Below, one piece after another: positions 1 to 64,000 of a DNA stretch of 64,000 nt (within the stretch, counting starts at the first letter, position 1; the number at the start of each line of letters is the position of its first letter). The DNA comes from a virus (Duplodnaviria; Heunggongvirae; Uroviricota; Caudoviricetes). Below the pieces are notes generated by a model. It had not been told where the DNA came from, did no database searches, and saw only the letters and a program-made list of their open reading frames with translations. The stretch lies in the IMG/VR virus record IMGVR_UViG_2724679236_000008; one strand, given 5' to 3'. A program made the position numbers and the translations under genes.

Positions 1-319
1 ACAGCTTATTTTGGCGCTTCGCGTTCTCGACTGCGGCACTGACAACAGCATTAACTCTTTGTTTTTCTGCCATTTCAGCCGCAATATGATCACCTGCATG
101 TTGATCATTAGAGTGATCAATGATCATGCTTTTTAGTGGCTTCCTGACTGGCTTATTTGGCTTGCGGCTGTCCACAGTCCTGGTGTCTTCTTTGAAGGCA
201 CGGAGATAACGACGTGCGGTATTAGGGTTAAGATTAAACTCGGCGGCATACTGTGCGATGGTGTAACCACCATCTCGCGCCAGGCGAGCAAAATTCTTCT
301 TGTGATCGTCCCAGGTCAC
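1..319 (-). CDS. pacA: DNA-packaging protein PacA (terminase small-subunit-like), N-terminal part; CDS runs off the window start
   Basis: Reverse frame open from window edge to GTG at 317-319 preceded by AGGAAG; translation [39 protein letters not shown] (HTH-like). Absent from ORF track (edge-truncated, GTG start). Matches recalled P1 PacA N-terminus. Confidence 0.7.
87..311. other. candidate pac packaging site: cluster of TGATCA/G hexamers inside the 5' part of pacA
   Basis: TGATCA at 87-92, 102-107, 114-119, 121-126 and TGATCG at 306-311; P1 pac is known to lie in 5' pacA and consist of such Dam-site hexamers. Confidence 0.5.
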
Positions 320-404
320 TTATGCTTCCTTTCGTAAAAACTCTTTTTGACGCGAGGGTAACGAAAGTCACATGTCAAAAGGCCCGGAACGGGCAAGCAA
401 TCAA

Positions 405-857
405 TCAGATACGTGCGGATGTGGCATTACCGTAATGACGGTGCTGACGGGCCACCTTATTGAAAAGTTGACGCGCCATTACCCAAGGCTGGTGCTCCCG
501 GCGTTCCTTTTCGTCCTGCGTCATATAGAGTTCGTTCTGGAGTTTTTCATCAAACCGGCGCGGAGCGCGGCTACGGCGAAAGAATTCAGGATTCAGAGAG
601 TGGATCTGAAATCTACGTGGGCGTGTACTGTCATCAATCAAAACAGACGAATACTTAGACACAGCGATAGCTTTTAAGCGCAGATAAACATCGCGCTTAT
701 CGACATCCAGATGCGGGTATTCCTTTTCAAGAATTGCTGCGAGTTCTTTCGCTGATAGAAGAGATTTAGTGCGGATCATGTAATCCGCAATCTCGTACGA
801 TGTTATTCGTGAGTGATTTATTTCCATGAAGTGGCGTCCCTGCCAGTTAAGTAACAT
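405..857 (-). CDS. lpa: late-promoter-activator-like protein (P1 Lpa position and size), 150 aa
   Basis: 150-aa ORF between pacA and the phd-doc block; C1-operator-like 17-mer about 70 bp upstream; identity from recalled gene order and size, no motif. Confidence 0.45.
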   Translation of the reverse strand: MLLNWQGRHFMEINHSRITSYEIADYMIRTKSLLSAKELAAILEKEYPHLDVDKRDVYLRLKAIAVSKYSSVLIDDSTRPRRFQIHSLNPEFFRRSRAPRRFDEKLQNELYMTQDEKERREHQPWVMARQLFNKVARQHRHYGNATSARI

Positions 858-926
858 CCTGTCACCTACTGATTAGCCCATGTCAACTAATCAACGTGGA
901 ATATAATACACTCGATTAATGAAATA

Positions 927-943
927 GCAATACATTAGAGCAA
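927..943. promoter_or_regulatory. C1-operator-like 17-mer (14/17 to AAATTTATTAGAGCAAT)
   Basis: caatacattagagcaat upstream of the lpa-like ORF. Confidence 0.4.
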
Positions 944-945
944 TT

Positions 946-1989
946 TTATCTAACACTCGACGAGTGACTTGTGATAGCGCCGACTCCAAGCGCGTAATCA
1001 AAGAACAATCGTTGATGCATCGCCAGCCTACCGTGCGTCTTCTCCCAATTATCGCGGTCACGCTCAATATCACGCTGGCATGACTGGCACAGAGGAATTG
1101 CGTAAATGTCATGCGCGCATAATCGACTATGACGAACGATATAAGGCGTAATGTGAGCGCCAGCTCCCGCCGCTCCACACCCACAGCATGGACGGGAAGC
1201 AACAAAGTCCATGTACTCAGGTAATTTTAGCGATTGCAGTTTTGGTATTTTGAAATGCGCCATGCCAGGGTCGGAGTCAACATCCACAGGGCATACTTTT
1301 GCACGCATCGGCGCGGCGCGTTCTTCCATCATCTGGACATATGCTGTAGCGCGATCGTCATACGGGCGAATATCCGCCTCTTTCAGAGGTCCGCTATCCT
1401 GCGTTGCGGCTTTCATCTTATTTATTGATATACGGTAAACTTCTTCCGGCATCAGGTGCATCATGTTGCGCATGAAAGCCCACCAGCACAGTTCCTGAAT
1501 ACTTAAATCATGGCCATCTGAAAGCCCCATTTCCTGACGGGCGACATCCAGTATCCAGTTAACGCGATTATTATGCAGCGTTTCTTTCAGCTCATTAAAA
1601 CCACGCATCCGGTAATGGTTATCGTGATGCCAGCACAACAACACCGCGCTCTTGTCTCGTTCAGCGTGGACAATATGGTTGTCACACCAACTACGATCTG
1701 CGGCCTGGCATTGCCCCTCTTTCCTGCGCAACCACGCCACCAGCGCGTCAATTCCACCAATACGGCGAAACAGTTCATCGCTGTTAAAAAACGGCTGCAA
1801 CGCCTCATTTGTTGCCATAGTTTGCTCGGAAACAACGAGGCCGTCGTCCATGTGCTCGATTAACTCACGCGGCACCGGCTCCATAATAAATTTACGGCCA
1901 GCCTCCACCAGCTTTCTGACTTCCTGATCCACTTTGAATGTGGCGACGCCAAGCTCTTTTTGTACAAAGGGAGTAATTACGGCTTTCAC
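946..1989 (-). CDS. conserved phage protein with C-terminal Cys-rich putative zinc-binding region (P1 PdcB position)
   Basis: 347-aa ORF; Cys cluster PCCGCG...LCAHD...CQSCQ near C-terminus; no catalytic motif recognised. Confidence 0.6.
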
Positions 1990-2016
1990 ATCACACCTTT
2001 CATCACTGATTGGGCT

Positions 2017-2217
2017 TTATCTGCTGCCCGGCATTCTCTGTTTAAGCACAACCATTTCCTGACGGCATAACACAGCATTAGCGGTCCTGACACCAACTTG
2101 CTTACCAACCAGGTATTGCTTTACCTCGCGGCGACTCACGCCATCAAGAAGCATCTTTAACGCTTCACGGGACAATTTGTTGTATTTGCGTGCCATTAAT
2201 CTACTCCGCAGAACCAT
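2017..2217 (-). CDS. small basic protein, 66 aa (P1 PdcA position); uncertain
   Basis: ORF overlapping the doc 3' end by 17 nt; K/R-rich; start not verified. Confidence 0.3.
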
Positions 2218-2581
2218 ACAATCTACGTAACGTGTCGGCGACAGAAGATACAGATATCTCGCCAGTCGCAGCGCCTACAGTAAGGTCTGCCAGTTCAGGT
2301 GAATCAAATACCTGCACCCCGTTACGGCGTAGAAATAACAGCGCACTGTTTAGCGCGGTACGCTTATTGGCATCATTGAATATATGCCCTCTCGCTGTAG
2401 CCACCAGGTAGGTGGCGGAGACTTCGAAAAGGTCGGTGATCTCTTCGTAGGCAACTCTGGCCTGAACTCTCCCGATAATGGCCTCTGCCCTACCCGGATC
2501 TGACATTCCCGGCAGGCCGCCGTAGCGGTTTATATTCGCATCATGAAGCGCAATAAGTTCTTCCGGTGATATATGCCTCAT
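2201..2581 (-). CDS. doc: Doc toxin (Fic/Doc family), 126 aa
   Basis: [22 protein letters not shown]...[12 protein letters not shown] with Fic-type motif; matches recalled P1 Doc; ATGA overlap with phd. Confidence 0.95.
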
Positions 2582-2802
2582 TATCGGTTAACCAGTTCCT
2601 TGTTGGTGGAGTCCAGGGTGTCAAACAGGGATGCAAATTCAGCATCCAGCGCCGCTTTTTTGTAGGCTTCGAAAGTAGCCTTGCTGACAATTACTGCTGG
2701 CTCACGGCCTCTGCGGGTGATTTCAACCTCTTCCCCGGCTTCAACATTGTTGAGCACTTCAGAAAGGTTGCCGCGCGCGGTACGGAAGTTAATGGATTGC
2801 AT
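2581..2802 (-). CDS. phd: Phd antitoxin, 73 aa
   Basis: [49 protein letters not shown] matches recalled P1 Phd; track ORF begins two codons upstream. Confidence 0.95.
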
Positions 2803-2823
2803 AAACACCTCGTGTACTCGTTA

Positions 2824-2833
2824 TGTGTACACA
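2824..2833. promoter_or_regulatory. perfect palindrome TGTGTACACA upstream of phd (candidate Phd/Doc autoregulatory operator)
   Basis: 10-bp palindrome about 22 bp upstream of the phd start in the divergent phd/hsdM intergenic region. Confidence 0.35.
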
Positions 2834-2978
2834 ATTATAAACTTCACAGGCATAAAGCACCAGCACTTTGCGGCTTAACAAACCTCTAGGCAGGTCATTC
2901 GTAGCCTAATGTCCGAACTGCTAAAGCATCCAAGTTGCTGTAGAATCACATCCAATTACATAAGCCTGAAATAAGTGG

Positions 2979-4540
2979 ATGAAAATGACAAGTATTCAAC
3001 AACGTGCAGAGCTTCATCGTCAAATCTGGCAAATTGCTAACGATGTCAGGGGTTCGGTCGATGGATGGGATTTTAAGCAATACGTTCTGGGCGCACTTTT
3101 CTACCGTTTTATCAGCGAAAATTTTTCCAGCTATATTGAAGCCGGTGATGACAGTATCTGTTATGCGAAACTGGATGACAGCGTAATTACTGATGACATT
3201 AAAGACGATGCCATCAAAACTAAAGGCTACTTCATCTACCCAAGTCAGCTTTTCTGCAACGTAGCTGCGAAAGCAAATACCAATGACAGACTGAATGCAG
3301 ATTTAAACAGTATCTTCGTTGCTATCGAAAGTTCTGCTTACGGTTACCCTTCAGAAGCTGACATCAAAGGTTTGTTTGCTGATTTCGATACCACCAGTAA
3401 CCGCCTGGGTAACACCGTTAAGGATAAAAATGCCCGCCTGGCTGCGGTTCTGAAAGGGGTTGAAGGGTTAAAACTTGGTGACTTCAACGAACATCAGATT
3501 GACCTGTTCGGCGATGCCTATGAGTTCCTGATTTCTAACTATGCGGCGAATGCTGGTAAGTCAGGCGGCGAGTTTTTTACACCGCAGCATGTCTCTAAGC
3601 TGATTGCACAACTGGCTATGCACGGGCAGACCCACGTTAACAAAATCTACGACCCAGCCGCAGGTTCCGGTTCGCTGTTGTTACAGGCGAAAAAGCAGTT
3701 TGATGACCATATCATCGAAGAAGGCTTTTTTGGTCAGGAGATCAACCATACGACCTATAACCTGGCGCGTATGAACATGTTTTTGCACAACATCAACTAC
3801 GACAAGTTTGATATCAAGCTGGGCAATACGCTGACTGAGCCGCACTTCAGAGATGAAAAACCGTTTGATGCCATCGTTTCTAACCCGCCATATTCGGTGA
3901 AATGGATTGGCAGTGATGACCCGACGCTGATTAACGATGAACGTTTTGCCCCTGCTGGCGTTCTGGCCCCAAATCAAAAGCTGACTTCGCCTTTGTACTA
4001 CATGCGCTGAACTATCTTTCTGCCAAAGGTCGTGCTGCGATTGTCTGCTTCCCGGGTATTTTTTACCGTGGCGGCGCAGAGCAGAAAATCCGTCAGTATC
4101 TGGTCGACAATAACTATGTCGAAACCGTGATTTCACTGGCACCGAATCTGTTCTTTGGCACCACTATTGCCGTAAACATTCTGGTGCTGTCTAAACATAA
4201 AACGGATACCAAAGTTCAGTTTATTGATGCCAGCGAGCTGTTTAAAAAAGAAACTAACAACAATACCCTGACCGATGCCCATATCGAACAGATTATGCAG
4301 GTATTTGCCAGCAAGGAAGATGTTGCTCATCTGGCGAAATCTGTTGCGTTTGAGACTGTTGTCGCGAATGACTATAACCTGTCGGTGAGCAGCTATGTGG
4401 AAGCGAAAGATACTCGCGAAATTATCGATATCGCTGAGTTGAATGCAGAGCTGAAAAGCACCGTCGGCAAAATCGACCAGTTGCGCAAAGATATTGATGC
4501 GATTGTGGCTGAAATTGAAGGCTGCGAGGTGCAGAAATGA
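2979..4540 (+). pseudogene. hsdM: type I R-M methyltransferase subunit HsdM, interrupted by a 1-nt frameshift at the CCCCAAA tract (3967-3973)
   Basis: Frame 1 (2979-4010) has N6-adenine MTase motifs including NPPYSVKW, then stops. Frame at -1 continues [63 protein letters not shown] to 4540. Combined length about 520 aa. Confidence 0.85.
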
Positions 4541-5730
4541 GCGAGATGAGTTATCTGGAAAAATTGCTGGATGGGGTTGAGGTTGAGTGGTTGCCATTGG
4601 GGGAAGTCTCAGCCTTAAGAAGAGGCAGAGTTATGTCAAAGGGATATTTAACTGAAAATTTTGGCCCATATCCTGTCTATAGCTCTCAAACTGCAAATAA
4701 TGGGAAAATAGGTTCTATCAATACCTTCGATTTTGATGGCGAATATATAAGCTGGACAACAGATGGCGCAAATGCAGGCACTGTGTTCTATCGAACAGGT
4801 AAATTTTCAATAACTAATGTTTGCGGCCTGATTACATTAAAAAGTAAATACCCATTAATCTACAAATTTCTGTTTTACTGGCTAACAATAGAAGCCAAAA
4901 AACATGTTTACTCAGGAATGGGAAACCCCAAGTTAATGAGTCATCAGGTTGAAAATATACCTGTACCAATCCCCTGCCCGGATAATCCGGAAAAATCCCT
5001 TGCCATCCAGTCTGAAATCGTCCGGATTCTGGATACATTTACTGCAATTACCGCTGAGCTTAACATGCGTAAAAAACAGTACAACTACTATCGCGACCGG
5101 TTATTTAGTTTTGGTGCCCACGATGTTAAACGTCTGAAATTAGGAGAGCTATGTGTAATTGGAGACGGTTTGCATGGTACTCCAGAATATGACGCCAACG
5201 GTGATTATTTCTTTATCAATGGAAACAATTTAGGCTATCAAAAAATATCATTTAACGATAACACAAAAAAGGTTAATGATTCTATGTTTAAAAAACACGG
5301 AATTCATTTTGACCCAATAAATACTGTTTTCCTGTCAATTAATGGCACAATTGGAAATGTTTCCTTTTACAATAATGAGAAGATCGTACTCGGTAAGTCT
5401 GTGGCCTATTTTAAAATTAAATCACCTGAACTCCACACTAGATATCTTTTCTATTTCCTGCAAACCAATTACGCAAAACAGTATTTTGAAAATCAAAAAA
5501 CAGGTTCAACTATTAAAAACTTAGGTTTAAAATCGTTGAGAGCATTTGAAATACCTATCCCATCATACGATGAACAACTTTATATCGTCGCCACGATGGA
5601 TAAATTTTACAACCTGACAAACTCCATCACCGAAGGCCTTCCGCGTGAAATCGAGTTGCGCCAGAAACAATACGAATACTACCGTGATTTACTTTTCAGT
5701 TTCCCGAAACCTGAAACTGTCAGTAATTAA
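4537..5730 (+). CDS. hsdS: type I R-M specificity subunit HsdS, 397 aa, type IC-like
   Basis: Two AT-rich variable target-recognition regions separated by conserved TAEL...[15 protein letters not shown] and C-terminal [26 protein letters not shown] overlap with hsdM end. Confidence 0.9.
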
Positions 5731-5851
5731 TTGACCATTGCTACCGATCGGGCCACCTTAACACCCGGTCAGTATATAGACTATTTTTTACGCGCCGGAA
5801 GTCACTCTTAACGCCCTTCCGGCTCTTGCCAGGCGGCACAAAGGATGCGCT

Positions 5852-8800
5852 ATGACTCATCAAACACACACCATTGCTGAATCCAATAACTTTATCGTCC
5901 TTGATAAGTACATCAAAGCTGAGCAAACAAGCGACAGCTACCAGAGCGAATCGGACCTGGAACGTGAACTGATTCAGGACCTGCGGAATCAGGGTTATGA
6001 ATTTATTTCCGTAAAATCACAGTCGGCAATGCTGTCCAATGTTCGGGAACAGCTTCAGAGCCTCAATGGTGTGATGTTTAATGACAGCGAGTGGCGGCGC
6101 TTCACGGAGCAGTATCTGGACAACCCCAGCGATGGTATTCTGGATAAAACCCGTAAAATCCATATCGACTATATCTGCGACTTTATTTTTGACGACGGGC
6201 GACTTGAGAACATCTATTTGATAGATAAAAAGAATCTCATGCGCAATAAGGTGCAGATTATCCAGCAGTTTGAACAGACGGGTTCTCATGCTAACCGTTA
6301 TGACGTCACGATCCTGGTTAATGGTTTACCGCTGGTGCAAATCGAACTAAAAAAACGCGGGGTGGCGATTCGTGAGGCTTTCAACCAGATACATCGTTAC
6401 AGTAAAGAGAGTTTTAACAGCGAAAATTCCCTGTTTAAGTATCTGCAGCTGTTCGTCATTTCCAACGGCACCGATACCCGTTATTTTGCCAACACGACAA
6501 AGCGCGATAAAAACAGTTTTGACTTCACCATGAACTGGGCGAAATCAGACAACACGCTGATTAAAGACCTCAAAGACTTTACCGCCACCTTTTTCCAGAA
6601 ACATACTCTGCTGAATGTTCTGGTGAACTACAGCGTGTTTGACAGTAGTCAGACACTACTGGTGATGCGACCGTACCAGATTGCTGCCACCGAGCGCATT
6701 CTGTGGAAAATTAAGAGTTCCTTTACAGCGAAGAACTGGTCAAAACCGGAAAGCGGTGGGTATATCTGGCACACTACCGGTTCTGGTAAAACCCTCACCA
6801 GCTTTAAAGCCGCGCGTCTGGCAACAGAGCTGGACTTTATTGATAAAGTCTTCTTTGTGGTCGACAGGAAAGACCTCGATTACCAGACCATGAAGGAATA
6901 TCAGCGTTTTTCGCCAGACAGCGTCAACGGCTCGGAAAATACCGCAGGCCTTAAACGAAATCTGGATAAGGACGATAACAAAATTATCGTCACTACTATT
7001 CAGAAACTCAATAACCTGATGAAAGCAGAAAGCGACCTGCCTGTATATAATCAGCAAGTGGTGTTTATATTTGATGAATGCCACCGCAGCCAGTTTGGAG
7101 AAGCGCAGAAAAACCTGAAGAAGAAATTCAAACGCTATTATCAGTTTGGTTTTACCGGCACCCCTATTTTCCCGGAAAACGCCTTAGGCTCAGAAACAAC
7201 CGCCAGCGTATTTGGTCGTGAATTGCATTCGTATGTAATTACCGATGCGATTCGTGACGAAAAAGTGCTCAAATTCAAGGTGGACTACAACGATGTGCGG
7301 CCACAGTTTAAGTCTTTAGAGACAGAAACTGACGAGAAAAAACTAAGTGCGGCTGAAAATCAGCAGGCGTTTCTTCATCCCATGCGTATTCAGGAAATCA
7401 CGCAATATATTCTGAATAATTTCCGCCAGAAAACCCACCGTACCTTCCCTGGCTCAAAAGGTTTTAATGCTATGTTGGCAGTAAGCAGCGTGGATGCTGC
7501 AAAAGCCTATTATGCGACGTTTAAACGGTTACAAGAGGAAGCAGCTAATAAATCGGCTACCTATAAACCGCTGCGTGTTGCGACAATCTTCTCCTTTGCC
7601 GCTAATGAAGAACAAAATGCCATTGGTGAAATTTCCGATGAAACTTTTGATACCAGCGCAATGGACAGCAGTGCTAAAGAGTTTCTGGACGCTGCAATTC
7701 GTGAATATAACAGCCATTTTAAAACTAACTTCAGCACCGACAGTAACGGTTTTCAGAACTACTATCGTGATTTAGCCCAGCGGGTTAAAAATCAGGATAT
7801 CGATCTGCTAATTGTCGTGGGGATGTTTTTAACCGGCTTCGATGCTCCAACATTGAACACGCTATTCGTCGATAAAAACTTGCGTTTTCACGGCCTGATG
7901 CAGGCATTTTCCCGCACCAACCGTATTTATGATGCAACTAAAACCTTCGGTAATATCGTCACTTTCCGGGATCTGGAACGCTCAACTATTGATGCCATAA
8001 CGCTGTTTGGTGACAAAAACACCAAAAATGTGGTGTTAGAAAAGAGTTATACAGAGTATATGGAAGGCTTTACTGATGCTGCTACTGGTGAAGCTAAACG
8101 CGGCTTCATGACAGTAGTTTCAGAACTGGAACAACGGTTCCCTGACCCTACCAGTATTGAAAGTGAAAAAGAGAAGAAAGACTTCGTTAAACTGTTTGGC
8201 GAATACCTGCGTGCCGAGAACATCCTGCAAAACTATGATGAATTTGCCACGCTAAAAGCCCTGCAACGAATCGATCTTAGCGATCCTGTTGCGGTAGAAA
8301 AATTCAAAGCAGAACATTATGTGGATGATGAAAAGTTCGCTGAATTGCAAACAATTCGTCTCCCTGCTGATCGCAAGATTCAGGATTATCGTTCTGCCTA
8401 TAACGATATTCGCGACTGGCAGCGCCGTGAGAAAGAAGCTGAGAAAAAAGAGAAATCAACCACTGACTGGGATGACGTAGTTTTTGAGGTCGATTTGCTG
8501 AAGTCTCAGGAAATAAACCTGGATTATATCCTTGGACTGATTTTCGAACACAACAGACAAAATAAAGGCAAGGGCGAAATGATCGAAGAGGTCAAACGCT
8601 TAATTCGTTCAAGCCTAGGGAACCGTGCTAAAGAGGGCCTGGTGGTCGATTTTATTCAGCAAACGAACCTGGATGATTTACCGGACAAAGCCAGCATCAT
8701 TGACGCATTCTTTACGTTTGCTCAACGCGAACAGCAACGTGAAGCAGAAGCATTGATAAAAGAAGAAAATCTCAATGAAGATGCAGCAAAACGCTATATT

Positions 8801-8968
8801 CGCACGTCTTTAAAACGCGAATATGCCACCGAAAATGGCACAGAATTAAACGAAACATTACCAAAACTTAGTCCGTTGAATCCGCAATATAAAACGAAAA
8901 AACAGGCAGTTTTCCAGAAAATCGTCTCGTTTATTGAGAAGTTTAAAGGCGTAGGCGGAAAAATATAG
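5852..8968 (+). CDS. hsdR: type I restriction endonuclease subunit HsdR, 1038 aa
   Basis: Superfamily-2 helicase motifs ([15 protein letters not shown]) with N-terminal nuclease region; length typical of type IC HsdR. Confidence 0.9.
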
Positions 8969-9047
8969 CCCAATTCGTATTTTTCTTGCGGGTTCTTAAT
9001 TAAACCCGCAAGAGACCGTGGGGTTCCAAATGGCTAATATACTCCCC

Positions 9048-9134
9048 TTACCCATGCGCGACAATGCTGCCAAAAGTGATAGAGAACAGCCAGAAATAGA
9101 TCGCGGCCATAATGATTTTGAATGCCGTGTTCAT
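9048..9134 (-). CDS. 28-aa hydrophobic peptide (MNTAFKIIMAAIYFWLFSITFGSIVAHG); possible small membrane toxin-like gene
   Basis: ATG at 9134-9132 with AGGAG about 8 nt upstream, TAA stop at 9048-9050; single predicted TM helix; below ORF-track size cutoff. Confidence 0.4.
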   Translation of the reverse strand: MNTAFKIIMAAIYFWLFSITFGSIVAHG

Positions 9135-9216
9135 ATTTTCAGCTCCTGTGATTGATTGGATACATGCCGCGCCTTGCGGCATGTTTTTATTTTCACTTTC
9201 TCTGTTTTGAAAATCA

Positions 9217-9233
9217 AGATTTATTAGAGCAAT
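9217..9233. promoter_or_regulatory. C1-operator-like 17-mer (16/17)
   Basis: agatttattagagcaat overlapping the stop codon of the HAD gene, upstream of the 28-aa peptide ORF. Confidence 0.5.
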
Positions 9234-9739
9234 TATTGTTGATGGAGAAGCGCGTTTTCATACTCCCTGACCATTAACGTAAGTACGCCGTGACTCCTGA
9301 AAACACGCGCCACTTCAATCTTATCTTCCAGCGCGAACGCAATTTTACTTAAACCAATTTTCTTCAGGAGATCAATCTTTGCTGGACCGTCATTTCTGTC
9401 ATCGGTGGCAGGACGCATAGATAGCAAAGGCTCAGCCCCATTTGTTACGTGCTTACGCAACCAGGCTCGTGTTTTATCCCTGGCTATCTCACAGCGCCCG
9501 GTTACAAACCAGAGGGTGTAAATGCCGGACAACTGGCGCACCATATCAATAACTGGAGTGATGGGAGCATCAGTGTCACAGGCAAGGTTAAACTCGTTCC
9601 AGTGCTCTGTTAATGCACCTTTGCCAGGTGGTGGAAGTAAATGCAGCCTGTCTTCCGTTGCCTCTGATATCGTCCCATCAATATCTACTATGACGATGTA
9701 CGGACGTTCCTGGTGTGCGTGTTTATTGAAAATACTCAA
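9233..9739 (-). CDS. HAD-superfamily phosphatase (polynucleotide 3'-phosphatase / nucleotidase-like), 168 aa
   Basis: Motif I IVIVDIDGTI near N-terminus; apparent TTG start; small HAD fold. Confidence 0.65.
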   Translation of the reverse strand: MSIFNKHAHQERPYIVIVDIDGTISEATEDRLHLLPPPGKGALTEHWNEFNLACDTDAPITPVIDMVRQLSGIYTLWFVTGRCEIARDKTRAWLRKHVTNGAEPLLSMRPATDDRNDGPAKIDLLKKIGLSKIAFALEDKIEVARVFRSHGVLTLMVREYENALLHQQ

Positions 9740-9757
9740 ATGCCCTCCTCATTGGAC

Positions 9758-9789
9758 GAAAAAAATGCTGGTGGGAGCACTCCACCAGC
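9758..9789 (-). terminator. rho-independent terminator (reverse strand) between coiled-coil gene and HAD gene
   Basis: Hairpin gctggtggagtgctcccaccagc followed by a U-run on the reverse strand. Confidence 0.55.
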
Positions 9790-9811
9790 ATTAAAAGTGA
9801 CACTGTAACTA

Positions 9812-11074
9812 TCAGCGAACGTAAATAGTGCCGCCGTTCTCTTTTTCCCATGCATCGCTACGTGCATAGCAAACATCGAGAAGTCTTCTTGCCGCAGTTT
9901 CCTCTAAACCCAATTCGACAACCAACTGCTCATGACGGCGGGTAACCACATCAAACAGGGTATGCAACCCTTTAGTTGCCAGATCATCAATGAATTCCGG
10001 TTCGAACGGCAGCTCTGCATCTGCCAACATAACCTCTTGCGCCCACTCAACTCGACGGACCAATTCCGGGCGGCGGCTTTCCATCTCTTTACAGATCAAT
10101 TCATGGAAGAACTCTACCCAACCTTCCGGCTGGAACTCGCGGAAAATTGCCAACGGCTGGAAGTTTGGCATCAACCATTCGTTGATTCGGATATCAATGG
10201 CATAGCCCATGTCGCAGCAGAACTGATAAGCAAAGTCCAGCTTAGAAACGATATAAGGACGCTCGTTATTGAACTCTTTAGGCGATGAGATCCCATAAGC
10301 CAGGAGGCGCGGGAAGAAGGAGATTTGCCCTAACGTCGGATGAAGTTTGCTTGCAGGGAAACGGCGCTCAGTAATGCCATACATTTCCTTCTTGAGCGTC
10401 GCAAATTTGGCATTCTCATTAACCAGCGCGGTAACCTCTGCTTTTTTATTAGCAAATGCCACGCGCGCTTCGCTTGCATCTTTAATAGTTTTTTTGAGCT
10501 GTTGGTTAAGGTCGGCGACCTGCTTACGCAGTTCCTGTCGCTCGCTTTTAGCTTTGTTATAGCGTTTCTCAAGGTTAAAAGGATCAAGTTTCATGATCTC
10601 TTTATATTGAGATTTTAGCGTTGAAATCTGTGAGTTCCGCAGTTCAACCATCGCGGTCATTTCATTGAGTTTTGTTTCCAGCTCAATGCTTATACGTTCG
10701 GCATTATCAGCACGCTGGTTGGCGTCATGCGTCGCATCGTCGATCGCGTCCTGTTGCTGGCGTTTCAAATGTTCAATTTGCAGCTGAAGCTCTTCAATTT
10801 CTTTACCCTTCAGACCGAGATCCAACTGCATATTTTCAGCTGCATCTACCAGGGAGTTATGGCTATCAGCTTCTGCGTTATAAACATCAATAAGCTGTGC
10901 GTGAAGCATCTCCGCTGACTGAACCGCATTATCAAAAAAACGTGCTGTGAGGTCATCACAACTAACGCGGCGTTGCGCGGCCCGGATGTTCTGGATAATG
11001 GCCGGGATACCGGCATTCAGGACATCAGGGATAGATACATTTTCGATTGATTGGTTTTGTGCTGAAGTGCTCAT
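9812..11074 (-). CDS. 420-aa protein: N-terminal ~240-aa coiled coil plus C-terminal globular domain of unknown function
   Basis: Heptad-rich N-terminus (QLQIEHLKRQQQDAIDDATHD...); C-terminal domain with no recognisable motif; translationally coupled to upstream 72-aa ORF. Confidence 0.75.
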   Translation of the reverse strand: MSTSAQNQSIENVSIPDVLNAGIPAIIQNIRAAQRRVSCDDLTARFFDNAVQSAEMLHAQLIDVYNAEADSHNSLVDAAENMQLDLGLKGKEIEELQLQIEHLKRQQQDAIDDATHDANQRADNAERISIELETKLNEMTAMVELRNSQISTLKSQYKEIMKLDPFNLEKRYNKAKSERQELRKQVADLNQQLKKTIKDASEARVAFANKKAEVTALVNENAKFATLKKEMYGITERRFPASKLHPTLGQISFFPRLLAYGISSPKEFNNERPYIVSKLDFAYQFCCDMGYAIDIRINEWLMPNFQPLAIFREFQPEGWVEFFHELICKEMESRRPELVRRVEWAQEVMLADAELPFEPEFIDDLATKGLHTLFDVVTRRHEQLVVELGLEETAARRLLDVCYARSDAWEKENGGTIYVR

Positions 11075-11075
11075 T

Positions 11076-11294
11076 TCAAAGTTCCGTATTAGCTTGTGCT
11101 TCGGTCATTTTTCCTAAGTATGAAGGAGGAAGGACTACGCAATTTGTATCCAATCCCTCACCTATGGCAGCCTGTAAAATTCTGGCTAAGGTGAGTCTCT
11201 TGTTGCGATACCTGGTGATGACATGCCTGATACTGCCGGTCGGCGTAACAAAGGCGATCAGCCAGTAGTGATATTTCCGTCGGAATGGCCACAT
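11076..11294 (-). CDS. 72-aa hypothetical protein, first gene of a C1-operator-controlled pair
   Basis: ORF ending at the start of the 420-aa gene; two C1-operator-like sites immediately upstream. Confidence 0.45.
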   Translation of the reverse strand: MWPFRRKYHYWLIAFVTPTGSIRHVITRYRNKRLTLARILQAAIGEGLDTNCVVLPPSYLGKMTEAQANTEL

Positions 11295-11308
11295 AGTGCA
11301 CCCTGTAG

Positions 11309-23294: not shown

Positions 23295-23555
23295 TTATTA
23301 ACCTCATTACTGGTTGGGAAATAAGGTTGCGGTGCCGGGTGCCTCCCGGTGTCCTTTGGCTGGTTATCCACCGTGGACGGGGAAAAGGAGAAATTAATGG
23401 ACTGATATAACCATTTCCCCGCGTGCGCTTAGCCGCATTCACCGCAATGGTAAGAGCACTTGGCTGGCTGGGCGGCGATGACGCCTGTACGCATTTGGTG
23501 ATCCGGTTCTGCTTCCGGCATTCGCTTAATTAGCCAAATACTCTTAACGTTGCGC

Positions 23556-23642
23556 TGGTGGAGAGTAATGGAATCGAACCATCATCGCTTGCGCAATGGG
23601 ACGGTTTTCAAGACCGTTTGAGCACCATGCTCCCTACTCTCC
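23556..23642 (-). tRNA. class II tRNA (long variable arm), anticodon UGA (Ser by anticodon)
   Basis: Hand fold: acceptor GGAGAGT/ACTCTCC, anticodon arm ACGGT-CTTGAAA-ACCGT, 17-nt variable arm, T-arm GATGG-TTCGATT-CCATT, CCA encoded; identity not confirmed. Confidence 0.65.
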
Positions 23643-23873
23643 GGCCGTTGTGGTGACCGGTACTGAATCTCCGGCATACGGTGCAGCCAATTAGGACTAC
23701 GGACGATCACCGCTCGCGAAAGGGAAGATTTGCGGCCGCATTTCCCTAACATCCAAGAAAGCTATCGCATCAGTCTGCGAATCCACCACAACGGAAAGAG
23801 CATTTATGGCTCGCATCGCGGGAAAAAGCCCACGGTAGAGAGTCGAACTCTACAAATACTCTTACCTGTTGTG

Positions 23874-23930
23874 CTGGTGCCGGTTAACGGATTCGAACCG
23901 CTGAGCTACACCATCACTTGCCGGGTACGT
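23874..23930 (-). other. tRNA-like 3' fragment (T-arm plus acceptor plus CCA) without a foldable 5' half
   Basis: ...GTAGCTCAGCGGTTCGAATCCGTTAACCGGCACCA; no complementary 5' acceptor strand or anticodon arm found; second T-arm-like hairpin nearby at 23835-23860. Confidence 0.3.
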
Positions 23931-24570
23931 CTCCGGCGAGGGCTTCCACCTCCGTATGCTTTTCGGCGCACCGCGCCCTGGCTGCAATTCGGTAACAGGG
24001 GATGCATAACCCTGGCTTCCAGCGTGATTAGCGCTTTCAGCATGACGGGATATACCCGTGATTGAAACTTTAATGGACCAATGTGAAACACATATGCTGT
24101 TACGCCGAATGAAAAAGGACGTAACAGGAAAGGGCACTGACCAAAAGATGGCCCCCTTCTCGCTCATCTGGTTAATCGAACCAGCGCCCTTGCCTGTTAT
24201 GCCTCCCCGTTCCCTAATACACAGACGGGGACACTCTGCGGTCGATTTTTTGACGGGGGACGACTCATACCCCGTGGCGTCAGGCTTCTTAGGCCGCTAC
24301 CATCATCAGATCATCGTTTGCATTTACTTTAATGGTCAGTTTCTAAACCGCCGCAAAGTCGCTAACCATGACGAAAACCCTGAAAAAACGCCCACCCGAA
24401 GATGGGCAAACTGGAAGCTCGTAACGCACTTCGGTGTTGCCACTTAGGCGCATGGTCAACCTGGCAACTCGGTGGTTTGTCTGGGAGGACTAGACCCAGC
24501 CATGCTTACCGCCGCGCCTGTCGCGGCTAACAGCTAAATCGCTCTATAAATCACGATTCATTGAGGCAAT

Positions 24571-24598
24571 ATTACACTAATAAATTTATTAGAGCAAT
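24571..24598. promoter_or_regulatory. two overlapping C1-operator 17-mers in opposite orientation (15/17 and 17/17)
   Basis: attacactaataaattt (24571-24587) and aaatttattagagcaat (24582-24598), overlapping the methyltransferase stop codon; likely promoter for leftward tRNA-tci-ban transcription. Confidence 0.6.
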
Positions 24599-26853
24599 AC
24601 AGCTATAACGTCATGAGCAACACCACGAGTGTCCCCCTTACAAGACACAGAACGTCTGGCAAAAAGAGGTTCCACTCTGAAGCCACTGTCCTGATAAAGC
24701 TCTCTGATGTTTGGCGCGCCACTGTTAGTAATGAGAACCTTTGCACCTCGGCGATGGGCATCCGTCAACAGAGACACCAGGCGTTTTTGCTCTTCAAACT
24801 TAAAGTCATGACCGGAATAGTTCGTGAACCCCTCTGTATTGGGGAGCGGTTCATACGGCGGATCGCAAAAGATGACATCTCCTTCTCCGGCACCTTCAAT
24901 CACCGCTGCAAAATCACCGCATACAAACTCAGACCGCCCTTCCGCACCGATGAAGGCTTCCATCTCCTGTAATGGGAAATACGGAGTTTTATACTTCCCA
25001 TAACCAACATTAAACTCACCGGCCTGGTTGTAACGCGTCAATCCGTTAAAACAATGTCGGTTCAGGAACAAAAACGCTGCTGCACGATGTAAATCATCAT
25101 AGGCTTGTTTGTTAAACGCATTCCGTACTGCCAGGTATCCATCCTGTGTGTTGTAGTCCTGGAAAAACCGATGCGCCAGAGTGATAAGTGAATGTCCCTC
25201 ACGTTGCAGAGTCCTGTAAAAGTTAATCAGGTCGGCATTCACATCATTTAGCAGATTTTCTTGATATCCGGCATTTATGAAGACAGCTCCGCCACCAACG
25301 AAAGGTTCAATCAGGCGCTTTCCGTCAGGTAAATGCCTAAAGATTTGTTCCAGAACACCAAATTTTCCACCGACCCATTTAAATATGGGACGGTCAAATT
25401 CTGCCGTTAGCTTAACTTTCCGTTCTGTTGCTTCATGATTTTCTGCCTGCTGATATGCAGCCTTAATAATCCGCTCACCAATCCATCGCATTACTGGTAT
25501 CGCCATACTATTGCCGATCGCTTTGTAACGCGGTCCGTCAGCTGAAAGCATCGCGGCCTCTTCTTCGCTTAAATCTGGATAGTGATTGCGCAGATATGCC
25601 AGTTCATCTGAATTAACTTTTTTACGCTTTTCCGTAGGGATCAACGTATACCCATCAGGAAAACCTTGGAGTCTTTCGCATTCGACAGGGGTAAGGCGGC
25701 GGACAGCTACTTCTGCGTTTCTTACTTCATAGCAAACGGCTGTTGGATTTTGAGCCATTAGAGATGGTGAAGTATTCTTAGTTGCCGCATGTTGTGTACC
25801 ACTCATACGCTCAGGAAAAGCCAATGCAACAAGATGCTCATGGCTTTCTTGCTCACGCGCCCGCAATGTACCATGTCCTTCTGACCAAAAACCTGCTCCT
25901 GTGCTGCTAAAAACGGCAAGATCAGTAGCATCTTTAAAGTCTCTTGCCTTTACTGTCGATGCAGTTTCATCGTCAATATATTCCCCAAAAGCAGCCATCC
26001 TGAAAGCGTTTACGGCTTTCGTTGATTTCATTCTGGGGTTCCCATCAGCGTGTAGGCATGGATTTATATTTTCACCACTGATTGCAGCGCCATTTGCAAT
26101 AATGGCGGAAGCGATTTCCTTCTTTTTTCGGCTCGGCGCAATATTCCGGCGCACGCCTTCGAACTCAAAAAGTACCGTTGCGGGATCGAGGTCTGTTCGA
26201 GCACTTGCGACAACAAACACGCGTCGGCGTCGTTGTGCCACTCCGAAGTATTGGGCATCAAGGATTCTCCAGGCCACCTTTCGCTGCGGTCCATAAATAC
26301 AACCACACTGCGGCCACTTTGGAGCATGGCAACCGGTTTTGACATCCCACCGCCAGAACGCGTTACTTTTTCGTGATTCAGGTCGCTCACCTGGTTCGAA
26401 TGGCGCATCTTCTCCAGCCAATCCGGCAAGGAAACATCCGAAGGCGTTATCTGCCGATGACAAGACTCCTGGGACATTTTCCCAGACGATAACGGCTGGT
26501 TTGAGAAATGACTCAGCCCGTTTGTCGTCAATTGCATTTGCAAGCTCCACATACTTTAAAGTTAGCGCGCCACGCTCATCATCAAGCCCACCACGTAATC
26601 CCGCGATACTGAATGCCTGGCAAGGTGTTCCCCCGACGAGCACATCGGGGGATTCAATTTCCCCAGCCCGGACTTTTTTGGCAAGTTTTGTCATATCGCC
26701 AAGGTTGGCGACATGGGGCCAGCGGTGCGCAAGAACGGCAGATGGAAAAGGCTCGATTTCAGCAAACCAAGCCGGACGCATACCCAACGGCTCCCAAGCA
26801 ATGCTCGCGGCTTCAATTCCACTGCAAACAGATCCATAGCACAGCTCTTTCAC
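24589..26853 (-). CDS. dmt: fused DNA methyltransferase: N-terminal C5-cytosine MTase plus C-terminal Dam-like N6-adenine MTase, 754 aa
   Basis: C5 motifs [12 protein letters not shown] and ENVPGV in N-terminal half; Dam-family FVGGGAVF and DPPY in C-terminal half. Confidence 0.85.
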
Positions 26854-27755
26854 TGCTTAGCCTCTCCACCAAGGGCATTTACCAGAGCATCAACCAGGCT
26901 CGAAATTTCACTGGTCAACAGGAAGAAATCCGCGTCCAGGCGCTGCGCAACATCTTCACTATCAATATCAGAGTTCTGCTCAAGCAATTCATCCGCAAAT
27001 TTTACGCTGGTAAGGCTGAAGTTATGGTCCAGTGTAAATTTAATGCGGTTCTGCCAGTCGAGTGCCAACTTAGTGACGAGCTTGCCAGCTTCCAAGTGTG
27101 TGGAAATTTCATCGCTTCCCAAATCCTGCTTTTTCACTCGGGCAATACCGCCATCCTCAAGCACTGCCTTAAGTTCTGCCGCATCCCCCATTTGAAATCC
27201 CTGTGGAGCACTACCATCACGTACCCAGTCGGTCAGAGTTAATTCAATGGGATTTTCAACACTCAGGGGAACAACAGGAAGAGAACCCAGAGACTTACGC
27301 ATAAGCGCGAGCATATCCTCTGCCTGCCGCGCGCTGGCATTAATATAGATACGTTTAGTTGAACCGTCGTAGATCGCCTGGATAACAGAAAACTTTGAAA
27401 AAGCCCGTGGCAGAAGAGAATGCAGAACTTCGTCTTTCAGGGAGTCCTTCTCTGTTTTCTTCAGTTTACGCGCTTGTTCTTGCTCAAGTTTTTCAATTTT
27501 TTCTTGAATAGCTCGCTGGATAACCGGCGGGGGAAGAATTTTTGTTTCGCGCTTTGCTTCAACAAGGATAAAACCATTTCCATGCATAGCGATAACTTCG
27601 GAATTATCACCAAATGGCGATACAAAACCGAACTTGGCCATATCCTGACTACCGCATGGCGTGAAAAGGATCATTTTCTTTTTATCTTCTAAGTCGGTCA
27701 GATCCGCCTCACGAGAAAGTTTATAAATAGTAATGTTTTTCCAGTGCTTAAACAT
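26850..27755 (-). CDS. RdgC-like recombination-associated protein (P1 HrdC-like), about 301 aa
   Basis: From internal Met: [16 protein letters not shown]...[17 protein letters not shown]...[16 protein letters not shown] resembles E. coli RdgC; track ORF extends 38 codons upstream. Confidence 0.75.
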
Positions 27756-28104
27756 GTTGTAACCCTTGAATATCAACCACAGAAAGCTCGTCTTTGTAGA
27801 AAAAGGCCAGGTTGTGGCACCCCCTCGTTTGAGCGTATGAGCTGGGACCAATTTCGTTCTTCCAGACAAATGGCTTCAAATCCGTACGGCGAAGCATAAA
27901 AACGCGATTTGTTCCGCTCTGATTCCCAATGAGGCAAAAGCCTTCTTTCACCTTGATAGCCTGCAAGTTGTCGAGTTCACCGCTGGTTACACGGCTATCG
28001 AACTCCTTGCGGCTTATTAGCTCCATCTGCATCTGACGACTCCAAACAAATGCCCATTGAAGGGCGATGGCTGAATGGTACCGAAAACACTGCATAAAAA
28101 ACAA
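27748..28104 (-). CDS. hypothetical protein, up to 118 aa
   Basis: ORF immediately upstream of the RdgC-like gene; start uncertain. Confidence 0.4.
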
Positions 28105-28120
28105 TATTTATTAGAGCAAT
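28104..28120. promoter_or_regulatory. C1-operator-like 17-mer (16/17) in divergent intergenic region
   Basis: atatttattagagcaat; a weaker half-site at 28176-28190. Confidence 0.5.
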
Positions 28121-28201
28121 TTTGTAATAAGAAAACACCATTAAGACCACAAATAACATAAGGTAAAATAACGAAAATTAGAGCAAATAATTGGTGATGA
28201 C

Positions 28202-28486
28202 GTGGCAAGTATTGCAACAAAAGACAGCATTTGTTCGGGGCACGGAGGATTCCCATCCAGGCCTCCTGTAGAAAGTGAACCACTACTTAAAGTCAACGGA
28301 GTCGAAGTGTTAGTTGATGGTAAGCAATATGCACAGCATACCGATGGAAACAGTACGCACGGTGGGCAAGCTATATCAACCAGGGCATGGTTTACCGTCA
28401 ATGGTAAAGGGGTCGTATGCGTTGGTGACCCTGTTTCATGCGGCTCTACCGTAGCGTCAGGAGACGGCCTGGTTCAGGTAAGTTAG
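28202..28486 (+). CDS. PAAR-like spike-tip protein, 94 aa
   Basis: Repeated ...VNG(K)...GD...C...G...V pattern (LKVNGVEVLVDG, FTVNGKGVVCVGDPVSCGS) characteristic of PAAR-like domains. Confidence 0.5.
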   Translation: MASIATKDSICSGHGGFPSRPPVESEPLLKVNGVEVLVDGKQYAQHTDGNSTHGGQAISTRAWFTVNGKGVVCVGDPVSCGSTVASGDGLVQVS

Positions 28487-28494
28487 GAGATATC

Positions 28495-29283
28495 ATGCTG
28501 GAAAAAGACTACCAGTTATCCGCATATAAAAAATTGGCCGCAGCCGGTGGGATGAAAACACCTGGTGCCATAACATCGGCACGAAACAGTGCTAACACGG
28601 CAAAACAGCTTGCAGAAGAATTGATCGGATTAATTTTGGATACAATTGTCTATCCCGACACTATTACCAGCTATGTTTCAACGATCAGAACAACCACAAC
28701 CGGCTTAACGAACATTGGAGAACTGGCAACTAAGCACGCGGACCTGTTGGCTGGTTATGCAGATCTGTCAATGCTGCTTCAACTCGATATTGGTTGGGAT
28801 GTTTACTGCCGTGCTAATGAGCGAGAAGTATCAGAACTGCCGATCTCTATTGCCATTGGTGATGTGACTATTACTAAATCGCTTGAGGATGCTGTAAACG
28901 CGCTTAATACATCAAGTTTAGTCGCTGCTATGGGGGAGATTAACCAGACCCTTAACACTGGCTCAGGAAGCTCGTCAGGCTCTGGTTCAGGCGGCGGCAC
29001 TGCCACTCCCCCACCAGCACTAACAGAAGAGCAAATTGAATCTCTGAAAGTAGCAACTGAACAGTTTGGGGTTGTTTTCAACCAGACAACAGCGCCCACA
29101 ACTGCGTTACAACAGCAGTATGAACGAGCGAATGAAAGCGCCAACGTAGCCATAACTGCTTATAACCATGCTATCGGTACCGCGCTTGCGGAAGCATCAG
29201 CAAATAAGGCCAGCACAGCCAGCGCAGTCGCCGCTTTGGTTCCTGATTCTGTTCTTGATGAATTAAACAAAGCGGCACAGTAA
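28495..29283 (+). CDS. hypothetical protein with central Gly/Ser linker, 262 aa
   Basis: ATG at 28495 after AGGAGA; GSGSSSGSGSGGGTATPPPA linker between two helical regions. Confidence 0.55.
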   Translation: MLEKDYQLSAYKKLAAAGGMKTPGAITSARNSANTAKQLAEELIGLILDTIVYPDTITSYVSTIRTTTTGLTNIGELATKHADLLAGYADLSMLLQLDIGWDVYCRANEREVSELPISIAIGDVTITKSLEDAVNALNTSSLVAAMGEINQTLNTGSGSSSGSGSGGGTATPPPALTEEQIESLKVATEQFGVVFNQTTAPTTALQQQYERANESANVAITAYNHAIGTALAEASANKASTASAVAALVPDSVLDELNKAAQ

Positions 29284-29322
29284 CAAAGGACTTCATTGAT
29301 AATTTTTCTTCAGGAGGAAGAC

Positions 29323-29745
29323 ATGTCATTCTTTTCTACGTTAAAAACAGCTTTGTCTTTGAAGGAGAAACTTGCTGCTACTGGTGTTCTTGTTCTGATT
29401 TGCGCACTTGTTGGTGCTGGGTTTGCATGGGAACGTCATCAGCTAAAGCAAGCCTTAGAGAAAGTTAACCGCCTCGATCAGGCTGTTAAGGAACGTGATA
29501 AGTCAATCAGCGAGCTTAATCAGACCATTGAGACGATGAACAAAGCGGATCAACATTTTCACAGCCAGGAAGTGAAAAATGAATCAGAACAAGCCAAGTA
29601 TGCTGACAGGCAAATGGAGCGAAAAGCAGAAGTTCAGAAACAACTGGTTGCGGCGGGTAATGTTCGCCAGCGCATTCCTGCTGACACTCAGCGGTTGCTC
29701 CGGGAGTCGATCAGCGAATTTAACTCCGACGCCGACAAAGGTTAA
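29323..29745 (+). CDS. Rz-like i-spanin candidate (N-terminal TM helix plus coiled coil), 140 aa
   Basis: AGGAGG RBS; MSFFSTLKTALSLKEKLAATGVLVLICALVGAGFAW TM segment followed by coiled-coil; overlapped by a lipoprotein ORF in +1 frame. Confidence 0.5.
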   Translation: MSFFSTLKTALSLKEKLAATGVLVLICALVGAGFAWERHQLKQALEKVNRLDQAVKERDKSISELNQTIETMNKADQHFHSQEVKNESEQAKYADRQMERKAEVQKQLVAAGNVRQRIPADTQRLLRESISEFNSDADKG

Positions 29746-29911
29746 CCACCCTGCCCCCAAAAGTGCGTTTATGTGCAGGATGCCAGAGTTTAGCAGTGAA
29801 TATTTTGATGATCTGCCAGCGTATATCCTCGATACAGAAACGATGCTGATGGGGATTAACAGGAAGAATCGCAACGTCAATGATTACAACCGTGCTATCA
29901 GCGGTAACTAA
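29660..29911 (+). CDS. Rz1-like o-spanin candidate (lipoprotein, Pro-rich), 83 aa
   Basis: Lipobox LLTLSGC, then SGSRSANLTPTPTKVNHPAPKS; starts inside the 3' end of the Rz-like gene in another frame. Confidence 0.45.
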   Translation: MFASAFLLTLSGCSGSRSANLTPTPTKVNHPAPKSAFMCRMPEFSSEYFDDLPAYILDTETMLMGINRKNRNVNDYNRAISGN

Positions 29912-29922
29912 AAGGGATTTTT

Positions 29923-30315
29923 ATGTCTGATAAAGTAACAGTTAAGCAAACTATCAACAAAGCGACTTCAATCTACAAAATTGAGCAAATCACTGTTGGC
30001 AAGCCAGGATCTGAACAATACCGTCATGCTTTCGAGCTTGCCGATCAGCTTGGTTTAAAACACCCGGATTGCATCGAGCATGTATTTCCTACCTATGCTG
30101 ATGAGCAATGTACTCATGTTCTTACCGAAGAGGATTTTTTCAGCACTGAAGAACGAGAAGGCGTTGATCGCTGCATTGGTGTGATTTGTTCTTCGGTAAG
30201 TGATGAGTTATTCCCTAATGTGCCTGAATATGGTGGTATTGGATACCAATTCCTGTACGAGGGCGATGAGCTTAAATGCTATGAACATGGTCTTCTCATC
30301 GAAAGCGTAGAATAA
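29923..30315 (+). CDS. hypothetical protein, 130 aa
   Basis: ORF with plausible RBS; followed by terminator 30331-30352. Confidence 0.5.
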   Translation: MSDKVTVKQTINKATSIYKIEQITVGKPGSEQYRHAFELADQLGLKHPDCIEHVFPTYADEQCTHVLTEEDFFSTEEREGVDRCIGVICSSVSDELFPNVPEYGGIGYQFLYEGDELKCYEHGLLIESVE

Positions 30316-30330
30316 TACCCTTCCTTCCAA

Positions 30331-30352
30331 CCGGCTATGTTGGCCGGTTTTT
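30331..30352 (+). terminator. rho-independent terminator
   Basis: ccggctatgttggccgg followed by ttttt. Confidence 0.55.
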
Positions 30353-30354
30353 CA

Positions 30355-30440
30355 CTTATCCACATTATCCACTGGGTAGATCCAATAATTAGGTCCATAC
30401 AGATCCCAATTAGATCCATATAGATCCCTGATCGTTGCAG
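30355..30440. promoter_or_regulatory. plasmid origin oriR elements: tandem DnaA boxes and GATC-containing heptamer repeats
   Basis: TTATCCACA (30357-30365) and TTATCCACT (30366-30374); repeated (t/c)agatcc units and tgatcg at 30377-30435. Confidence 0.7.
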
Positions 30441-30472
30441 GCCGCGCCACGTCTGGTTTAGAAGTGTATCGC

Positions 30473-30576
30473 GATGTGTGCTGGAGGGAAAATGATGTGT
30501 GCTGGAGGGATAAAAATGTGTGCTGACGGGTTGCTAATGTGTGCTGGTGGGATATAGGATGTGTGCTGACGGGAAA
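30473..30576. repeat. incC: five direct 19-bp iterons (GATGTGTGCTGGAGGGAAA type) upstream of repA
   Basis: Direct repeats at about 30473, 30494, 30515, 30535, 30557. Confidence 0.85.
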
Positions 30577-30632
30577 GCCTGGGTAGTTATCACCACTTAT
30601 AAAAACTATCCACATAATTCGGAAAAAGTAAT

Positions 30633-31493
30633 ATGAATCAATCATTTATCTCCGATATTCTTTACGCAGACATTGAAAGTAAGGCAAAAGAACTAACAGT
30701 TAATTCAAACAACACTGTGCAGCCTGTAGCGTTGATGCGCTTGGGGGTATTCGTTCCTAAGCCATCAAAGAGCAAAGGAGAAAGTAAAGAGATTGATGCC
30801 ACCAAAGCGTTTTCCCAGCTGGAGATAGCTAAAGCCGAGGGTTACGATGATATTAAAATCACCGGTCCTCGACTCGATATGGATACTGATTTCAAAACGT
30901 GGATCGGTGTCATCTACGCGTTCAGCAAATACGGCTTGTCCTCAAACACCATCCAGTTATCGTTTCAGGAATTCGCTAAAGCCTGTGGTTTCCCCTCAAA
31001 ACGTCTGGATGCGAAACTGCGTTTAACCATTCATGAATCACTTGGACGCTTGCGTAACAAGGGTATCGCTTTTAAGCGCGGAAAAGATGCTAAAGGCGGC
31101 TATCAGACTGGTCTGCTGAAGGTCGGGCGTTTTGATGCTGACCTTGATCTGATAGAGCTGGAGGCTGATTCGAAGCTGTGGGAGCTGTTCCAGCTTGATT
31201 ATCGCGTTCTGTTGCAACACCACGCCTTGCGTGCCCTTCCGAAGAAAGAAGCTGCACAAGCTATTTACACTTTCATCGAAAGCCTTCCGCAGAACCCGTT
31301 GCCGCTATCGTTCGCGCGAATCCGTGAGCGCCTGGCTTTGCAGTCAGCTGTTGGCGAGCAAAACCGTATCATTAAGAAAGCGATAGAACAGCTTAAAACA
31401 ATCGGCTATCTCGACTGTTCAATTGAGAAGAAAGGCCGGGAAAGTTTTGTAATCGTCCATTCTCGCAATCCAAAGCTGAAACTCCCCGAATAA
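30633..31493 (+). CDS. repA: plasmid replication initiator RepA (P1-type iteron-binding), 286 aa
   Basis: ORF flanked by iteron arrays on both sides; size and context of P1 RepA. Confidence 0.9.
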   Translation: MNQSFISDILYADIESKAKELTVNSNNTVQPVALMRLGVFVPKPSKSKGESKEIDATKAFSQLEIAKAEGYDDIKITGPRLDMDTDFKTWIGVIYAFSKYGLSSNTIQLSFQEFAKACGFPSKRLDAKLRLTIHESLGRLRNKGIAFKRGKDAKGGYQTGLLKVGRFDADLDLIELEADSKLWELFQLDYRVLLQHHALRALPKKEAAQAIYTFIESLPQNPLPLSFARIRERLALQSAVGEQNRIIKKAIEQLKTIGYLDCSIEKKGRESFVIVHSRNPKLKLPE

Positions 31494-31790
31494 GTGTGTG
31501 CTGGAGGGCAGCTGCATTCAAAAAATGTGTGCTGCCGGGAAGGCTTGTCCAATTTCCCGTTTTTGATGTGCGCTGGAGGGGGACGCCCCGCAGTTTGCCC
31601 AGACTTTCCCTCCAGCACACATCTATCCATCCATTTTTCCCTCCAGCGCACATGTAATTCTCTGCCTTTCCCTCCAGCACACATATTTGATACCTGCGAT
31701 CCCTCCACAGCACATAATTCAATGCGACTTCCCTCTATCGCACATTCTGAGCCTTCACCATCCCTCCAGCACACATCTAATAGCCTCATC
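31494..31790. repeat. incA: nine iterons (three forward, six reverse) downstream of repA
   Basis: TGTGTGCTGGAGGG-type repeats in forward orientation at 31494-31580 and as CCCTCCAGCACACAT at 31608-31785. Confidence 0.85.
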
Positions 31791-31886
31791 GCCATTTCAT
31801 TACGTGCAATAATTGACGGATGAATCAAAAAAAGTTGCACGTAGCAGAATCCAACGTACAATTCACTCATACGAAATGATAAGGAG

Positions 31887-33098
31887 ATGATGATGAAACG
31901 CGATTATGGCGGTGTCGGCACCATAGCTCTTCGTGCAAGCGCATTACTTAAAGCCATGAGTCAGGATATTGAAGATCAGCGCAAAGAGTTCAATCAGACC
32001 GAGTATTATCAGACGTTCACTCGTAACGCTGTGGCAAAGTTGCCGAAGCTGAGCCGCCGCATTGTGGAGCAGGCCATCAAAGAGATGGAAGATGATGGGT
32101 ACCAGTTCAACAAGAAACAGGTCGGCAACGTTGAACAGTACGCGCTGACCATCCAGAACGTCATTGATATCTATGCCCACCGTAAGATCCCCAAATATCG
32201 CGACATTCACAAATCTCCTTACGTTATTTTTGTCGTAAACCTGAAGGGTGGTGTATCCAAAACGGTTTCCACAGTCACGCTGGCGCACGCGTTGCGTGTG
32301 CATCAGGATTTACTGCGTCACGATCTGCGCATTCTGGTTATTGACCTTGACCCGCAGGCATCCAGCACAATGTTCCTCGACCATACTCACAGTATTGGTT
32401 CCATTCTGGAAACAGCCGCGCAGGCGATGCTGAACGACCTGGACGCGGAGACGTTACGCAAAGAGGTGATTCGTCCGACCATCGTTCCTGGCGTAGACGT
32501 GATTCCAGCCTCTATCGACGATGGCTTTGTTGCCAGTCAATGGAAAGAGCTGGTTGAAGAGCATCTTCCTGGACAAAATCAGTACGAAATCCTTCGTCGC
32601 AATATCATTGATCGTGTTGCGGACGATTATGACTTTATCTTTATCGATACCGGTCCGCACCTGGATCCGTTCCTGCTTAACGGTCTGGCGGCCAGCGATC
32701 TGCTGCTTACTCCTACCCCACCAGCCCAGGTTGACTTCCACTCAACACTGAAATATCTCACCCGTCTGCCAGAAATGCTGGAGCAACTGGAGGAGGAAGG
32801 CGTTGAACCGCGTTTAAGCGCCAGCATCGGTTTTATGTCGAAGATGACCGGCAAGCGCGATCACGAGACATCACACAGCCTTGCGCGTGAGGTTTATGCC
32901 AGCAACATTCTGGACTCTTCTTTGCCTCGTCTGGATGGCTTTGAGCGATGCGGCGAGTCTTTCGACACCGTAATCAGTGCTAACCCGCAATCGTATCCAG
33001 GCAGTGCTGAGGCGCTGAAGAAGGCACGAACTGAGGCCGAGCGTTTCACTAAGGCTGTGTTTGATCGGATTGAGTTTGTTAGGGGTGAGGCGGCATGA
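31887..33098 (+). CDS. parA: partition ATPase ParA (SopA/ParA Walker-type), 403 aa
   Basis: Deviant Walker A NLKGGVSKTVSTVTLAHAL, IDLDPQASST; long N-terminal HTH extension typical of type Ia ParA. Confidence 0.9.
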   Translation: MMMKRDYGGVGTIALRASALLKAMSQDIEDQRKEFNQTEYYQTFTRNAVAKLPKLSRRIVEQAIKEMEDDGYQFNKKQVGNVEQYALTIQNVIDIYAHRKIPKYRDIHKSPYVIFVVNLKGGVSKTVSTVTLAHALRVHQDLLRHDLRILVIDLDPQASSTMFLDHTHSIGSILETAAQAMLNDLDAETLRKEVIRPTIVPGVDVIPASIDDGFVASQWKELVEEHLPGQNQYEILRRNIIDRVADDYDFIFIDTGPHLDPFLLNGLAASDLLLTPTPPAQVDFHSTLKYLTRLPEMLEQLEEEGVEPRLSASIGFMSKMTGKRDHETSHSLAREVYASNILDSSLPRLDGFERCGESFDTVISANPQSYPGSAEALKKARTEAERFTKAVFDRIEFVRGEAA

Positions 33099-34060
33099 AA
33101 AAAATAGTTTCCCGTGGACGAGTGCTGGGCAAGAATAGCTCCGAGTTTGCTCGCATGCTTGAAGGCAGTGAAGGCACCAAAACCTTTACCCTAAAATCTG
33201 GCCGCCAGGCTAAATTTTTGCTTACCGTTGTGCTGAGTGGTGAGATTGAGTCGCGCACGTTCGTTGACCCGGCAGTTAACGGCCGCGATCAGTCTCTGCT
33301 CACCCCTGAGTCGGTAAGCGATATTTCCCGCACCATTAAATTGCAACAGTTCTTCCCGGCTATCGGTCGTATGGTTGGGGGGCGCATAGAGGTATTGGAC
33401 GGATCACGTCGCCGCGCTGCGTGTATCTTCAATGAAACGAAGTTTGAGATTCTGGTGACGAAAGATGAGATCAGCCTGGCGGATGCACGCCAGCTGGCCA
33501 TTGATATCCAGACAGCCCGCGAACACACCCTGCGCGAACTGGGTAAACGCTTCGAGGTTATGTATGGTAAGAGCATGACCAAAGAAGAGATCGCCCGCGC
33601 TGAGAACATTTCAAAGGCTAAAGTTACGCGCGCGTTCCAGGCGGCAGCGGTGCCGGATGAGATGATTGCTGTCTTCCCTGTTGCCAGCGATCTCGCCCTG
33701 CCAGATTACCAGTTACTGCTCCAGATCTCCGAGGATGCCAACGCTAAAAGCGTGCCGATTGAAGAGCTGGTTGATACGGTGCGCGAACGAATTGCAGAGA
33801 CTGAGGGCGCGAAAGAGGATAAAGCGAAGATACTGGCTATCTTCAAAGCGGAAAGCAAAAGCCTGAAGCCCGCGCCGGTTAAATCTGTGGTGGTTGAGAA
33901 GCTGCGAGACTTCTCTGACCGTCGCCAATATGCCCGAAAGAAGTCCGATCCGAAAAAACGGGTTGTCGCCTACGAGTTCTCCAGACTCCCGTCTGAAGTG
34001 CAAACTGAAATTGACGAAGCAATAAAAAAAATCATTGGGAAAATGTCTGCTGGGGAATAA
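33095..34060 (+). CDS. parB: partition protein ParB (centromere-binding), 321 aa
   Basis: Overlaps parA stop; ParB/SopB-like. Confidence 0.85.
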   Translation: MKKIVSRGRVLGKNSSEFARMLEGSEGTKTFTLKSGRQAKFLLTVVLSGEIESRTFVDPAVNGRDQSLLTPESVSDISRTIKLQQFFPAIGRMVGGRIEVLDGSRRRAACIFNETKFEILVTKDEISLADARQLAIDIQTAREHTLRELGKRFEVMYGKSMTKEEIARAENISKAKVTRAFQAAAVPDEMIAVFPVASDLALPDYQLLLQISEDANAKSVPIEELVDTVRERIAETEGAKEDKAKILAIFKAESKSLKPAPVKSVVVEKLRDFSDRRQYARKKSDPKKRVVAYEFSRLPSEVQTEIDEAIKKIIGKMSAGE

Positions 34061-34094
34061 TCCCGCTGGTGGGAGGCGGCTTTAGCCCCCTCCC

Positions 34095-34260
34095 CTGCCT
34101 AAAATGTCCCGCATCAATTTCATGTATAACTATATGATATATATAGATATTCATGAAAAGTTTCAGACTGAAATTCCCACGGTTTCACGCCTGTTTTACT
34201 TGCCCCCTCCCCCGCACAAAAAATTTAAAAAATTACTTTTAGCGAGAAAGTCAACAAGTG
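34095..34260. other. candidate parS centromere region
   Basis: AT-rich stretch with repeated TTTCA(C/G/T)-type heptamers (atttcat, gtttcag, gaaattc, gtttcac) downstream of parB. Confidence 0.45.
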
Positions 34261-34274
34261 ACTTTCAATAAAAT
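34259..34274 (+). promoter_or_regulatory. candidate late promoter element TGACTT-N4-TAAAAT
   Basis: tgactttcaataaaat 30-50 nt upstream of the capsid-like gene. Confidence 0.35.
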
Positions 34275-34304
34275 CTCTTCCGAAAAGGGATTCACACAAG
34301 TGCC

Positions 34305-36032
34305 TTGTGTTTAAGGAAGAGTAACTTGAGTAACTTACGCGAATACCAGAATCGTATTGCAGATATCGCAAAACGCTCTAAAGCCGTTCTTGGCTGGGCA
34401 AGTACAGCACAGTTCGGTACTGATAACCAATTCATCAAAGATGATGCCGCGCGTGCCGCATCTATCCTTGAAGCTGCACGCAAAGACCCAATTTTTGCAG
34501 GTATCTCTGATAATGCCACTGCTCAAATCGCTACAGCGTGGGCAAGTGCACTGGCTGACTACGCCGCAGCACATAAATCTATGCCGCGTCCGGAAATTCT
34601 GGCCTCTTGCCACCAGACTCTGGAAAACTGCCTGATTGAGTCCACCCGCAATCGCATGGATGCCACCAATAAAGCGATGCTGGAATCCGTCGCAGCAGAG
34701 ATGATGAGCGTTTCTGACGGTGTTATGCGTCTGCCTTTATTCCTCGCGATGATCCTGCCTGTTCAGTTGGGGGCAGCTACCGCTGATGCGTGTACCTTCA
34801 TTCCGGTTACGCGTGACAAGTCCGAAATCTATGAAATCTTTAACGTAGCGGGTTCCTCTTTTGGTTCTTATGCTTCGGGTGATGTTCTGGATATGCAATC
34901 TGTTGGTGTGTACAGCCAACTGCGCCGCCGCTATGTGCTGGTGGCAAGTTCCGATGGCACCAGCAAAACCGCAACCTTCAAGATGGAAGACTTTGAAGGC
35001 CAGAATGTCCCGATCCGCAAAGGCCGTACAAATATCTACGTTAACCGTATTAAGTCTGTTGTTGATAACGGCTCCGGTACTCTGCTTCACACATTCAATA
35101 ACAAAGCTGGCGAACAAATTACAGTTACCTGCTCTCTGAACTACAACATTGGTCAGATTGCCCTGTCGTTCTCCAAAGCGCCGGATAAAGGTACAGAGAT
35201 CGCCATTGAGGCGGAGATCAATATTGAAGCAGCTCCTGAGCTGATCCCACTTATCAACCACGAAATGAAGAGTTACACCCTGTTCCCAAGCCAGTTCGTC
35301 ATCGCGGCTGAGCACACGGTACAGGCGGCGTATGAAGCACAGCGTGAATTTGGTCTGGACCTCGGTTCCCTACAGTTCCGCACCCTGAAGGAATACCTAT
35401 CCCATGAACAGGATATGCTTCGTCTTCGTATCATGATCTGGCGAACTCTGGCTACCGACTCCTTTGACATTGCGCTGCCGGTTAACCAGTCCTTTGATGT
35501 GTGGGCAACCATCATTCGCGGCAAATTCCAGACGGTATATCGCGGCATTATTGAGCGCGTTCGATCTTCTGGTGCGATGGGTATGTATGCCGGTGCTGAT
35601 GCGGCATCTTTCTTCAAACAGTTGCCGAAGGATTTCTTCCAGCCAGCAGAAGATTACATCCAGACACCATACGTTCACTACATTGGCACTCTGTTCGGTA
35701 ACGTCAAAGTGTTCGAAGTACCAGAAGGTATTTGCACGAATCTGACTGCCGAAGGTATTCAGTTCAGCCCGATGGATGTGCTGTGCTACGTCCGTGATGA
35801 AAACCCGGGCAAAGCAGGCTTCGTGACTGGTGATGCCGTCCCGGCTATCCCGTTCCAGCATCCGACCACTCCGGCGCTGGTCAACCGTACCACGCTGTGG
35901 GGTTCGGCTATCAACGATATGCACCCACGCAACGGCGCTGATTACTTCACTCGTGTAACGCTGACAATGGCCAAAAATGGCGGAATTAACTTCCTGACGG
36001 GTAACACGATTGATGCCGGTGACTCTGAGTAA
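34305..36032 (+). CDS. putative major head protein (P1 gp23 position), up to 575 aa
   Basis: Large ORF directly downstream of parS as in P1; alternative TTG start at 34325 after AGGAAG; function by position and size. Confidence 0.5.
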   Translation: MCLRKSNLSNLREYQNRIADIAKRSKAVLGWASTAQFGTDNQFIKDDAARAASILEAARKDPIFAGISDNATAQIATAWASALADYAAAHKSMPRPEILASCHQTLENCLIESTRNRMDATNKAMLESVAAEMMSVSDGVMRLPLFLAMILPVQLGAATADACTFIPVTRDKSEIYEIFNVAGSSFGSYASGDVLDMQSVGVYSQLRRRYVLVASSDGTSKTATFKMEDFEGQNVPIRKGRTNIYVNRIKSVVDNGSGTLLHTFNNKAGEQITVTCSLNYNIGQIALSFSKAPDKGTEIAIEAEINIEAAPELIPLINHEMKSYTLFPSQFVIAAEHTVQAAYEAQREFGLDLGSLQFRTLKEYLSHEQDMLRLRIMIWRTLATDSFDIALPVNQSFDVWATIIRGKFQTVYRGIIERVRSSGAMGMYAGADAASFFKQLPKDFFQPAEDYIQTPYVHYIGTLFGNVKVFEVPEGICTNLTAEGIQFSPMDVLCYVRDENPGKAGFVTGDAVPAIPFQHPTTPALVNRTTLWGSAINDMHPRNGADYFTRVTLTMAKNGGINFLTGNTIDAGDSE

Positions 36033-36092
36033 TCAGGGGAAGTTCTCCGTTTAACATAGCGCCCCCGTGCGGGGCGCATAACAGGGAAAGTT

Positions 36093-37682
36093 ATGTCTCA
36101 ATATTCAATTCAACAGTCATTAGGTAATGCATCCGGCGTCGCGGTTAGCCCGATCAATGCCGATGCGACGTTATCTACCGGTGTTGCATTAAATAGCAGC
36201 TTGTGGGCTGGTATTGGTGTATTTGCGCGTGGCAAGCCGTTTACTGTTCTTCCTGTTAATGAGTCCAATTACGAGGATGTTCTCGGCGAACCGCTGAAGC
36301 CGTCTTCAGGCTCACAGTTCGAACCAATTCGTCATGTGTACGAAGCTATTCAGCAAACGTCTGGTTATGTTGTCCGTGCTGTTCCGGATGATGCAAAATT
36401 CCCGATTATTATGTTCGATGAATCAGGTGAACCGGCTAATAGCGCGTTGCCATACGGTTCTGAAATTGAACTTGATAGCGGCGAAGCCTTTGCAATCTAT
36501 GTTGATGATGGCGACCCATGCGTTTCACCTACGCGTGAGTTAACCATCGAAACGGCAACTGCGGACAGTGCAGGTAATGAACGCTTCCTTCTGAAACTGA
36601 CCCAGACGACTTCGCTTGGTGTGGTTACGACTCTGGAGACACATATTTTATCTTTGGCGGAAGAAGCGAAATATGATATGGGCCGCTTGTGTTACCTGCC
36701 TACGGCTCTGGAAGCCCGTTCTAAATATCTGCGCGCGGTTGTTAATGAAGAGCTGATTTCGACAGCGAAAGTAGCCAATAAAAAATCGCTAGCATTCACT
36801 GGCGGCACCAACGGCGATCAGTCGAAAATCTCAACTGCTGCTTACCTGCGCGCGGTTAAAGTGCTGAACAATGCGCCGTACATGTACACCGCTGTTCTCG
36901 GCCTGGGTTGCTATGACAATGCGGCGATCACCGCGTTAGGTAATATCTGCTCTGATCGCCTGATTGATGGCTTCTTTGATGTTAAACCGACATTGACGTA
37001 TACGGAAGCGCTGTCTGCTGTTGAAGATACCGGTTTACTTGGTACCGATTATGTAAGCTGTTCTTTCTATCACTATCCGTTCTCCTGCAAAGACAAATGG
37101 ACCCAATCCCGTGTGGTCTTTGGTCTGTCTGGCGTGGCATATGCGGCGAAAGCTCGTGGCGTCAAGAAAAACTCTGATGTCGGCGGTTGGCATTATTCTC
37201 CTGCTGGAGAAGAACGCGCCATCATTGCTCGTGCGTCAATTCAACCGCTGTATCCGGAGGATACCCCGGACGAAGAAGCAATGGTCAAGGGCCGTCTCAA
37301 TAAAGTATCTGTGGGCACCTCTGGCCAGATGATCATCGACGATGCTTTAACTTGCTGCACGCAGGATAACTATCTGCACTTCCAGCACGTCCCATCCCTG
37401 ATGAATGCAATCAGCCGTTTCTTTGTCCAGTTAGCACGCCAGATGAAGCATAGCCCTGATGGTATTACTGCCGCTGGTCTGACTAAAGGGATGACCAAAC
37501 TTTTGGATCGCTTTGTCGCTGCCGGTGCTCTGGTGGCTCCTCGTGATCCGGATGCTGACGGTACAGAACCGTATGTGCTGAAAGTTACGCAGGCGGAATT
37601 CGATAAATGGGAAGTGGTCTGGGCCTGCTGCCCGACAGGTGTAGCCCGTCGTATCCAGGGCATACCGCTGCTTATTAAGTAA
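36093..37682 (+). CDS. putative contractile tail sheath protein, 529 aa
   Basis: Size and C-terminal region consistent with myovirus sheath proteins; adjacent to head gene. Confidence 0.45.
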   Translation: MSQYSIQQSLGNASGVAVSPINADATLSTGVALNSSLWAGIGVFARGKPFTVLPVNESNYEDVLGEPLKPSSGSQFEPIRHVYEAIQQTSGYVVRAVPDDAKFPIIMFDESGEPANSALPYGSEIELDSGEAFAIYVDDGDPCVSPTRELTIETATADSAGNERFLLKLTQTTSLGVVTTLETHILSLAEEAKYDMGRLCYLPTALEARSKYLRAVVNEELISTAKVANKKSLAFTGGTNGDQSKISTAAYLRAVKVLNNAPYMYTAVLGLGCYDNAAITALGNICSDRLIDGFFDVKPTLTYTEALSAVEDTGLLGTDYVSCSFYHYPFSCKDKWTQSRVVFGLSGVAYAAKARGVKKNSDVGGWHYSPAGEERAIIARASIQPLYPEDTPDEEAMVKGRLNKVSVGTSGQMIIDDALTCCTQDNYLHFQHVPSLMNAISRFFVQLARQMKHSPDGITAAGLTKGMTKLLDRFVAAGALVAPRDPDADGTEPYVLKVTQAEFDKWEVVWACCPTGVARRIQGIPLLIK

Positions 37683-37691
37683 GGGAATACA

Positions 37692-38507
37692 ATGAGCAAA
37701 AACTTTTTTCAATCCGGGGCATTTTTGGGGAATGGCCTGTCCCGTTTCGCTTTAAACGCTGATCCGGTACAGCTGATGGAATCTGCCCGTGCAAGTGCCC
37801 AACCGCCAGTAGAACCGGAGATTAATAATAATCCGGAACCGGCGGCACAGATTAACGAGAATGTTCAATCTGACCCGGCCCCTGATCAAATCCTGGAGGG
37901 GAAAGACGGTAAAGAATGGACTGTCGAACAGGCGCACCAGATGATTCTGGAAGCTGCAAATCGAAGTGCTATGCAGAATGCGTTGAGTAATGCGGCTGAT
38001 GCCGTTTTCGCCTGGGCTGATAGCGGTGATCTGACTTTCGACTCTCTTGATGGTTTTGTTCAGGCTATCGCTGGCATCTCTGATGATGACGACTCCGAAG
38101 TTACAGAAGAACAGGATGATGCCTATAACGAAGCATGGGCAAATGTTGCTGACTTCCTCGCAGCATGTGGTGTAGATGATGACCTGATCGAAGCACTGGC
38201 TGACGATGAAGACGACGATGCAGCTGCTGATGTCGGTTCCGCTATTGCTGGTTTGGATAGCGATGACCGCGACGAACTGGAAGCTGCGTTTGTTGTTGCT
38301 GGCACTTCTGATGAAATGCTGACGGAGGCATTTAAGAAAGTTGTTCGCAACGGTGAGATCAAACTCATCCGTAAACGCCTGCGTAAAAAACGTCTGACTG
38401 CGGCTCAAAAATCGGCGCTGAAAAAAGCGCGTCGTAAAGCCCAGACCGGTGCGGCAAAACTGGCCCGCAAAAAGTCAATGAAACTGCGCCGTAAGCGCCT
38501 CGGCTAA
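37692..38507 (+). CDS. acidic protein with strongly basic C-terminal tail, 271 aa
   Basis: D/E-rich core (DDDDSEVTEEQDD, ADDEDDDAAAD) and C-terminal RKRLRKKRL...KLRRKRLG. Confidence 0.6.
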   Translation: MSKNFFQSGAFLGNGLSRFALNADPVQLMESARASAQPPVEPEINNNPEPAAQINENVQSDPAPDQILEGKDGKEWTVEQAHQMILEAANRSAMQNALSNAADAVFAWADSGDLTFDSLDGFVQAIAGISDDDDSEVTEEQDDAYNEAWANVADFLAACGVDDDLIEALADDEDDDAAADVGSAIAGLDSDDRDELEAAFVVAGTSDEMLTEAFKKVVRNGEIKLIRKRLRKKRLTAAQKSALKKARRKAQTGAAKLARKKSMKLRRKRLG

Positions 38508-38542
38508 AGGAGGAGGCCGGAGAGCTCCGGCCTTTATCTTGA

Positions 38543-39124
38543 ATGGCACCTATACCTTTTGGAGTTCACGGCCAGGCTGATGGTGTATCACCATGCCTGA
38601 AAGTTACTCTGACTAACTCTAAGTATCAGGTTACTGGATATATCAGTCAGGGGGCGGCAATGAACATGGCCCAGAATTGGGAGGCTCCTTTTACTGGTAT
38701 GTCCATGGGTTCTGTTGCTGGTGCCTTCAGTGGTTTTGCGCAGGTTGGTACTGAAACAACGTCGGTTGCCCGTTGGAACAGCTTAATGGTTTGGGAAGGG
38801 GGAACTCCGCCGACGTTCACGCTGCCAGTAACTTTCATTGCTTTGTTTGACCCGTTTACGGAGGTTTCAGGAGCTATCGCCGCGTTGTCAGCGATGATTA
38901 GCCCGGAACTTAAAGATGCCAGTGTTGGTGGTCGAATCCCGGAGCGCGTGACGCTAAACATTGGTCGCCGGATCAACATCATTGATGTCGCTATCCAGGA
39001 CCTTAGTTTCGATCTCGATGCCCCCAGGGATAGTAATGGGCATTTCCTGAAAAACACCGTCAACCTCCAGTTGACCGGTTCTTCGATATATAACAGCTCC
39101 GATATTATTCGGGCGTTCCAGTAA
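38543..39124 (+). CDS. putative tail structural protein (tube-like), 193 aa
   Basis: Size and position in tail module. Confidence 0.35.
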   Translation: MAPIPFGVHGQADGVSPCLKVTLTNSKYQVTGYISQGAAMNMAQNWEAPFTGMSMGSVAGAFSGFAQVGTETTSVARWNSLMVWEGGTPPTFTLPVTFIALFDPFTEVSGAIAALSAMISPELKDASVGGRIPERVTLNIGRRINIIDVAIQDLSFDLDAPRDSNGHFLKNTVNLQLTGSSIYNSSDIIRAFQ

Positions 39125-39135
39125 AAGGATTTTAT

Positions 39136-39645
39136 ATGGGACACAATAACACTAAGGGAAACCGTAAATTTATTAAGGGCCGCTATACTGCCAACGCGGC
39201 CAAAGGCGAACGACTGGTATCTTCTGAATTCCAGCTCACTTTTGCAGGCCATGAAGATATCAGCGTACTGGTTCGCACGTCGCAAATCCCTGAAATGACC
39301 CGCGAGGATGTGGAGGACTATGGTCCGAATGGTGTGAAGTTCAACCAGCACGGTCCAATTCGAAACTCTGGGGAAATCCAGGTCCAGTGTGTGGAGACTA
39401 TCGAAGGCGATATTCTTCAGTTCATTAAGGATCGCATTGCGGCGAAGGACTATGTTGATATCACTATGGCTGCTACCCCTGAATCCAAATCCTCCGGGGT
39501 TAAAGCTGTGACAAAAGCTGCTACAACAATTGAAATGTTGGACTGCAAAATCTACAGTGATGCAATCGACTTTAGTACCGAAGATGTGACTGCCGCTGTG
39601 CGCCCGTCACTTCGTATCGTCTACAACTGGATTGATTGGGATTAA
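39136..39645 (+). CDS. putative tail tube protein, 169 aa
   Basis: Size and position; followed by strong terminator. Confidence 0.35.
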   Translation: MGHNNTKGNRKFIKGRYTANAAKGERLVSSEFQLTFAGHEDISVLVRTSQIPEMTREDVEDYGPNGVKFNQHGPIRNSGEIQVQCVETIEGDILQFIKDRIAAKDYVDITMAATPESKSSGVKAVTKAATTIEMLDCKIYSDAIDFSTEDVTAAVRPSLRIVYNWIDWD

Positions 39646-39664
39646 GAGTCATCCCTTGTATTTT

Positions 39665-39688
39665 AAAGCTCCTTCGGGAGCTTTTTTT
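39665..39688 (+). terminator. rho-independent terminator
   Basis: aaagctccttcgggagcttt followed by ttttt. Confidence 0.7.
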
Positions 39689-39816
39689 ATAACTATTTTA
39701 TATAAAAATGCATCGATAACATTGTCTGGAGTTTTATGTTAGATTATTAATGTTCTAATAAACTACAATTATTGAGGTAGATGTTTGTGCCTGTACTGTT
39801 AAAGGGGGACTCTAAA

Positions 39817-40413
39817 ATGGCTGTGATTCCAATGTCGTACTCCCCGGGCACTGTCGCTCGTCGATTTTCGATCCTGGACGGTGTAATCATCCAGGGTGTG
39901 CTTTACCAGATTATATGGGATTCCAAAACCCCATTTGCAGCCGTAATAGAAGCAGCGCCTTCTGTTATCGATGGTGATATGCGCCATAAGGTTGTCGCTA
40001 CTCTTGAACTTCAACGTCGCCCGCAGCTTGAAGGCGTACTGGTAAGGAAGTTCTGGGAGGATAGCGATGTTGCCCAGATTGAAGGTATCGTGGTTGATGG
40101 AACCGTCCGGGATGTCGGTTTAGCTACTTTTGTTTACGAAACCGTAGCCTCAAAAGCTGGTGTTGTTTTGCTCAGTGATAATGAGCAATACGAAGGTGGA
40201 AAAGCTCTTTGGCAACACATCGCCCGTCGCTCTTCCGAGCTAAAAGTGTTTATCCTCGACACCGATGCCGCTCAGTATTACCCGTTTGACGGCGAACGTG
40301 TTTGCTATGACGGGGTAAGTATTCCTGAATCCGAGATATGGAGTGAACACCCAGATCGAAGTAAGCATGGGGTTGTTCTGGTTGCTGAATCCATAACTGG
40401 AAAGGCGGCATAG
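39817..40413 (+). CDS. hypothetical protein, 198 aa
   Basis: ATG at 39817 after AAGGGGGA; track ORF starts 12 codons upstream. Confidence 0.5.
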   Translation: MAVIPMSYSPGTVARRFSILDGVIIQGVLYQIIWDSKTPFAAVIEAAPSVIDGDMRHKVVATLELQRRPQLEGVLVRKFWEDSDVAQIEGIVVDGTVRDVGLATFVYETVASKAGVVLLSDNEQYEGGKALWQHIARRSSELKVFILDTDAAQYYPFDGERVCYDGVSIPESEIWSEHPDRSKHGVVLVAESITGKAA

Positions 40414-40595
40414 CAGTAAAAAATTCCTTGCTCCTTGACAGAGGAGAGGATTAATCTAAGTACGCTAAGCATAGGTATGGCCCCGGTTAATGTTAAGCGT
40501 TGTGCGGGACGCATAATGTTTACTGGGGCTTTCTTCTATCTGCTTTTCGGGTAATACCTGAAGCTGATAGCCTCAAGCACACCGCAGCGGGTGTA

Positions 40596-40859
40596 TCAAT
40601 GTCTGGTTTTTTTTCTATAGAAATCACCTGGAAGGGTGAATATCCACATCAGAAGAAATGTTGCAGCAAACATGATCCCTAATGGCCAGAATATGCCAAA
40701 AAAAATCATTATCCAAAAACGATCCCACCAGGCCATTTCTGCATTAGCTCGCAAAATATATCGACTTAATGCGTATATCAGTCCACCAATTAGTATATAG
40801 ATGGGAATAGATACCAGGATAGTCATAGCGTTAGTCTCAATGAACATAACGAATATCAC
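40596..40859 (-). CDS. small integral membrane protein, 87 aa
   Basis: Three hydrophobic segments. Confidence 0.5.
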   Translation of the reverse strand: MIFVMFIETNAMTILVSIPIYILIGGLIYALSRYILRANAEMAWWDRFWIMIFFGIFWPLGIMFAATFLLMWIFTLPGDFYRKKTRH

Positions 40860-40906
40860 CAGAGCAAAGTATAAATCCCTCTGCGTAGGGCAGAGGGACT
40901 AAATAG

Positions 40907-41422
40907 TTAAAATCGGTAACCGACACCAAGCATCCAAATGCTATTGCTTAGATCACCTGGTTTAGAACGTTCATACGAGAGATCAACTGCAAACTGCGGA
41001 GCTGGGTTAAATTGAAGCCCAAGTCCATAAGCAAAATCGGTTCCAAAGCCAGCATATGACTGTCCATTCAGTTTTGCTGTTGCATCCGCATGGCTTAAAC
41101 CCACCAAGCCGTATGCACTCATTAATTCATTGAATCTGTATGACGGACCAAAAGTAAATGAGGCATACTCAACCTTGGCTTTGGCGGCATTCCATAGGTT
41201 TGTGTTTGACTTTTCGTAAGTGACCGAAGCTAATCCACCCCACGTAGAATCCATTTCGTAGCGATATTTAATATTCACGCCTTTTGGATCTTTTATATCT
41301 CCGCCTTTAACCGTTGCGCTTCCTTGGGCAAAGTCTAAGGAGAGTGTGTGCTGATATGCGGAGGCAGTCCCAGCAACCCCCAAGGCACATGCCAGAAGGG
41401 CCGTTAAAACTACTTTTTTCAT
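40907..41422 (-). CDS. Ail/Lom/OmpX-family outer-membrane beta-barrel protein, 171 aa
   Basis: Signal peptide MKKVVLTALLACALGVAGTASA; alternating beta-strand pattern; C-terminal GVGYRF. Confidence 0.8.
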   Translation of the reverse strand: MKKVVLTALLACALGVAGTASAYQHTLSLDFAQGSATVKGGDIKDPKGVNIKYRYEMDSTWGGLASVTYEKSNTNLWNAAKAKVEYASFTFGPSYRFNELMSAYGLVGLSHADATAKLNGQSYAGFGTDFAYGLGLQFNPAPQFAVDLSYERSKPGDLSNSIWMLGVGYRF

Positions 41423-41517
41423 GGAAAAAGTTACCTATAAAAACGTTAAAAATAATACTGGTGACAAAATAGTGTGTATTGAGCGTTAAATACACGTAAA
41501 GATTCTATCATTCGCGA

Positions 41518-42360
41518 TCATCCGCGAAAACCAGTTGGAATATAAAATTCCTTTTCTTTTCTTGTAGATAGGACCATATCCAGAGCTTCGTTTACCGTCA
41601 TGCAATGCGGCAGATTATCGAAGTTTGATATCCCGCCCATATCAGGAGAACGCTTGTTCTTCAGGTAAGCATATTTCCGCGCTGCCGCCTCTACTTTCTG
41701 CTTGAACTCATGTTTTTGAGAGCGTTTTTTGGATAACCGCAGATTGTCAGCCTTTGCTTTTGCCTCAGCGATCCATGAAGTCAATTTTTTGAGTCTGGTC
41801 GTTCCGGCACCGCCGGAAACTGATCTTTTTGTTTTTTTAATTTGTGACTTCTTATTCTTTATTGCCACGTCATCCTGACAGGGGGAGGGGCTATCATTTT
41901 GACATGGGGATGTGGATAAAAAATCGAATAAAGCCAATGTCTTAGCGAGAACAGCTTTAACCTTGGTTGCGGCTGAAGAGATCTTCAATTTGCTTTCAAT
42001 TAGCGCATTTTTGGCTTGTTGAGCAAAGGCTAAAAAGGATGGTGTAAACCGGTACAGGTTAGCGCGGCGTTCACGGTGATCGCCGATAACAATCTCTACC
42101 GACAGGATTCCTTTGTTTACAGCTTCACGGAATGCGCGAACGACGGTTGATTGGCTATAACCAGTTTCTGCCGCGATCATGCGGTGAGGCTTGTGAATGA
42201 AGTATTCACTGGTTGTTGCCGCGAGATTTGCACATTGCGACAGGATATGCCCGGCGCTACGGGATAGACCGGAGTGTGTTACAAAGCAGGCCAATTCATA
42301 GCCAGAAAAAGTAAAATCGCTCATCGTTATACAGCTCAGGAAAGTGACTTTAGCCAGCAT
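41518..42360 (-). CDS. repL: lytic replication protein RepL-like, up to 280 aa
   Basis: Directly downstream of kilA as in the P1 lytic replicon; probable true start at internal MSDFTF. Confidence 0.6.
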   Translation of the reverse strand: MLAKVTFLSCITMSDFTFSGYELACFVTHSGLSRSAGHILSQCANLAATTSEYFIHKPHRMIAAETGYSQSTVVRAFREAVNKGILSVEIVIGDHRERRANLYRFTPSFLAFAQQAKNALIESKLKISSAATKVKAVLAKTLALFDFLSTSPCQNDSPSPCQDDVAIKNKKSQIKKTKRSVSGGAGTTRLKKLTSWIAEAKAKADNLRLSKKRSQKHEFKQKVEAAARKYAYLKNKRSPDMGGISNFDNLPHCMTVNEALDMVLSTRKEKEFYIPTGFRG

Positions 42361-42389
42361 TACAATGCTGGTGGTTCTTACTACGTCTG

Positions 42390-43190
42390 TTAGCGCGTTG
42401 CCGCGACAGGTACCAGCACACCAGCATCAAGCAATCGCTTCATCAGCCACTGCTGACCTTTGCCGGTTATACGAGTCGTGAAAGAAATCCTGCTTCCATT
42501 GCTTGTATCGATCACGGTTTCTTTGAGGGTGAAGTACCCACGGGATATGTATTCTTGTTTGGGGACGTTCCTGCGTTCACCAGTTGCGATCAGAATTCCG
42601 TTATCACGCAACCAGGTGAAGAGATAGTTTTGGCCCAGGCCGAGAACTTTGGCATAGTTGCCGATTAGAACCCCGCTGGCGGTAGCAACGCGTTCGGCGA
42701 ATTCGACTTTAGGTGCATCCATAAGCATTTTTTGCTCCAGCCGTTGCTTTTGCTCTGCCAGGTCGGCAGCCAAACGGAGAGCTTCAGGGAGACTCTGCGG
42801 AATAGCAGGTTGTAATCTTCCGGCTCGATAGTCGATAAATGTCTGGTTTACCTTCAGCCGAAACGCGGGAGAAATCCAGCCTGCGTACTCCACAGCGAGC
42901 AATTCATGGGCAAAAGTGCCGCCGCCACGGCCCTCGAACGAAACTATGCAATTCTGCATAGTTTCTTTTTCAAGCTCTTCAATGAGCTGTTTGGCTGATT
43001 GCGTTCTTAGCCATTGAGCTGGCGCTTTATGGGCACCGAGTCCGCTCGCTCTGTGTAGAGCATTAAGGTTGTAACGGCCAGCGCGGTCGGTCGTAATTTC
43101 AACACCACAAATAACAGGTAGAGTGGTTGAAGGATCGACATTTTGATGAAGGTTTGATATATTCATATCCGCATTGAATGTTTGTTGCAT
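42390..43190 (-). CDS. kilA: KilA-N domain protein with antirepressor-type C-terminal domain, 266 aa
   Basis: C-terminal PQSLPEALRLAADLAEQKQRLEQ...GVLIGNYAKVLGL shared with the ant-like protein; C1 operator 70 bp upstream. Confidence 0.7.
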   Translation of the reverse strand: MQQTFNADMNISNLHQNVDPSTTLPVICGVEITTDRAGRYNLNALHRASGLGAHKAPAQWLRTQSAKQLIEELEKETMQNCIVSFEGRGGGTFAHELLAVEYAGWISPAFRLKVNQTFIDYRAGRLQPAIPQSLPEALRLAADLAEQKQRLEQKMLMDAPKVEFAERVATASGVLIGNYAKVLGLGQNYLFTWLRDNGILIATGERRNVPKQEYISRGYFTLKETVIDTSNGSRISFTTRITGKGQQWLMKRLLDAGVLVPVAATR

Positions 43191-43259
43191 TTTTTCTCCA
43201 AATTTGCATCAACCTTCAATCACCAGCTCGAAATGGTGATTCTTTGCACTCAGAAAACA

Positions 43260-43276
43260 AAATTTATTAGAGCAAA
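43260..43276. promoter_or_regulatory. C1-operator 17-mer (16/17) upstream of kilA-repL (Op53-like)
   Basis: aaatttattagagcaaa. Confidence 0.6.
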
Positions 43277-43353
43277 TTTTCCAGTCCGATCCAGATCGGG
43301 TTGGTCGATCTGCTCAGAAACCTGCCAGTTTGCTGGCAGGTTTTTTTCTTTTG

Positions 43354-53844: not shown

Positions 53845-54680
53845 TGCAACGTTCCTGGTTTAATAACCGACTTACATCAGCTAAGCAAAAGTCATTGCTC
53901 TATAAATCATTGGCTGATTTGGTTCAGTCAATGATAGACACCTTTGTTGACCCATGGTTGGAGCGAATTACCAACCGGAAGTCTATTTTCTCCATGAGCA
54001 AGGAGGATCTGGAGACTAGGACAAATGAACTTGGCCAGTTCTTTACTATCAGAACTTCGAACTCATCTTCCGTTCCGATGTTGTTACAACAGCGGCTTGA
54101 TGAGATCCACTTTAAGGGAACTGAACGCCCTATAAACCAGACAATTTACCGCGAATTTAACGGTATTTCTGTTTTATGGGATCCGATATATGCACCGGTG
54201 GACCTTGAGCGTCATCCCTACGGCACAGTTCTAATACCAGAAAGCACATTGGAGACTACCGGCGGCACATTCGGTGAGATGTTTCTGACTTCCAGAGGGA
54301 TGATCAGTATTCCCATAAACGACCTGGCCCGGACAATGGGAATTACTGGCACGATAGATCAGTCCGCAATTACAGAAGAAATTCTCAGAAAGTTTAATCA
54401 GTTCGTAAAGCCTCTACTGCCACTGCATATAGTGTTTGATGGGCTTACGCTCTATTTGTCGGTTGTTGTAAATGAACAGGCCGACATGATCACTTTGAAC
54501 GAGATTTCTGATACCGAAAAAGCGTACTGCTGGTTTGAAACTTCGGATACAACTTCGCTTACTGGAGTTACGTCGATTAGCGCCCCGATCACCGCAACGC
54601 CGGGCGGCACTATTGTGAAAGCCACACCTACGTTTGATCGCACCCGTGCAGATGATTTGTTGCTGGATAGCGATGTCTGA
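53841..54680 (+). CDS. putative baseplate / tail protein, 279 aa
   Basis: Overlapping start; baseplate block. Confidence 0.4.
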   Translation: MMQRSWFNNRLTSAKQKSLLYKSLADLVQSMIDTFVDPWLERITNRKSIFSMSKEDLETRTNELGQFFTIRTSNSSSVPMLLQQRLDEIHFKGTERPINQTIYREFNGISVLWDPIYAPVDLERHPYGTVLIPESTLETTGGTFGEMFLTSRGMISIPINDLARTMGITGTIDQSAITEEILRKFNQFVKPLLPLHIVFDGLTLYLSVVVNEQADMITLNEISDTEKAYCWFETSDTTSLTGVTSISAPITATPGGTIVKATPTFDRTRADDLLLDSDV

Positions 54681-54758
54681 TAACAACCCCGTCCGCAGGG
54701 CGGGGTGACAAGTTACTTCTCTTACAATGAGGCTTCACAACATTGATTAGGGAAAATC

Positions 54759-55193
54759 ATGTCTGACGTCTCAACAAACCTCTATAAGAGTCAGTTGTTG
54801 GACTATTACTATCAGCGGCGCGCTGAATCGTCCATAAACAAAGGCTCTCGATTTTTAATCAGCAAGGCCGTTTTCGGTACCAGTTCACTGGTTACTAAGA
54901 AAGGAGATGGTACTTATGAGATTGGAGAACTGCCAAAGGCTTTCGATCTGGCAGAGCTGACCAGTCAATTTTGCACCATCAACCTCGTGCCAACCTACTC
55001 AGGTGGGATAATTACTGTCCGGATGGACCTTGATCAAAGCCAGTTGCAGGAAGGGAAAAACTACCCATTCAACACTCTGGTTGTTCTGGATAACGAGAAC
55101 AAGCCAATCGCCATTATTTGTGTCCAGGAAGACTCGCTGTATGTGGGCAAAACATATACCGCAGTTATGGCCATAAACACGACTACAGCATAA
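54759..55193 (+). CDS. putative tail-fibre-associated protein, 144 aa
   Basis: Directly upstream of tail-fibre gene. Confidence 0.4.
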   Translation: MSDVSTNLYKSQLLDYYYQRRAESSINKGSRFLISKAVFGTSSLVTKKGDGTYEIGELPKAFDLAELTSQFCTINLVPTYSGGIITVRMDLDQSQLQEGKNYPFNTLVVLDNENKPIAIICVQEDSLYVGKTYTAVMAINTTTA

Positions 55194-55204
55194 GGATATG
55201 CTTG

Positions 55205-58123
55205 ATGAATGACGTTACAGTTGTCACATCGGTTACTTACCCATCACCCGAGTCGTTGGCTCTGGTGGCTGATGTGCAATACCACGAACCATATCTGTCA
55301 GCCGCGCTAAACCGAAAATTCAGGGGAATTGTTGACCCGGGATTTTATGCTGGTTTCTTGCCTAAGCCTGGCGGTGGGATGAACCTGTTAATCACCTCAG
55401 TGGATGGTGATAAAACCGCTGGCGCGGCGTCAGTGGATATTGGAGAATTCTACCAAGTAACTATTCAGCACCGTAAGGATATTTCTCTTGCACTTAGCGC
55501 AGGTAAGAAATATGCAATTGTGCTGAAGGGAAGATACCTCCTTGGAGAGGATACCTATCAGGTTAATACCGCGTCACATATTCATGCGGCTGAATTTATT
55601 GCCAGAACTTATACCGATTCATATCAGTTAGGAGATGGGGAGTTACTTGTTTGTACGGTAAATATCCCTGCTGGCGTATCTGCCATTACCCAGGAGATGA
55701 TTGATACATCTGAGCGTATCAACCGCACGATCGGCATTGAAATATCAGACTCTGTAACCAGCACCAGAAGTGATGTTGCGGCAAGTTCGCTGGCAGTTAA
55801 AAAAGCCTACGATCTGGCGAAAAGTAAGTATACGGCGCAGGATGCAAGCACAACGCAAAAGGGATTAGTTCAGCTCAGTAGCACAATTGACAGCGACAGC
55901 GAAACAATGGCGGCCACCCCTAAAGCCGTTAAGTCTGTAAAAGAACTGGCTGATACCAAAGCGCCAATAGAAAGCCCGAATCTGACAGGGAAACCAGGTG
56001 CCCCGACTGCGGCCCCAGGTACAAACAGTAATCAGATCGCGAATACAGCATTTGTTCATGCAGCTATAAGCGCGCTTATCAACGGCGCCCCGGGAACACT
56101 GGATACGCTGAAAGAAATTGCTGCTGCTATCAACAACGATCCGAAGTTCAGCACGACTATCAATAATGCGCTGAATCTTAAGGCTCCTTTAGCAAGCCCT
56201 GCATTCACCGGAATACCTACCGCGCCTACAGCACCGCAGGGTACAAATAATACACAGATAGCAACGACTGCTTATGTTAGGGCGGCTATTTCCGCATTGG
56301 TCGGTTCATCTCCTGAAGCTCTGGATACTCTGAATGAGTTAGCTGCGGCGCTTGGCAATGACCCGAACTTTGCGACAACCATGACCAATGCACTGGCAGG
56401 GAAACAGCCTCTTGATGCAACCTTAACCGCGCTCGCTGCCCTTGCGACTGGTGCAAATAAACTGCCTTATTTCACCGGTAAGGATACGGTAGCGCAGACT
56501 GATTTAACGTCAGTCGGTCGCGATATTCTGGCTAAAACAAGCACACTGGCCGTTATCCAATACCTTGGTTTAAGAGAACTTGGCACAAGCGGTGAAAAGA
56601 TCCCCCTGTTGAGCACGGCTAACACATGGAGTGCACGCCAGACTTTCAACGGTGGGATCACCGGGGCGCTGACAGGGAACGCCGACACCGCGACGAAATT
56701 AAAAACAGCACGGAAGATTAATAATGCCCCGTTTGACGGTTCAGCTGATATTAATATCAACACTCTGGTGTCGCGTGGTCGCGTAACGGCTCTGGAGGCG
56801 AATGCACAGGGAGCATCAGGGATTCAACTGTATGAGGCCTACAATAATGGCTATCCTTCTACCTATGGCAATGTGCTTCACCTTAAAGGTGCCACCGCTG
56901 CTGGCGAAGGTGAGTTATTCATTGGCTGGAGTGGCACGAGCGGTGCCCATGCGCCAGTACATATTCGTTCGCGGCGGGATACTGATTCTGCCAGCTGGTC
57001 AGAATGGGCACAAATTTATACGTCAAAAGACTCAGTTCCTGGTGTTAATACCAAAGGCAATCAAGACACGACAGGTAATGCTGCCACCGCCACAAGATTG
57101 CAGACGGCGCACACTATCAACGGCGTCTCGTTTGATGGTTCTGAAGATATTGAACTAACGGCGGAAGATTTAAATCTCGAACAAACAGTAGAGTTAGCTG
57201 CTGGAGCATTGCAGAAAAACCAGAACGGCGCAGATATTCCAAACAAAGATAAATTTACGCAAACAATAGGTGCTTGCCGCTCTTTTCATAGCTCTATCAG
57301 CACAGGTGCAGGAAACTGGACGACGGCGCAATTTATTGAATGGCTGGAATCTCAGTGGGCCTTCAATCATCCATACTGGCTGTGTAAATGCTCATGGTCA
57401 TACGGCAATAATAAAATTATTACTGACACCGGATGTGGACTTATTCACCTTGCGGGTTGCGTTATTGAAGTTATGGGCAATAAAGGCGCCATGACCATTC
57501 GTATAACCACACCGAGTACCTCTAGCAGTGGTGGCACCACTAATGCGCAATTTATATATATTAACCACGGTTCAGAGTATTTACCTGGCTGGCGACGTGA
57601 CTACAACACGAAAAATCAGCAGGCCGCTTTTGCTTTAGGGCAAACAGGAAGCACTGTCGGAAATGATAAAGCTGTTGGCTGGAACTGGAATAGCGGGGTA
57701 TATAACGCAAATATTGGTGGCGCATCGACATTAATCCTCCACTTCAATATGAACGCGGGTAGCTGCCCTGCTGTACAGTTCCGCGTAAATTATAAGAACG
57801 GTGGTATTTATTATCGTTCAGCGCGTGATGGTTATGGCTTCGAGGCTGACTGGTCAGAGTTTTACACCACAACCCGAAAACCTTCAGCGGCAGATGTTGG
57901 GGCATATACTAAAGCGGAATGTAATACGCGGTTTATTACAGGTATTCGATTAGGTACAAAATCATCAGCGCAAACATGGAATGGTCCTGGCTGGGGCGAT
58001 AAATCAGGTTACGTTGTTACAGGTTCCGTTAACTCAAACAAAGATGAACTTATTGATACAACACAGGCAAGGCCAGTGCAATATTGTATCAATGGCACCT
58101 GGTATAATGCGGGAAGTATTTAA
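55205..58123 (+). CDS. tail fibre protein S (constant part plus currently joined variable part Sv), about 972 aa
   Basis: ATG 55205 after AAGGA; internal tandem repeats (NTAFVHAAISALINGAPGTLDTLKE / TTAYVRAAISALVGSSPEALDTLNE); cix site at 56553-56578 inside the gene. Confidence 0.8.
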   Translation: MNDVTVVTSVTYPSPESLALVADVQYHEPYLSAALNRKFRGIVDPGFYAGFLPKPGGGMNLLITSVDGDKTAGAASVDIGEFYQVTIQHRKDISLALSAGKKYAIVLKGRYLLGEDTYQVNTASHIHAAEFIARTYTDSYQLGDGELLVCTVNIPAGVSAITQEMIDTSERINRTIGIEISDSVTSTRSDVAASSLAVKKAYDLAKSKYTAQDASTTQKGLVQLSSTIDSDSETMAATPKAVKSVKELADTKAPIESPNLTGKPGAPTAAPGTNSNQIANTAFVHAAISALINGAPGTLDTLKEIAAAINNDPKFSTTINNALNLKAPLASPAFTGIPTAPTAPQGTNNTQIATTAYVRAAISALVGSSPEALDTLNELAAALGNDPNFATTMTNALAGKQPLDATLTALAALATGANKLPYFTGKDTVAQTDLTSVGRDILAKTSTLAVIQYLGLRELGTSGEKIPLLSTANTWSARQTFNGGITGALTGNADTATKLKTARKINNAPFDGSADININTLVSRGRVTALEANAQGASGIQLYEAYNNGYPSTYGNVLHLKGATAAGEGELFIGWSGTSGAHAPVHIRSRRDTDSASWSEWAQIYTSKDSVPGVNTKGNQDTTGNAATATRLQTAHTINGVSFDGSEDIELTAEDLNLEQTVELAAGALQKNQNGADIPNKDKFTQTIGACRSFHSSISTGAGNWTTAQFIEWLESQWAFNHPYWLCKCSWSYGNNKIITDTGCGLIHLAGCVIEVMGNKGAMTIRITTPSTSSSGGTTNAQFIYINHGSEYLPGWRRDYNTKNQQAAFALGQTGSTVGNDKAVGWNWNSGVYNANIGGASTLILHFNMNAGSCPAVQFRVNYKNGGIYYRSARDGYGFEADWSEFYTTTRKPSAADVGAYTKAECNTRFITGIRLGTKSSAQTWNGPGWGDKSGYVVTGSVNSNKDELIDTTQARPVQYCINGTWYNAGSI
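56553..56578. other. cixL-like recombination site (Cin/Gin-type crossover site)
   Basis: ttatccaataccttggtttaagagaa; flanking sequence repeated in inverted orientation ending at 61050. Confidence 0.55.
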
Positions 58124-58125
58124 TT

Positions 58126-58659
58126 ATGATGCATTTAAAAAATATTAAAGCAGGAAACCCCAAAACCGTAGAACAATATGAATTAACACGACAATTTGGC
58201 GTTGTCTGGTTGTATTCTGATGACGATAGAAACTGGTATGAGGAACAGAAAAACTTTCAGGGAGATACAATAAAAATTGCTTACACTGCCGATGGAATCA
58301 TTGTGGCTGTAGATAAGGATGTATCGACAATTAATCCCGAAGGTTTAAGCGTTGTTGAGGTTCCTGATATTACAGCCAATAGGCGGGCCGATATTTCTGG
58401 TAACTGGCTGTTCAAAGATGGGGCGGTGATAAAGCGAACTTATACCGGAGAAGAACAGAGGCAACAGGCGGAAAATGAGAAGCAAAACCTGTTACAACTC
58501 GTCAGGGATAAAACTCAGCTATGGGATTCTCAGCTACGACTTGGAATTATTTCTGCTGAGAATAAACAAAAATTAACCGAGTGGATGCTCTACGCACAGA
58601 AAGTTGAATCCATAGACATCTCTATCCTACCAGTAACATTTCCCGAACAACCAGAATGA
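58126..58659 (+). CDS. tail fibre assembly protein U, 177 aa
   Basis: Downstream of S; mirrored by inverted alternative U' on reverse strand. Confidence 0.7.
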   Translation: MMHLKNIKAGNPKTVEQYELTRQFGVVWLYSDDDRNWYEEQKNFQGDTIKIAYTADGIIVAVDKDVSTINPEGLSVVEVPDITANRRADISGNWLFKDGAVIKRTYTGEEQRQQAENEKQNLLQLVRDKTQLWDSQLRLGIISAENKQKLTEWMLYAQKVESIDISILPVTFPEQPE

Positions 58660-58686
58660 GAGAAGGCCCGCATCGGGCCTTAATTT

Positions 58687-59100
58687 TTACTCTGGTTTTT
58701 GTGGCCATTCTGGCTTTGCCGTATCCACGCGGCTGAGCAGAACGCTGTAACGTTCCCAGGATTCCAGTTGGCTACGCTCCTCATCCGTCGCCATATTCAG
58801 TCTGACAGCTCGTTCCAGTGGCAATATGATAGACTCCGCTTCTGTCAGAAGCTTAGATTTTTTCCTCTCCGCTTGCCAGATTAAGTCAGCTTGGGTTGGT
58901 GGTTCTGGTTCCATTAAAACTGGTTGACCGTATTCATTTGAATTGATTTTTTTACCTTCTGATTGTTTATCCAGGAGATAATGATACCAGCGGTCTGATA
59001 TTTCAATAGCATCATCAGGCCATGCACCATTAATATCATAATCGCTTTTTAGATTATCATCATAAAAACCATTTGTTGACGGGCTGTAATAAATTGTCAT
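58687..59100 (-). CDS. alternative tail fibre assembly protein U' (inverted copy), 137 aa
   Basis: Reverse-strand ORF inside the invertible segment. Confidence 0.65.
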
Positions 59101-59101
59101 A

Positions 59102-61006
59102 TTAGTAACCTATAGCTGTCCAGTACATATTGCCGTTACCCTCACTGTTAAATTTTGTTCCGGTTCTGGATAGTGAGTTAACAGCAATGCTGTAGTCAAA
59201 ACGACCATGCGCGTTAGTGATTGTTATGCTTGTACAGGCAGAGGGAAAAGCTATTGGAAATGTTAACCCTGCTCCAGCATTAGAAATATATCCCCACTGC
59301 GTAATAATTCCTGTAGAGACATCTTTATGCCAGCCATTCGCCGCTTTGAACGCGGTATTTTTAGCCTGATAACGGGAGTCAAAATTACCGTAATCTGACG
59401 GGTTAACACGCCCACTAATATTCAGTAGTTTATTACTTTGAATACTTCCACTCGTAAAGCGGAAAACATGGGCATTGTTAGCATAAACATCAAGAACACC
59501 ATCGCCATTTTGCTTTAAACCAGTATCACCATCACCCAGAACAATGGAGTTACCTCCTAAAGCGTTTGCCGTTCTTATACCAAGTGCGCCGTTCAACTGG
59601 CCGCCAGATAACGGCAATGCCCCAACTTCAGCGGCAGTAGGTCTAATATGCGAACTGTAAATTACATAAACCGTTCCATCAGTCAGGCCTGTCGGTTTAT
59701 TCGCTGTATAAGTTGGTGATGTATGAATTTGTACAGTGGCATCCTTTGTATAATCCCACTGGATATTAACACCCGTGGCGTAATTACCTATTTCTACATA
59801 AATGTCATAGGTATCACCGGATGTATTCACCCATGCAAAATTAGTAAATCCTGATGATGTCCGCCGCCATAATGCACCAGTGATGCCTTTAGGGTTTCCA
59901 TTGCCAGCACGTAAAACAAGTTCAGATATACCCGCCTGCTGCGGGGAACCGACATTATATCCAGCACCACCAATCAGGCTTACATAAACCACGGAACTGG
60001 CCTGTGGCATAGTTACAGTCGCCAGTTTGAACCATCCTGCACCGCCATTAAAGGATATGGTTGTTGAATTTGTTGTCCCGATGTTGCGCAGGAATAATTT
60101 TTTATCAGGAATATCTGCACCGTTCTGGTTTTTCTGCAATGCTCCAGCAGCTAACTCTACTGTTTGTTCGAGATTTAAATCTTCCGCCGTTAGTTCAATG
60201 TCTTCAGAACCATCAAACGAGACGCCGTTGATAGTACATGCTGTCTGCAACTTGGTCGCTGTCGCTGCATTACCGGTAGTGTCTTGATTACCTTTTGTAT
60301 TCACACCAGGCAAATCTATATCGGCTGAACCATCAAAGGATACACCACCTATGTTTATTGAACTTGCTAATTTCGTTGCTGTTGCTGCATTTCCTGAAAG
60401 GCTTGAAACAAACTGATGTGAGCAGTAATAACCACGTCCATTTTTAAAATCCAGAATGGTTTGAGTATTTGTACTTTCTGCTACTGGATCTGTGGCCCCC
60501 CACTTATAGGTGGCTTGACCAACGGTATAGTCAGTAGTTGGAACAATTACGTTCAAGCCCTCCTCAGCAAATATCTTGATAGGAAATGCTCTGGCTTCAA
60601 CGTAAAATACACTACACAAATCGTCATCTTTCACACTTGAAATAATCGAGTGTATAGCTCGCTCAGCAGTAGAATATATTGAGAAAAAACCAGCCGCATA
60701 TGAACCGCGATCAGACCAACCGCCAGGCATAACAAACCCATTAAATTCACAATTATTCATGGCGTATCCGCCAGCTGAGGAATAAGTAGTTATCACAACT
60801 CGTGAGGCTAATTCATCGGTACTGCCTCCAGATCGGCGAAAGACTATAGGATACCACTTACCGCTTACTGCATTTGCAGGCGCTGAAAAAGTGTATTTTC
60901 GCATCCCTTTTTTATTGTCTATTTCGCTTTTGCTGTAAACGTCCAGATCTTTAGGAGTCNNNNNNNNNNAAGTCTGGCGTGCACTCCATGTGTTAGCCGT
61001 GCTCAA
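59102..61006 (-). CDS. alternative tail-fibre variable segment Sv' (no independent start; joined to S constant part after inversion); contains assembly gap
   Basis: N-terminal [11 protein letters not shown] matches S residues at 56600-56640; internal [18 protein letters not shown]...[24 protein letters not shown] block matches S at 57040-57240; 10 N at 60960-60969. Confidence 0.6.
60960..60969. other. assembly gap (10 N) inside the inverted repeat
   Basis: Run of n characters. Confidence 1.
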
Positions 61007-61036
61007 CAGGGGGATCTTTTCACCGCTTGTGCCAAG

Positions 61037-61062
61037 TTCTCTTAAACCAAGGTTTAGGATTG
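61037..61062. other. cixR-like recombination site
   Basis: ttctcttaaaccaaggtttaggattg; left half is the reverse complement of the cixL right half; overlaps cin 3' end. Confidence 0.55.
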
Positions 61063-61614
61063 AAATGATGACGCAGGAAACTTTTTATAAAGCGTGGAAA
61101 CAGCAACATCATAGATGATTGCAACCTGCTTACGGGGGATGCCATTCTCCAGCAATCGACGCATTTGCTGCCATGTTTCTTCCGGGTATTTAGGTCTGCG
61201 GCCTCCTATTCGACCTTCTGCGCGAGCTGCATCAAGTCCAGCGCGTGTACGTTCAACGATAAGCTCGCGTTCCATTTCTGCCAGTGCCCCCATTACGTGA
61301 AAGAAAAAGCGCCCCATTGGTGTACTGGTGTCGATGGAGTCAGTGAGACTCCGGAAGTTAATTCCTCTGTCACGTAGCTCTTCCACCAGCACAACCAAGT
61401 GACGCATGCTGCGCCCAAGGCGATCTAACTTCCATACGATCAGGGTGTCACCTCTGGAAAGCATACGCAAAACCTTTTTTAGCCCTGGGCGTTCAGCCTT
61501 TTTGCCGCTCGCCTTATCCTCAAAAATTAGCTCACATCCTGCGCTTTCAAGAGCGTTTCGTTGTAAAGCAGTGTTTTGTTCATTTGTTGATACGCGTACA
61601 TAGCCTATTAGCAT
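61054..61614 (-). CDS. cin: site-specific DNA invertase Cin (serine recombinase, Hin/Gin family), 186 aa
   Basis: MLIGYVRVSTNEQ catalytic serine region, resolvase core and C-terminal HTH. Confidence 0.95.
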   Translation of the reverse strand: MLIGYVRVSTNEQNTALQRNALESAGCELIFEDKASGKKAERPGLKKVLRMLSRGDTLIVWKLDRLGRSMRHLVVLVEELRDRGINFRSLTDSIDTSTPMGRFFFHVMGALAEMERELIVERTRAGLDAARAEGRIGGRRPKYPEETWQQMRRLLENGIPRKQVAIIYDVAVSTLYKKFPASSFQS

Positions 61615-61742
61615 ATTTTCTGCTCACTATCGTTATTTATAGCAAGCTGCGGATTTTAATTAACAAAAAACCAGTATGTGTGGAAATCACAAAGTACATA
61701 CCGTTTCCCAATGAGATTTAATTCACTATTGAGGAAATAGTT

Positions 61743-62024
61743 ATGTTTGATTTCACAATAATGCTCCTCTCCATCCTTGGCGGGGTGCATTCGTTTCTGA
61801 ATGGGGTTCGTGAAAAACGTTACGAAGCGTCATGCAGGCAATTGATGGCCGAGTGTATTGCTGCCGTACTTGCAGGCTTTATAGGCATGTATTTCGCGGA
61901 ATATAAGGGTATGGATGAAAGTCTTCAGAATTGCGTGACTATTATTTGCAGCATCAATAACAGGCTCATTCTTGAAAAGTTACAAAGGATTATCGATTCG
62001 TACCTCAGTAGAAATGCCTCTTAA
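61743..62024 (+). CDS. small membrane protein (holin/antiholin-like), 93 aa
   Basis: Two hydrophobic helices; charged C-terminus. Confidence 0.4.
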   Translation: MFDFTIMLLSILGGVHSFLNGVREKRYEASCRQLMAECIAAVLAGFIGMYFAEYKGMDESLQNCVTIICSINNRLILEKLQRIIDSYLSRNAS

Positions 62025-62091
62025 GCAACAAATGACCGGTTGAGAAGTTACTTTGCATACCATTACCTCCTGACAACGTAGGAGGGAACTT

Positions 62092-62421
62092 GTGCTTGAC
62101 ACACAGGAATTAGCTCCAGTTGCTATTGCGCTCCTGCTTTCAGTAATTGGTGGGATAGGCACGTTCCTGATGGATGTCCGAGACGGTCGCCAGTCTGGCA
62201 ATTTGTTGGGATTGGTTACGGAGATCTTTGTTGCAGTGACAGCTGGCGCGGTGGCGTACCTATTGGGGCAACACGAGGGCTGGGAGTTATCAATTACGTA
62301 CTTAATGGTAACGATAGCCAGCAATAACGGTCATGAGGTGATTTCAGGGATGAAACGAGTGAATATCGATAGCATTCTGAATGTTCTTACAAGTTTGGTG
62401 AAAAAGGGAGGCGGGAAATGA
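62092..62421 (+). CDS. holin-like membrane protein, 109 aa
   Basis: Two or three TM helices (VAIALLLSVIGGIGTFL, IFVAVTAGAVAYLLG) and basic C-terminal tail. Confidence 0.45.
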   Translation: MLDTQELAPVAIALLLSVIGGIGTFLMDVRDGRQSGNLLGLVTEIFVAVTAGAVAYLLGQHEGWELSITYLMVTIASNNGHEVISGMKRVNIDSILNVLTSLVKKGGGK

Positions 62422-62861
62422 TTGGCTGGGGTGTATGCGCTCTTGCGGCAGCCTTAGCTGATCGCTATTTGCTAAAACGCAAGGACATCACGAATTTAGA
62501 GCTTGGTGATGTGGAAATTAAACCGGGATTTATCCGGGTGCCGTTCAAATATCGGTCTAAATTCCCGTTTTTGCGCGGTGCAACGGTCAGATATTGGATC
62601 CGTGATGTTCAGAAGCCGACGACAGTGATTGAAGGCGAACAACGTTGCCTGACGTCGGCTGAACAGGGCGAAAACAGTGAATGGTTGTACATACCCACTG
62701 AATATATGGGTAAAGGAGAACGACTGTGGCATTTCAACGTCATGGTTACGCACGGCGACTCGTTCATTAACCCGTTGTATCGGATTTTCCCTGTTACTCA
62801 GCAAATCCGCAGAAGTTACGTAATAAATCTCGCACAGGATGTGTCAGATGACGAAAAATAA
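62418..62861 (+). CDS. hypothetical protein, 147 aa
   Basis: Overlapping start with previous gene. Confidence 0.5.
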   Translation: MIGWGVCALAAALADRYLLKRKDITNLELGDVEIKPGFIRVPFKYRSKFPFLRGATVRYWIRDVQKPTTVIEGEQRCLTSAEQGENSEWLYIPTEYMGKGERLWHFNVMVTHGDSFINPLYRIFPVTQQIRRSYVINLAQDVSDDEK

Positions 62862-63450
62862 GTATGCAACGGTCGATTTTGACCAGGTTAATGAAAAGGG
62901 GCTGAAATCCCTTATCGCGGCGATCAATAAAACCGGTGTTACGGTAATTGAGGTTGACTCCAGCAACCGCGCAACAACGAAAGATGGCGTTAAAGTTAAA
63001 ACCGCAAAGCTGGTTCTTAACGACGGACAAATTCTTGCCATACAGGTAAACGATACTGGTGATATATCGGCTGTGAAACTGAATGGAAAATCTATTCCTA
63101 ACGCACAGTCGCCAGATATCAAGACGCTTGGTACCGTCATGGGGCAAGCGGCCCGCAAAAACTCCGCGAAATTCCAGAAATCACTGATCGCCAAAGCGAA
63201 GCGTGTTGCCAATCCGGTAGACAAGAAACCAGCAGTTAAATCCAACTTTCAGCGCCTGCAAGAAGCAAAACAGCGGAATGCTCAGGTGGTTGCCGCTTAT
63301 AAGTCCGCGCAGAATTCGGTGTCTTTCAATCAACAGCAGATCACTGATTTGCGGGCGAAGCTGGATAAGGAGACGGGCCGACTCAATAACGAAAAGGCAC
63401 GGAATGGCGAACTCAAACGCCGTCTTAAGCAACTGAAAGCAGGAAATTAA
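62848..63450 (+). CDS. hypothetical protein with C-terminal coiled coil, about 200 aa
   Basis: ATG 62848 after AGGA; track ORF starts 3 codons upstream. Confidence 0.5.
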   Translation: MTKNKYATVDFDQVNEKGLKSLIAAINKTGVTVIEVDSSNRATTKDGVKVKTAKLVLNDGQILAIQVNDTGDISAVKLNGKSIPNAQSPDIKTLGTVMGQAARKNSAKFQKSLIAKAKRVANPVDKKPAVKSNFQRLQEAKQRNAQVVAAYKSAQNSVSFNQQQITDLRAKLDKETGRLNNEKARNGELKRRLKQLKAGN

Positions 63451-63451
63451 C

Positions 63452-64000
63452 ATGGAACAGTTCAATATCAATAAAGGGGTGACGATCAAACCTGGGCTTG
63501 ACGTGCTTCCCCCGCCAGTGACTGATGATGAATATCGCGCATTAATGGCCGGTGAGGACCGCTATCTGATGACGGAATCCAACACCCTGGAGGAAATCGA
63601 GGCTACGTTCTTCTATGACACGCCGATCCACTGGTGTGCTACGGATTTACTGGAGGCGATTAGTTCTACTCGTTTGCAGTTACACCGGACCATGCAGGCA
63701 TTTGTCCGGGCATTGAACCAGAAGCTGAATGGTACCGGAATCTCTGCGGGGAGTGATAAAACGGGGATGTGGCCCAGAGCGGCGCGCGCGCGATCGGCGG
63801 CGCTGAAATTGGTCGGGCACGTAACGTTAACGGGCTGCCGGTCCTGCCAGCCATTATTCCGCTCAGTGATGGTCAGACTATCAGCATTTTGTTTCATAGC
63901 CCGACAGCGGAAAACCGGATCACCAATAGCGATACGCTGGTTGCTTTCCAGTTCTTACTGAATAAAAAAGACGTTACTCACACCGTTGCTCCGATGAGTG
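63452..64000 (+). CDS. hypothetical protein, 3' partial; apparent frame change near the (GC)n tract at 63781-63792
   Basis: Frame 2 protein-like to about 63770, then a different frame carries NGLPVLPAIIPLSDGQTISILFHSPTAENRITNSDTLVAFQFLL to the window edge. Confidence 0.4.

Follow-up and report, generated by a model that had tools for sequence, protein, structure and literature searches.

A one-base deletion in hsdM of an EcoR124-family restriction-modification cassette on a P1-like phage-plasmid of Escherichia albertii

An hsd cassette beside phd/doc

The window, by which we mean the whole 64,000-nt stretch of viral DNA that was analysed, carries at 2979–8968 on the plus strand the three genes of a type I restriction-modification (R-M) cassette, in the order hsdM, hsdS and hsdR (Table 1). 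The cassette adjoins phd/doc, from which it is divergently oriented, and the genes around it are those of a P1 backbone: lpa, pacAB, c1, repA/parAB, the tail fibres and the C4 RNA. The best-matching record for the window is pEA4_97, a 97-kb IncY plasmid of Escherichia albertii BIA_4. The IncY typing of pEA4_97 in PLSDB and its annotated backbone genes (IncY repA/parAB, phd/doc, lpa, pacAB, c1 and a tail-fibre invertible segment with its recombinase) place the element among the P1-like (IncY) phage-plasmids. The exact HsdS protein is deposited under three NCBI accessions, all from E. albertii, and in both E. coli and E. albertii many P1-like plasmids have an intact cassette of the same family at the same position. 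The cassette is an EcoR124-family type IC hsdM-hsdS-hsdR system on a P1-like IncY phage-plasmid of E. albertii.

Table 1 Features of the hsd cassette in the window
Feature	Position	Strand	Basis
hsdM, whole (split)	2979–4540	+	two frames; ORFs and Pfam
hsdM 5' fragment, original frame	2979–4010	+	HsdM_N and first half of N6_Mtase
C4 tract, site of the 1-nt deletion	3967–3970	+	comparison with intact homologues (C5 in all examined)
hsdM 3' portion, -1 frame	3971–4540	+	second half of N6_Mtase and C-terminal region
-1 slippery motifs, zero frame	C_CCA_AAU 3968–3974; A_AAG 3977–3980	+	motif match
hsdS, intact, 397 aa	4537–5730	+	ORF and Pfam; ATG overlaps the hsdM stop (ATGA 4537–4540)
Promoter-like site between hsdS and hsdR	5758–5787	+	consensus match only, 9/12
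hsdR, intact, 1038 aa	5852–8968	+	ORF, Pfam and motifs
Terminator-like hairpin, then T run, 3' of hsdR	9162–9184	+	hairpin with T run

Other features of the element were recorded alongside the cassette. Three RNA elements scored above the Rfam gathering score, all on the minus strand: a sok antitoxin RNA of a hok/sok-type module (40409–40582), and the P1 C4 antisense RNA with its a1/b1 target (44653–44738 and 44806–44858). A 754-aa fused methyltransferase (24589–26853, minus strand) combines an N-terminal part that resembles C5-cytosine methyltransferases with a Dam-like C-terminal part. It is annotated in pEA4_97 as a Dam-family protein and resembles P1 Dmt; the gene is intact and is a predicted source of methylation on the same plasmid that is independent of the R-M cassette. 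The adjoining stretch of about 1.3 kb (23300–24590) is poor in open reading frames (ORFs). ARAGORN predicts a tRNA-Ser(tga) there (23556–23642, minus strand), where the Rfam tRNA model scores below its gathering score; a tRNA-Met at 22519–22594 (minus strand) is confirmed by both ARAGORN and Rfam. The PLSDB gene table of pEA4_97, which omits RNA genes and pseudogenes, does not contain PS033_RS23980 and RS23995 in the ORF-poor stretch. The pEA4_97 record also has three icd-like/antirepressor (KilAC) gene pairs (12722–13974, 56320–57629 and 61300–62618 of the record), and carries a fimbrial usher/chaperone operon and gldA, which are unusual baggage for a P1-like element.

The missing base in hsdM

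When hsdM is read from the ATG at 2979, frame 0 ends at a TGA at 4008–4010 and encodes 343 aa, the 12 residues that follow Pro331 being out of frame. The -1 frame, in which the codon for Lys332 is the AAA at 3971–3973, is open to a TGA at 4538–4540, and the two frames overlap at 3941–4007. The Pfam N6_Mtase profile is divided between them, positions 2–160 of the profile matching in the first frame and positions 158–310 in the second. Because the two halves meet cleanly, we attribute the arrangement to a clean 1-nt frameshift within one gene. The first-pass annotation, made from the sequence of the window, had proposed such a frameshift at a CCCCAAA tract at 3960–3980. Our analysis confirms it and places the break at 3967–3973, where four C (3967–3970) are followed by three A (3971–3973). 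The 5' fragment retains motif I (AAGSG, residues 227–231) and motif IV (NPPY, residues 302–305). An independent start for the 3' portion was considered and rejected: the -1 frame contains no ATG, GTG or TTG before the GTG at 4127, which would yield just a 137-aa C-terminal piece, so that no plausible independent start exists.

The annotation had also pointed to the closest hsdM homologues as a means of checking the tract, and this comparison identifies the missing base. The site reads GGCCCCAAATC in the window and GGCCCCCAAATC in every intact relative examined; that is, GGCGTTCTGG-CCCC-AAATC in the window and GGCGTTCTGG-CCCCC-AAATC in the relatives. Over a longer flank the window has GGCGTTCTGG-CCCC-AAATCAAAAGC, where the E. 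coli CT02 plasmid has GGCGTTCTGG-CCCCC-AAATCAAAAGC. Five C are likewise present in the plasmid of E. albertii RM10705 and in two further E. coli plasmids (MS 145-7 being among the intact relatives). With C5 in the intact relatives and C4 in the window, the base lost from hsdM is evidently one C of a C5 run and not an A. The earlier suggestion that a single inserted A restores a continuous HsdM of about 520 aa is thus right as to the ORF and wrong as to the base: insertion of C or of A gives the same Ala-Pro-Lys and the same full-length protein.

With the C restored, HsdM is 518 aa long from the second ATG and 520 aa from 2979, and the repaired ORF contains no further stop or indel. Compared with the CT02 hsdM it has 7 synonymous and 4 non-synonymous codon differences, and the protein is identical to EcoR124II HsdM (7bst_D) at 512 of 518 positions. 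Because this match runs from end to end, the split is no chance pattern.

HsdS and HsdR

The two genes downstream are, as the annotation had stated, uninterrupted, and both have the expected Pfam domains. In HsdS, Methylase_S matches twice, and the conserved N-terminal, central and C-terminal regions align to the solved EcoR124 subunit (7bst_A). The number of 12-bp TAEL repeats in type IC systems sets the length of the spacer in the recognition site. The window HsdS has a single TAEL unit (at about 5035–5061), where the solved EcoR124 HsdS and the HsdS of CT02, RM10705 and MS 145-7 have two (TAELTAEL). The spacer that this HsdS specifies may therefore be unusually short, or the protein may be impaired. 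When the window gene (4537–5730) was compared with its counterpart in the fetched CT02 stretch (L001, 9560–10762), the C-terminal half of the protein, from NMRKKQY at the second target recognition domain (TRD2) onward, was identical, and TRD1 was unrelated. This has the appearance of clear domain shuffling, by which a new specificity would have been created.

HsdR has all of the nuclease residues (D151, E165 and K167), the Walker A motif GSGKT (310–314) and DECH (408–411). Its Pfam matches are HSDR_N, SWI2_SNF2/ResIII, a T1R_D3-like domain and EcoR124_C, and it aligns to EcoR124I HsdR (2w00_A) with 2,289 bits over residues 1–1038. The site upstream of hsdR, a match to consensus only, is a candidate for a separate hsdR promoter of the kind found in type IC systems. 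The hsdS start codon overlaps the hsdM stop codon as ATGA, which implies translational coupling of hsdS to full-length hsdM.

Predicted consequences of the deletion

We consider it very probable that hsdM in this type IC cassette beside phd/doc has become a pseudogene through a real 1-bp deletion that is passed on vertically (C5 to C4 at 3967–3970). The truncated HsdM is without the second half of the catalytic domain and without the C-terminal region; judging from type I architecture and the EcoR124 structures, the latter would be the part that holds HsdM on HsdS. In type I systems HsdM is a required part of the M2S1 methyltransferase and of the R2M2S1 endonuclease alike. The annotation's expectation that the system would neither methylate nor restrict follows from this, and the cassette should be r- m- unless a compatible type IC HsdM comes from elsewhere in the cell. 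The loss of both activities together is not harmful to the host, and a mutation of this kind can therefore persist. Termination 527 nt upstream of the coupled start codon would probably uncouple the translation of hsdS and lower HsdS synthesis, whereas the promoter-like site at 5758–5787, a consensus match only, may still drive hsdR.

With regard to the proviso concerning HsdM in trans, type I subunits are interchangeable within a family, which is how the families were defined. With hsdS and hsdR still intact on the plasmid, a near-identical type IC HsdM from the host might assemble with the plasmid HsdS and HsdR, and the plasmid would still add a specificity. Members of this hsdM family are frequent on chromosomes of Escherichia, with 1,096 chromosomal places in E. 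coli, and an HsdR of the same cluster is recorded on a 4.65-Mb contig of E. albertii. Against this, a second hsdM was found neither in the window nor in the remaining part of pEA4_97, and the supply of HsdS is probably reduced through the lost coupling. The divergence of hsdS and hsdR is zero, which gives no signal of selection in either direction. We judge such complementation unlikely. Distinctly unlikely, too, is the general proposition that the cassette is not dead, whether because slippage yields a trace of HsdM and hence an attenuated R-M system, or because hsdS and hsdR act with a chromosomal HsdM as a portable 'specificity plus nuclease' add-on.

The slippage part of this proposition rests on two motifs inside the overlap of the frames, C_CCA_AAU and A_AAG. 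A -1 slip at either one is in the direction needed and would give a full-length HsdM that differs by K332N alone or by K332N together with S333Q, so that the system would be attenuated rather than inactive. Both motifs fit the zero-frame patterns X_XXY_YYZ and Z_ZZN, respectively; in E. coli most heptamers of this kind slip measurably above background, and the best of the tetramers is A_AA.G (PMC4066793). The same study puts motifs without stimulators at about 2–10 times a background of 0.055%, classes AAU as a 'heterogeneous', poor-shifting A-site codon, and does not include C_CC.A_AA.U among the 18 motifs with an unstimulated efficiency of more than 0.1% (PMC4066793), so the expected efficiency here is low. 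Stimulation by a downstream RNA structure or by an upstream Shine-Dalgarno-like (SD-like) sequence was examined and rejected: the 100 nt downstream fold no better than shuffled sequences (z = -1.0), and 3941–3985 contains no GGAG, GAGG or AGGA. Since neither kind of stimulator was found, read-through should amount to a trace at most. The two-frame arrangement is also not conserved, the homologues being single continuous ORFs of 518 aa, which argues that nothing has been selected for recoding. Leaky recoding is thus, in our assessment, very unlikely.

Reproduction and stability of the C4 allele

A rival reading is that hsdM is in truth intact with C5 and that a sequencer or assembler dropped one C, and the first-pass annotation had listed sequencing error among its options. 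Homopolymer deletions are a common type of error on some platforms, and the window has a gap of 10 N at 60960–60969 (112 bp in pEA4_97, record positions 30328–30439), which marks it as a draft-stage scaffold, distinct from the complete record of pEA4_97. The gap falls in the region of the tail fibres and invertible segment, near the recombinase gene. That the window might be the pEA4_97 record itself was rejected on account of the gap, of 11 SNPs and of the fact that the window crosses the origin of that record.

The identical C4 allele is present in pEA4_97, a complete plasmid from a separate isolate (E. albertii BIA_4) that was independently assembled in another country. Over 61 kb the window and pEA4_97 differ at 11 internal SNPs, in addition to the first three bases of the window, and no SNP falls inside the 6-kb hsd cassette. 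The SNPs are at window positions 69, 910, 22372, 22455, 22950, 24599, 34503, 43273, 47549, 48034 and 59938; four of them cluster at 22.3–24.6 kb, in the tRNA-containing and ORF-poor region upstream of the dmt-like gene.

The allele is also present in de novo Logan assemblies of the read sets DRR017165, DRR017166 and DRR017167, which may not be three independent strains. Look-ups of exact proteins found the same HsdS, the 341-aa truncated HsdM and HsdR on contigs from the three sets. C4 was read directly in the fetched DNA of DRR017165 and DRR017166, and for DRR017167 it follows from an exact match to the truncated protein. Over up to 9.2 kb the fetched DNA is 100% identical to the window. The DRR017165 contig shares the allele of the window at SNP 910 and so belongs to the sub-lineage of the window and not to that of BIA_4.

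A run of four or five bases is short for a systematic error. In scaffold style the window resembles the Illumina/Platanus drafts of Ooka et al. 2015 (PMC4700944), and from this resemblance we infer a link; those E. albertii drafts were made with Illumina MiSeq. The shortness of the run, and the recovery of C4 in at least two projects and at least four assemblies, argue that C4 is not a sequencing or assembly artefact. This option of the annotation is effectively excluded by pEA4_97 and the three DRR assemblies, and we regard an artefact as extremely improbable.

The annotation had further raised on/off switching at a slippage-prone tract. In such a contingency locus, slipped-strand mispairing at the C/A homopolymer would reversibly switch the R-M system. 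The lesion does sit in a homopolymer, and some R-M genes of types I and III are known to be phase-variable in other bacteria. Contingency loci typically have roughly 7–8 or more repeat units, well above the C5 of the intact tract. Tract lengths were counted across 5,426 complete genomes of E. coli; the queries were short, so that each could seed only on a tract of its own length. With the common flank, the 34-mer with C5 was found at 1,081 places, and the C4 and C6 versions at 0 and 0. With the flank of the window itself, 205 records of complete E. coli genomes matched, and none of the 205 has C4.

In PLSDB, pEA4_97 is the sole record with C4. An exact 21-mer scan for the C4 allele gave no match in GTDB representative genomes or in IMG/VR. 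A single metagenome match to the 21-mer (L014) was dismissed as chance, having no other similarity to the window. Every member of the lineage that was found has C4, with no revertant, and the other broken copy of hsdM, that of plasmid pE102651_87, is broken at a different site that is not a repeat. The uniformity of tract length and this non-repeat break indicate that the tract is no hot spot; the lineage appears stably C4, and the tract does not look like one for phase variation. With an ancestral tract of C5, no C4 or C6 variants in E. coli and no revertants, reversible switching is hardly credible.

The remaining option of the annotation, a recently inactivated system, agrees with these results: the lesion is single, at least two sub-lineages of the plasmid have inherited it, and no other decay is seen. 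As the deletion is the sole defect, it is evolutionarily recent, and it is older than the 11-SNP split between the lineage of the window and pEA4_97. Locus tag PS033_RS23880, which lies between phd and hsdS, is missing from the PLSDB gene table of pEA4_97, a table that omits pseudogenes. This is consistent with RefSeq already flagging hsdM of pEA4_97 as a pseudogene.

In kind the lesion is not new; it is an ordinary inactivating indel in a known family and a known context. The practical consequence is that this plasmid lineage is best regarded as having no type I restriction and modification of its own, which is relevant to prediction of the plasmid methylome, of the barrier to incoming DNA and of the host range of the phage-plasmid, and has little bearing beyond these and annotation. 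The case may also serve as a worked example of how a real frameshift in a short homopolymer is told from a sequencing error and from a phase-variable tract, based on independent assemblies and on a population count of tract lengths.

Comparison with known systems

The best-characterised relatives are EcoR124I and EcoR124II of plasmid R124 (structures 7BST, 7BTO–7BTR and 2W00), with which the window cassette shares the gene order, near-identity of the repaired HsdM, an HsdR of the same length with the same nuclease and ATPase motifs, and the conserved regions of HsdS. It differs from them in its frameshifted hsdM, in the TRDs of HsdS, in its one TAEL unit in place of two, and in its setting, since EcoR124 is carried on a conjugative plasmid and the window cassette on a P1-like phage-plasmid.

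The closest intact homologue is the cassette of the CT02 plasmid (NZ_CP081699.1), whose hsdM and hsdR are 99.2% identical to those of the window at the DNA level and whose HsdS shares the TRD2 half. Both this cassette and that of p2RM10705 from E. albertii RM10705 occupy the same position, from phd/doc to the downstream P1 genes. Unlike the window, these two have the C5 tract and encode an unbroken HsdM of 518 aa, and they differ from it in TRD1 and in the number of TAEL units.

Plasmid pE102651_87 (NZ_CP189663.1) resembles the window in being P1-like and in having an hsdM annotated as frameshifted. There, in contrast, the 1-nt deletion in hsdM, at about codon 71 (GATGACATT to GATGA-ATT), is not in a homopolymer, and IS903B truncates hsdS (record positions 6007–7624); hsdR has been lost. 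By this comparison, its loss of the cassette is an event independent of the one described here. Other P1-like plasmids have insertions of ISEc68 or of IS3-family elements in the cassette, and decay of the hsd cargo module seems to be recurrent.

The window shares with the phase-variable type I and type III R-M genes of Haemophilus, Neisseria and Helicobacter a methylase frameshift at a homopolymer. It is unlike those loci in that its tract is not long enough, does not vary in length among more than 1,200 homologues, and has one fixed length in the lineage.

Follow-up and report, generated by a model that had tools for sequence, protein, structure and literature searches.

An open reading frame (ORF) of 28 codons plus stop (ATG to TAA), located on the minus strand at positions 9048-9134 of the 64,000-nt stretch of viral DNA analyzed here (in its full length referred to as the window), is probably a genuine, conserved gene of a small membrane protein, which occupies the promoter-proximal position in the C1-repressed PpmgT/Op88 early operon and does not form part of a type I toxin-antitoxin (TA) system. 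The product of this mini-gene, MNTAFKIIMAAIYFWLFSITFGSIVAHG, is hydrophobic (GRAVY 1.29; best 19-residue hydropathy window 2.08) and is predicted to form a single transmembrane helix. The ATG is preceded, at a distance of 8 nt, by an AGGAG Shine-Dalgarno (SD) sequence (9143-9147). Two genes flank the mini-gene: (i) hsdR of the type IC, EcoR124 family (5852-8968, plus strand; identified as an ORF and by annotation), which is convergent with it, and (ii) its upstream neighbor pap (9233-9739, minus strand; the name used in the P1 record), encoding a HAD/PNKP-type 3'-phosphatase (Pfam PF25109, E = 3e-11). An earlier, sequence-only reading of this DNA had pointed to a small hydrophobic single-helix peptide gene between hsdR and the HAD gene, with an AGGAG ribosome binding site, flanking hairpins (9162-9184, 9-10 bp, and ~8984-9013, 12 bp) and an upstream 17-mer (9217-9233) resembling a C1 operator; all of these features were confirmed, the translation being exactly as claimed and the 17-mer corresponding to the annotated Op88/OpmgT of P1. 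No paralogues of the mini-gene were found within the window.

The segment containing the mini-gene shares 100% identity with the Escherichia albertii IncY plasmid pEA4_97 and 97% identity with phages P1 and P7, and the window was therefore recognized as a P1-type phage-plasmid. The P1 counterpart of the ORF is flanked by pap and pmgT and lies downstream of Op88/OpmgT. Its TAA codon is followed by GGGGGATGC and then by the ATG of pmgT, the distance from stop to ATG being 10 nt, with the SD sequence of pmgT placed immediately after the ORF stop. In the window, a convergent type IC (EcoR124-family) hsdMSR cassette takes the place of pmgT-humD, which makes the mini-gene monocistronic there. Among 5426 complete Escherichia coli genomes, 895 (~1 in 6) match a 401-nt query, which also spans the ends of hsdR and pap, and the peptide itself was matched in 873 plasmid records. 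The proposal that the gene had escaped annotation holds for pEA4_97 and for the P1 reference, neither of which has a CDS at this position, but not for several other database records: the SJ46 record contains a 44-aa version of the frame labeled "membrane protein," the phi456 record annotates it as Orf75 (also the 44-aa reading), and in an E. coli O111 genome the frame is called as a 28-aa hypothetical protein. The ORF region is not mentioned in the literature searched, including papers on P1vir RNA-seq and CRISPRi-ART. The window allele carries S23 in place of the G23 present in most P1-group sequences. The P1-group peptide also contains a small-xxx-small motif (G22-x-x-x-A26) and aromatic residues of the membrane-interface kind.

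The reading frame of the mini-gene is under coding constraint. A set of 88 related loci, mostly from IMG/VR, was collected, and piN/piS values were calculated from 71 distinct haplotypes of the 86 loci with enough upstream sequence. The value obtained for the 28-codon frame was 0.10 (0.13 for codons 16-28), that for pap in the same alignment was 0.12, and those for the frames shifted by +1 and +2 were 3.3 and 2.4, respectively. The 16 extra N-terminal codons of the 44-aa reading (SJ46 and phi456) gave a value of 2.0, which supports the start of the 28-aa form; these codons also overlap the hairpin described below and lack an SD sequence, and the longer reading was rejected. In a permutation test, in which variants were put at random positions, the synonymous share of heterozygosity was 0.74 versus 0.29 under the null (P = 0.018), a result that is only suggestive when taken alone, since it is based on 7 synonymous and 8 non-synonymous variants, with one dominant site. 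When the 264-nt intergenic region was shuffled 5000 times with its dinucleotides preserved, an ATG-initiated ORF of 25 aa or more with a correctly spaced 5-mer SD appeared 56 times, and one that was also membrane-helix-like appeared twice, which indicates that the mini-gene is not a chance feature. Two ORFs of the plus strand (9018-9155 and 9112-9210) were considered and rejected: both lack an SD sequence, and the product of the former is hydrophilic.

The ORF is preceded by a conserved regulatory module, whose distal element is the C1 operator ATTGCTCTAATAAATCT (9217-9233, minus strand), with one mismatch to the consensus. Ten operator-like sites are present in the window versus 0.28 expected by chance, and the Cronobacter and Salmonella relatives have an operator at the corresponding position. 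According to the GenBank record of P1, OpmgT (formerly Op88) is a monovalent C1-controlled operator, and two promoters, P1pmgT and P2pmgT, are predicted just upstream of the ORF. In agreement with this record, the top minus-strand promoter score in the region (background of 0.55 sites per kb) was assigned to a predicted sigma-70 promoter, P1pmgT (9189-9217, minus strand), composed of a -35 hexamer TTGATT (9212-9217), which abuts the C1 operator, a 17-nt spacer and a -10 hexamer GAAAAT (9189-9194), with the predicted transcription start at ~9182-9184. In most diverged loci the -10 hexamer ends 54-60 nt before the ATG, and with this conserved spacing, transcription would start at the base of the hairpin in each lineage.

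The predicted transcript begins with a GC-rich stem-loop of 9-10 bp, ACAUGCCGC-AAGGC-GCGGCAUGU (9162-9184, minus strand). The stem is invariant in the 88 P1-group loci, and an equivalent hairpin occupies the same position in 8 diverged relatives, in which both sides have changed at 6 of the 11 pairs and 79.5% of the cells are paired. The covariation score of the hairpin is 0.41, versus 0.21 for shuffled alignments (none of 500 reached 0.41) and 0.02-0.17 for slid-partner controls. Stem-loops at the 5' terminus are classic stabilizers of mRNA, and by analogy this is probably the role of the structure described here. Read on the plus strand, the hairpin together with the T-run TTTTTATTTT (9185-9194) is called as an intrinsic terminator; the corresponding A-run before the hairpin is present only in the P1 group. 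The stem-loop is followed by a single-stranded linker, AUCCAAUCAAUCAC, and the AGGAG sequence (9143-9161, minus strand, for the linker with the SD at 9143-9147), and within this stretch CCAATCA..GGAGC is invariant or nearly so in all lineages. In the predicted fold, a weak, A-U-rich helix formed with codons 10-16 partly sequesters the SD and AUG. A hok-like long-range lock between the 5' and 3' parts of the mRNA, considered on the basis of the minimum-free-energy fold, received little support: the z-score of the 145-nt RNA is only -0.76, and common polymorphisms at codons 24 and 26 do not maintain the pairing.

Searches with the P1-group sequences recovered close relatives exclusively: among 5.8 billion proteins the peptide matched near-identical sequences, and the 44-aa form, compared exhaustively with 1.84 billion representatives by phmmer, matched members of the P1 group. 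Diverged relatives were located by synteny and then by profile search. In Cronobacter phage JK004, whose Pap shares 72% identity with that of the window, the same position is occupied by a C1 operator, a promoter (TTGTTT-17-AATAAT), a hairpin (GGCCGC/GCGGCC), the sequence CCAATCAATCACCGGAGCC and an ATG, which opens a 53-aa ORF, MHLIFKLAITAFYAWMLTVVITSFKPDANMKASRYLGNLSASYDCDQQGDDSL, whose stop overlaps the start of the next cistron (ATGA). The P1-like plasmids of Salmonella carry a 46-aa version, MHTVFKLAMAAFYIWIFTIVFTGIAKATPVNASEVGVRTIYCDLGE, behind the same regulatory module. The profile search revealed more variants of 46 and 53 aa, the 46-aa form being present on 389 contigs; the longest contigs with such variants are mostly ~90 kb, which is the size of a phage-plasmid. 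Seven further loci were fetched, and the order pmgS-(pap)-ORF was found in all seven of them; the synteny of pmgS (420 aa), (pap) and the ORF was in fact observed in every locus examined, and several metagenomic lineages have homologues.

M1, K6, A11 and W15 do not vary in an alignment of seven sequences, and residues 5-24 have stayed hydrophobic at a nucleotide identity to P1 of only 47-61%. The window peptide fits the N-terminal transmembrane core M-x3-[FILS]-K-[IL]-x3-A-[IF]-[YF]-x-W. After this core, the relatives have a further 22-29 aa, a hydrophilic C-terminal tail containing a Y-(D)-C-D motif, which is absent from the P1-group allele. For the full 53-aa group, pN/pS was 0.38 in frame 0, 0.91 in frame +1 and 1.10 in frame +2; the respective values were 0.34, 1.11 and 1.03 for the tail (codons 25-52), and 0.42, 0.62 and 1.61 for the transmembrane part (codons 1-24). 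Judged by this alignment and by synteny, the mini-gene is a member of a protein-coding family extending across the P1 supercluster (Escherichia, Salmonella and Cronobacter), and the P1-group allele is a truncated version, cut four residues past the helix at the edge of a variable region. Of the features shared by this synteny-defined family of leading cistrons, the mini-gene has the operator, the promoter spacing, the stem-loop, linker and SD, and the transmembrane core, and lacks the tail. The idea that it is a leftover signal peptide of a lost secreted protein was rejected as a misfit, since the relatives have only a short tail of 22-29 aa. No match of the 28-, 44-, 46- and 53-aa forms in Pfam, NCBIfam, PHROGs or PADLOC rose above noise (the best, to phrog_27041, had an E value of 0.09 with the window peptide and of 0.04-0.05 with the longer forms), and the searches made yielded no protein family, structure or partner pointing to a function.

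Within the P1 group, the conservation of the locus is strongest at its 5' side. From the hairpin through the linker and the SD to codon 15 (9090-9177) there is hardly any variation, synonymous sites included: this part has 1-3 variable columns per 30 nt, as compared with 5-8 for pap and 15-21 for the operator and promoter, and its piS is 0 versus 0.148 in pap. The 5' half of the ORF is therefore also constrained as RNA or DNA, which explains part of its conservation; the predicted pairing of the SD and AUG with codons 10-16 may account for the lack of synonymous changes. This raises the alternative that the P1-group frame is a truncated relic, in which translation alone matters, through ribosome loading, protection of the 5' end or coupling to the next cistron. 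According to this explanation, which is the main rival but which we regard as unlikely, the conserved object is an RNA module comprising the stem-loop, the linker and the translation-initiation region. It fits the invariance of the hairpin, the SD and codons 1-15 beside the variation of codons 16-28, the loss of the relatives' hydrophilic tail from the P1 group, as well as the closeness of consecutive cistrons, the stop lying 10 nt before the next start in P1 (with the SD right after the stop) and overlapping it in JK004. It also fits the variants in circulation: some P1-group sequences have Asp or Gln within the helix, and others have lost the stop and gained C-terminal extensions, which suggests a loose constraint on the truncated allele. 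On the other hand, purifying selection acts in frame on codons 16-28 and, across lineages, on both the transmembrane part and the tail, and K6, A11, W15 and the hydrophobicity have been retained in sequences that share just 47-61% of their nucleotides. Moreover, the ORF has stayed intact in the window, where the next feature is the convergent hsdR and there is no downstream minus-strand cistron to which it could be coupled. We thus continue to favor a gene whose membrane peptide is itself under selection.

The 3' end of the mini-gene coincides with a recombination junction (9044-9050), which forms the left edge of the P1 "variable region 8"; homology to P1 ends at 9044, four bases past the stop codon. 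The pmgT-humD region is one of eight highly variable regions distinguished in a comparison of P1-like phage-plasmids (PMC9603915). At least eight unrelated downstream DNAs were found joined directly after CATGGGTA, including (i) pmgT, (ii) the hsd cassette, (iii) an Ead/Ea22-DUF4752-DUF551 cluster, (iv) the 3' end of a DUF551 gene, (v) the sequence of locus L042, (vi) an IS1 end, and three others known from read-through proteins alone. All junctions with variable cargo keep the 28 codons, and several lose the stop (TAA changed to TAT or TAC), which adds 9-37 residues. With 28 constant codons beside a changing cargo, the mini-gene is the constant left landmark of a site of cargo exchange.

Folding placed a 12-bp hairpin (8984-9013) 16 nt beyond the stop codon of hsdR. 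This hairpin is part of the hsd cassette, recurs in every hsd-type locus and in IncF plasmids, and is followed by a T-run on neither strand; the terminator scan did not call it and found no plus-strand terminator between 8968 and 9162. The plus-strand terminator at 9162-9194 would therefore most plausibly end the hsdR transcript, whose 3' UTR would in consequence be antisense to the mini-gene. Since there is no minus-strand terminator after the mini-gene, transcripts from PpmgT would, conversely, run antisense into hsdR.

The position of the ORF between the hsdR stop and the sole plus-strand terminator might also suggest a functionless chance ORF in the 3' UTR/terminator region of the hsd cassette, the more so as this segment is also found after hsdR in IncF plasmids and, as remarked in the P1 record, in R124/3 and EcoDXXI. 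In the IncF plasmids (e.g., pIP1206), whose arrangement agrees with that remark, the same hsdR and its 3' hairpin are accompanied by a mere remnant of the mini-ORF, cut by IS1 at codon 3/4. The ORF, its promoter and its operator are present in P1-type elements devoid of hsd, P1 included, and the results of shuffling, the selection signal and the diverged homologues contradict a chance origin as well. Because homologues occur in hsd-free lineages, this explanation is essentially refuted.

The sequence-only reading had assigned the peptide to the size class of type I toxins (TisB, DinQ and ShoB). The size and hydrophobicity agree with that class, but no credible antisense promoter, family match or conserved antisense terminator was found. 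In such a system, a depolarizing toxin would be curbed by a plus-strand antisense RNA ending at 9162-9194, and some features of the locus are compatible with this: the peptide resembles TisB, Ibs or ShoB-like toxins in size and hydrophobicity, a strong plus-strand intrinsic terminator lies opposite the 5' UTR, pairing with codons 10-16 is predicted to occlude part of the SD and AUG, and in hsd-carrying elements the putative hsdR 3' UTR would be complementary to the whole ORF. Inspection of the opposite strand for an antisense promoter and terminator, which had been proposed as a check, thus revealed the terminator, but no credible promoter. In the P1-shared stretch 9044-9165 the best plus-strand candidates have background scores and occur at background frequency (16-31 sites per kb), and consensus scans of this stretch detected no plus-strand promoter in either the window or P1. 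The best plus-strand candidate, GAGACC-17-TAATAT, is weak and lies in hsd-specific DNA, and a conserved antisense promoter was not found across 8 lineages. There was no match to toxin families of Pfam or NCBIfam at E <= 10, nor to antitoxin RNAs of Rfam (E <= 10 for the window and E <= 0.1 for 9 related loci), the families covered including Hok/Gef, Ldr, TisB, Ibs, ShoB and Fst, and Sok, Sib, Rdl, IstR, OhsC and SymR. The only Rfam match under the ORF region, to GcvB on the plus strand, was sub-threshold (20 bits versus a cutoff of 42) and was rejected; it is probably driven by the terminator. The diverged hairpins lack a T-run on either strand, and thus cannot act there as terminators in either direction, so that the antisense terminator is specific to the P1 group, yet the sense stem-loop covaries. 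In addition, the promoter on the peptide side is gated by a repressor and is not constitutive. Taken as a whole, these comparisons do not support a type I TA locus, which we consider very improbable. The other suggestion of the sequence-only reading, a small regulator, may still apply, as may a membrane-active protein of another kind.

The preferred reading, a small membrane-protein gene at the head of a C1-controlled operon, may be formulated as follows. In the lysogen, C1 bound to the operator abutting the -35 hexamer would keep the mini-gene off. Once C1 is inactivated, by induction or in a fresh infection, transcription would start from the foot of the 5'-terminal stem-loop, which probably stabilizes the mRNA, and the CA-rich linker with the strong SD would direct translation of a single-pass inner-membrane protein. 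The mini-gene would accordingly be silent in the lysogen and expressed immediately on derepression, and the peptide would insert into the inner membrane. Residue K6 and the motif G22-x-x-x-A26 suggest a helix-helix interaction. The role of the peptide is probably an accessory function of the early lytic cycle, directed at the host membrane and encoded by the leading cistron of an accessory-gene operon.

A more specific version of this role, which is rather improbable, makes the peptide a membrane-active effector fired first on the loss of C1, either toxin-like or inhibiting a host membrane protein or defense, and combines it, in hsd-carrying elements, with a convergent-transcription switch acting on hsdR. 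In the lysogen, the hsdR 3' UTR would traverse the mini-gene in antisense orientation as far as the terminator at 9162-9194; upon induction, PpmgT transcripts, meeting no terminator, would extend antisense into hsdR. If this were true, the antisense transcription would lower restriction during phage replication.

Several known systems resemble the mini-gene in part. As in other C1-controlled early operons of P1, a 17-bp asymmetric C1 operator abuts the -35 hexamer of a sigma-70 promoter that is expected to be off in the lysogen and on at derepression, but here the first cistron encodes a 28-aa membrane peptide behind a covarying 5' stem-loop, neither of which appears in the P1 record. With type I toxins (TisB, DinQ, ShoB, Ibs, Ldr and Hok) the mini-gene shares a short hydrophobic helix, a structured 5' UTR and a partly occluded SD; it differs in having no antisense or divergent sRNA gene and no family match, in being repressor-gated, and in that the opposite-strand terminator is not conserved. 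MgrB, MgtS, MgtR, AcrZ, PmrR and SgrT are single-pass helices of 30-50 aa, which bind larger membrane proteins. The P1 peptide is similar to proteins of the MgrB/MgtS/AcrZ type in its small-xxx-small motif (G22...A26) and interface-type aromatics, but it is phage-encoded, tied to the lytic switch and not homologous to them. A further parallel is ORF-11 in attI of class 1 integrons, a short leader ORF at the entry of the cassette array: in both cases a conserved promoter, a 5' UTR and a short ORF directly precede swappable cargo, with a near-abutting stop and start (in P1 and JK004). Unlike ORF-11, the mini-gene has an amino acid sequence under purifying selection and encodes a transmembrane helix, and no site-specific recombinase or att site was identified at its junction. 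As far as can be told, the mini-gene joins the small phage membrane proteins and does not represent a new kind of system.

P1 ranks among the oldest model phages, and phage-plasmids related to it are common; the mini-gene has been overlooked in the P1 reference. Annotations to be corrected include the gene calls of 44 and 38 aa, together with records that lack a call altogether. The mini-gene also provides a conserved landmark for mapping the exchange of defense and accessory cargo, in the present case a type I restriction system, and it constitutes a new candidate gene for the lysis-lysogeny program of P1.

In the non-P1 lineages, the counterpart of the gene encoding the 28-codon membrane peptide of the window (9048-9134, minus strand, between hsdR and pap; here the mini-gene) is directly followed by a gene for a winged-helix-like protein of approximately 104 aa (3745-4059 in Cronobacter phage JK004, L094; 2646-2963 in the Salmonella plasmid locus L096; also in L097-L102), with stop and start codons overlapping or closely spaced. 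This protein shows weak matches to HTH_24 and MarR, as well as to the PHROG "Ren-like exclusion protein", and no similarity to P1 PmgU or PmgV was detectable (PmgT was outside this comparison). The annotation of the mini-gene relatives is faulty: at L094 3587-3748, JK004 gene_94 is given an internal start (38 aa) in place of the ATG that follows a Shine-Dalgarno sequence and yields 53 aa, and the 46-aa Salmonella ORF (2501-2641 in both L095 and L096) is absent as a CDS from the gene tables of the two plasmids.

The loop of the hairpin at the predicted mRNA start of the mini-gene carries a 9-nt motif common to the non-P1 lineages (L094-L102; ACGCTATCA, ATGCTTTCA and GCACTACCA; columns 27-35 of alignment A4), although the stems differ among them. 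The motif may serve as a binding site. In the P1 group the loop is a different one, of 5 nt.

Within the 800 nt compared, polymorphism is highest in window 9208-9267, comprising the 3' end of pap, the Op88 operator (the C1 repressor operator OpmgT of P1) and the promoter spacer, with 15-21 variable columns per 30 nt versus 5-8 within pap; the last five residues of Pap vary among many plasmids. P2pmgT, the second of the predicted promoters, has CAAAAC as its -10 hexamer in the window (position 9209) and in plasmid pEA4_97, and TAAAAC in P1 and most relatives; P2pmgT would be weakened by CAAAAC in the former two. Besides Op88, the window contains nine C1-operator-like 17-mers (928-944, 11309-11374, 14982-14998, 24571-24598, 28104-28120, 43260-43276 and 44919-44935), including two inverted and overlapping ones at 24571-24598. 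The sequence also contains 10 consecutive N at 60960-60969.

Downstream of the mini-gene, at least eight unrelated DNAs start at one identical nucleotide, immediately 3' of CATGGGTA (window 9044-9050; junction variants in loci L001, L042, L089 and L092, and proteins P0008 and P0010-P0014). In several of the joined DNAs the mini-gene stop codon is replaced by a tyrosine codon. The precision of this junction suggests a site-preferring joining mechanism.

The IncF plasmids pIP1206 (L005 2477-2585) and p1FK563 of K. pneumoniae (L006) carry the same type IC hsdR and 3' hairpin as the window, followed by a mini-gene frame that is cut short at codon 3/4, where an IS1 end adjoins it. From this combination, the R124-type hsd cassette appears to have once passed through a P1-like element.

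Follow-up and report, generated by a model that had tools for sequence, protein, structure and literature searches.

Introduction

Phage P1 encodes Dmt (AAQ14041.1; earlier P1 Dam), a DNA methyltransferase whose documented role is the methylation of the GATC sites of the packaging site pac, a modification needed for packaging when the host is Dam- (PMC12707154, PMC7253447, PMC11437467). The gene was dispensable in a CRISPRi screen, and in a Dam+ host the phage can do without it (PMC10695390). Descriptions or annotations of P1 and P7 already cover the gene and its make-up of two domains, its part in pac methylation and the location of the operator pair Op72ab over its stop codon. P7 Dam (AAQ07538.1, 672 aa) is a like fusion with operators over the stop, and a further relative is the Dmt of RCS47 (CDN90818.1, 1095 aa). 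The closest structural references are E. coli Dam (PDB 2G1P) and M.HhaI (PDB 1MHT family), both of which are stand-alone, single-domain enzymes, whereas the P1-type proteins combine the two modules in one chain. How much the cytosine half contributes is stated with caution: the GenBank annotation of P1 goes only as far as "perhaps at C5 cytosine". In the searchable literature we found neither an m5C activity nor a cytosine target of Dmt, only statements about GATC and pac, and the cytosine target appears to be still unreported.

Here we analyze the corresponding gene in a window of 64,000 nucleotides, the whole stretch of viral DNA deposited as IMG/VR record IMGVR_UViG_2724679236_000008. A sequence-only reading had proposed that the gene encodes an orphan, bifunctional methyltransferase that protects the phage against host restriction, and that a C1 operator pair at its 3' end gates a neighboring transcription unit. 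We compared the locus with P1, P7, RCS47 and the matching plasmid pEA4_97 and asked which of these ideas hold.

Results and Discussion

The coding sequence runs on the minus strand from 24589 to 26853 in the list of open reading frames and specifies 754 aa followed by a TAA stop (24589-24591). Its GTG start (26851-26853) shares bases with the TGA stop of the preceding gene hrdC (GTGA), and because of this overlap we suggest that translation of hrdC and dmt is coupled. The protein has the same length and the same module order as P1 Dmt, and 709 of its 754 residues are identical (94%) with no gaps; the 45 differences are concentrated in the linker between the two modules. PHROG 116 is matched across aa 1-753 (E 8.5e-269). 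At the DNA level, dmt is 100% identical to the gene in the Escherichia albertii phage-plasmid pEA4_97, which is typed IncY, and BLAST aligns the start of the window to that plasmid with 99.7% identity from window base 4. Compared with P1, the neighborhood of dmt shows about 95% nucleotide identity, a swapped tRNA module excepted. The order uhr-hrdC-dmt is the same in the P1 and P7 annotations, as are the ban operator and the ban operon that come after it. Judged by these identities, the gene is dmt, the ortholog of P1 Dmt, in a Punavirus/IncY phage-plasmid of E. albertii. The PGAP name of the protein is Dam family methyltransferase only, a label that hides an intact C5 module.

This C5-cytosine methyltransferase module occupies aa 1 to ~462 (25468..26853, minus strand) as delimited by PF00145, TIGR00675 and the alignment to M.HhaI. 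The Pfam C-5 cytosine methylase family PF00145 was matched with E 5.1e-38 (131.7 bits, cutoff 22) and the NCBIfam dcm model TIGR00675 with 122.7 bits (cutoff 100.65). The motif scan located motifs I VCSGIE (9-14), IV PCQ (77-79), VI ENV (125-127), VIII QRRRR (207-211), IX RLQGFP (394-399) and X GNS (447-449). The catalytic Cys78 of PCQ, which aligns to Cys81 of M.HhaI, is encoded at 26620..26622 on the minus strand. Motifs IV, VI, VIII, IX and X are shared with M.HhaI in colinear order; compared with that enzyme, the window protein has longer insertions in its target-recognition region and in the stretch from motif VI to motif VIII. The target-recognition region comprises ~170 aa and is flanked by motifs VIII and IX. 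In P1, P7, RCS47 and the window element the C5 core is invariant.

The Dam-type (D12 class) N6-adenine methyltransferase module follows at aa 488-754 (24592..25392, minus strand; PF02086, TIGR00571). PF02086, the Pfam family of D12 N6-adenine methylases, covers aa 493-726 with E 1.1e-56 (192.8 bits, cutoff 22), and the NCBIfam dam model TIGR00571 scores 250 bits (cutoff 114.85). The equivalog model of host Dam, NF008152, reaches only 241.3 bits, below its cutoff of 441; the Dam half is a member of the Dam family and not the chromosomal Dam equivalog. All the Dam motifs that we scanned for, namely KWVGGK (492-497), FVGGG (518-522), NDVN (536-539) and DPPY (664-667; codons at 24853-24864, minus strand), are present. 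Alignment to residues 4-266 of E. coli Dam gave 40% identity (E 2e-57). The residues K9, N120, L122, R124 and Y138 of E. coli Dam as well as DPPY are conserved in the window protein, while two of the seven DNA-contact positions that we checked differ (Y119F and P134G); P1 Dmt is almost exactly alike in this region. The roles of the GATC-contact residues are those known from the Dam-DNA structure. With most of these contacts retained and 94% identity to P1 Dmt, the module would be expected to methylate the adenine in GATC, an activity shown for P1. P7 carries an annotated internal late promoter, LPdam2, which is a prediction with a weak -10 hexamer (TGAACT).

Between the modules lies a fast-evolving linker of ~aa 463-487 (25393..25467, minus strand) that no family match covers. 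Against P1, the dN/dS of aa 461-490 is 0.76; the two parts of the C5 core give 0.10 and 0.09, the target-recognition region 0.18 and the Dam half 0.14. Both modules are thus under purifying selection and the linker is nearly neutral. The C5 module is, from its motifs and its selective constraint, an intact and maintained C5-cytosine methyltransferase of predicted activity. The polypeptide would consist of two independently folding, S-adenosylmethionine-dependent DNA methyltransferases joined by the poorly conserved linker. The proposal of one bifunctional C5 plus Dam polypeptide is borne out by the profile matches, the motifs and the alignments to E. coli Dam and M.HhaI. The domain check suggested along with it, a search with PF00145 and PF02086, recovered both families. 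Missing catalytic residues, the observation that would speak against it, were sought in both halves by motif scan and alignment; none was missing, and since both catalytic centers are intact the bifunctional assignment stands.

The absence of a restriction partner was likewise confirmed. No restriction endonuclease gene lies next to dmt, where the neighbors are uhr and hrdC upstream, and the ban leader and a tRNA downstream; the methyltransferase is therefore an orphan. A partner hidden on the opposite strand was considered and rejected, as the plus-strand open reading frames within dmt had no counterpart in any of the annotations compared. Self-protection from restriction, in contrast, is not the established function of this protein, the role documented for P1 Dmt being the methylation of pac for packaging. 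The substrate of this reaction is present in the window element, in which the pac hexamer cluster is conserved. One half of pac, assigned from its GATC cluster and from pacA identity and given no strand, is found at 87..125 with four TGATCA hexamers within pacA. The other half falls just before window position 1, and pEA4_97 has further GATC hexamers 9-60 bp ahead of the point where the window begins. The Dam half would free the phage from dependence on host Dam for methylating these clustered sites, a step required before the pacase can cut and packaging can start.

We then turned to the 3' end of dmt. As the 17-bp asymmetric C1 operator consensus we take ATTGCTCTAATAAATTT, which agrees with the P1 annotation. 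The operator Obana (Op72a; 24582..24598, minus strand; ATTGCTCTAATAAATTT) matches it at 17/17 positions, and Obanb (Op72b; 24571..24587, plus strand; ATTACACTAATAAATTT) at 15/17, so that the pair, which had been read as two perfect 17-mers, contains one perfect operator only. The dmt stop codon and part of the last three dmt codons lie within Obana. The two operators overlap by 6 bp and form a 28-bp near-palindrome, 24/28 self-complementary. Within the window, ten operator-like sites with at most three mismatches were found, where 0.28 are expected by chance (36-fold enrichment), and none of 100 shuffles reached ten. The gene of the C1 repressor is present in pEA4_97, ~5 kb beyond the window. 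The stretch 24571-24598 is identical base for base to the annotated divalent Obanab (formerly Op72ab) of P1, and the 28-mer is the same in P1, P7, RCS47 and pEA4_97 despite variable adjacent codons. Our account of the history of this operator draws on GenBank annotation; in the searchable literature, nothing relevant was found on Op72 and the ban operon.

The operator pair overlaps the promoter P1ban (24569..24597, minus strand), with a -35 hexamer TTGCTC (24592-24597), a 17-bp spacer and a -10 hexamer TAATAT (24569-24574). The hexamers are at the positions annotated in P1, the stretch is identical to that of P1, and the promoter is buried in the operator pair. A simple sigma-70 scan called neither P1ban nor Pdmt, the promoter at the other end of the operon; both are weak matches that we retained because of the P1 annotation and the sequence identity. 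The idea that the pair gates leftward transcription of the tRNA-tci-ban unit agrees with the sequence match, by which the pair corresponds to Obanab/Op72ab of P1, lying over P1ban and facing this unit. The 28-mer is the divalent operator Obanab (Op72ab), which would serve ban and not dmt. C1 bound there would occlude P1ban, whose -35 hexamer falls in the last dmt codons, and would silence leftward transcription of the leader, the tRNA, tci and the ban helicase in the lysogen.

The ban leader of ~155-175 nt ends in a terminator-like hairpin (24389..24408, minus strand) with an 8-bp stem, a UUCG loop and a U-run. It is nearly identical in P1, where it overlaps the end of the annotated "dicF-like region", equivalent to window 24373-24474. 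A DicF RNA was rejected here, since Rfam gave no match at E <= 0.1 in 20000-29000 or at E <= 10 in 24300-24620. The leader folds weakly better than its shuffles (z -1.72). This strong terminator-like hairpin is placed downstream of P1ban and ahead of the first tRNA; for P1ban to control tRNA, tci and ban, transcription would have to read through it. The downstream unit (20867..23642) was delimited from predicted tRNAs, open reading frames and the annotations of P1 and pEA4_97. It contains, all on the minus strand, tRNA-Ser(UGA) (23556-23642), tciA (22869-23294), tciB (22705-22869), a tRNA(CAU) (22519-22594) and ban, encoding a DnaB-type helicase (20867-22231). In place of this tRNA-Ser(UGA), the ban leader of P1 carries upl, plp, tRNA-Thr and tRNA-Asn; P7 shares most of the tRNA-Ser segment of the window.

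Control of dmt itself lies at the other end of the operon. Two genes on the minus strand precede dmt: hrdC (26850-27755), an RdgC family member by NCBIfam models (E down to 4.5e-126) and by the P1 annotation, and uhr (27748-28032), named after P1. Together (26850..28032) they match PHROG 724 and 2213. Beyond them the C1 operator Odmt (Op68; 28104..28120, minus strand; ATTGCTCTAATAAATAT) matches the consensus at 16/17 positions and abuts Pdmt, which is placed by the P1 annotation (-35 TTGTTT 28099-28104, -10 TACCAT 28075-28080). Odmt/Op68 is identical in P1 and P7 and is annotated in both, in P7 with the comment "predicted to control expression of upf64.0, hrdC and dam". With the 28-bp operator and the gene order, it is among the features that P1 shares with the window. 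Going by this correspondence, dmt itself would be subject to C1 control through the upstream Odmt/Op68, which the sequence-only reading did not include. The gene is the last of the uhr-hrdC-dmt operon, read from Pdmt, and with the operon under C1 and Odmt the protein would be expected once repression is lifted, while the lysogen should lack it.

A rather different use of the 3' operators is conceivable, in which C1 bound to the pair would chiefly affect dmt, as a roadblock to Pdmt transcripts or an attenuator at their 3' end, and the pair would not be the operator of a separate leftward promoter. The operators do overlap the dmt stop codon, and the terminator search gave none between the gene and the operators, so that Pdmt transcripts would meet them. 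Yet a block past the stop codon would leave Dmt synthesis unreduced, dmt has its own operator at the start of the operon, and -35 and -10 hexamers with a 17-bp spacer fall exactly within the operators and point towards ban, at the place of the annotated sigma-70 promoter P1ban of P1. We consider this roadblock very improbable and keep Obanab as the operator of ban.

The alleles of the relatives are informative for the purpose of the cytosine half. P7 Dam is near-identical to the window protein in the catalytic core and the Dam half, but the segment separating its C5 motifs VIII and IX bears no relation to that of the window and is 82 aa shorter, so that its cytosine target is probably different. 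The RCS47 protein, which has a matching context and matching operators, is 94% identical in its extein, which is interrupted directly ahead of the catalytic Cys by an intein of 341 aa (Hint plus LAGLIDADG); in the window this insertion point, at the Cys78 codon, is empty. The RCS47 allele type occurs in 133 PLSDB plasmids and the intein in about one fifth of the related plasmids, in frame and with canonical splicing residues. One may ask if the C5 half is a relic in the course of decay, with the Dam half alone at work, which would make the PGAP name functionally accurate. The reserved wording of the P1 annotation, the Dam label of PGAP, the lack of any reported m5C from Dmt in the searchable literature and a substitution in lab P1, which has W for the G at residue 74 of the window protein, four positions ahead of the catalytic Cys in PCQ, all lean that way. 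All six conserved C5 motifs are nevertheless intact, catalytic Cys78 included, the dN/dS of the C5 half (0.09-0.18) is as low as that of the Dam half, and the core is invariant in P1, P7, RCS47 and the window element. Moreover, an intein kept in frame at the catalytic Cys would not be expected to last unless the host protein that results from splicing mattered. Decay of the C5 half is thus quite improbable in our estimation. Somewhat less improbable, though still unlikely, is that Dmt as a whole serves mainly, as an orphan enzyme, to counter restriction, both methylations guarding the phage-plasmid DNA from host restriction enzymes. This is a common role of phage orphan methyltransferases (review PMC12707154), and it would fit the missing adjacent endonuclease and the complete difference of the C5 recognition region between P1-type and P7 proteins over a nearly identical catalytic core, the pattern expected from specificity swapping under restriction pressure. 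In P1, however, a different role is documented for the Dam half, that of methylating pac so that DNA can be packaged (PMC12707154, PMC7253447), and this half adds little protection because enterobacterial hosts already methylate GATC. With the operon repressed by C1, the resident plasmid should also stay unmodified by Dmt in lysogeny, and dmt was dispensable in the CRISPRi screen (PMC10695390). We therefore keep pac methylation as the role of the Dam half; for the C5 half alone, a putative anti-restriction role is plausible, and its most likely use would be to shield the DNA of the progeny against the restriction systems of new hosts.

Conclusion

Taken over from P1 by homology, the full account, with a Dmt ortholog made of two methyltransferases, a role at pac, control through Odmt, and Obanab over P1ban, very probably applies to this phage-plasmid. 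Its significance beyond a correct annotation is small. More tentatively, and with chances that we put at not quite even, the C5 half may be an active m5C enzyme whose target differs between P1-family lineages, with the P1-type recognition region in the window and the unrelated, shorter one in P7, and the intein-free allele a natural homing target of the LAGLIDADG intein. If this is true, dmt would be a small arena of specificity swapping and of invasion by selfish elements in a classic model phage, albeit one that is not new in kind.

Results and Discussion

On the minus strand at 24589..26853, ORF calling gave one long frame of 754 aa, whose GTG start (26851-26853) shares bases with the stop codon of the preceding ORF (TGA, in a GTGA arrangement) and which ends with a TAA stop at 24589-24591. 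The sequence-only reading had seen a C5-cytosine and a Dam-type module in this single polypeptide, and indeed we found both domains with Pfam (PF00145, C-5 cytosine methylase, E 5.1e-38, two matched stretches with the best at aa 8-135; PF02086, D12-class N6-adenine methylase, E 1.1e-56, aa 493-726) and with NCBIfam (TIGR00675 'dcm', 122.7 bits, cutoff 100.65; TIGR00571 'dam', 250 bits, cutoff 114.85). Punavirus records, those of bacteriophage P1 and RCS47 among them, share ~95% DNA identity with the dmt region, while the 2801 bases queried match pEA4_97, a non-mobilizable 97-kb IncY replicon of Escherichia albertii strain BIA_4, with 100% identity. The PGAP name for the pEA4_97 match is only "Dam family site-specific DNA-(adenine-N6)-methyltransferase", so that the C5 module is hidden. 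The P1 record describes Dmt as a bifunctional DNA methyltransferase, with C5 cytosine methylation given only as 'perhaps'. The gene order uhr, hrdC (RdgC family), dmt, operator and ban operon is the same in P1, P7 and the window. All elements of the finding are already annotated in P1 (AF234172) and P7 (AF503408), and the tested features depart from the known P1 system in allelic detail only, the window copy being a 94% ortholog of P1 Dmt (709/754 aa identical, 0 gaps).

No catalytic residues are missing from either half; every expected motif is present in both. The motif scan found VCSGIE (9-14), PCQ (77-79), ENV (125-127), QRRRR (207-211), RLQGFP (394-399) and GNS (447-449) in the C5 half, and KWVGGK (492-497), FVGGG (518-522), NDVN (536-539) and DPPY (664-667) in the Dam half. 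Motifs IV, VI, VIII, IX and X of M.HhaI are colinear with the C5 half, with HhaI Cys81 corresponding to Dmt Cys78. The Dam half aligns to residues 4-266 of E. coli Dam with 40% identity (E 2e-57). The Dam-DNA structure assigns roles to K9, Y119, N120, L122, R124, P134 and Y138 of the E. coli enzyme. K9, N120, L122, R124, Y138 and DPPY are all kept, while the positions of Y119 and P134 carry F and G, respectively.

Residue 74, four residues ahead of the catalytic Cys, is Trp in lab P1 (AF234172) and Gly in the window, P7 and RCS47 (VGGTPCQ); in AF234173, a second lab P1 strain, dmt is incomplete. For C5 activity, references other than lab P1 may be preferable. Related dmt alleles such as that of RCS47 (1095 aa) carry a 341-aa intein directly before the catalytic Cys of PCQ (3826-4848 of the RCS47 stretch, minus strand). 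Starting with Cys (CFTAGH) and ending with VVHN, this intein includes two LAGLIDADG motifs as well as a TNDHPF block. In PLSDB, 133 plasmids contain the intein DNA, compared to 599 with dmt-region matches. The window dmt is without the intein, the empty site being codon 78 (26620-26622). In the literature searched we found no description of a dmt intein.

The regulation of dmt itself was absent from the sequence-only account. Its own C1 operator, Odmt (formerly Op68), lies on the minus strand at 28104-28120 (ATTGCTCTAATAAATAT), adjoins the promoter Pdmt and is identical to P1 Odmt. The P7 site, also identical, bears the label "predicted to control expression of upf64.0, hrdC and dam". On this evidence, dmt is the final gene of a C1-repressed uhr-hrdC-dmt operon, in which it is probably translationally coupled to hrdC. 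Because the operon is C1-repressed, we infer that Dmt would be made after derepression and be absent in the lysogen.

At the dmt 3' end, two further C1 operators share 6 bp and form a 28-bp near-palindrome (24/28). The pair and its overlap with the dmt stop codon, which lies inside the 17-mer at 24582-24598, had been correctly noticed, but the pair is not perfect: the minus-strand site at 24582-24598 (ATTGCTCTAATAAATTT) matches the consensus at 17/17 positions, the plus-strand site at 24571-24587 (ATTACACTAATAAATTT) at 15/17. The 28-mer is identical in the window, P1, P7, RCS47 and pEA4_97, while the adjoining codons vary. It contains the minus-strand promoter P1ban (-35 TTGCTC, 24592-24597; 17-bp spacer; -10 TAATAT, 24569-24574). 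By analogy the pair would gate leftward tRNA-tci-ban transcription, as had been proposed; this is the established reading for P1, whose operator feature Obanab (formerly Op72ab) is the same 28-mer. A C1 repressor is encoded by the matching plasmid pEA4_97, ~5 kb beyond the window. Allowing up to 3 mismatches, the window holds 10 operator-like sites, compared to 0.28 expected, and 0 of 100 shuffles reached 10. Seven further sites with 1-3 mismatches (928-944, 9217-9233, 11309-11325, 11358-11374, 14982-14998, 43260-43276 and 44919-44935) are presumably other C1 regulon members.

A transcript from P1ban would cross a leader ending in a terminator-like hairpin and then tRNA-Ser, tciA, tciB, a tRNA and ban. 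The hairpin (24389-24408, minus; 8-bp stem, UUCG loop, U-run) is strong, conserved in P1 and ~155-175 nt downstream of P1ban. Such a leader could yield a short leader RNA as product, and tRNA, tci and ban expression from P1ban would need read-through. Within the leader stretch (24373-24562), the part equivalent to 24373-24474 is labelled 'dicF-like region' in P1; Rfam does not support this label, with no DicF match at E <= 0.1 over 20000-29000 or at E <= 10 over 24300-24620. The genes following the leader are tRNA-Ser(UGA) (23556-23642), tciA, tciB, a CAU-anticodon tRNA (22519-22594; tRNA-Ile2 in the P1 annotation) and ban, a DnaB-type helicase gene. Where the window has ~435 bp with tRNA-Ser (23458-23893), P1 has ~700 bp with upl, plp, tRNA-Thr and tRNA-Asn. 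P7 and D6 share the greater part of the tRNA-Ser segment, but only 7 PLSDB plasmids cover at least 80% of it. Just upstream of tciA, at 23328-23446 (minus), the sRNA STnc100 gave a sub-threshold Rfam match (36.4 bits, gathering 47, E 3.7e-05).

What are the two halves for? Self-protection against host restriction, as proposed for the whole protein, is not the best-supported role of the Dam half. P1 Dmt is documented to methylate clustered GATC in pac, and pac cleavage requires this methylation (PMC12707154, PMC7253447, PMC11437467), so that dmt is necessary for P1 in Dam- hosts; a CRISPRi essentiality map lists both dmt entries as non-essential (PMC10695390). Such sites occur in this element too: at 87-125, pacA contains four TGATCA hexamers, and pEA4_97 has more GATC hexamers 9-60 bp ahead of window base 1 (1379-1563 of its pac-spanning stretch), showing that pac is split by the window edge. 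The window starts within pacA, and this stretch is 99.7% identical to pEA4_97 (alignment from window base 4), compared to 100% for the dmt region. The densest GATC cluster in the window, five within 55 bp (30379-30433), occupies the position equivalent to the five annotated Dam sites of P1 oriR.

For the C5 half the case is different. One could regard it as a decaying remnant, but the codon-level comparison with P1 dmt argues against this: dN/dS is 0.10 in the C5 core (aa 1-230), 0.18 in the recognition region (aa 231-380), 0.09 in motifs IX-X (aa 381-460) and 0.14 in the Dam half (aa 491-754), compared to 0.76 in the linker (aa 461-490). Purifying selection thus acts on both modules, while the linker evolves freely. 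The C5 catalytic core is almost invariant among P1, P7, RCS47 and the window. In P7 dam (1793-3811 of the P7 stretch; 672 aa), the flanking core is nearly identical to the window, while the motif VIII-IX stretch is unrelated to the P1/window version (window aa ~243-380) and 82 aa shorter. This is the pattern expected for a swapped recognition domain and suggests that the cytosine target differs between the P7 and P1/window types. Since the core is nearly invariant while the VIII-IX stretch is replaced, self-protection against restriction by the C5 half would be a sensible inference.

Follow-up and report, generated by a model that had tools for sequence, protein, structure and literature searches.

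The DNA analysed here, hereafter the window, is a stretch of 64,000 nucleotides from a virus of the Caudoviricetes (IMG/VR record IMGVR_UViG_2724679236_000008). Over the 2.7 kb around two adjacent rightward genes, upfC and upfB, it is 95-98% identical at the nucleotide level to Escherichia phage P1, P7, SJ46, and RCS47, and by its sequence the window is that of a P1-like phage-plasmid (Punavirus). The gene order is the same as in the P1 reference: dmt, hrdC, and uhr run leftward, the operator Odmt and the promoter Pdmt lie between, and upfC, upfB, ppfA/mlp, and upfA run rightward. The rightward block is followed, again as in the P1 reference, by oriR, repA, incA, parA, and parB; repA and oriR are about 1.3 kb from upfC/upfB. 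The features are collected in Table 1.

Table 1. Features of the upfC/upfB locus and of the spike genes in the window (positions are those of the window).
Feature	Position	Strand	Description
Gene 6 (hub)	18181-19197		Matches 9vzk chain Gp6, 4.2e-224
Gene 5 (trimeric spike capped by UpfC)	19190..19822	+	Matches 9vzk chain Gp5, 7.9e-135
C1 operator (Odmt, former Op68)	28104..28120	-	ATTGCTCTAATAAATAT, 16/17 to consensus
Candidate sigma-70-like promoter	28141..28169	+	TTAAGA-17 nt-TAAAAT, 9/12; weak
upfC	28202..28486	+	GTG start, 94 aa; PAAR-repeat spike-tip protein, T4 gp5.4 orthologue
Coupling junction	28485..28497	+	upfC stop TAG (28484-28486) overlaps AGGAG; upfB ATG at 28495
upfB	28495..29283	+	262 aa, acidic, predicted all-helical; N-domain ~1-153, C-domain ~176-262
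Linker core GSGSSSGSGSGGG	28960..28998	+	UpfB residues 156-168, between two predicted helical regions
ppfA	29323-29745	+	Rz/Rz1-type spanin pair with mlp; PHROG matches, P1 annotation
mlp	29579-29911	+	Embedded in ppfA; Rz/Rz1-type; next in the upfC/upfB operon

Since they match PHROG 281 and PHROG 1559, upfC and upfB are real genes and not chance open reading frames. The two frames, a 262-residue product, and a Gly/Ser linker had been described in the original prediction, and all are present as described, the length being 262 residues with ATG 28495 as the start codon. The longest upfB reading frame starts further upstream, at ATG 28438, and encodes 281 residues; this start is annotated in the RefSeq/GenBank entry of P1 (NC_005856), and the extra stretch (28438-28494) makes upfB overlap upfC by 49 nt. 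The N-termini of homologues, in 20/20 close and 38/38 divergent sequences, are equivalent to position 28495 (MLEKDYQL), with M1 invariant and L2 conserved in at least 90% of the 38 sequences, down to 18% identity. In addition, a Shine-Dalgarno sequence (AGGAG) lies at 28485-28489, 5 nt ahead of ATG 28495. Because of the homologue N-termini and this Shine-Dalgarno sequence, the 262-residue call is favoured, and RefSeq probably starts the gene 19 codons too early. The stop/start junction indicates that upfB is translationally coupled to upfC; in two relatives (L006 and L012), the stop codon of the PAAR gene and the start codon of the upfB homologue share 1 nt.

Two of the neighbouring leftward genes also differ in length between the mechanical reading frames and the P1 annotation. 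The hrdC frame (26850-27869, minus strand) encodes 339 residues from a TTG codon against 301 in the annotation, and the uhr frame (27748-28104, minus strand) encodes 118 residues, also from TTG, against 94. PHROG 2213 covers residues 25-118 only of the uhr frame, and the shorter annotated starts of both genes are probably right. Elsewhere, about 26% of positions 1-25000 of the window is absent from reference P1. A type I restriction-modification cassette at 2979-8968, between phd/doc and pmgS, comprises an hsdM-like gene (2979-4010), an hsdS-like gene (4537-5730), and an intact hsdR-like frame of 1038 residues (5852-8968). Phage vB_EcoM-673R5 has this cassette as well, with its hsdR annotated in pieces (HsdR2, HsdR1).

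The upstream gene had been called PAAR-like, and UpfC is indeed a PAAR-type spike tip. Against the Pfam family PAAR_motif (PF05488), it scores 26.5 bits (E 7.4e-6), narrowly missing the gathering score of 27 bits, while the match with PHROG 281 ('PAAR motif') is at 2.2e-30. All of the eight UpfC-family members match PF05488 at E <= 0.01, the best at 2.8e-8. Among PDB sequences, UpfC is 98% identical to 9vyi_A, named 'UpfC' (2.5e-60), and the same single-sequence search also reaches T4 gp5.4 (4ku0 and 5iv5; 6.5e-8) and the PAAR protein 4jiv of a type VI secretion system (T6SS). A profile of eight divergent UpfC homologues matches T4 gp5.4 at 1.6e-11, 4jiv at 3.5e-9, and 4jiw at 5e-5. The failure to predict a PAAR fold had been named as the result that would count against the call; this point is settled by 9vyi, the experimental structure of a 98%-identical protein (PMC12810830). 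A single-sequence AF2 model of UpfC was too poor to use (pLDDT 39) and was discarded; with the solved structure it is not needed. Residues H14, H46, H53, and C80, together with C11, are invariant across the eight divergent homologues, and the first four align with His/Cys residues of gp5.4, so that the 3-His/1-Cys metal site of UpfC, as read from the alignment, is kept. At 94 residues, UpfC is not extended at either terminus by an effector domain. The trimeric beta-helical spike partner is encoded in the same genome by gene 5, about 8.4 kb from upfC and in another operon.

UpfB matches phrog_1559 at 9.5e-138 over residues 1-262 of a 263-position profile. Its composition is acidic (28 D+E versus 15 K+R) and rich in Ala and Thr; neither a transmembrane-grade segment (maximum KD19 1.23) nor a signal peptide or membrane anchor was found in the sequence. 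The AF2 model, based on a 20-sequence alignment, consists of helices only (mean pLDDT 83, pTM 0.76), and its sole internal disordered stretch, with pLDDT below 50, is at residues 159-169. A linker of 7-28 residues is present in 38/38 family members; it is low in complexity and rich in G/S/T/A/P, with no conserved sequence, which fits a role as a tether. The DNA that encodes the linker is not a tandem repeat. Conservation in UpfB is strongest at the N-terminus, in the C-terminal helices, and over residues 91-110, which read LLQLxIGWDVYCRAN among the close homologues.

In Foldseek searches of the PDB and BFVD, the UpfB model had no relative at E <= 0.001. At the head of the BFVD matches stand uncharacterised phage proteins about 240 residues long (TM 0.46-0.49, E ~0.02), some of which carry DUF7217, as in Serratia phage vB_SmaA_3M and Pectobacterium phage Wc4; these weak matches may be remote analogues of UpfB in unrelated phages, as far as the model can tell. 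At the sequence level, the sole PDB matches of UpfB were artificial Gly/Ser linkers, and the Pfam matches (ApoO, Serglycin, and DUF7432; E ~0.1) were set aside as noise. Overall, the model describes UpfB as a protein of two domains, helical throughout, for which no fold relative could be detected; this description is new here.

When 1.84 billion representatives were searched exhaustively with a profile, the UpfB family proved to consist of 88 clusters at 50% identity, of which the full-length ones are of about 250 residues and single-domain, and the rest are shorter fragments. Relatives are found in Cronobacter phage JK004 (58%) and E. coli phage D6 (27%), and the family extends to non-mobilizable plasmids of 80-140 kb in Vibrio and Photobacterium, which are probably phage-plasmids themselves. 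The loci of relatives were sampled in eight lineages, P1 included, from contigs encoding UpfB homologues and by tblastn. In all eight, a homologous 94-residue PAAR gene lies upstream of the UpfB homologue on the same strand, down to about 20% UpfB identity. The two genes are adjacent, often with a stop/start overlap, in five lineages (P1, L003, L005, L006, and L012), and are 2-6 genes apart, within ~3.5 kb, in the other three (L008, L009, and L010). In a Photobacterium plasmid (L009, CP100427), the order is a Phage_base_V spike gene, the PAAR gene, two genes, and the UpfB homologue. The conservation of this arrangement across lineages supports a partnership of UpfC and UpfB independently of any fit to density, although gene linkage is a sign of functional association and not of physical contact. 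The universal low-complexity linker, the small size of the family, and the PAAR linkage out to Vibrio and Photobacterium are new here.

Downstream of upfB, the order PAAR-UpfB-spanin is conserved in part. A DUF2570 (Rz-like) gene follows the UpfB homologue in two distantly related phage-plasmid lineages, L006 (5771-6283) and L012 (5777-6319), while genes other than spanins follow it in L008, L009, and L010. Because the upfC operon of the window continues into the Rz/Rz1 spanin genes, it is one of virion and lysis functions and not of plasmid maintenance; the adjoining replicon is a matter of position only. A maintenance role for the pair was rejected on the same ground, and the two proteins have no similarity to partition or replication proteins.

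The original prediction had placed the pair in the plasmid-maintenance region, under a divergent promoter containing a C1 operator. The operator and the nearness of the replicon stand, whereas the operator is annotated for leftward transcription and the operon is not a maintenance operon. Odmt overlaps the -35 element of the leftward promoter Pdmt (uhr-hrdC-dmt), according to the P1 annotation and the alignment to P1. Over the whole window, the 17-bp C1 consensus with up to three mismatches has ten matches, against 0.28 expected, at 928, 9217, 11309, 11358, 14982, 24571, 24582, 28104, 43260, and 44919. Two of these form an overlapping inverted pair (24571-24598) just past the 3' end of dmt (reading frame 24589-26853, minus strand). 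The weak sigma-70-like site of Table 1 is the only such candidate facing upfC; such sites are about as numerous in the region as chance would give, and the -35 element of the candidate is weaker in P1 (TACAGA). Between its candidate -10 and the upfC start codon, at 28177-28187 on the minus strand, lies a half-match to the C1-operator core, TTTGCTCTAAT. P1 carries TTTGCTCTGAT at the equivalent position, and the present isolate is nearer the operator core (11/17 consensus positions).

Late promoters were searched for as the -22 box AAGTGACTT, taken from the annotated promoter LP23, followed by 4 nt and TANNNT. The search recovers LP23 exactly, at 34256, and finds no such box upstream of upfC (28040-28200). 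The missing late-promoter box is not what would be expected ahead of virion genes, and it counts against placing the pair in the virion. From the arrangement of sites, it is plausible that upfC/upfB are under a C1-controlled divergent promoter.

The UpfC tip was already known before this study. The 2004 annotation of P1 gave UpfC as 31% identical to T4 ORF 5.4, Gonzales et al. in 2022 aligned it with gp5.4 by HHpred (PMC9024508), and in a cryo-EM study of January 2026 UpfC was modelled at the atomic level as a monomer on the gp5 trimer (PMC12810830). The UpfB tripod comes from the same 2026 paper. It is shown hanging from the tip, as an AlphaFold3 trimer fitted into medium-resolution density and not built de novo, and a membrane-piercing role for it is termed speculative by its authors. 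This assignment agrees with the suggestion, made from the window's DNA, that the protein encoded downstream of the PAAR gene could be associated with the spike; the identity of the tripod as UpfB depends on the AlphaFold3 fit to medium-resolution density and is qualified to that extent. In a later paper (PMC13611949), the tripod is given as three UpfB copies with a distal loop, so that the two papers differ in stoichiometry (three trimers versus three copies).

With regard to function, upfC deletion leaves plaque formation normal, and an upfB deletion was also made (PMC9024508). A genome-wide CRISPRi screen scores upfA, upfB, upfC, ppfA, and mlp as non-essential (PMC10695390). LC-MS/MS of P1 virions missed UpfC, and likewise gp5, gp26, and PmgA, and the main text of that report has zero occurrences of UpfB (PMC9024508). 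Similarly, upfC and upfB are not mentioned in the main text of the P1vir RNA-seq paper, and no phenotype has been reported in the literature for either gene. In T4, gp5.4 can be dispensed with in assembly, whereas fitness and the injection of DNA into deep-rough LPS mutants require it (PMC12407873). The same paper reports a three-His/one-Cys metal site in gp5.4 and the loss of spike binding in the mutant H14A.

The explanation strongly favoured here is that the products of upfC and upfB make up the distal end of the cell-puncturing device in the tail of a P1-like myophage, a PAAR cap with a docked UpfB tripod, acting as a conditional entry or fitness factor. UpfC is a single-domain PAAR-repeat cone to which the 3-His/1-Cys metal site gives stability; one copy sits on the blunt end of the beta-helix of the gp5 trimer and sharpens it, as cryo-EM has established for P1. 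UpfB, presumably made in coupling with UpfC, would be a soluble, acidic protein of two helical domains joined by a flexible low-complexity tether. Following the published assignment, it would dock on the PAAR cone as a three-legged tripod and be the first part of the virion at the outer membrane. As in the case of T4 gp5.4, the pair is probably of conditional use for entry or fitness: standard K-12 lawns do not call for it, but on certain hosts it would aid penetration of the envelope or delivery of the DNA.

UpfB may also be regarded as cargo on the PAAR tip, released into the periplasm or cytoplasm of the host when the spike is translocated, and not as a mechanical part of the needle. It would then be a phage counterpart of the PAAR-bound effectors of T6SS, with a function such as channel formation, envelope remodelling, or counter-defence. 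As regards location, this proposal is compatible with the docked tripod: UpfB is placed at the most distal point of the spike in the published work, and P2-type spikes are translocated into the periplasm (PMC12407873). A flexible two-domain tether and dispensability in the laboratory would likewise suit an accessory factor that is delivered. However, UpfB has no toxin, enzyme, or membrane-insertion domain, as judged from Pfam matches above noise and from PDB and BFVD folds at E <= 0.001, and it has no hydrophobic stretch of transmembrane grade. Unlike in a T6SS module, neither UpfC nor the protein encoded after it carries a recognisable toxin, adaptor, or immunity domain. Delivery as cargo is rather unlikely.

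That UpfB is no virion protein at all, acting instead as a chaperone in the assembly of the PAAR tip or alongside the spanins in lysis while another protein accounts for the tripod density, would agree with its absence from the virion proteome (PMC9024508), with a tripod assigned solely by fitting a predicted model, and with the spanin-type gene directly after upfB in P1, L006, and L012, but it is highly improbable, given that the density accommodates the trimeric AF3 model of the published work, that the linkage is to PAAR and not to spanins (other genes follow in three lineages), that a periplasmic lysis partner would need a signal peptide or membrane anchor, neither of which was seen in UpfB, and that several baseplate proteins of proven presence and low copy number likewise escaped the mass spectrometry study. 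Both the cargo and the non-virion proposals are thus less supported than a tripod on the UpfC cone.

Starting from the tripod docked on UpfC, a bolder scheme can be put forward, to which a low probability is given. P1-type phage-plasmids of Enterobacteriaceae and Vibrionaceae would carry the UpfB tripod as a conserved accessory docked on PAAR and folded in a way peculiar to it; its release or translocation on puncture would decide whether DNA delivery succeeds on particular envelopes. The envelopes concerned could be, for example, those with truncated LPS, a capsule, or an envelope-level defence, and UpfB would be a phage analogue of PAAR-borne T6SS cargo instead of a passive part of the needle. 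What the UpfB tripod does is the remaining point of interest. On this point the analysis contributes the PAAR-UpfB linkage from P1 to Vibrio and Photobacterium, the family-wide design of two domains with a tether, and a predicted fold without a known relative. Since P1 is widely used for transduction and as a delivery chassis, a factor at the tip on which entry conditionally depends could be relevant to the engineering of host range.

The closest known system is P1 itself. The proteins of the window are orthologues of P1 UpfC and UpfB (P1_gp066 and P1_gp065; PDB codes: 9vyi and 9vzk; PMC12810830), with 98% identity to P1 isolates for UpfC and ~91-99% for UpfB, and the order uhr, Odmt, upfC-upfB-ppfA/mlp-upfA-oriR-repA is identical. 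The differences are allelic only: UpfC has two substitutions, and UpfB has a few, some of them in the linker. T4 gp5.4 (PDB codes: 4ku0 and 5iv5), at ~30% identity to UpfC, is likewise a PAAR cone of ~95 residues present as one copy on the gp5 beta-helix. It shares the 3-His/1-Cys site with UpfC and is also dispensable for plaques on standard hosts. However, the T4 tip gene is in the gene 5-6 region, whereas upfC stands apart from gene 5, and no tripod partner has been reported for T4 by cryo-EM, gp5.1 being proposed from an AF3 model only (PMC13611949). The PAAR proteins of T6SS, such as VCA0105 of V. cholerae (PDB code: 4jiv) and c1882 of E. coli (PDB code: 4jiw), belong to the same PAAR-repeat fold family as UpfC; they sharpen a trimeric spike of the VgrG or gp5 type and provide a docking site for other proteins. 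In contrast to them, UpfC is without an effector extension, UpfB is without a recognisable toxin or adaptor domain, and the pair belongs to a phage tail and not to a secretion system.

Follow-up and report, generated by a model that had tools for sequence, protein, structure and literature searches.

The overlapped ppfA/mlp gene pair of a P1-like phage-plasmid from Escherichia albertii, a predicted two-component spanin

The described pair of P1 and its counterpart on pEA4_97

The closest described relatives of the locus analysed here are ppfA and mlp of bacteriophage P1, two predicted spanin genes that partially overlap and stand in an operon unlinked to lyz and lydA/B (Bednarek et al. 2022, PMC9025707). 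As that paper relates it, the P1 pair was identified by Summer et al. (2007) from predicted features. In the supplement of Kongari et al. (2018, PMC6139136), the pair appears as an 'ovl' (overlapped) i-spanin/o-spanin: gp064, the i-spanin, has 140 aa, 0 periplasmic Cys and 'one [Cys] in TMD', while gp063, the o-spanin, has 110 aa, a 39-aa signal, the lipobox TLSG, a mature part starting with CSG, and 1 periplasmic Cys. Its remarks on gp063 add that the signal is 'too long', that LipoP places the cleavage at the 39th position and that Prosite returned no match. In a survey of 77 P1-like phage-plasmids, both genes fall within the 21 that are most conserved (PMC9603915). The introduction of PMC9025707 gives the two labels the other way round, calling ppfA the o-spanin and mlp the i-spanin, whereas in the sequence the lipobox is found in mlp and the transmembrane domain in ppfA.

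The window, by which we mean the whole 64,000-nt stretch of DNA, is on its sequence a P1-like phage-plasmid. Positions 28100-30400 are 100% identical to the Escherichia albertii plasmid pEA4_97 (IncY, 97 kb) and are found in 765 plasmid records; in contrast to P1, the host replicon here is this E. albertii IncY plasmid. Over 801 bases around the pair, identity to P1 (NC_005856, 63265-64065) is 96.9%; the P1 record names the genes ppfA ('possible periplasmic function') and mlp ('membrane lipoprotein precursor'; 'Rz-like spanin' in RefSeq), and Rz/Rz1 is the label of the same pair in other P1-like phage records. At the protein level, identity to P1 was 94% for PpfA, 97% for Mlp and 100% for mature Mlp, the differences being allelic only (PpfA carries 8 substitutions, the Mlp signal peptide 3). 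The 167-nt overlap, the ribosome-binding sites and the lipobox are as in P1, and so is the gene order, with dmt-hrdC-uhr on the other strand, the divergent upfC-upfB-ppfA-mlp-upfA, and then oriR-repA-parAB. By sequence match and synteny, the two genes are orthologues of P1 ppfA and mlp (phrog_89 and phrog_30284, respectively). The first-pass annotation had placed the pair between the methyltransferase region and the plasmid replicon, and we found the dmt operon on one side and oriR/repA on the other, which is the normal P1 arrangement. The pair is thus not novel, but an already known, catalogued predicted spanin of P1-like phages in its usual P1 position.

Gene layout and properties of PpfA and Mlp

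The coordinates of the features are collected in Table 1. The limits first proposed for the pair were exact, 29323 being the first base of the ppfA ATG and 29911 the last base of the mlp stop codon. The two genes are adjacent, and mlp is read in the +1 frame relative to ppfA, starting 256 nt into it. The lipoprotein gene had been described as embedded, which did not hold: the architecture is overlapped, with 167 nt of mlp inside ppfA and a further 166 nt (55 codons) past the ppfA stop. The Shine-Dalgarno motif of ppfA is the one given for P1 gp064 (Kongari et al. 2018 supplement, PMC6139136), and that of mlp reads AGGAGG in divergent relatives.

Table 1. Positions of the ppfA/mlp pair, its transcription unit and the holin-region genes in the window
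Feature	Position	Strand	Basis or remark
Sigma-70-like promoter ahead of upfC	28141..28169	+	Consensus scan; no more sites than in shuffled sequence
upfC, PAAR-like	28202-28486	+	P1 note: similar to T4 gp5.4
upfB, 281 aa, Gly/Ser-rich linker	28438-29283	+	Apparently co-transcribed with ppfA/mlp
Shine-Dalgarno AGGAGG of ppfA	29312..29317	+	5 nt 5' of ATG; read from sequence
ppfA, predicted i-spanin	29323..29745	+	ATG at 29323, 140 aa plus stop; ORF
PpfA transmembrane segment (predicted), residues 17-36	29371..29430	+	Kyte-Doolittle maximum 2.35 at residues 17-35
Shine-Dalgarno AGGAAG of mlp, inside ppfA	29567..29572	+	6 nt 5' of ATG
mlp, predicted o-spanin precursor	29579..29911	+	ATG at 29579, 110 aa plus stop; ORF
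ppfA/mlp overlap	29579-29745	+	167 nt common to both ORFs
Mlp signal peptide (predicted), 39 aa, unusually long	29579..29695	+	Basic n-region, h-region VMFASAFLLTL, lipobox L-S-G
Mlp lipobox L-S-G	29687-29695	+	End of signal peptide
Cys for lipid modification (predicted), +1 of mature Mlp	29696..29698	+	Invariant in all relatives examined
Mature Mlp, 71 aa	29696..29908	+	Pro/Thr-rich N-terminal part, then C-terminal motifs EYFDDLPAY and INRKNRNVN
Second Cys of Mlp, mature residue 27, FMCRMP	29774..29776	+	Invariant, including distant relatives (FMCTMP, SMCTLP)
Intrinsic-terminator-like hairpin after upfA	30329..30349	+	9 pairs, then T-rich tail (6 T in 10 bases shown)
lydC, holin homologue	61743-62021	+	tblastn with P1 protein
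lydA, holin	62092-62418	+	tblastn with P1 protein
lydB, antiholin	62418-62858	+	tblastn with P1 protein

The larger product, PpfA, has a single strongly hydrophobic stretch (LAATGVLVLICALVGAGFAW), in agreement with the transmembrane segment that had been claimed for it. As a 19-residue Kyte-Doolittle mean, its peak compares with 2.63 for lambda Rz, and it is preceded by a short N-terminus carrying K8, K14 and K16, so that the protein has the single N-terminal transmembrane domain, N-in/C-out, of an i-spanin as used by Summer et al. (2007) and Kongari et al. (2018). The only Cys of PpfA sits in this segment, leaving 0 in the periplasmic part. An AlphaFold2 model built from a 14-sequence alignment places helices at residues 13-111 and 120-138 with a break at GNVRQRIP; with a mean pLDDT of only 66, which is modest, it suggests with modest confidence that the periplasmic domain is largely alpha-helical, as expected of a spanin. 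These features support the prediction of PpfA as a type II helical protein of the inner membrane.

The N-terminus of Mlp is MNQNKPSMLTGKWSEKQKFRNNWLRRVMFASAFLLTLSG followed directly by CSGS, and the stretch from the signal to the predicted cleavage site is RRVMFASAFLLTLSG, with the Cys (residue 40) next. The first-pass annotation had called a lipobox LLTLSGC and proposed a signal peptidase II prediction as the check; the call was confirmed by the core PROSITE PS51257 pattern, found as ASAFLLTLSGC, and by the published LipoP cleavage at 39. Cys40 falls outside PROSITE's positional window, in agreement with the report of no Prosite hit and LipoP cleavage at 39 by Kongari et al. The Ser at +2 predicts sorting to the outer membrane; Mlp thus has the lipobox and Cys expected of a signal peptidase II substrate and, at +2, no signal for retention in the inner membrane. 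The description of the lipoprotein as Pro-rich stood in modest form only, with 6 Pro among the 71 mature residues, all within the first 31, as compared with 10 of 41 in lambda Rz1. The second Cys, at mature residue 27, is a candidate for the homotypic disulfide that spanins require, and with PpfA having none it is the periplasmic Cys available for an intermolecular bond.

The reality of the overlapping frame was judged from shuffled and from related sequences. When the synonymous codons of ppfA were shuffled, a +1-frame signal peptide plus lipobox (charged n-region, hydrophobic core and lipobox) arose in 27/20,000 sequences, while a +1 frame open over such a length was present in about 50%, and openness alone is therefore uninformative. 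Divergent loci in which PpfA is 57-62% identical (L004-L008) retain the +1 ORF (108-109 aa); its ATG is in the corresponding position after an AGGAGG motif, and the lipobox (L[SN][GA]C), the Cys in FMCRMPE and the motifs EYFDDLPAY and INRKNRN are present as well; the ATG with a ribosome-binding site at the mlp start position was separately noted for L004-L007. The same features were kept in the remote relatives P0106 (E 7e-25; L090-L092) and P0110 (E 9e-10; L093) from the profile search, so that the +1-frame lipoprotein with its ATG, ribosome-binding site, lipobox and additional Cys persists in relatives down to about 30% identity. Where mlp does not overlap ppfA, 5/5 differences from P1 fall at codon position 3 and change zero amino acids. 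Compared with the divergent loci, this part has 19-28 differences at the third position and, for the first two positions combined, 15-17. Both genes were intact in 80/80 IMG/VR P1-like loci; a script flagged one of these for an Asn in the Mlp h-region, where the genes are still intact. These comparisons point to strong purifying selection on both frames across the relatives.

That only ppfA is real, with the lipoprotein ORF a chance by-product of its sequence, would be compatible with a +1 frame this long being open in about half of the shuffles and with the PGAP call in the source plasmid record, which is a 46-aa mlp stub only. The rarity of the signal-peptide-plus-lipobox motif in the shuffles, the third-position bias of the 55 mlp codons outside ppfA, and the start codon, ribosome-binding site, lipobox and second Cys kept in all relatives speak against it. 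The comparative data refute this reading, to which we assign a negligible probability; conservation among the relatives is decisive in setting mlp apart, as a gene, from a chance frame.

Public data also contain fused ORFs of the pair. PpfA::Mlp fusions of 195 aa (variants of 193 and 169) occur as P0002, P0010, P0031, P0039, P0044, P0046, P0053, P0074 and P0077, with the frame switch at varied points of 29579-29745, and some of the clusters have 18-31 members. They are consistent with independent single-base deletions, and may reflect either errors of sequencing or genuine alleles, fused or with loss of function. The region 3' of mlp also varies: in divergent P1-like elements, a Gp49-like gene (PF13876) lies just after mlp, as in L004 (4600-4959), L005 (4600-4953) and L090 (5864-6226), and is itself followed by an upfA-sized gene in L004 and directly by repA in L005. 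In one E. albertii protein (P0004), the first 77 residues of Mlp are joined to a Gp49-like tail. The replicon-side region is a known insertion hot spot, with blaCTX-M-55 inserted in upfA of phage JL22 (PMC9603915).

Related families, lysis genes and transcription

PpfA matched the PHROG family phrog_89, 'Rz-like spanin', with an E-value of 7e-23 and, more weakly, the Rz-like spanin PHROGs 739, 214 and 2466, which lambda Rz also matches. Mlp matched phrog_30284, likewise 'Rz-like spanin', at E 1.8e-76, and phrog_456 at E 4e-5, the latter being matched by lambda Rz1 too. Lambda Rz and Rz1 themselves belong elsewhere (phrog_13 and phrog_3198, respectively), with weak cross-matches only to the P1-type proteins. 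Against the Pfam families, PpfA gave no match to Rz (PF03245 Phage_lysis, gathering 25.4 bits; lambda Rz 183 bits) and Mlp none to Rz1 (PF06085, gathering 27.9 bits; lambda Rz1 72 bits), even at E<=10, and a Pfam scan of both proteins returned sub-threshold coiled-coil noise only. BLASTP of PpfA with lambda Rz was not significant (E 0.22), nor was that of Mlp with lambda Rz1 (E 0.007), in which the alignment covers the signal peptide only. Membership in the lambda Rz/Rz1 sequence families was ruled out by these Pfam and pairwise comparisons.

The likeness to lambda Rz/Rz1 lies in the predicted topology and mechanism, namely a type II inner-membrane helical protein together with an outer-membrane lipoprotein in the +1 frame. 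In other respects the pairs differ: Rz1 is wholly embedded in Rz, whereas Mlp runs beyond ppfA; mature Rz1 has 41 aa and mature Mlp 71; Rz has two periplasmic Cys and PpfA none; and Rz/Rz1 come directly after S and R, while ppfA/mlp are about 32 kb from lydA/B. The best matches to curated families for both partners were to P2 LysB/LysC, which have the overlapped architecture in common with ppfA/mlp; PpfA scored 18.5 bits with LysB (NCBIfam TIGR03495, E 0.0019), far under the cut-off of 92.75, and Mlp 14.3 bits with LysC (NCBIfam NF038368, E 0.033), under the cut-off of 27, so that any similarity would be remote at most. The P2 genes lie in the lysis cassette. The T4 spanin genes pseT.3/pseT.2, according to the legend of Fig. 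8 in PMC6139136, are not near the holin and endolysin genes; they are separated and non-overlapping, in contrast to ppfA/mlp, and offer a precedent for an unlinked location.

In 50,697 phage records, tblastn matches were confined to P1-like phages and Cronobacter phage JK004, and the related-locus search returned near-identical P1-like loci only. The profile search of 1.84 billion representatives gave 32 matches, two of them remote and full-length, which belong to P1-like elements with the same synteny (L090-L092) and to a 1.2-kb contig (L093). PpfA and Mlp therefore seem to form a sequence family of their own that, in the searches made, is confined to P1-like elements, and as a result no guilt by association with endolysins can be obtained.

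The first-pass annotation had also remarked that the pair is away from any holin or endolysin. This was correct, as lydC, lydA and lydB are in the window but 31.8 kb downstream of mlp, and lyz is outside it. The products of the three genes are 97-100% identical to the P1 proteins, and the genes are the presumed lysis partners of ppfA/mlp in the window; tblastn with Lyz, LydD and LydE gave no match within the 64,000 nt. In P1, lyz/lydD/lydE are at 20.0-20.9 kb, lydA/B/C at 30.4-31.5 kb and ppfA/mlp at 63.4-63.9 kb. The pair thus stands outside a lysis cassette; placement inside one is usual for spanins but does not define them. Elsewhere in the window, a run of 10 N at 60960-60969 adjoins the invertible C-segment/cin region, and the tail-fibre C-segment (56555-58822) has only 83% identity to P1, which marks it as a variable host-range region.

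The promoter-like site before upfC and the hairpin after upfA suggest one transcription unit, upfC-upfB-ppfA-mlp-upfA. The former is a weak candidate for its start, because such sites were not more numerous than in shuffled sequence, and the latter is the likely end; in the P1 record, two additional sigma-70 promoters are predicted within upfB. A position weight matrix made from six annotated Lpa-dependent P1 late promoters recovered known late promoters elsewhere in the window, such as LPdar at 62045. Upstream of the ppfA/mlp unit on the + strand, it gave no convincing Lpa-type late promoter, the best scores being 10.3 and 9.5 as compared with 18-25 for genuine ones. The weak likenesses to the late motif (AAGTGACT, 5 nt, TAnAAT) were AAATAACATAAGGTAAAAT at 28151-28169, before upfC (score 10.3), and AAAGGACTTCATTGATAAT at 29285-29303, 20 nt before ppfA (score 9.5). 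The apparent co-transcription of the virion-tip-like upfC with the lysis genes ppfA/mlp is an odd mix.

Proposed function and alternatives

We read the locus as the ppfA/mlp genes of a P1-like phage-plasmid, encoding a two-component spanin of overlapped architecture, with a probability of about 0.85. The i-spanin/o-spanin reading of the first-pass annotation was upheld, as a prediction, by all of the sequence features that can be tested in silico and by the matches to spanin PHROGs. It draws on what we observed of the ORFs, the membrane and lipoprotein signals, the selection on both frames, the orthology with P1 and the synteny; the atypically long 39-aa signal, the lack of a periplasmic Cys in PpfA, the negative result with Pfam Rz and Rz1, the sub-threshold P2 LysB/LysC scores, the failure to find an Lpa-type late promoter and the modest confidence of the AlphaFold2 model count against it.

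The mechanism that we propose is taken from the analogy with lambda Rz/Rz1. PpfA would insert into the inner membrane by its N-terminal transmembrane helix, with the long helical domain extending out into the periplasm. After export, Mlp would receive its lipid from Lgt on Cys40, undergo cleavage by signal peptidase II and be delivered by Lol to the outer membrane, in its inner leaflet, as the Ser at +2 suggests; it may form a homodimer via its single conserved periplasmic Cys. Binding between the C-termini of PpfA and Mlp would give a complex that spans the periplasm and is restrained by the peptidoglycan mesh. After triggering of the holin LydA and degradation of the wall by the SAR-endolysin Lyz, the PpfA/Mlp complexes would collapse and fuse the inner and outer membranes, completing lysis. 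Spanins are harmless until the cell wall is degraded, as has been established for lambda. For this reason, linkage to the holin and endolysin genes would not be needed, and the lack of a late promoter does not contradict the spanin model, in which the timing of ppfA/mlp expression is a part that we infer.

Two other explanations of the pair share one experimental result. Spanins are dispensable under many laboratory conditions. P1 plating was not lowered when CRISPRi targeted mlp and ppfA (EOP 0.24/0.19 and 1.3/1.2, respectively), and both genes were classed as non-essential (PMC10695390). This fits the conditional dispensability of spanins but gives spanin function no support, and it would be expected as well if the pair were an envelope complex with a non-lysis role, expressed by the prophage and acting in superinfection exclusion, envelope remodelling or a plasmid-related process, its spanin anatomy being convergent. 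The grouping of the pair in one unit with the PAAR-like upfC, upfB and upfA beside the plasmid replicon, where only sigma-70-type promoters are predicted, together with the failure to find an Lpa-type late promoter upstream of that unit, points in the same direction. However, both partners match several independent 'Rz-like spanin' PHROGs and show all the architectural hallmarks of spanins, including the single conserved periplasmic Cys and the C-terminal motifs, and the T4 spanin genes, in the figure legend of PMC6139136, are also apart from the holin and endolysin genes. These points make a non-lysis role unlikely. To our knowledge, moreover, P1 has no other spanin candidate, which likewise argues against such a role.

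The non-essential class of both genes (PMC10695390) would also be explained if the pair were a decaying or redundant remnant that contributes little, with the P1 outer membrane disrupted by other means, and the several frameshifted PpfA::Mlp fusion ORFs of 193-195 aa, switching frame at different points of the overlap, could be taken as signs of decay. This is hard to reconcile with the strong purifying selection on both frames in relatives down to about 30% identity, with the intact genes of all 80 IMG/VR loci, or with the place of both among the 21 most conserved genes of P1-like phage-plasmids (PMC9603915), and we hold it to be highly improbable. There is a small chance that PpfA/Mlp is not, or not only, a late lysis device and is sigma-70-transcribed with the PAAR-like upfC, upfB and upfA beside the plasmid replicon. 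In that event, the pair would act in the lysogen or during infection, for instance in envelope tethering or exclusion. Less probably still, the recurrent frameshift fusions of PpfA to Mlp are functional variants and not errors.

In the source record of pEA4_97 (NZ_CP117679.1), PGAP labels ppfA (29323-29745) 'hypothetical protein' and gives mlp only as a 46-aa stub (29771-29911) without the signal peptide and the lipobox; 'hypothetical protein' is the sole label at this place in most of the 765 matching plasmid records. Taken together, these labels indicate that the annotation of a known predicted spanin pair is deficient in hundreds of P1-like plasmid records, and the importance of the pair here goes little beyond annotation.

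Follow-up and report, generated by a model that had tools for sequence, protein, structure and literature searches.

Among described outer-membrane proteins, the ones closest in sequence to the gene product analysed here are, in order, Yersinia pestis Ail (42% identity), Escherichia coli OmpX, and the Lom proteins of phage lambda and Stx phages. Expression of Ail in E. coli is enough to confer serum resistance. In Y. pestis Ail the residues F54, F68, S102 and F104 are critical for vitronectin binding and serum resistance, and LPS is recognized through basic clusters made up of R14, K16, K139 and K144 and of R27, R51, H95, K69, K97 and K99 (bioRxiv 10.1101/2020.09.23.310672). Lom has been proposed to act late in infection against wasteful adsorption (bioRxiv 10.1101/2025.02.28.640651). 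A separate line of work describes eight hyper-variable regions in P1-like phage-plasmids, one of which, variable region 5, is the slot that holds rlfA, rlfB and pmgF (PMC9603915). Our analysis concerns a member of this barrel family that lies in this slot.

The DNA that we analysed, a stretch of 64,000 nucleotides (the window), belongs by sequence comparison to an SJ46-type P1-like phage-plasmid. The locus of interest is 100% identical to the 97-kb IncY plasmid pEA4_97 of Escherichia albertii and 97.2% identical to Salmonella phage SJ46, both of which are P1-like phage-plasmids. Two minus-strand open reading frames fill positions 40596-41422 exactly, from the stop codon of a small hydrophobic ORF to the ATG of the barrel gene, and the ORF list places both just where the original prediction had them. 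The barrel gene (40907-41422, minus strand; ail below) has an ATG start and encodes 171 aa. It is the same gene as SJ46 gp018 (YP_009293475.1), named ‘Lom outer membrane protein’ in RefSeq, and as WP_059242027.1 of pEA4_97, which PGAP calls ‘Ail/Lom family outer membrane beta-barrel protein’; between the window and SJ46, the encoded proteins share 99.4% identity. Both of these names are automatic annotations. In GenBank, the first SJ46 record (KU760857.1) has the ORF as ‘replication protein’ through an annotation slip. A literature search on the gene in SJ46, P1-like plasmids and E. albertii found no functional study or mention of it, and no publication for the Lom structure PDB 9wso. Overall, ail is an ordinary feature: an already annotated piece of Ail/Lom-family cargo, located in a recognised hot spot of a phage-plasmid family that is itself well known.

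The 171-aa protein matches Pfam PF13505 (E = 2.7e-24; 86.7 bits, cut-off 28.7) and PF06316, Ail_Lom (E = 1.3e-22; 81 bits, cut-off 23), as well as PHROG 108, ‘Lom outer membrane protein’ (E = 2e-47). Both Pfam scores lie far above their cut-offs and bear out the Ail/Lom membership that had been proposed; with such matches, the ORF is no product of chance. Against sequences in the PDB, the best matches are Y. pestis Ail (E = 2e-29), OmpX (E = 5e-21) and Lom (E = 1.5e-13). Read from the sequence, the N-terminus (MKKVVLTALLACALGVAGTASA, followed by YQ) is a standard Sec signal peptide, with MKK, 15 hydrophobic residues and then ASA before the tyrosine. This signal peptide spans residues 1-22 (nucleotides 41357-41422, minus strand) and leaves a mature barrel of 149 aa; the alignment to mature Ail begins at residue 26. 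A lipoprotein reading of the LLAC motif was rejected: Cys12 is no lipobox cysteine, because it is valine in 3 of 8 relatives. At the other end, the C-terminal GVGYRF is a typical outer-membrane beta-signal, with the aromatic residue for BAM, and across 31 homologues G166, G168, Y169 and F171 are invariant and R170 nearly so.

In an AlphaFold2 model built with these 31 homologues (pLDDT 87.3, pTM 0.79), the barrel begins at residue 24 and consists of eight long strands, with a further strand segment of 3 residues in loop 1; residues 2-19 form a helix of low confidence. The best Foldseek matches were the structures of Y. pestis Ail (3QRA), at TM 0.90 and 41% identity, and of E. coli OmpX (1QJ9), at TM 0.89. 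The sequence, the model and the Foldseek comparison agree with the earlier claim of a signal peptide of the gene’s own and an eight-strand barrel. From the profile matches and the predicted structure, we are nearly certain of the assignment to Ail/OmpX/Lom-type eight-strand outer-membrane barrels, and the product would be exported by Sec and assembled into the outer membrane by BAM. Two closer assignments were considered and rejected. The protein scores 117.2 bits against the OmpX equivalog NF006917, below its cut-off of 176, and is therefore not an OmpX orthologue; against the Rck equivalog NF011777 it scores 79.7 bits (cut-off 258), which does not reach Rck orthology either. It is a distinct sub-lineage of the Ail/Lom family.

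Ail (PDB 3QRA, 3QRC and 2N2L) is the best match in both sequence and structure, with 41-42% identity over 146-149 residues, and the two proteins share the eight-strand barrel, a conserved transmembrane core and the C-terminal GYRF. The loops differ: loop 2 is shorter by 4 residues than in Ail, and loops 1 and 3 by 1 residue each. In a HMMER alignment, Ail F54 falls in a deletion, and F68, S102 and F104 correspond to V84, K117 and N119. Four of the ten LPS-recognition basic residues are kept (K47, K71, H111 and K154), and the others are S, T, S, E, D and T. With loops that differ from those of Ail, the ligands of the barrel protein cannot be Ail’s, and the specific ligand interactions of Ail cannot be transferred to it on this sequence comparison. 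The suggestion of serum resistance or adhesion thus fails as far as it was carried over from Ail, since F54, F68, S102 and F104 are not conserved. Finally, Ail is chromosomal, whereas the barrel gene is borne by a phage-plasmid.

OmpX (PDB 1QJ8 and 1QJ9) is the nearest relative in size. Its precursor also has 171 aa, and its mature form has 148 aa compared with 149 aa here; the model aligns to the OmpX structure with a TM-score of 0.89, and the identity is 35-39%. In its carrier cell, the barrel gene is an additional, plasmid-borne copy beside the host’s own ompX. The loops are short, as the OmpX-sized mature length of 149 aa shows, and we counted this against the main functional reading given below.

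The Lom proteins of lambda and Stx phages fall in the same Pfam family and the same PHROG 108, and they too are prophage-borne accessory barrels. Like the barrel gene, lom may be transcribed by read-through from a lytic operon. Their identity to the barrel protein is only 28-32%, however, and Lom is longer by ~35 residues, chiefly in the loops. The genomic settings also differ: lom is on the late-gene strand, flanked by the tail genes J and stf, whereas the barrel gene follows the lytic replicon in a phage-plasmid of the myovirus kind.

From this family setting, our main reading is that the barrel gene is non-essential cargo of the SJ46-type phage-plasmid, housed in its variable region 5, and that its product would alter the surface of the carrier cell through four extracellular loops, as do Ail, Rck, PagC and Lom. 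The likeliest effect would be protection from complement or other host factors, or adhesion, and the lysogen would gain from it in animal hosts, mainly birds and livestock. We put the probability of a surface-altering accessory barrel that aids complement or host-factor resistance or adhesion at roughly 45%.

The flanks of the interval read in opposite directions. On its left, the sheath gene, the tube gene 21, pmgG and bplB are on the plus strand; on its right, repL, kilA, ant1/2, icd and the C4 RNA are on the minus strand. The lytic-replicon operon lies directly upstream of ail and comprises repL (41518-42360, minus strand) and kilA (42390-43190, minus strand), with Pfam KilA-N and ANT domains. 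The stretch from repL to kilA (41518-43190) is 95-97% identical to P1 and RCS47. A C1 operator, OrepL, lies upstream of kilA at 43260-43276 with 1 mismatch; in P1, the kilA-repL operon is C1-repressed and lytic. The original prediction placed the barrel gene on the strand opposite to the flanking late genes, which holds for the late genes on the left, but not for the right flank, since ail has the orientation of kilA-repL and starts 95 nt downstream of repL. This position behind the lytic replicon fits a function in the phage cycle equally well.

Compared with canonical P1, backbone homology is lost immediately beyond bplB (39687/39688) and picks up again inside repL, ten codons short of its stop codon (41547/41548). 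The variable region thus delimited (39688-41547) replaces pmgF, rlfB and rlfA. The slot between bplB and repL is shared with P1, with boundaries at the same backbone positions, but its content differs: P1 has the DUF3800 protein RlfA, RlfB and PmgF under the C1 operator Orlf, whereas the window has a 210-aa ORF without an assigned function, a hok/sok remnant, the small membrane protein and ail. RCS47 shares the plus-strand 210-aa ORF with the window, and an orfB of the IS605 family comes after it; a hok/sok locus is present in MH422554 and in a Salmonella pond plasmid; P7 carries rapA; and hokD also belongs to the varied cargo of this region. The barrel gene is missing at the same backbone position from P1, P7, RCS47, MH422554 and other P1-like phages, and is thus an accessory gene, present or absent between collinear elements. 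That it would prove accessory had been anticipated, and its absence from P1, P7 and RCS47 and its place in the published variable region 5 agree with this.

These comparisons bear on a role in the phage cycle itself, in which ail would be linked to replication like the rlf genes or would encode a virion or lysis component. All that points this way is the position, downstream of repL in the ‘replication-linked function’ slot. P1, P7, RCS47 and hundreds of P1-like plasmids do without the gene, no part in DNA replication can plausibly be assigned to an outer-membrane barrel that is secreted, and the rlf genes are themselves variable and dispensable (PMC9603915). An essential phage function is disfavoured because P1 is functional without the gene, from which the barrel also does not appear to be an essential virion component, in keeping with the original prediction. 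We consider a phage-cycle function extremely improbable.

In pairwise BLAST comparisons with P1, RCS47 and MH422554, the segment confined to the SJ46 type spans 40708-41547. It takes in a variant 3′ end of repL (the last 10 codons), the spacer, ail with the hairpin that follows it, and the small ORF as far as codon 47. Its occurrence in PLSDB is all-or-nothing, and the whole segment is found in 36 records. We searched its flanks for IS elements, an integrase and notable direct or inverted repeats and found none; insertion by a transposon or an integrase was rejected on the lack of an IS and of notable flanking repeats. Because both break-points lie inside genes that are present in both element types, the segment most likely moves by homologous recombination. 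Base composition does not set it apart, with GC of 0.43-0.47 across ail and 0.39-0.53 in the flanks. As for a donor, the best relatives outside P1-like elements among 5.8 billion proteins reach at most 46% identity; these next relatives beyond the close copies are Ail/Lom proteins of Arsenophonus and Photorhabdus. Nothing among GTDB species representatives exceeds 42% identity to the barrel protein. With no relative above 46%, we therefore regard the donor as unsampled.

The small membrane protein gene (40596-40847, minus strand) starts with ATG and encodes 83 aa. An alternative GTG start at 40859 would give 87 aa (40596-40859), but the ATG at 40847 is more likely to be the start because it has GGTGA 8-12 nt upstream, is the RefSeq start in SJ46 and is present in 8 of 8 relatives. 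By hydropathy, the protein has a first transmembrane segment at about residues 9-28, a polar loop (29-43), a hydrophobic stretch with the motif WPLG (44-72) and a basic tail, and the positive-inside rule indicates that both termini are probably cytoplasmic (N-in/C-in). It matches PHROG 3772, ‘unknown function’ (E = 5e-42). No Pfam, NCBIfam or PADLOC match qualified, with the sub-threshold NCBIfam score at 16.5 bits against a cut-off of 42, and an exhaustive profile search of 1.84 billion representative proteins gave 9 matches, all of the P1-like family. In ail-carrying relatives the ORF is unbroken (8 of 8), and its tail comes in two versions that differ in sequence but are equally basic. By these sequence criteria, it is a real inner-membrane protein restricted to the P1 lineage.

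The C-terminal half of this ORF (IFFG..WPLGIMFAATFLLMWIFTLPGDFYR plus the basic tail) and the DNA downstream of it are backbone sequence, with 90-96% identity in several hundred P1-like plasmids that lack ail. In such ail-less elements, a second allele of the small gene stands directly after repL and an Orlf-type operator; one example, P0039, encodes 81 aa and stands for 396 member sequences. The N-terminal halves of the two alleles have diverged strongly, while the pattern Y..IG...Y..S, the general layout and a hydrophobic stretch of 29 residues are common to both. On this comparison, the ancestral position of the small gene is directly behind repL and Orlf. On the far side of the gene, a decayed hok/sok toxin-antitoxin leader (40409-40582, minus strand; Rfam RF01794, 65 bits, gathering score 59) begins 14 nt past the small-ORF stop codon and has no hok ORF after it; in relatives with an intact hok/sok locus, the score is 114.9 bits and the match stops at the hok ATG. 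Because the small gene is also found without ail, and adjoins this decayed leader, it is not part of the ail insertion. The view of barrel and small membrane protein as a single insertion has to be given up, as the C-terminal half of the small gene is backbone in ail-less plasmids.

A trace of the older junction seems to survive between the two genes. At 40852-40868 (minus strand), overlapping the ribosome-binding site of the small ORF, lies a remnant resembling the P1 C1 operator Orlf (TTTGCTCTGGTGATATT). Its core, ATTGCTCT, is kept in 5 of 8 relatives, and the CAGAGGG preceding it matches the end of repL in ail-less relatives. The motif that follows the ail hairpin in the window, CAGAGGG-N8-TTTGCTCT, mirrors the repL end plus Orlf of ail-less elements, CAGAGGGTGATAGATTGCTCT. 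Our search for C1 operators missed the remnant because it has 6 mismatches to the consensus, and its function is doubtful. These matches, short as they are, suggest that ail came to lie between repL and what had been the junction of Orlf and the small gene.

We then looked for signals that could drive ail. The spacer from the repL stop codon to the ail ATG (41423-41517, minus strand) is 95 nt long and AT-rich. It has a weak ribosome-binding site, AGGT, 10 nt upstream of the ail start; its fold is no better than that of shuffled sequence (z = -0.54); and two of seven relatives carry deletions in it, of 10 nt and 3 nt. We found no terminator-grade hairpin between repL and ail. Three sigma-70 consensus matches were found in the scanned region, where 2.8 are expected, and none lies in the spacer. 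The sole 9/12 promoter match upstream of ail is within the 3′ end of repL, and the best candidate in the spacer scores 8/12, with its -10 element lost in 2 of 7 relatives. A template of the P1 late (Lpa) promoter LP23 had no match upstream of ail, and the pattern overall occurred at chance level. C1-operator matches, by comparison, are well above chance in the window (10 versus 0.28 expected); none within 3 mismatches adjoins ail or lies in the repL-ail spacer, and the nearest is OrepL.

Downstream, 7 nt after the ail stop codon, lies a terminator-like hairpin (40874-40900, minus strand) with an 11-bp GC-rich stem and a 5-nt loop, followed by AUUUAUACUUUG. Its predicted dG is -18.5 kcal/mol (z = -5.25), and none of 200 shuffles was as stable. 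The stem is kept in 8 loci, the loop varies between CCTAC and CCGGC, and the U-tract after the hairpin is interrupted. By these sequence features, ail is closed by a putative terminator hairpin of its own, and upon induction transcripts of the kilA-repL operon probably extend through it. Because no terminator-grade hairpin separates repL and ail, lytic read-through is at least as plausible as independent expression in the lysogen.

Such a layout raises a different function, in which the barrel would block phage adsorption as a means of superinfection exclusion or defence, shielding the receptors of P1-type or other LPS- or OMP-binding phages. Expression would come mainly from kilA-repL read-through after induction, possibly with a low level in lysogens, and the benefit would be less wasteful adsorption of progeny to infected cells, or the shielding of lysogens from competing phages. 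We regard adsorption blocking as unlikely, though it is the main rival to the surface-altering reading and worth serious consideration. Metagenomic eight-strand barrels of the OmpX family block T7 adsorption, expressed lambda Lom strongly defends against lambda-vir, and Lom expression climbs sharply late in infection; OmpX, the closest in size to the barrel protein, is however without a defence phenotype (bioRxiv 10.1101/2025.02.28.640651). The Lom result comes from plasmid expression only, and the barrel protein is ~30% identical to Lom. At the locus itself, ail is co-oriented with repL and follows it by 95 nt with no strong hairpin between, the same slot is under the C1 operator Orlf in P1, and a strong hairpin closes the unit after ail, all of which speaks for this reading. 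A known defence system was also considered and rejected: PADLOC gave no match for the three ORFs tested, which counts against adsorption blocking as well. We place rather little weight on the more specific proposal that the barrel is an adsorption blocker switched on along with the lytic replicon, a P1-lineage counterpart of Lom defence, which would keep P1-type progeny or competing phages off lysogens or cells bound for lysis and may act with the neighbouring inner-membrane protein.

Among 72,556 PLSDB plasmids, the barrel gene is found in 36. E. albertii, chiefly from wild birds, accounts for 24 of them, E. coli for 7 and Salmonella for 5. Of these carriers, 35 are P1-like in size, at 82-146 kb, the exception being a 168-kb IncF plasmid, and the loci that we inspected are P1-like. 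When only plasmid records matching the flanking sequence are considered, 36 of 511 have the gene; among complete E. coli genomes, 9 of 5,426 do. P1-like plasmids have been reported in 41% of UK E. albertii isolates, where they are associated with avian clusters (bioRxiv 10.1101/2025.09.12.675607). In a set of 5.8 billion proteins, the close copies of the barrel protein form a single cluster at an identity of at least 90%.

Across 8 divergent loci with nucleotide identities of 94.8-100%, the ail ORF is always intact. Its variable codons comprise 22 with synonymous changes only and 15 with non-synonymous changes, mostly conservative, and 4 of these 15 fall in the signal peptide. Codon counts over the 8 loci give an omega of roughly 0.2-0.25, which indicates purifying selection. 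The copies found intact include one on an IncF plasmid, in a fragment of P1 flanked by IS elements.

This record has to be set against the idea that ail is hitch-hiking cargo: a generic, OmpX-like envelope protein gained by one recombination event and spread with a successful E. albertii plasmid lineage. All copies do fall in one cluster at an identity of at least 90%, and the gene is tied to one backbone segment; the slot is a known recombination hot spot with varied cargo (rlfAB, rapA, IS605 orfB and hokD); and no promoter is evident. A mere passenger would sit poorly, though, with an ORF that is intact in every copy examined, including the IS-flanked P1 fragment on the IncF plasmid, with the depletion of non-synonymous change (omega roughly 0.2-0.25), and with a conserved hairpin stem. 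We consider hitch-hiking improbable.

We therefore return to the surface-altering accessory barrel as the preferred reading. For ail to be expressed in the lysogen, a weak promoter would have to lie within the 95-nt spacer or the 3′ end of repL. The label of lysogenic-conversion moron, given to ail at the outset, fits in part: the present/absent distribution and the terminator hairpin of its own speak for it, whereas the base composition is not distinct, the gene lies 95 nt behind a C1-repressed operon, our scans found no convincing promoter for it alone, and the four critical Ail residues are not conserved.

Whether the barrel acts on host factors or on phage adsorption, it would extend a familiar class only incrementally, and its RefSeq label is already correct. 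If adsorption blocking is the true function, ail would provide a second, independent case for Lom-type barrels as superinfection-exclusion devices. If serum resistance or adhesion is, a virulence trait of the cell surface would be travelling on a transmissible phage-plasmid; elements of the ail-carrying type are found also in Salmonella and E. coli of livestock and human origin, and some of them, like SJ46, have ESBL genes as well.

Downstream of the terminator-like hairpin that follows ail, the gene for the 171-residue Ail/Lom-family outer-membrane barrel, we found the motif CAGAGGG-N8-TTTGCTCTGGTGATATT (40852-40881, minus strand), which is similar to the repL end together with Orlf, a C1 operator, in P1-like elements without ail. 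The operator core, ATTGCTCT, is kept in five of the eight ail-carrying relatives that were compared. Judged from its sequence, this putative Orlf remnant may be a scar of the ail insertion point, and it might also have retained weak C1 binding. Across the window, 10 C1-operator matches were observed versus 0.28 expected. The immunity region (44653-44858, minus strand) is of the standard P1 type, with a C4 antisense RNA (RF01695, 70.8 bits) and its a1/b1 targets (RF03163, 56.2 bits); an overlapping isrK match was under threshold.

The Rfam model of the hok mRNA leader and sok (RF01794) matched the minus strand at 40409-40582. The match scores 65 bits, where the gathering score is 59, and begins 14 nt past the stop codon of the gene for the 83-residue small membrane protein; there is no Hok ORF after it. 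In relatives whose hokD or mokW is intact, the same model scores 114.9 bits and its match ends at the hok ATG. RCS47, a P1-like element that lacks ail, carries the same decayed version of the leader (68.5 bits). The element looks like an orphan toxin-antitoxin leader that is degenerating, and accounts for conservation of the block at 40452-40707. The slot occupied by pmgF in P1, or by hok in other relatives, is taken here by a 210-aa ORF (39781-40413, plus strand; 198 aa in the PGAP annotation), which is common to the window and RCS47. This ORF matches PHROG 7522, a family of unknown function (E = 4e-146), and had no match in Pfam, NCBIfam or PADLOC. With it, the variable region that holds ail has a second cargo gene that is uncharacterised.

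In the original GenBank record of Salmonella phage SJ46 (KU760857.1, 14323-14835), the ail ORF is labelled 'replication protein'. The RefSeq copy names it 'Lom outer membrane protein' with the note 'RepL' still attached, and the mislabel looks like annotation carry-over from the adjoining repL. PDB entry 9wso is a solved structure that includes 'Outer membrane protein lom' (206 aa) as chain C, and this chain matches the 171-aa ail product with E = 1.5e-13. We found no paper on 9wso in the literature surveyed; its other chains might reveal a binding partner of Lom.

The E. coli ST2747 chromosome NZ_CP007393.1 contains a P1-like segment (~2.21-2.24 Mb) with a repB-type replication gene, parAB, sheath, tube, ail, repL, kilA, ant and icd. 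Directly adjoining it are a lambdoid gpJ, which is truncated, and another Lom gene, of 199 aa. The arrangement reflects either the chromosomal integration of a phage-plasmid or its recombination with a lambdoid prophage, or else mis-assembly. The 168-kb E. coli IncF conjugative plasmid NZ_OZ039654.1 carries a short P1-derived fragment (88.8-92.9 kb), flanked by a DDE transposase gene on one side and ISEc31 on the other. Its ail is intact, with 94.8% nucleotide identity and 13 amino-acid changes, indicating that ail has moved beyond the phage-plasmid backbone too.

Follow-up and report, generated by a model that had tools for sequence, protein, structure and literature searches.

Anatomy of a probable two-state Cin tail-fibre switch with interrupted inverted repeats in a P1-like phage-plasmid of Escherichia albertii

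The window, i.e. the whole stretch of DNA that was analysed (64 000 nucleotides), carries a tail-fibre operon followed by an invertible-type segment and a DNA invertase gene. Inside the segment are two C-terminal ends for the fibre, placed in opposite orientations and each accompanied by its chaperone gene; the promoter and the constant N-terminal part of the fibre gene lie outside. The following genes and control elements were located.

54710-54728, plus strand: equivalent of the late promoter LPs, which drives the R-S-U operon (18 of 19 positions match the annotated P1 LPs)
54759-55193, plus strand: R, tail-fibre structure or assembly gene (open reading frame in the same place as R of P1 and P7 and as the annotated CDS of pEA4_97)
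55205-58123, plus strand: S (Sc+Sv), the tail-fibre gene as now expressed (972 aa; Pfam Phage_fiber_2 and gp37_C; start codon as in the pEA4_97 annotation)
55205-56565, plus strand: Sc, the constant part of S
56566-58123, plus strand: Sv, the variable part of S
57248-58123, plus strand: distal part of Sv, receptor-binding (type Y; homologous to Mu S' and P1 Sv')
58126-58659, plus strand: U, tail-fibre assembly chaperone for Sv (Pfam Caudo_TAP, E = 3.8e-34)
58687-59100, minus strand: U', tail-fibre assembly chaperone for Sv' (Pfam Caudo_TAP, E = 4e-30)
59102-60100, minus strand: distal receptor-binding part of Sv' (type X), silent at present (Pfam Gp53-like_C, E = 1.4e-12)
59102 to cix, minus strand: Sv'
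61054-61614, minus strand: cin, serine DNA invertase (Pfam Resolvase and HTH_7; 184 of 186 residues identical to P1 Cin)
61525-61596, minus strand: recombinational enhancer, inside cin towards its 5' end (all 72 nt agree with the annotated enhancer of P1, NC_005856)

The distal part of Sv was matched to PDB entry 8JU3 ('Tail fiber protein S, S'') with E = 6e-180 and, at the DNA level, to the S'/U' region of Mu and the Sv'/U' region of P1. For the distal part of Sv', the gp37_trimer match was weak and R-pyocin fibres were matched in PDB. The Cin protein consists of an N-terminal catalytic Resolvase domain (5e-51) and a C-terminal helix-turn-helix domain (HTH_7, 2e-17).

Exactly two 26-bp cix sites, in inverted orientation and with a 2-bp core (TT and AA, respectively), were found in the window.

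56553-56578: cix on the Sc side, with the P1 cixR sequence (TTATCCAATACCTTGGTTTAAGAGAA); central TT at 56565-56566; no difference from the P1 cixR region; half-site score 24/24
61037-61062: cix on the cin side, with the P1 cixL sequence (TTCTCTTAAACCAAGGTTTAGGATTG); central AA; overlaps the 3' end of cin; identical to P1 cixL; 24/24 in the half-site scan

The cin-side sequence had no other match in the window within three mismatches, and none was expected from shuffled sequences. A third cix was searched for with a half-site scan of the gap-filled 64-kb window, in which the next best score was 16/24, against 16-18 in shuffled sequence.

Inverted homology between the two ends of the segment was found in an outer and an inner block. 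The blocks, and the modules between them, are arranged as follows.

56555-56709: outer inverted repeat, left arm (155 nt, encoding S aa 454-502; 98.7% identical to the gap-filled right arm)
56710-57037, plus strand: proximal Sv module A, which aligns collinearly with the central part of the P1 0.6-kb repeat
57038-57247: inner block (block 2), left arm, encoding a fibre-shaft motif and a linker (repeat comparison and motif scan)
60101-60310: inner block (block 2), right arm (repeat comparison)
60311-60959, minus strand: proximal module B of Sv', which runs 47 nt further into the gap and is unrelated to module A
60960-60969: assembly gap, a run of 10 Ns in place of about 112 nt (65 nt belong to the outer repeat and 47 nt to module B)
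60970-61060: outer inverted repeat, right arm, visible part, which pairs with 56555-56645

In a minus-strand self-comparison of the window, each block was recovered with E = 1.6e-76. The visible arms of the outer block are 98% complementary over 91 nt and those of block 2 are 90% complementary over 210 nt. The spacers between the blocks measure about 330 nt on the Sv side versus about 700 nt (gap filled) on the Sv' side. Collinearity of the Sv arm with the repeat of P1 extended over 636-746 nt, and the stretch 56555-57300 could be aligned over its full length with either P1 repeat arm (86-88%). The Sv' arm matched the P1 repeat at positions 1-199 and 853-1057 only. In this arm nothing between repeat positions 199 and 853, where module B (about 650 nt long) lies, matched P1; over Sv' residues ~517-700 no Pfam or PDB sequence match was obtained. 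One extra copy of the fibre-shaft motif was detected in this module by motif scan.

By these alignments, the P1 0.6-kb repeat is made of a cix-proximal shared stretch, the proximal shaft module A and a conserved shaft-repeat/linker block (block 2), and the Sv' arm of the window carries a different, longer module B where P1 has A. Because B stands in the place of A in this arm, only the first and third parts of the P1 repeat are left as inverted homology. The first-pass annotation had described a Cin-invertible tail-fibre segment containing Sv, U, U' and Sv', bounded by cix-like sites at 56553 and 61037, with inverted homology in two blocks separated by non-homologous spacers of unequal length. 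All of this description was borne out, the identification by the cix sites, Cin, the enhancer and a fibre/chaperone layout that match P1, and the gene content by reading frames, translations and Pfam. It had also assumed that a simple switch would have contiguous 0.6-kb inverted repeats. The window instead has a repeat of 155 nt and, apart from it, a block of 210 nt, a pattern shared with P7; the assumption failed because it was modelled on P1 alone. A contiguous 0.6-kb repeat is a feature of P1 and not of the family, and its absence leaves family membership unaffected.

From its sequence, the region was identified, with a probability of roughly 0.93, as the host-range switch known as the C segment, here in an E. 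albertii phage-plasmid of the P1-like (IncY) kind. The likeness to P1 (NC_005856) extends from the identical 26-bp cixL and cixR, Cin and the enhancer to the layout, which is R-Sc, then Sv-U and U'-Sv', then cin, followed by lydC, lydA and lydB. The fibre that is expressed in the window state is homologous to P1 Sv'/U'. The differences from P1 are that its inverted repeat is contiguous over 623 nt, whereas the window repeats only the first 155 nt and the last ~210 nt of it, and that the window has, instead of P1 S and U, a Gp53-like_C second tip with a 137-aa chaperone. With P7 (AF503408 / NC_050152), the cix sites and a 155-nt outer repeat are shared; P7 too has a further inverted block at a distance from that repeat (123 nt, 90%), homologous to block 2 and leaving unequal spacers. 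P7 differs in that its Sv' arm is almost without a proximal module (67-nt spacer), where that of the window has the long module B; its distal tips also differ, and DNA identity is ~83% over 64% of the region. The G segment of Mu, with Gin and gix, is alike in principle. The distal part of Sv together with U is ~80% identical in DNA to Mu S'/U', and the solved structure 8JU3 matched above is that of the S' fibre. In Mu the recombinase is Gin and the constant fibre part is different. The Mu repeats are short (34 bp).

By analogy with P1, the serine invertase Cin, coded beside the segment, would bind the two inverted cix sites with the help of the enhancer inside cin, which is Fis-dependent in P1. 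DNA would be cut at the central dinucleotides and the 4,586-bp segment would be flipped. Sc, outside the segment, would be transcribed from LPs, and whichever variable end faces Sc would be translated as the fibre tip, followed by the matching chaperone. In the state seen in the window Sv and U face Sc, Sv being the homologue of P1 Sv' and Mu S'; after inversion, Sv' and U' would do so. We infer this Cin/Fis mechanism and the resulting change of host range from P1 biology. Enhancer function and Fis binding are presumed from P1, and the receptor specificities of both fibres, like the dependence on enhancer and Fis, are taken from P1 and Mu.

Inversion of the window segment is indicated by comparison with relatives. 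In the E. albertii plasmid pEA4_97 (NZ_CP117679.1), the region 56000-61700 is identical except for one base and the gap, and lies in the window orientation; it differs in that the silent Sv' contains a TAG stop codon, at window position 59938. In p06-3542 and pEA50_2, the whole segment lies opposite to the window orientation, i.e. Cin-flipped, with breakpoints inside the 155-nt repeat. Among closed plasmids, 144 have the Sc-Sv junction and 12 have Sc-Sv'; the remaining records break exactly at cix (query position 306). The presence of both orientations among closed relatives corresponds to a plain flip of the whole segment with breakpoints at cix. Plasmid pEA36_1 carries another Sv' cassette, with a pyocin knob domain. 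As a separate observation, pEA50_2 carries an odd rearrangement whose junctions show neither cix-like sequence nor useful homology, but only 9 nt of filler.

The alternative that survives best is that the switch is nested and has four states. Block 2 would then be inverted by homologous recombination in addition to the Cin flip, modules A and B would be re-paired with Y+U and X+U', and four fibre types instead of two would be obtained from two cassettes by joining shaft modules to other receptor-binding tips. The first-pass annotation had likewise suspected something more complex than a two-state switch. The window does not bear this out, since it has no more than two each of cix sites, tips and chaperones, but the suspicion finds weak, indirect support in the E. 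coli plasmid NZ_CP150020.1, which shows an inner-block inversion when compared with 99%-identical relatives. Relative to pS51_2 (99.3-99.5% identical), only the part between its block-2 copies is inverted; pCFS3292-3 is a Cin flip of pS51_2, so that three of the four possible states are present among near-identical plasmids. Both reciprocal junctions (A-X and B-Y) occur in the single record NZ_CP150020.1 with both chimeric reading frames intact, the crossover was mapped to a stretch of ~60 nt common to both arms, and one marker looks converted. Many other plasmids switch partner exactly at the block-2 edges. The B-Y junction, however, was found in one record among the 72,556 plasmids of PLSDB and in one among 5,426 complete E. 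coli genomes, in both searches NZ_CP150020.1 alone; this scarcity makes the inner inversion a rare event at best and not a regulated switch. A 3-kb piece wrongly oriented between repeats of 90-120 nt would also be a plausible assembly error in that record. No such variant was seen among E. albertii plasmids related to the window: chimeric A-X and B-Y queries built from the window retrieved no E. albertii record, only the diverged NZ_CP150020.1. Block 2 has no cix-like site (best half-site score inside it 14/24, against 16-18 in shuffled sequence). A quasi-cix at position 3874 of the related plasmid L007, at the boundary between block 2 and X, scored 17/24, within the shuffled range, and was rejected as a crossover point because it lies 3' of X-specific markers that travel with X; only the two known cix sites stood out in the half-site scan of L007. 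A nested four-state switch is therefore considered rather unlikely, and block 2 is at most tentatively regarded as a second, Cin-independent inversion joint that homologous recombination may use occasionally.

Mis-assembly across the repeat, the explanation raised in the first-pass annotation by which contigs were wrongly joined or oriented at the Ns and the interrupted repeats are an artefact, is very improbable. The 10 Ns are the only N run in the 64-kb window, and they lie within a repeat arm of an invertible segment, a typical point of failure for short-read assembly. Five E. albertii plasmids that were closed independently nevertheless show both flanks in collinear arrangement and with unchanged orientation (96.6-100% identity), and their spans imply that 110-112 nt are replaced by the gap. 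In pEA4_97, which matches both flanks apart from one substitution, the fill is 112 nt (AACGTAATGTCAGCC...CCACCGTTGA). With the gap filled, the outer repeat reaches 155 nt and the reading frame is restored, Sc+Sv' giving an intact frame of 1136 aa, the same length as the annotated S protein in p06-3542. The interrupted repeat is unchanged in the closed relatives and is found in a variant form in P7. That the gap lies right next to the right outer arm is trivial, because it truncates that arm; the earlier remark that it falls exactly at a block edge was right in that it adjoins the outer arm, but the N run is placed one base to the left of the implied position. To judge from these near-identical relatives, which predict its content, the gap is an assembly gap left by an unassembled repeat arm and not a mis-join, and the interrupted structure is genuine. 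The Ns can confidently be filled in, and annotation of the silent fibre gene should show it as intact (1136 aa together with Sc).

Least likely of all is the multi-cassette arrangement that had also been put forward, like Min of p15B or a shufflon, in which more than two cassettes would be shuffled by Cin between several crossover sites, with a further cassette hidden in the gap: two blocks of inverted homology with unequal spacers superficially resemble nested invertible segments, and P1-like plasmids with Min-type invertases exist (PMC6906374, Table 1), but only two sites rise above background as cix in the 64-kb window, there are two fibre tips and two chaperones only, the 112-nt gap holds no cassette, the invertase is P1 Cin at 184 of 186 aa, and the relatives show a flip of the whole segment. 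The half-site scan gave no more than two crossover sites, and thus no overlapping segments, and three or more alternative C-terminal cassettes were not found, the tips and chaperones being two each. The Min system of p15B reportedly belongs to a P1-related plasmid prophage, has a serine invertase of the same family and tail-fibre gene ends as cargo, and is said to carry conserved sequence boxes between its variable parts. There are six crossover sites in Min, with several invertible segments that overlap one another; the window has two sites and one segment. Because there is no third cix-like site, the segment of the window is best described, on its sequence, as a two-state Cin switch and not as a Min-type shufflon.

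The Cin-type system for swapping tail-fibre tips is itself already known, its interrupted inverted repeats are genuine but ordinary, being found in P7 also, and the Cin switch of the window raises no new question about inversion systems. What the comparison shows is that the proximal shaft module within the P1 0.6-kb repeat can be exchanged independently (P1 has A/A, P7 has A/none and the window has A/B), which explains the interrupted repeats of P1-family C segments. The conserved block at the module boundary marks the point of re-assortment for fibres of this family, which is useful for engineering the host range of P1.

The invertible segment was delimited by two 26-bp crossover sites (cix) of the serine invertase Cin. 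Its features, and those of the flanking R-S-U operon, were located as follows.

54710-54728: late promoter (LPs) of the R-S-U operon, 18/19 positions as in P1
54759-55193, plus strand: R
55205-58123, plus strand: tail-fibre gene S, with Phage_fiber_2 and gp37_C domains in the expressed S
56553-56578: cix site on the side of Sc (the constant part of S), TTATCCAATACCTTGGTTTAAGAGAA, central TT
56555-56645 and 60970-61060: outer inverted block, 91 nt, 98% (repeat finder)
57038-57247 and 60101-60310: inner inverted block (block 2), 210 nt, 90% (repeat finder)
58126-58659, plus strand: U, Caudo_TAP chaperone
58687-59100, minus strand: U', Caudo_TAP chaperone
59102 to the N run and past it, minus strand: long open frame of Sv', the silent inverted fibre end
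61037-61062: cix site on the cin side, TTCTCTTAAACCAAGGTTTAGGATTG, central AA
61054-61614, minus strand: cin, Resolvase and HTH_7 domains, 184/186 residues as in P1 Cin
61525-61596: recombinational enhancer in cin, identical at all 72 nt to the annotated enhancer of P1 cin

The cix sites are mutually inverted (central TT versus AA) and identical to P1 cixR and cixL. No second match to TTCTCTTAAACCAAGGTTTAGGATTG was found in the window at up to three mismatches (0 in shuffles). The first-pass annotation had described a Cin-invertible tail-fibre segment bounded by cix-like sites at 56553 and 61037 and containing Sv (the variable end now joined to Sc), U, U' and Sv'. Both sites and all four genes were located, and Cin, the enhancer and the cix sites match P1. 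Its two blocks of inverted homology were recovered by the repeat finder and by minus-strand self-comparison (E = 1.6e-76 for each). Holin/lysis genes lie beyond cin.

Over its distal 320 residues, the expressed Sv matched the solved structure 8JU3 ("Tail fiber protein S, S'", E = 6e-180), and the DNA of this fibre end matched the Mu S'/U' side and the P1 Sv'/U' side. Sv and Sv' are thus labels of position only; by P1 nomenclature, it is the S'-type fibre that the window expresses. The silent tip of Sv' has a Gp53-like_C domain at its end and is similar to R-pyocin fibres. At 58660-58686, between U and U', which converge, lies a short G+C-rich hairpin (aaggcccgcatcgggcctt) with T's after it; it looks like a candidate two-way terminator for either cassette when expressed. 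Outside this region, the minus strand of the phage-plasmid backbone encodes tRNA-Met (cat; 22519-22594) and tRNA-Ser (tga; 87 nt; 23556-23642).

The single N run (60960-60969) directly abuts the right arm of the outer block, as had been noted, one base further left than implied. Plasmid records were searched with megablast, and five closed Escherichia albertii plasmids covered 56000-61700 at 96.6-100% identity, all matching in two pieces with spans 100-102 nt longer than the query. In pEA4_97 (NZ_CP117679.1, IncY, 97 kb), both gap flanks are identical to the window except for one base, and 112 nt replace the 10 N. This fill comprises 47 nt of Sv'-specific sequence and 65 nt of inverted repeat; it extends the outer repeat to 155 nt at 98.7%, with about 45 nt more of weak similarity. 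Sc joined to the gap-filled inverted segment gave an intact 1136-aa protein, also the length of the annotated S in plasmid p06-3542, where the Sv' end is the expressed one. As 10 and 112 are by coincidence both 1 modulo 3, the frame seems continuous even in the gapped window. A hidden cassette was rejected, given the 112 nt in pEA4_97. A wrong join was also rejected: the flanks are matched by closed plasmids and the fill restores the 1136-aa frame. The mis-assembly across the repeat suggested in the first-pass annotation was thus dropped, the interrupted repeat being present in closed genomes. Judged on these comparisons, the gap marks part of a repeat arm that was left unassembled. At window position 59938 (local 6939 in the extracted piece), pEA4_97 has A versus G in otherwise identical sequence, turning a CAG codon into TAG; its silent Sv' copy is broken, that of the window intact.

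The whole gap-filled window was scanned for cix half-sites. Both cix sites scored 24/24; the next best scored 16/24, no higher than the 16-18 of shuffled sequence, and the top score inside block 2 was 14/24. The segment holds two tips and two chaperones. In p06-3542 and pEA50_2 it lies as a whole the opposite way round relative to Sc and cin, with homology breakpoints inside the 155-nt repeat. The Sc-Sv junction query was completely covered in 144 plasmid records and the constructed Sc-Sv' junction in 12; in the remaining records with the latter query, the match stops at cix (query position 306) and the Sv' part adjoins cin. A Min-type multiple-inversion system was rejected on the two sites, two tips, two chaperones and whole-segment flip in relatives, and the multi-cassette arrangement earlier considered found no third site above shuffle background. 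The segment is a two-state Cin switch. Besides the Cin flip, pEA50_2 (NZ_CP117572.1, 99.7% identical) carries an internal rearrangement (local 4652-5892): a piece holding U', the 3' end of U and the end of Sv' has been turned round, with an inverted duplication of 219 nt and a loss of 235 nt. No cix-like sequence is present at its junctions, where 9 nt of filler are seen; the rearrangement stems from an illegitimate event or else is an artefact of assembly.

The Sv arm of the window (56555-57300) is collinear end to end with both arms of the 623-nt P1 repeat (86-88%), whereas the Sv' arm matches P1 in two stretches only, the first 199 nt and about 205 nt at the opposite end, and the roughly 650 nt between them are unrelated. 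The uninterrupted P1 repeat (0.6 kb) thus consists of a shared stretch next to cix, a proximal shaft module (module A, that of Sv) and a conserved block. On the Sv' side of the window, a longer module B stands in place of module A. No sequence match in Pfam or the PDB was found for module B (60311-60959 plus gap; Sv' residues ~517-700); it adjoins cin at ≥98% identity and is widespread in P1-like plasmids of E. coli, E. albertii and Salmonella. P7 shares the 155-nt outer repeat and has a separate 123-nt second block (90%); its spacers measure 350 and 67 nt, the inequality reflecting an Sv' arm that, unlike that of the window, is almost without a proximal module. In the proteins, a 25-residue shaft motif, NA(A/D)TA.(K/R)L...I.G..FDGS.DI (two copies in Sv, three in Sv'), anchors both homology blocks. 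The interrupted repeat is genuine; closed genomes contain it, and the genome of a classical phage (P7) already provides an example.

Two chimeric queries were built, A-X (module A followed by the tip of Sv') and B-Y (module B followed by the tip of Sv). Both were complete in one record only, E. coli plasmid NZ_CP150020.1; the B-Y junction was absent from every other record searched (72,556 plasmids; 5,426 complete E. coli genomes). NZ_CP150020.1 is 99.3-99.5% identical to pS51_2, in which modules and tips are paired as in the window, and to pCFS3292-3, a Cin flip of pS51_2. Compared with pS51_2, its inversion is confined to the part between the two inner-block copies (local 3761-3883 and 6852-6937), and the reciprocal chimeric fibre genes are both intact. 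The exchange was mapped to ~60 nt common to both arms, upstream of tip-specific markers, and one marker seems converted, a pattern that fits homologous rather than site-specific recombination. Either the inner inversion is a rare event, or this single assembly contains an orientation error. A change of partner at the edges of block 2 is seen in many further plasmids, and pEA36_1 has yet another Sv' cassette; over evolutionary time, block 2 thus serves as a joint at which fibre modules are re-assorted. In this sister E. albertii plasmid (NZ_CP117591.1, local 6102-8239), Sv, U and U' are the same, and the different Sv' cassette is annotated as a pyocin knob domain protein and a hypothetical protein.

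The mechanism was drawn from P1 biology as summarized in bioRxiv 10.1101/2022.07.24.501295 and PMC6906374. Cin, acting on the two cix sites with the enhancer, would swap strands at the central dinucleotide and invert 4,586 bp. Transcription from LPs through R and Sc would run into whichever variable end and chaperone face Sc, so that lysogens would give off particles of two kinds that differ in host range. Both the system and the plasmid family are known, and closed sequences identical to the element are publicly available; the sole mildly new point is a possible occasional inversion across the inner block.
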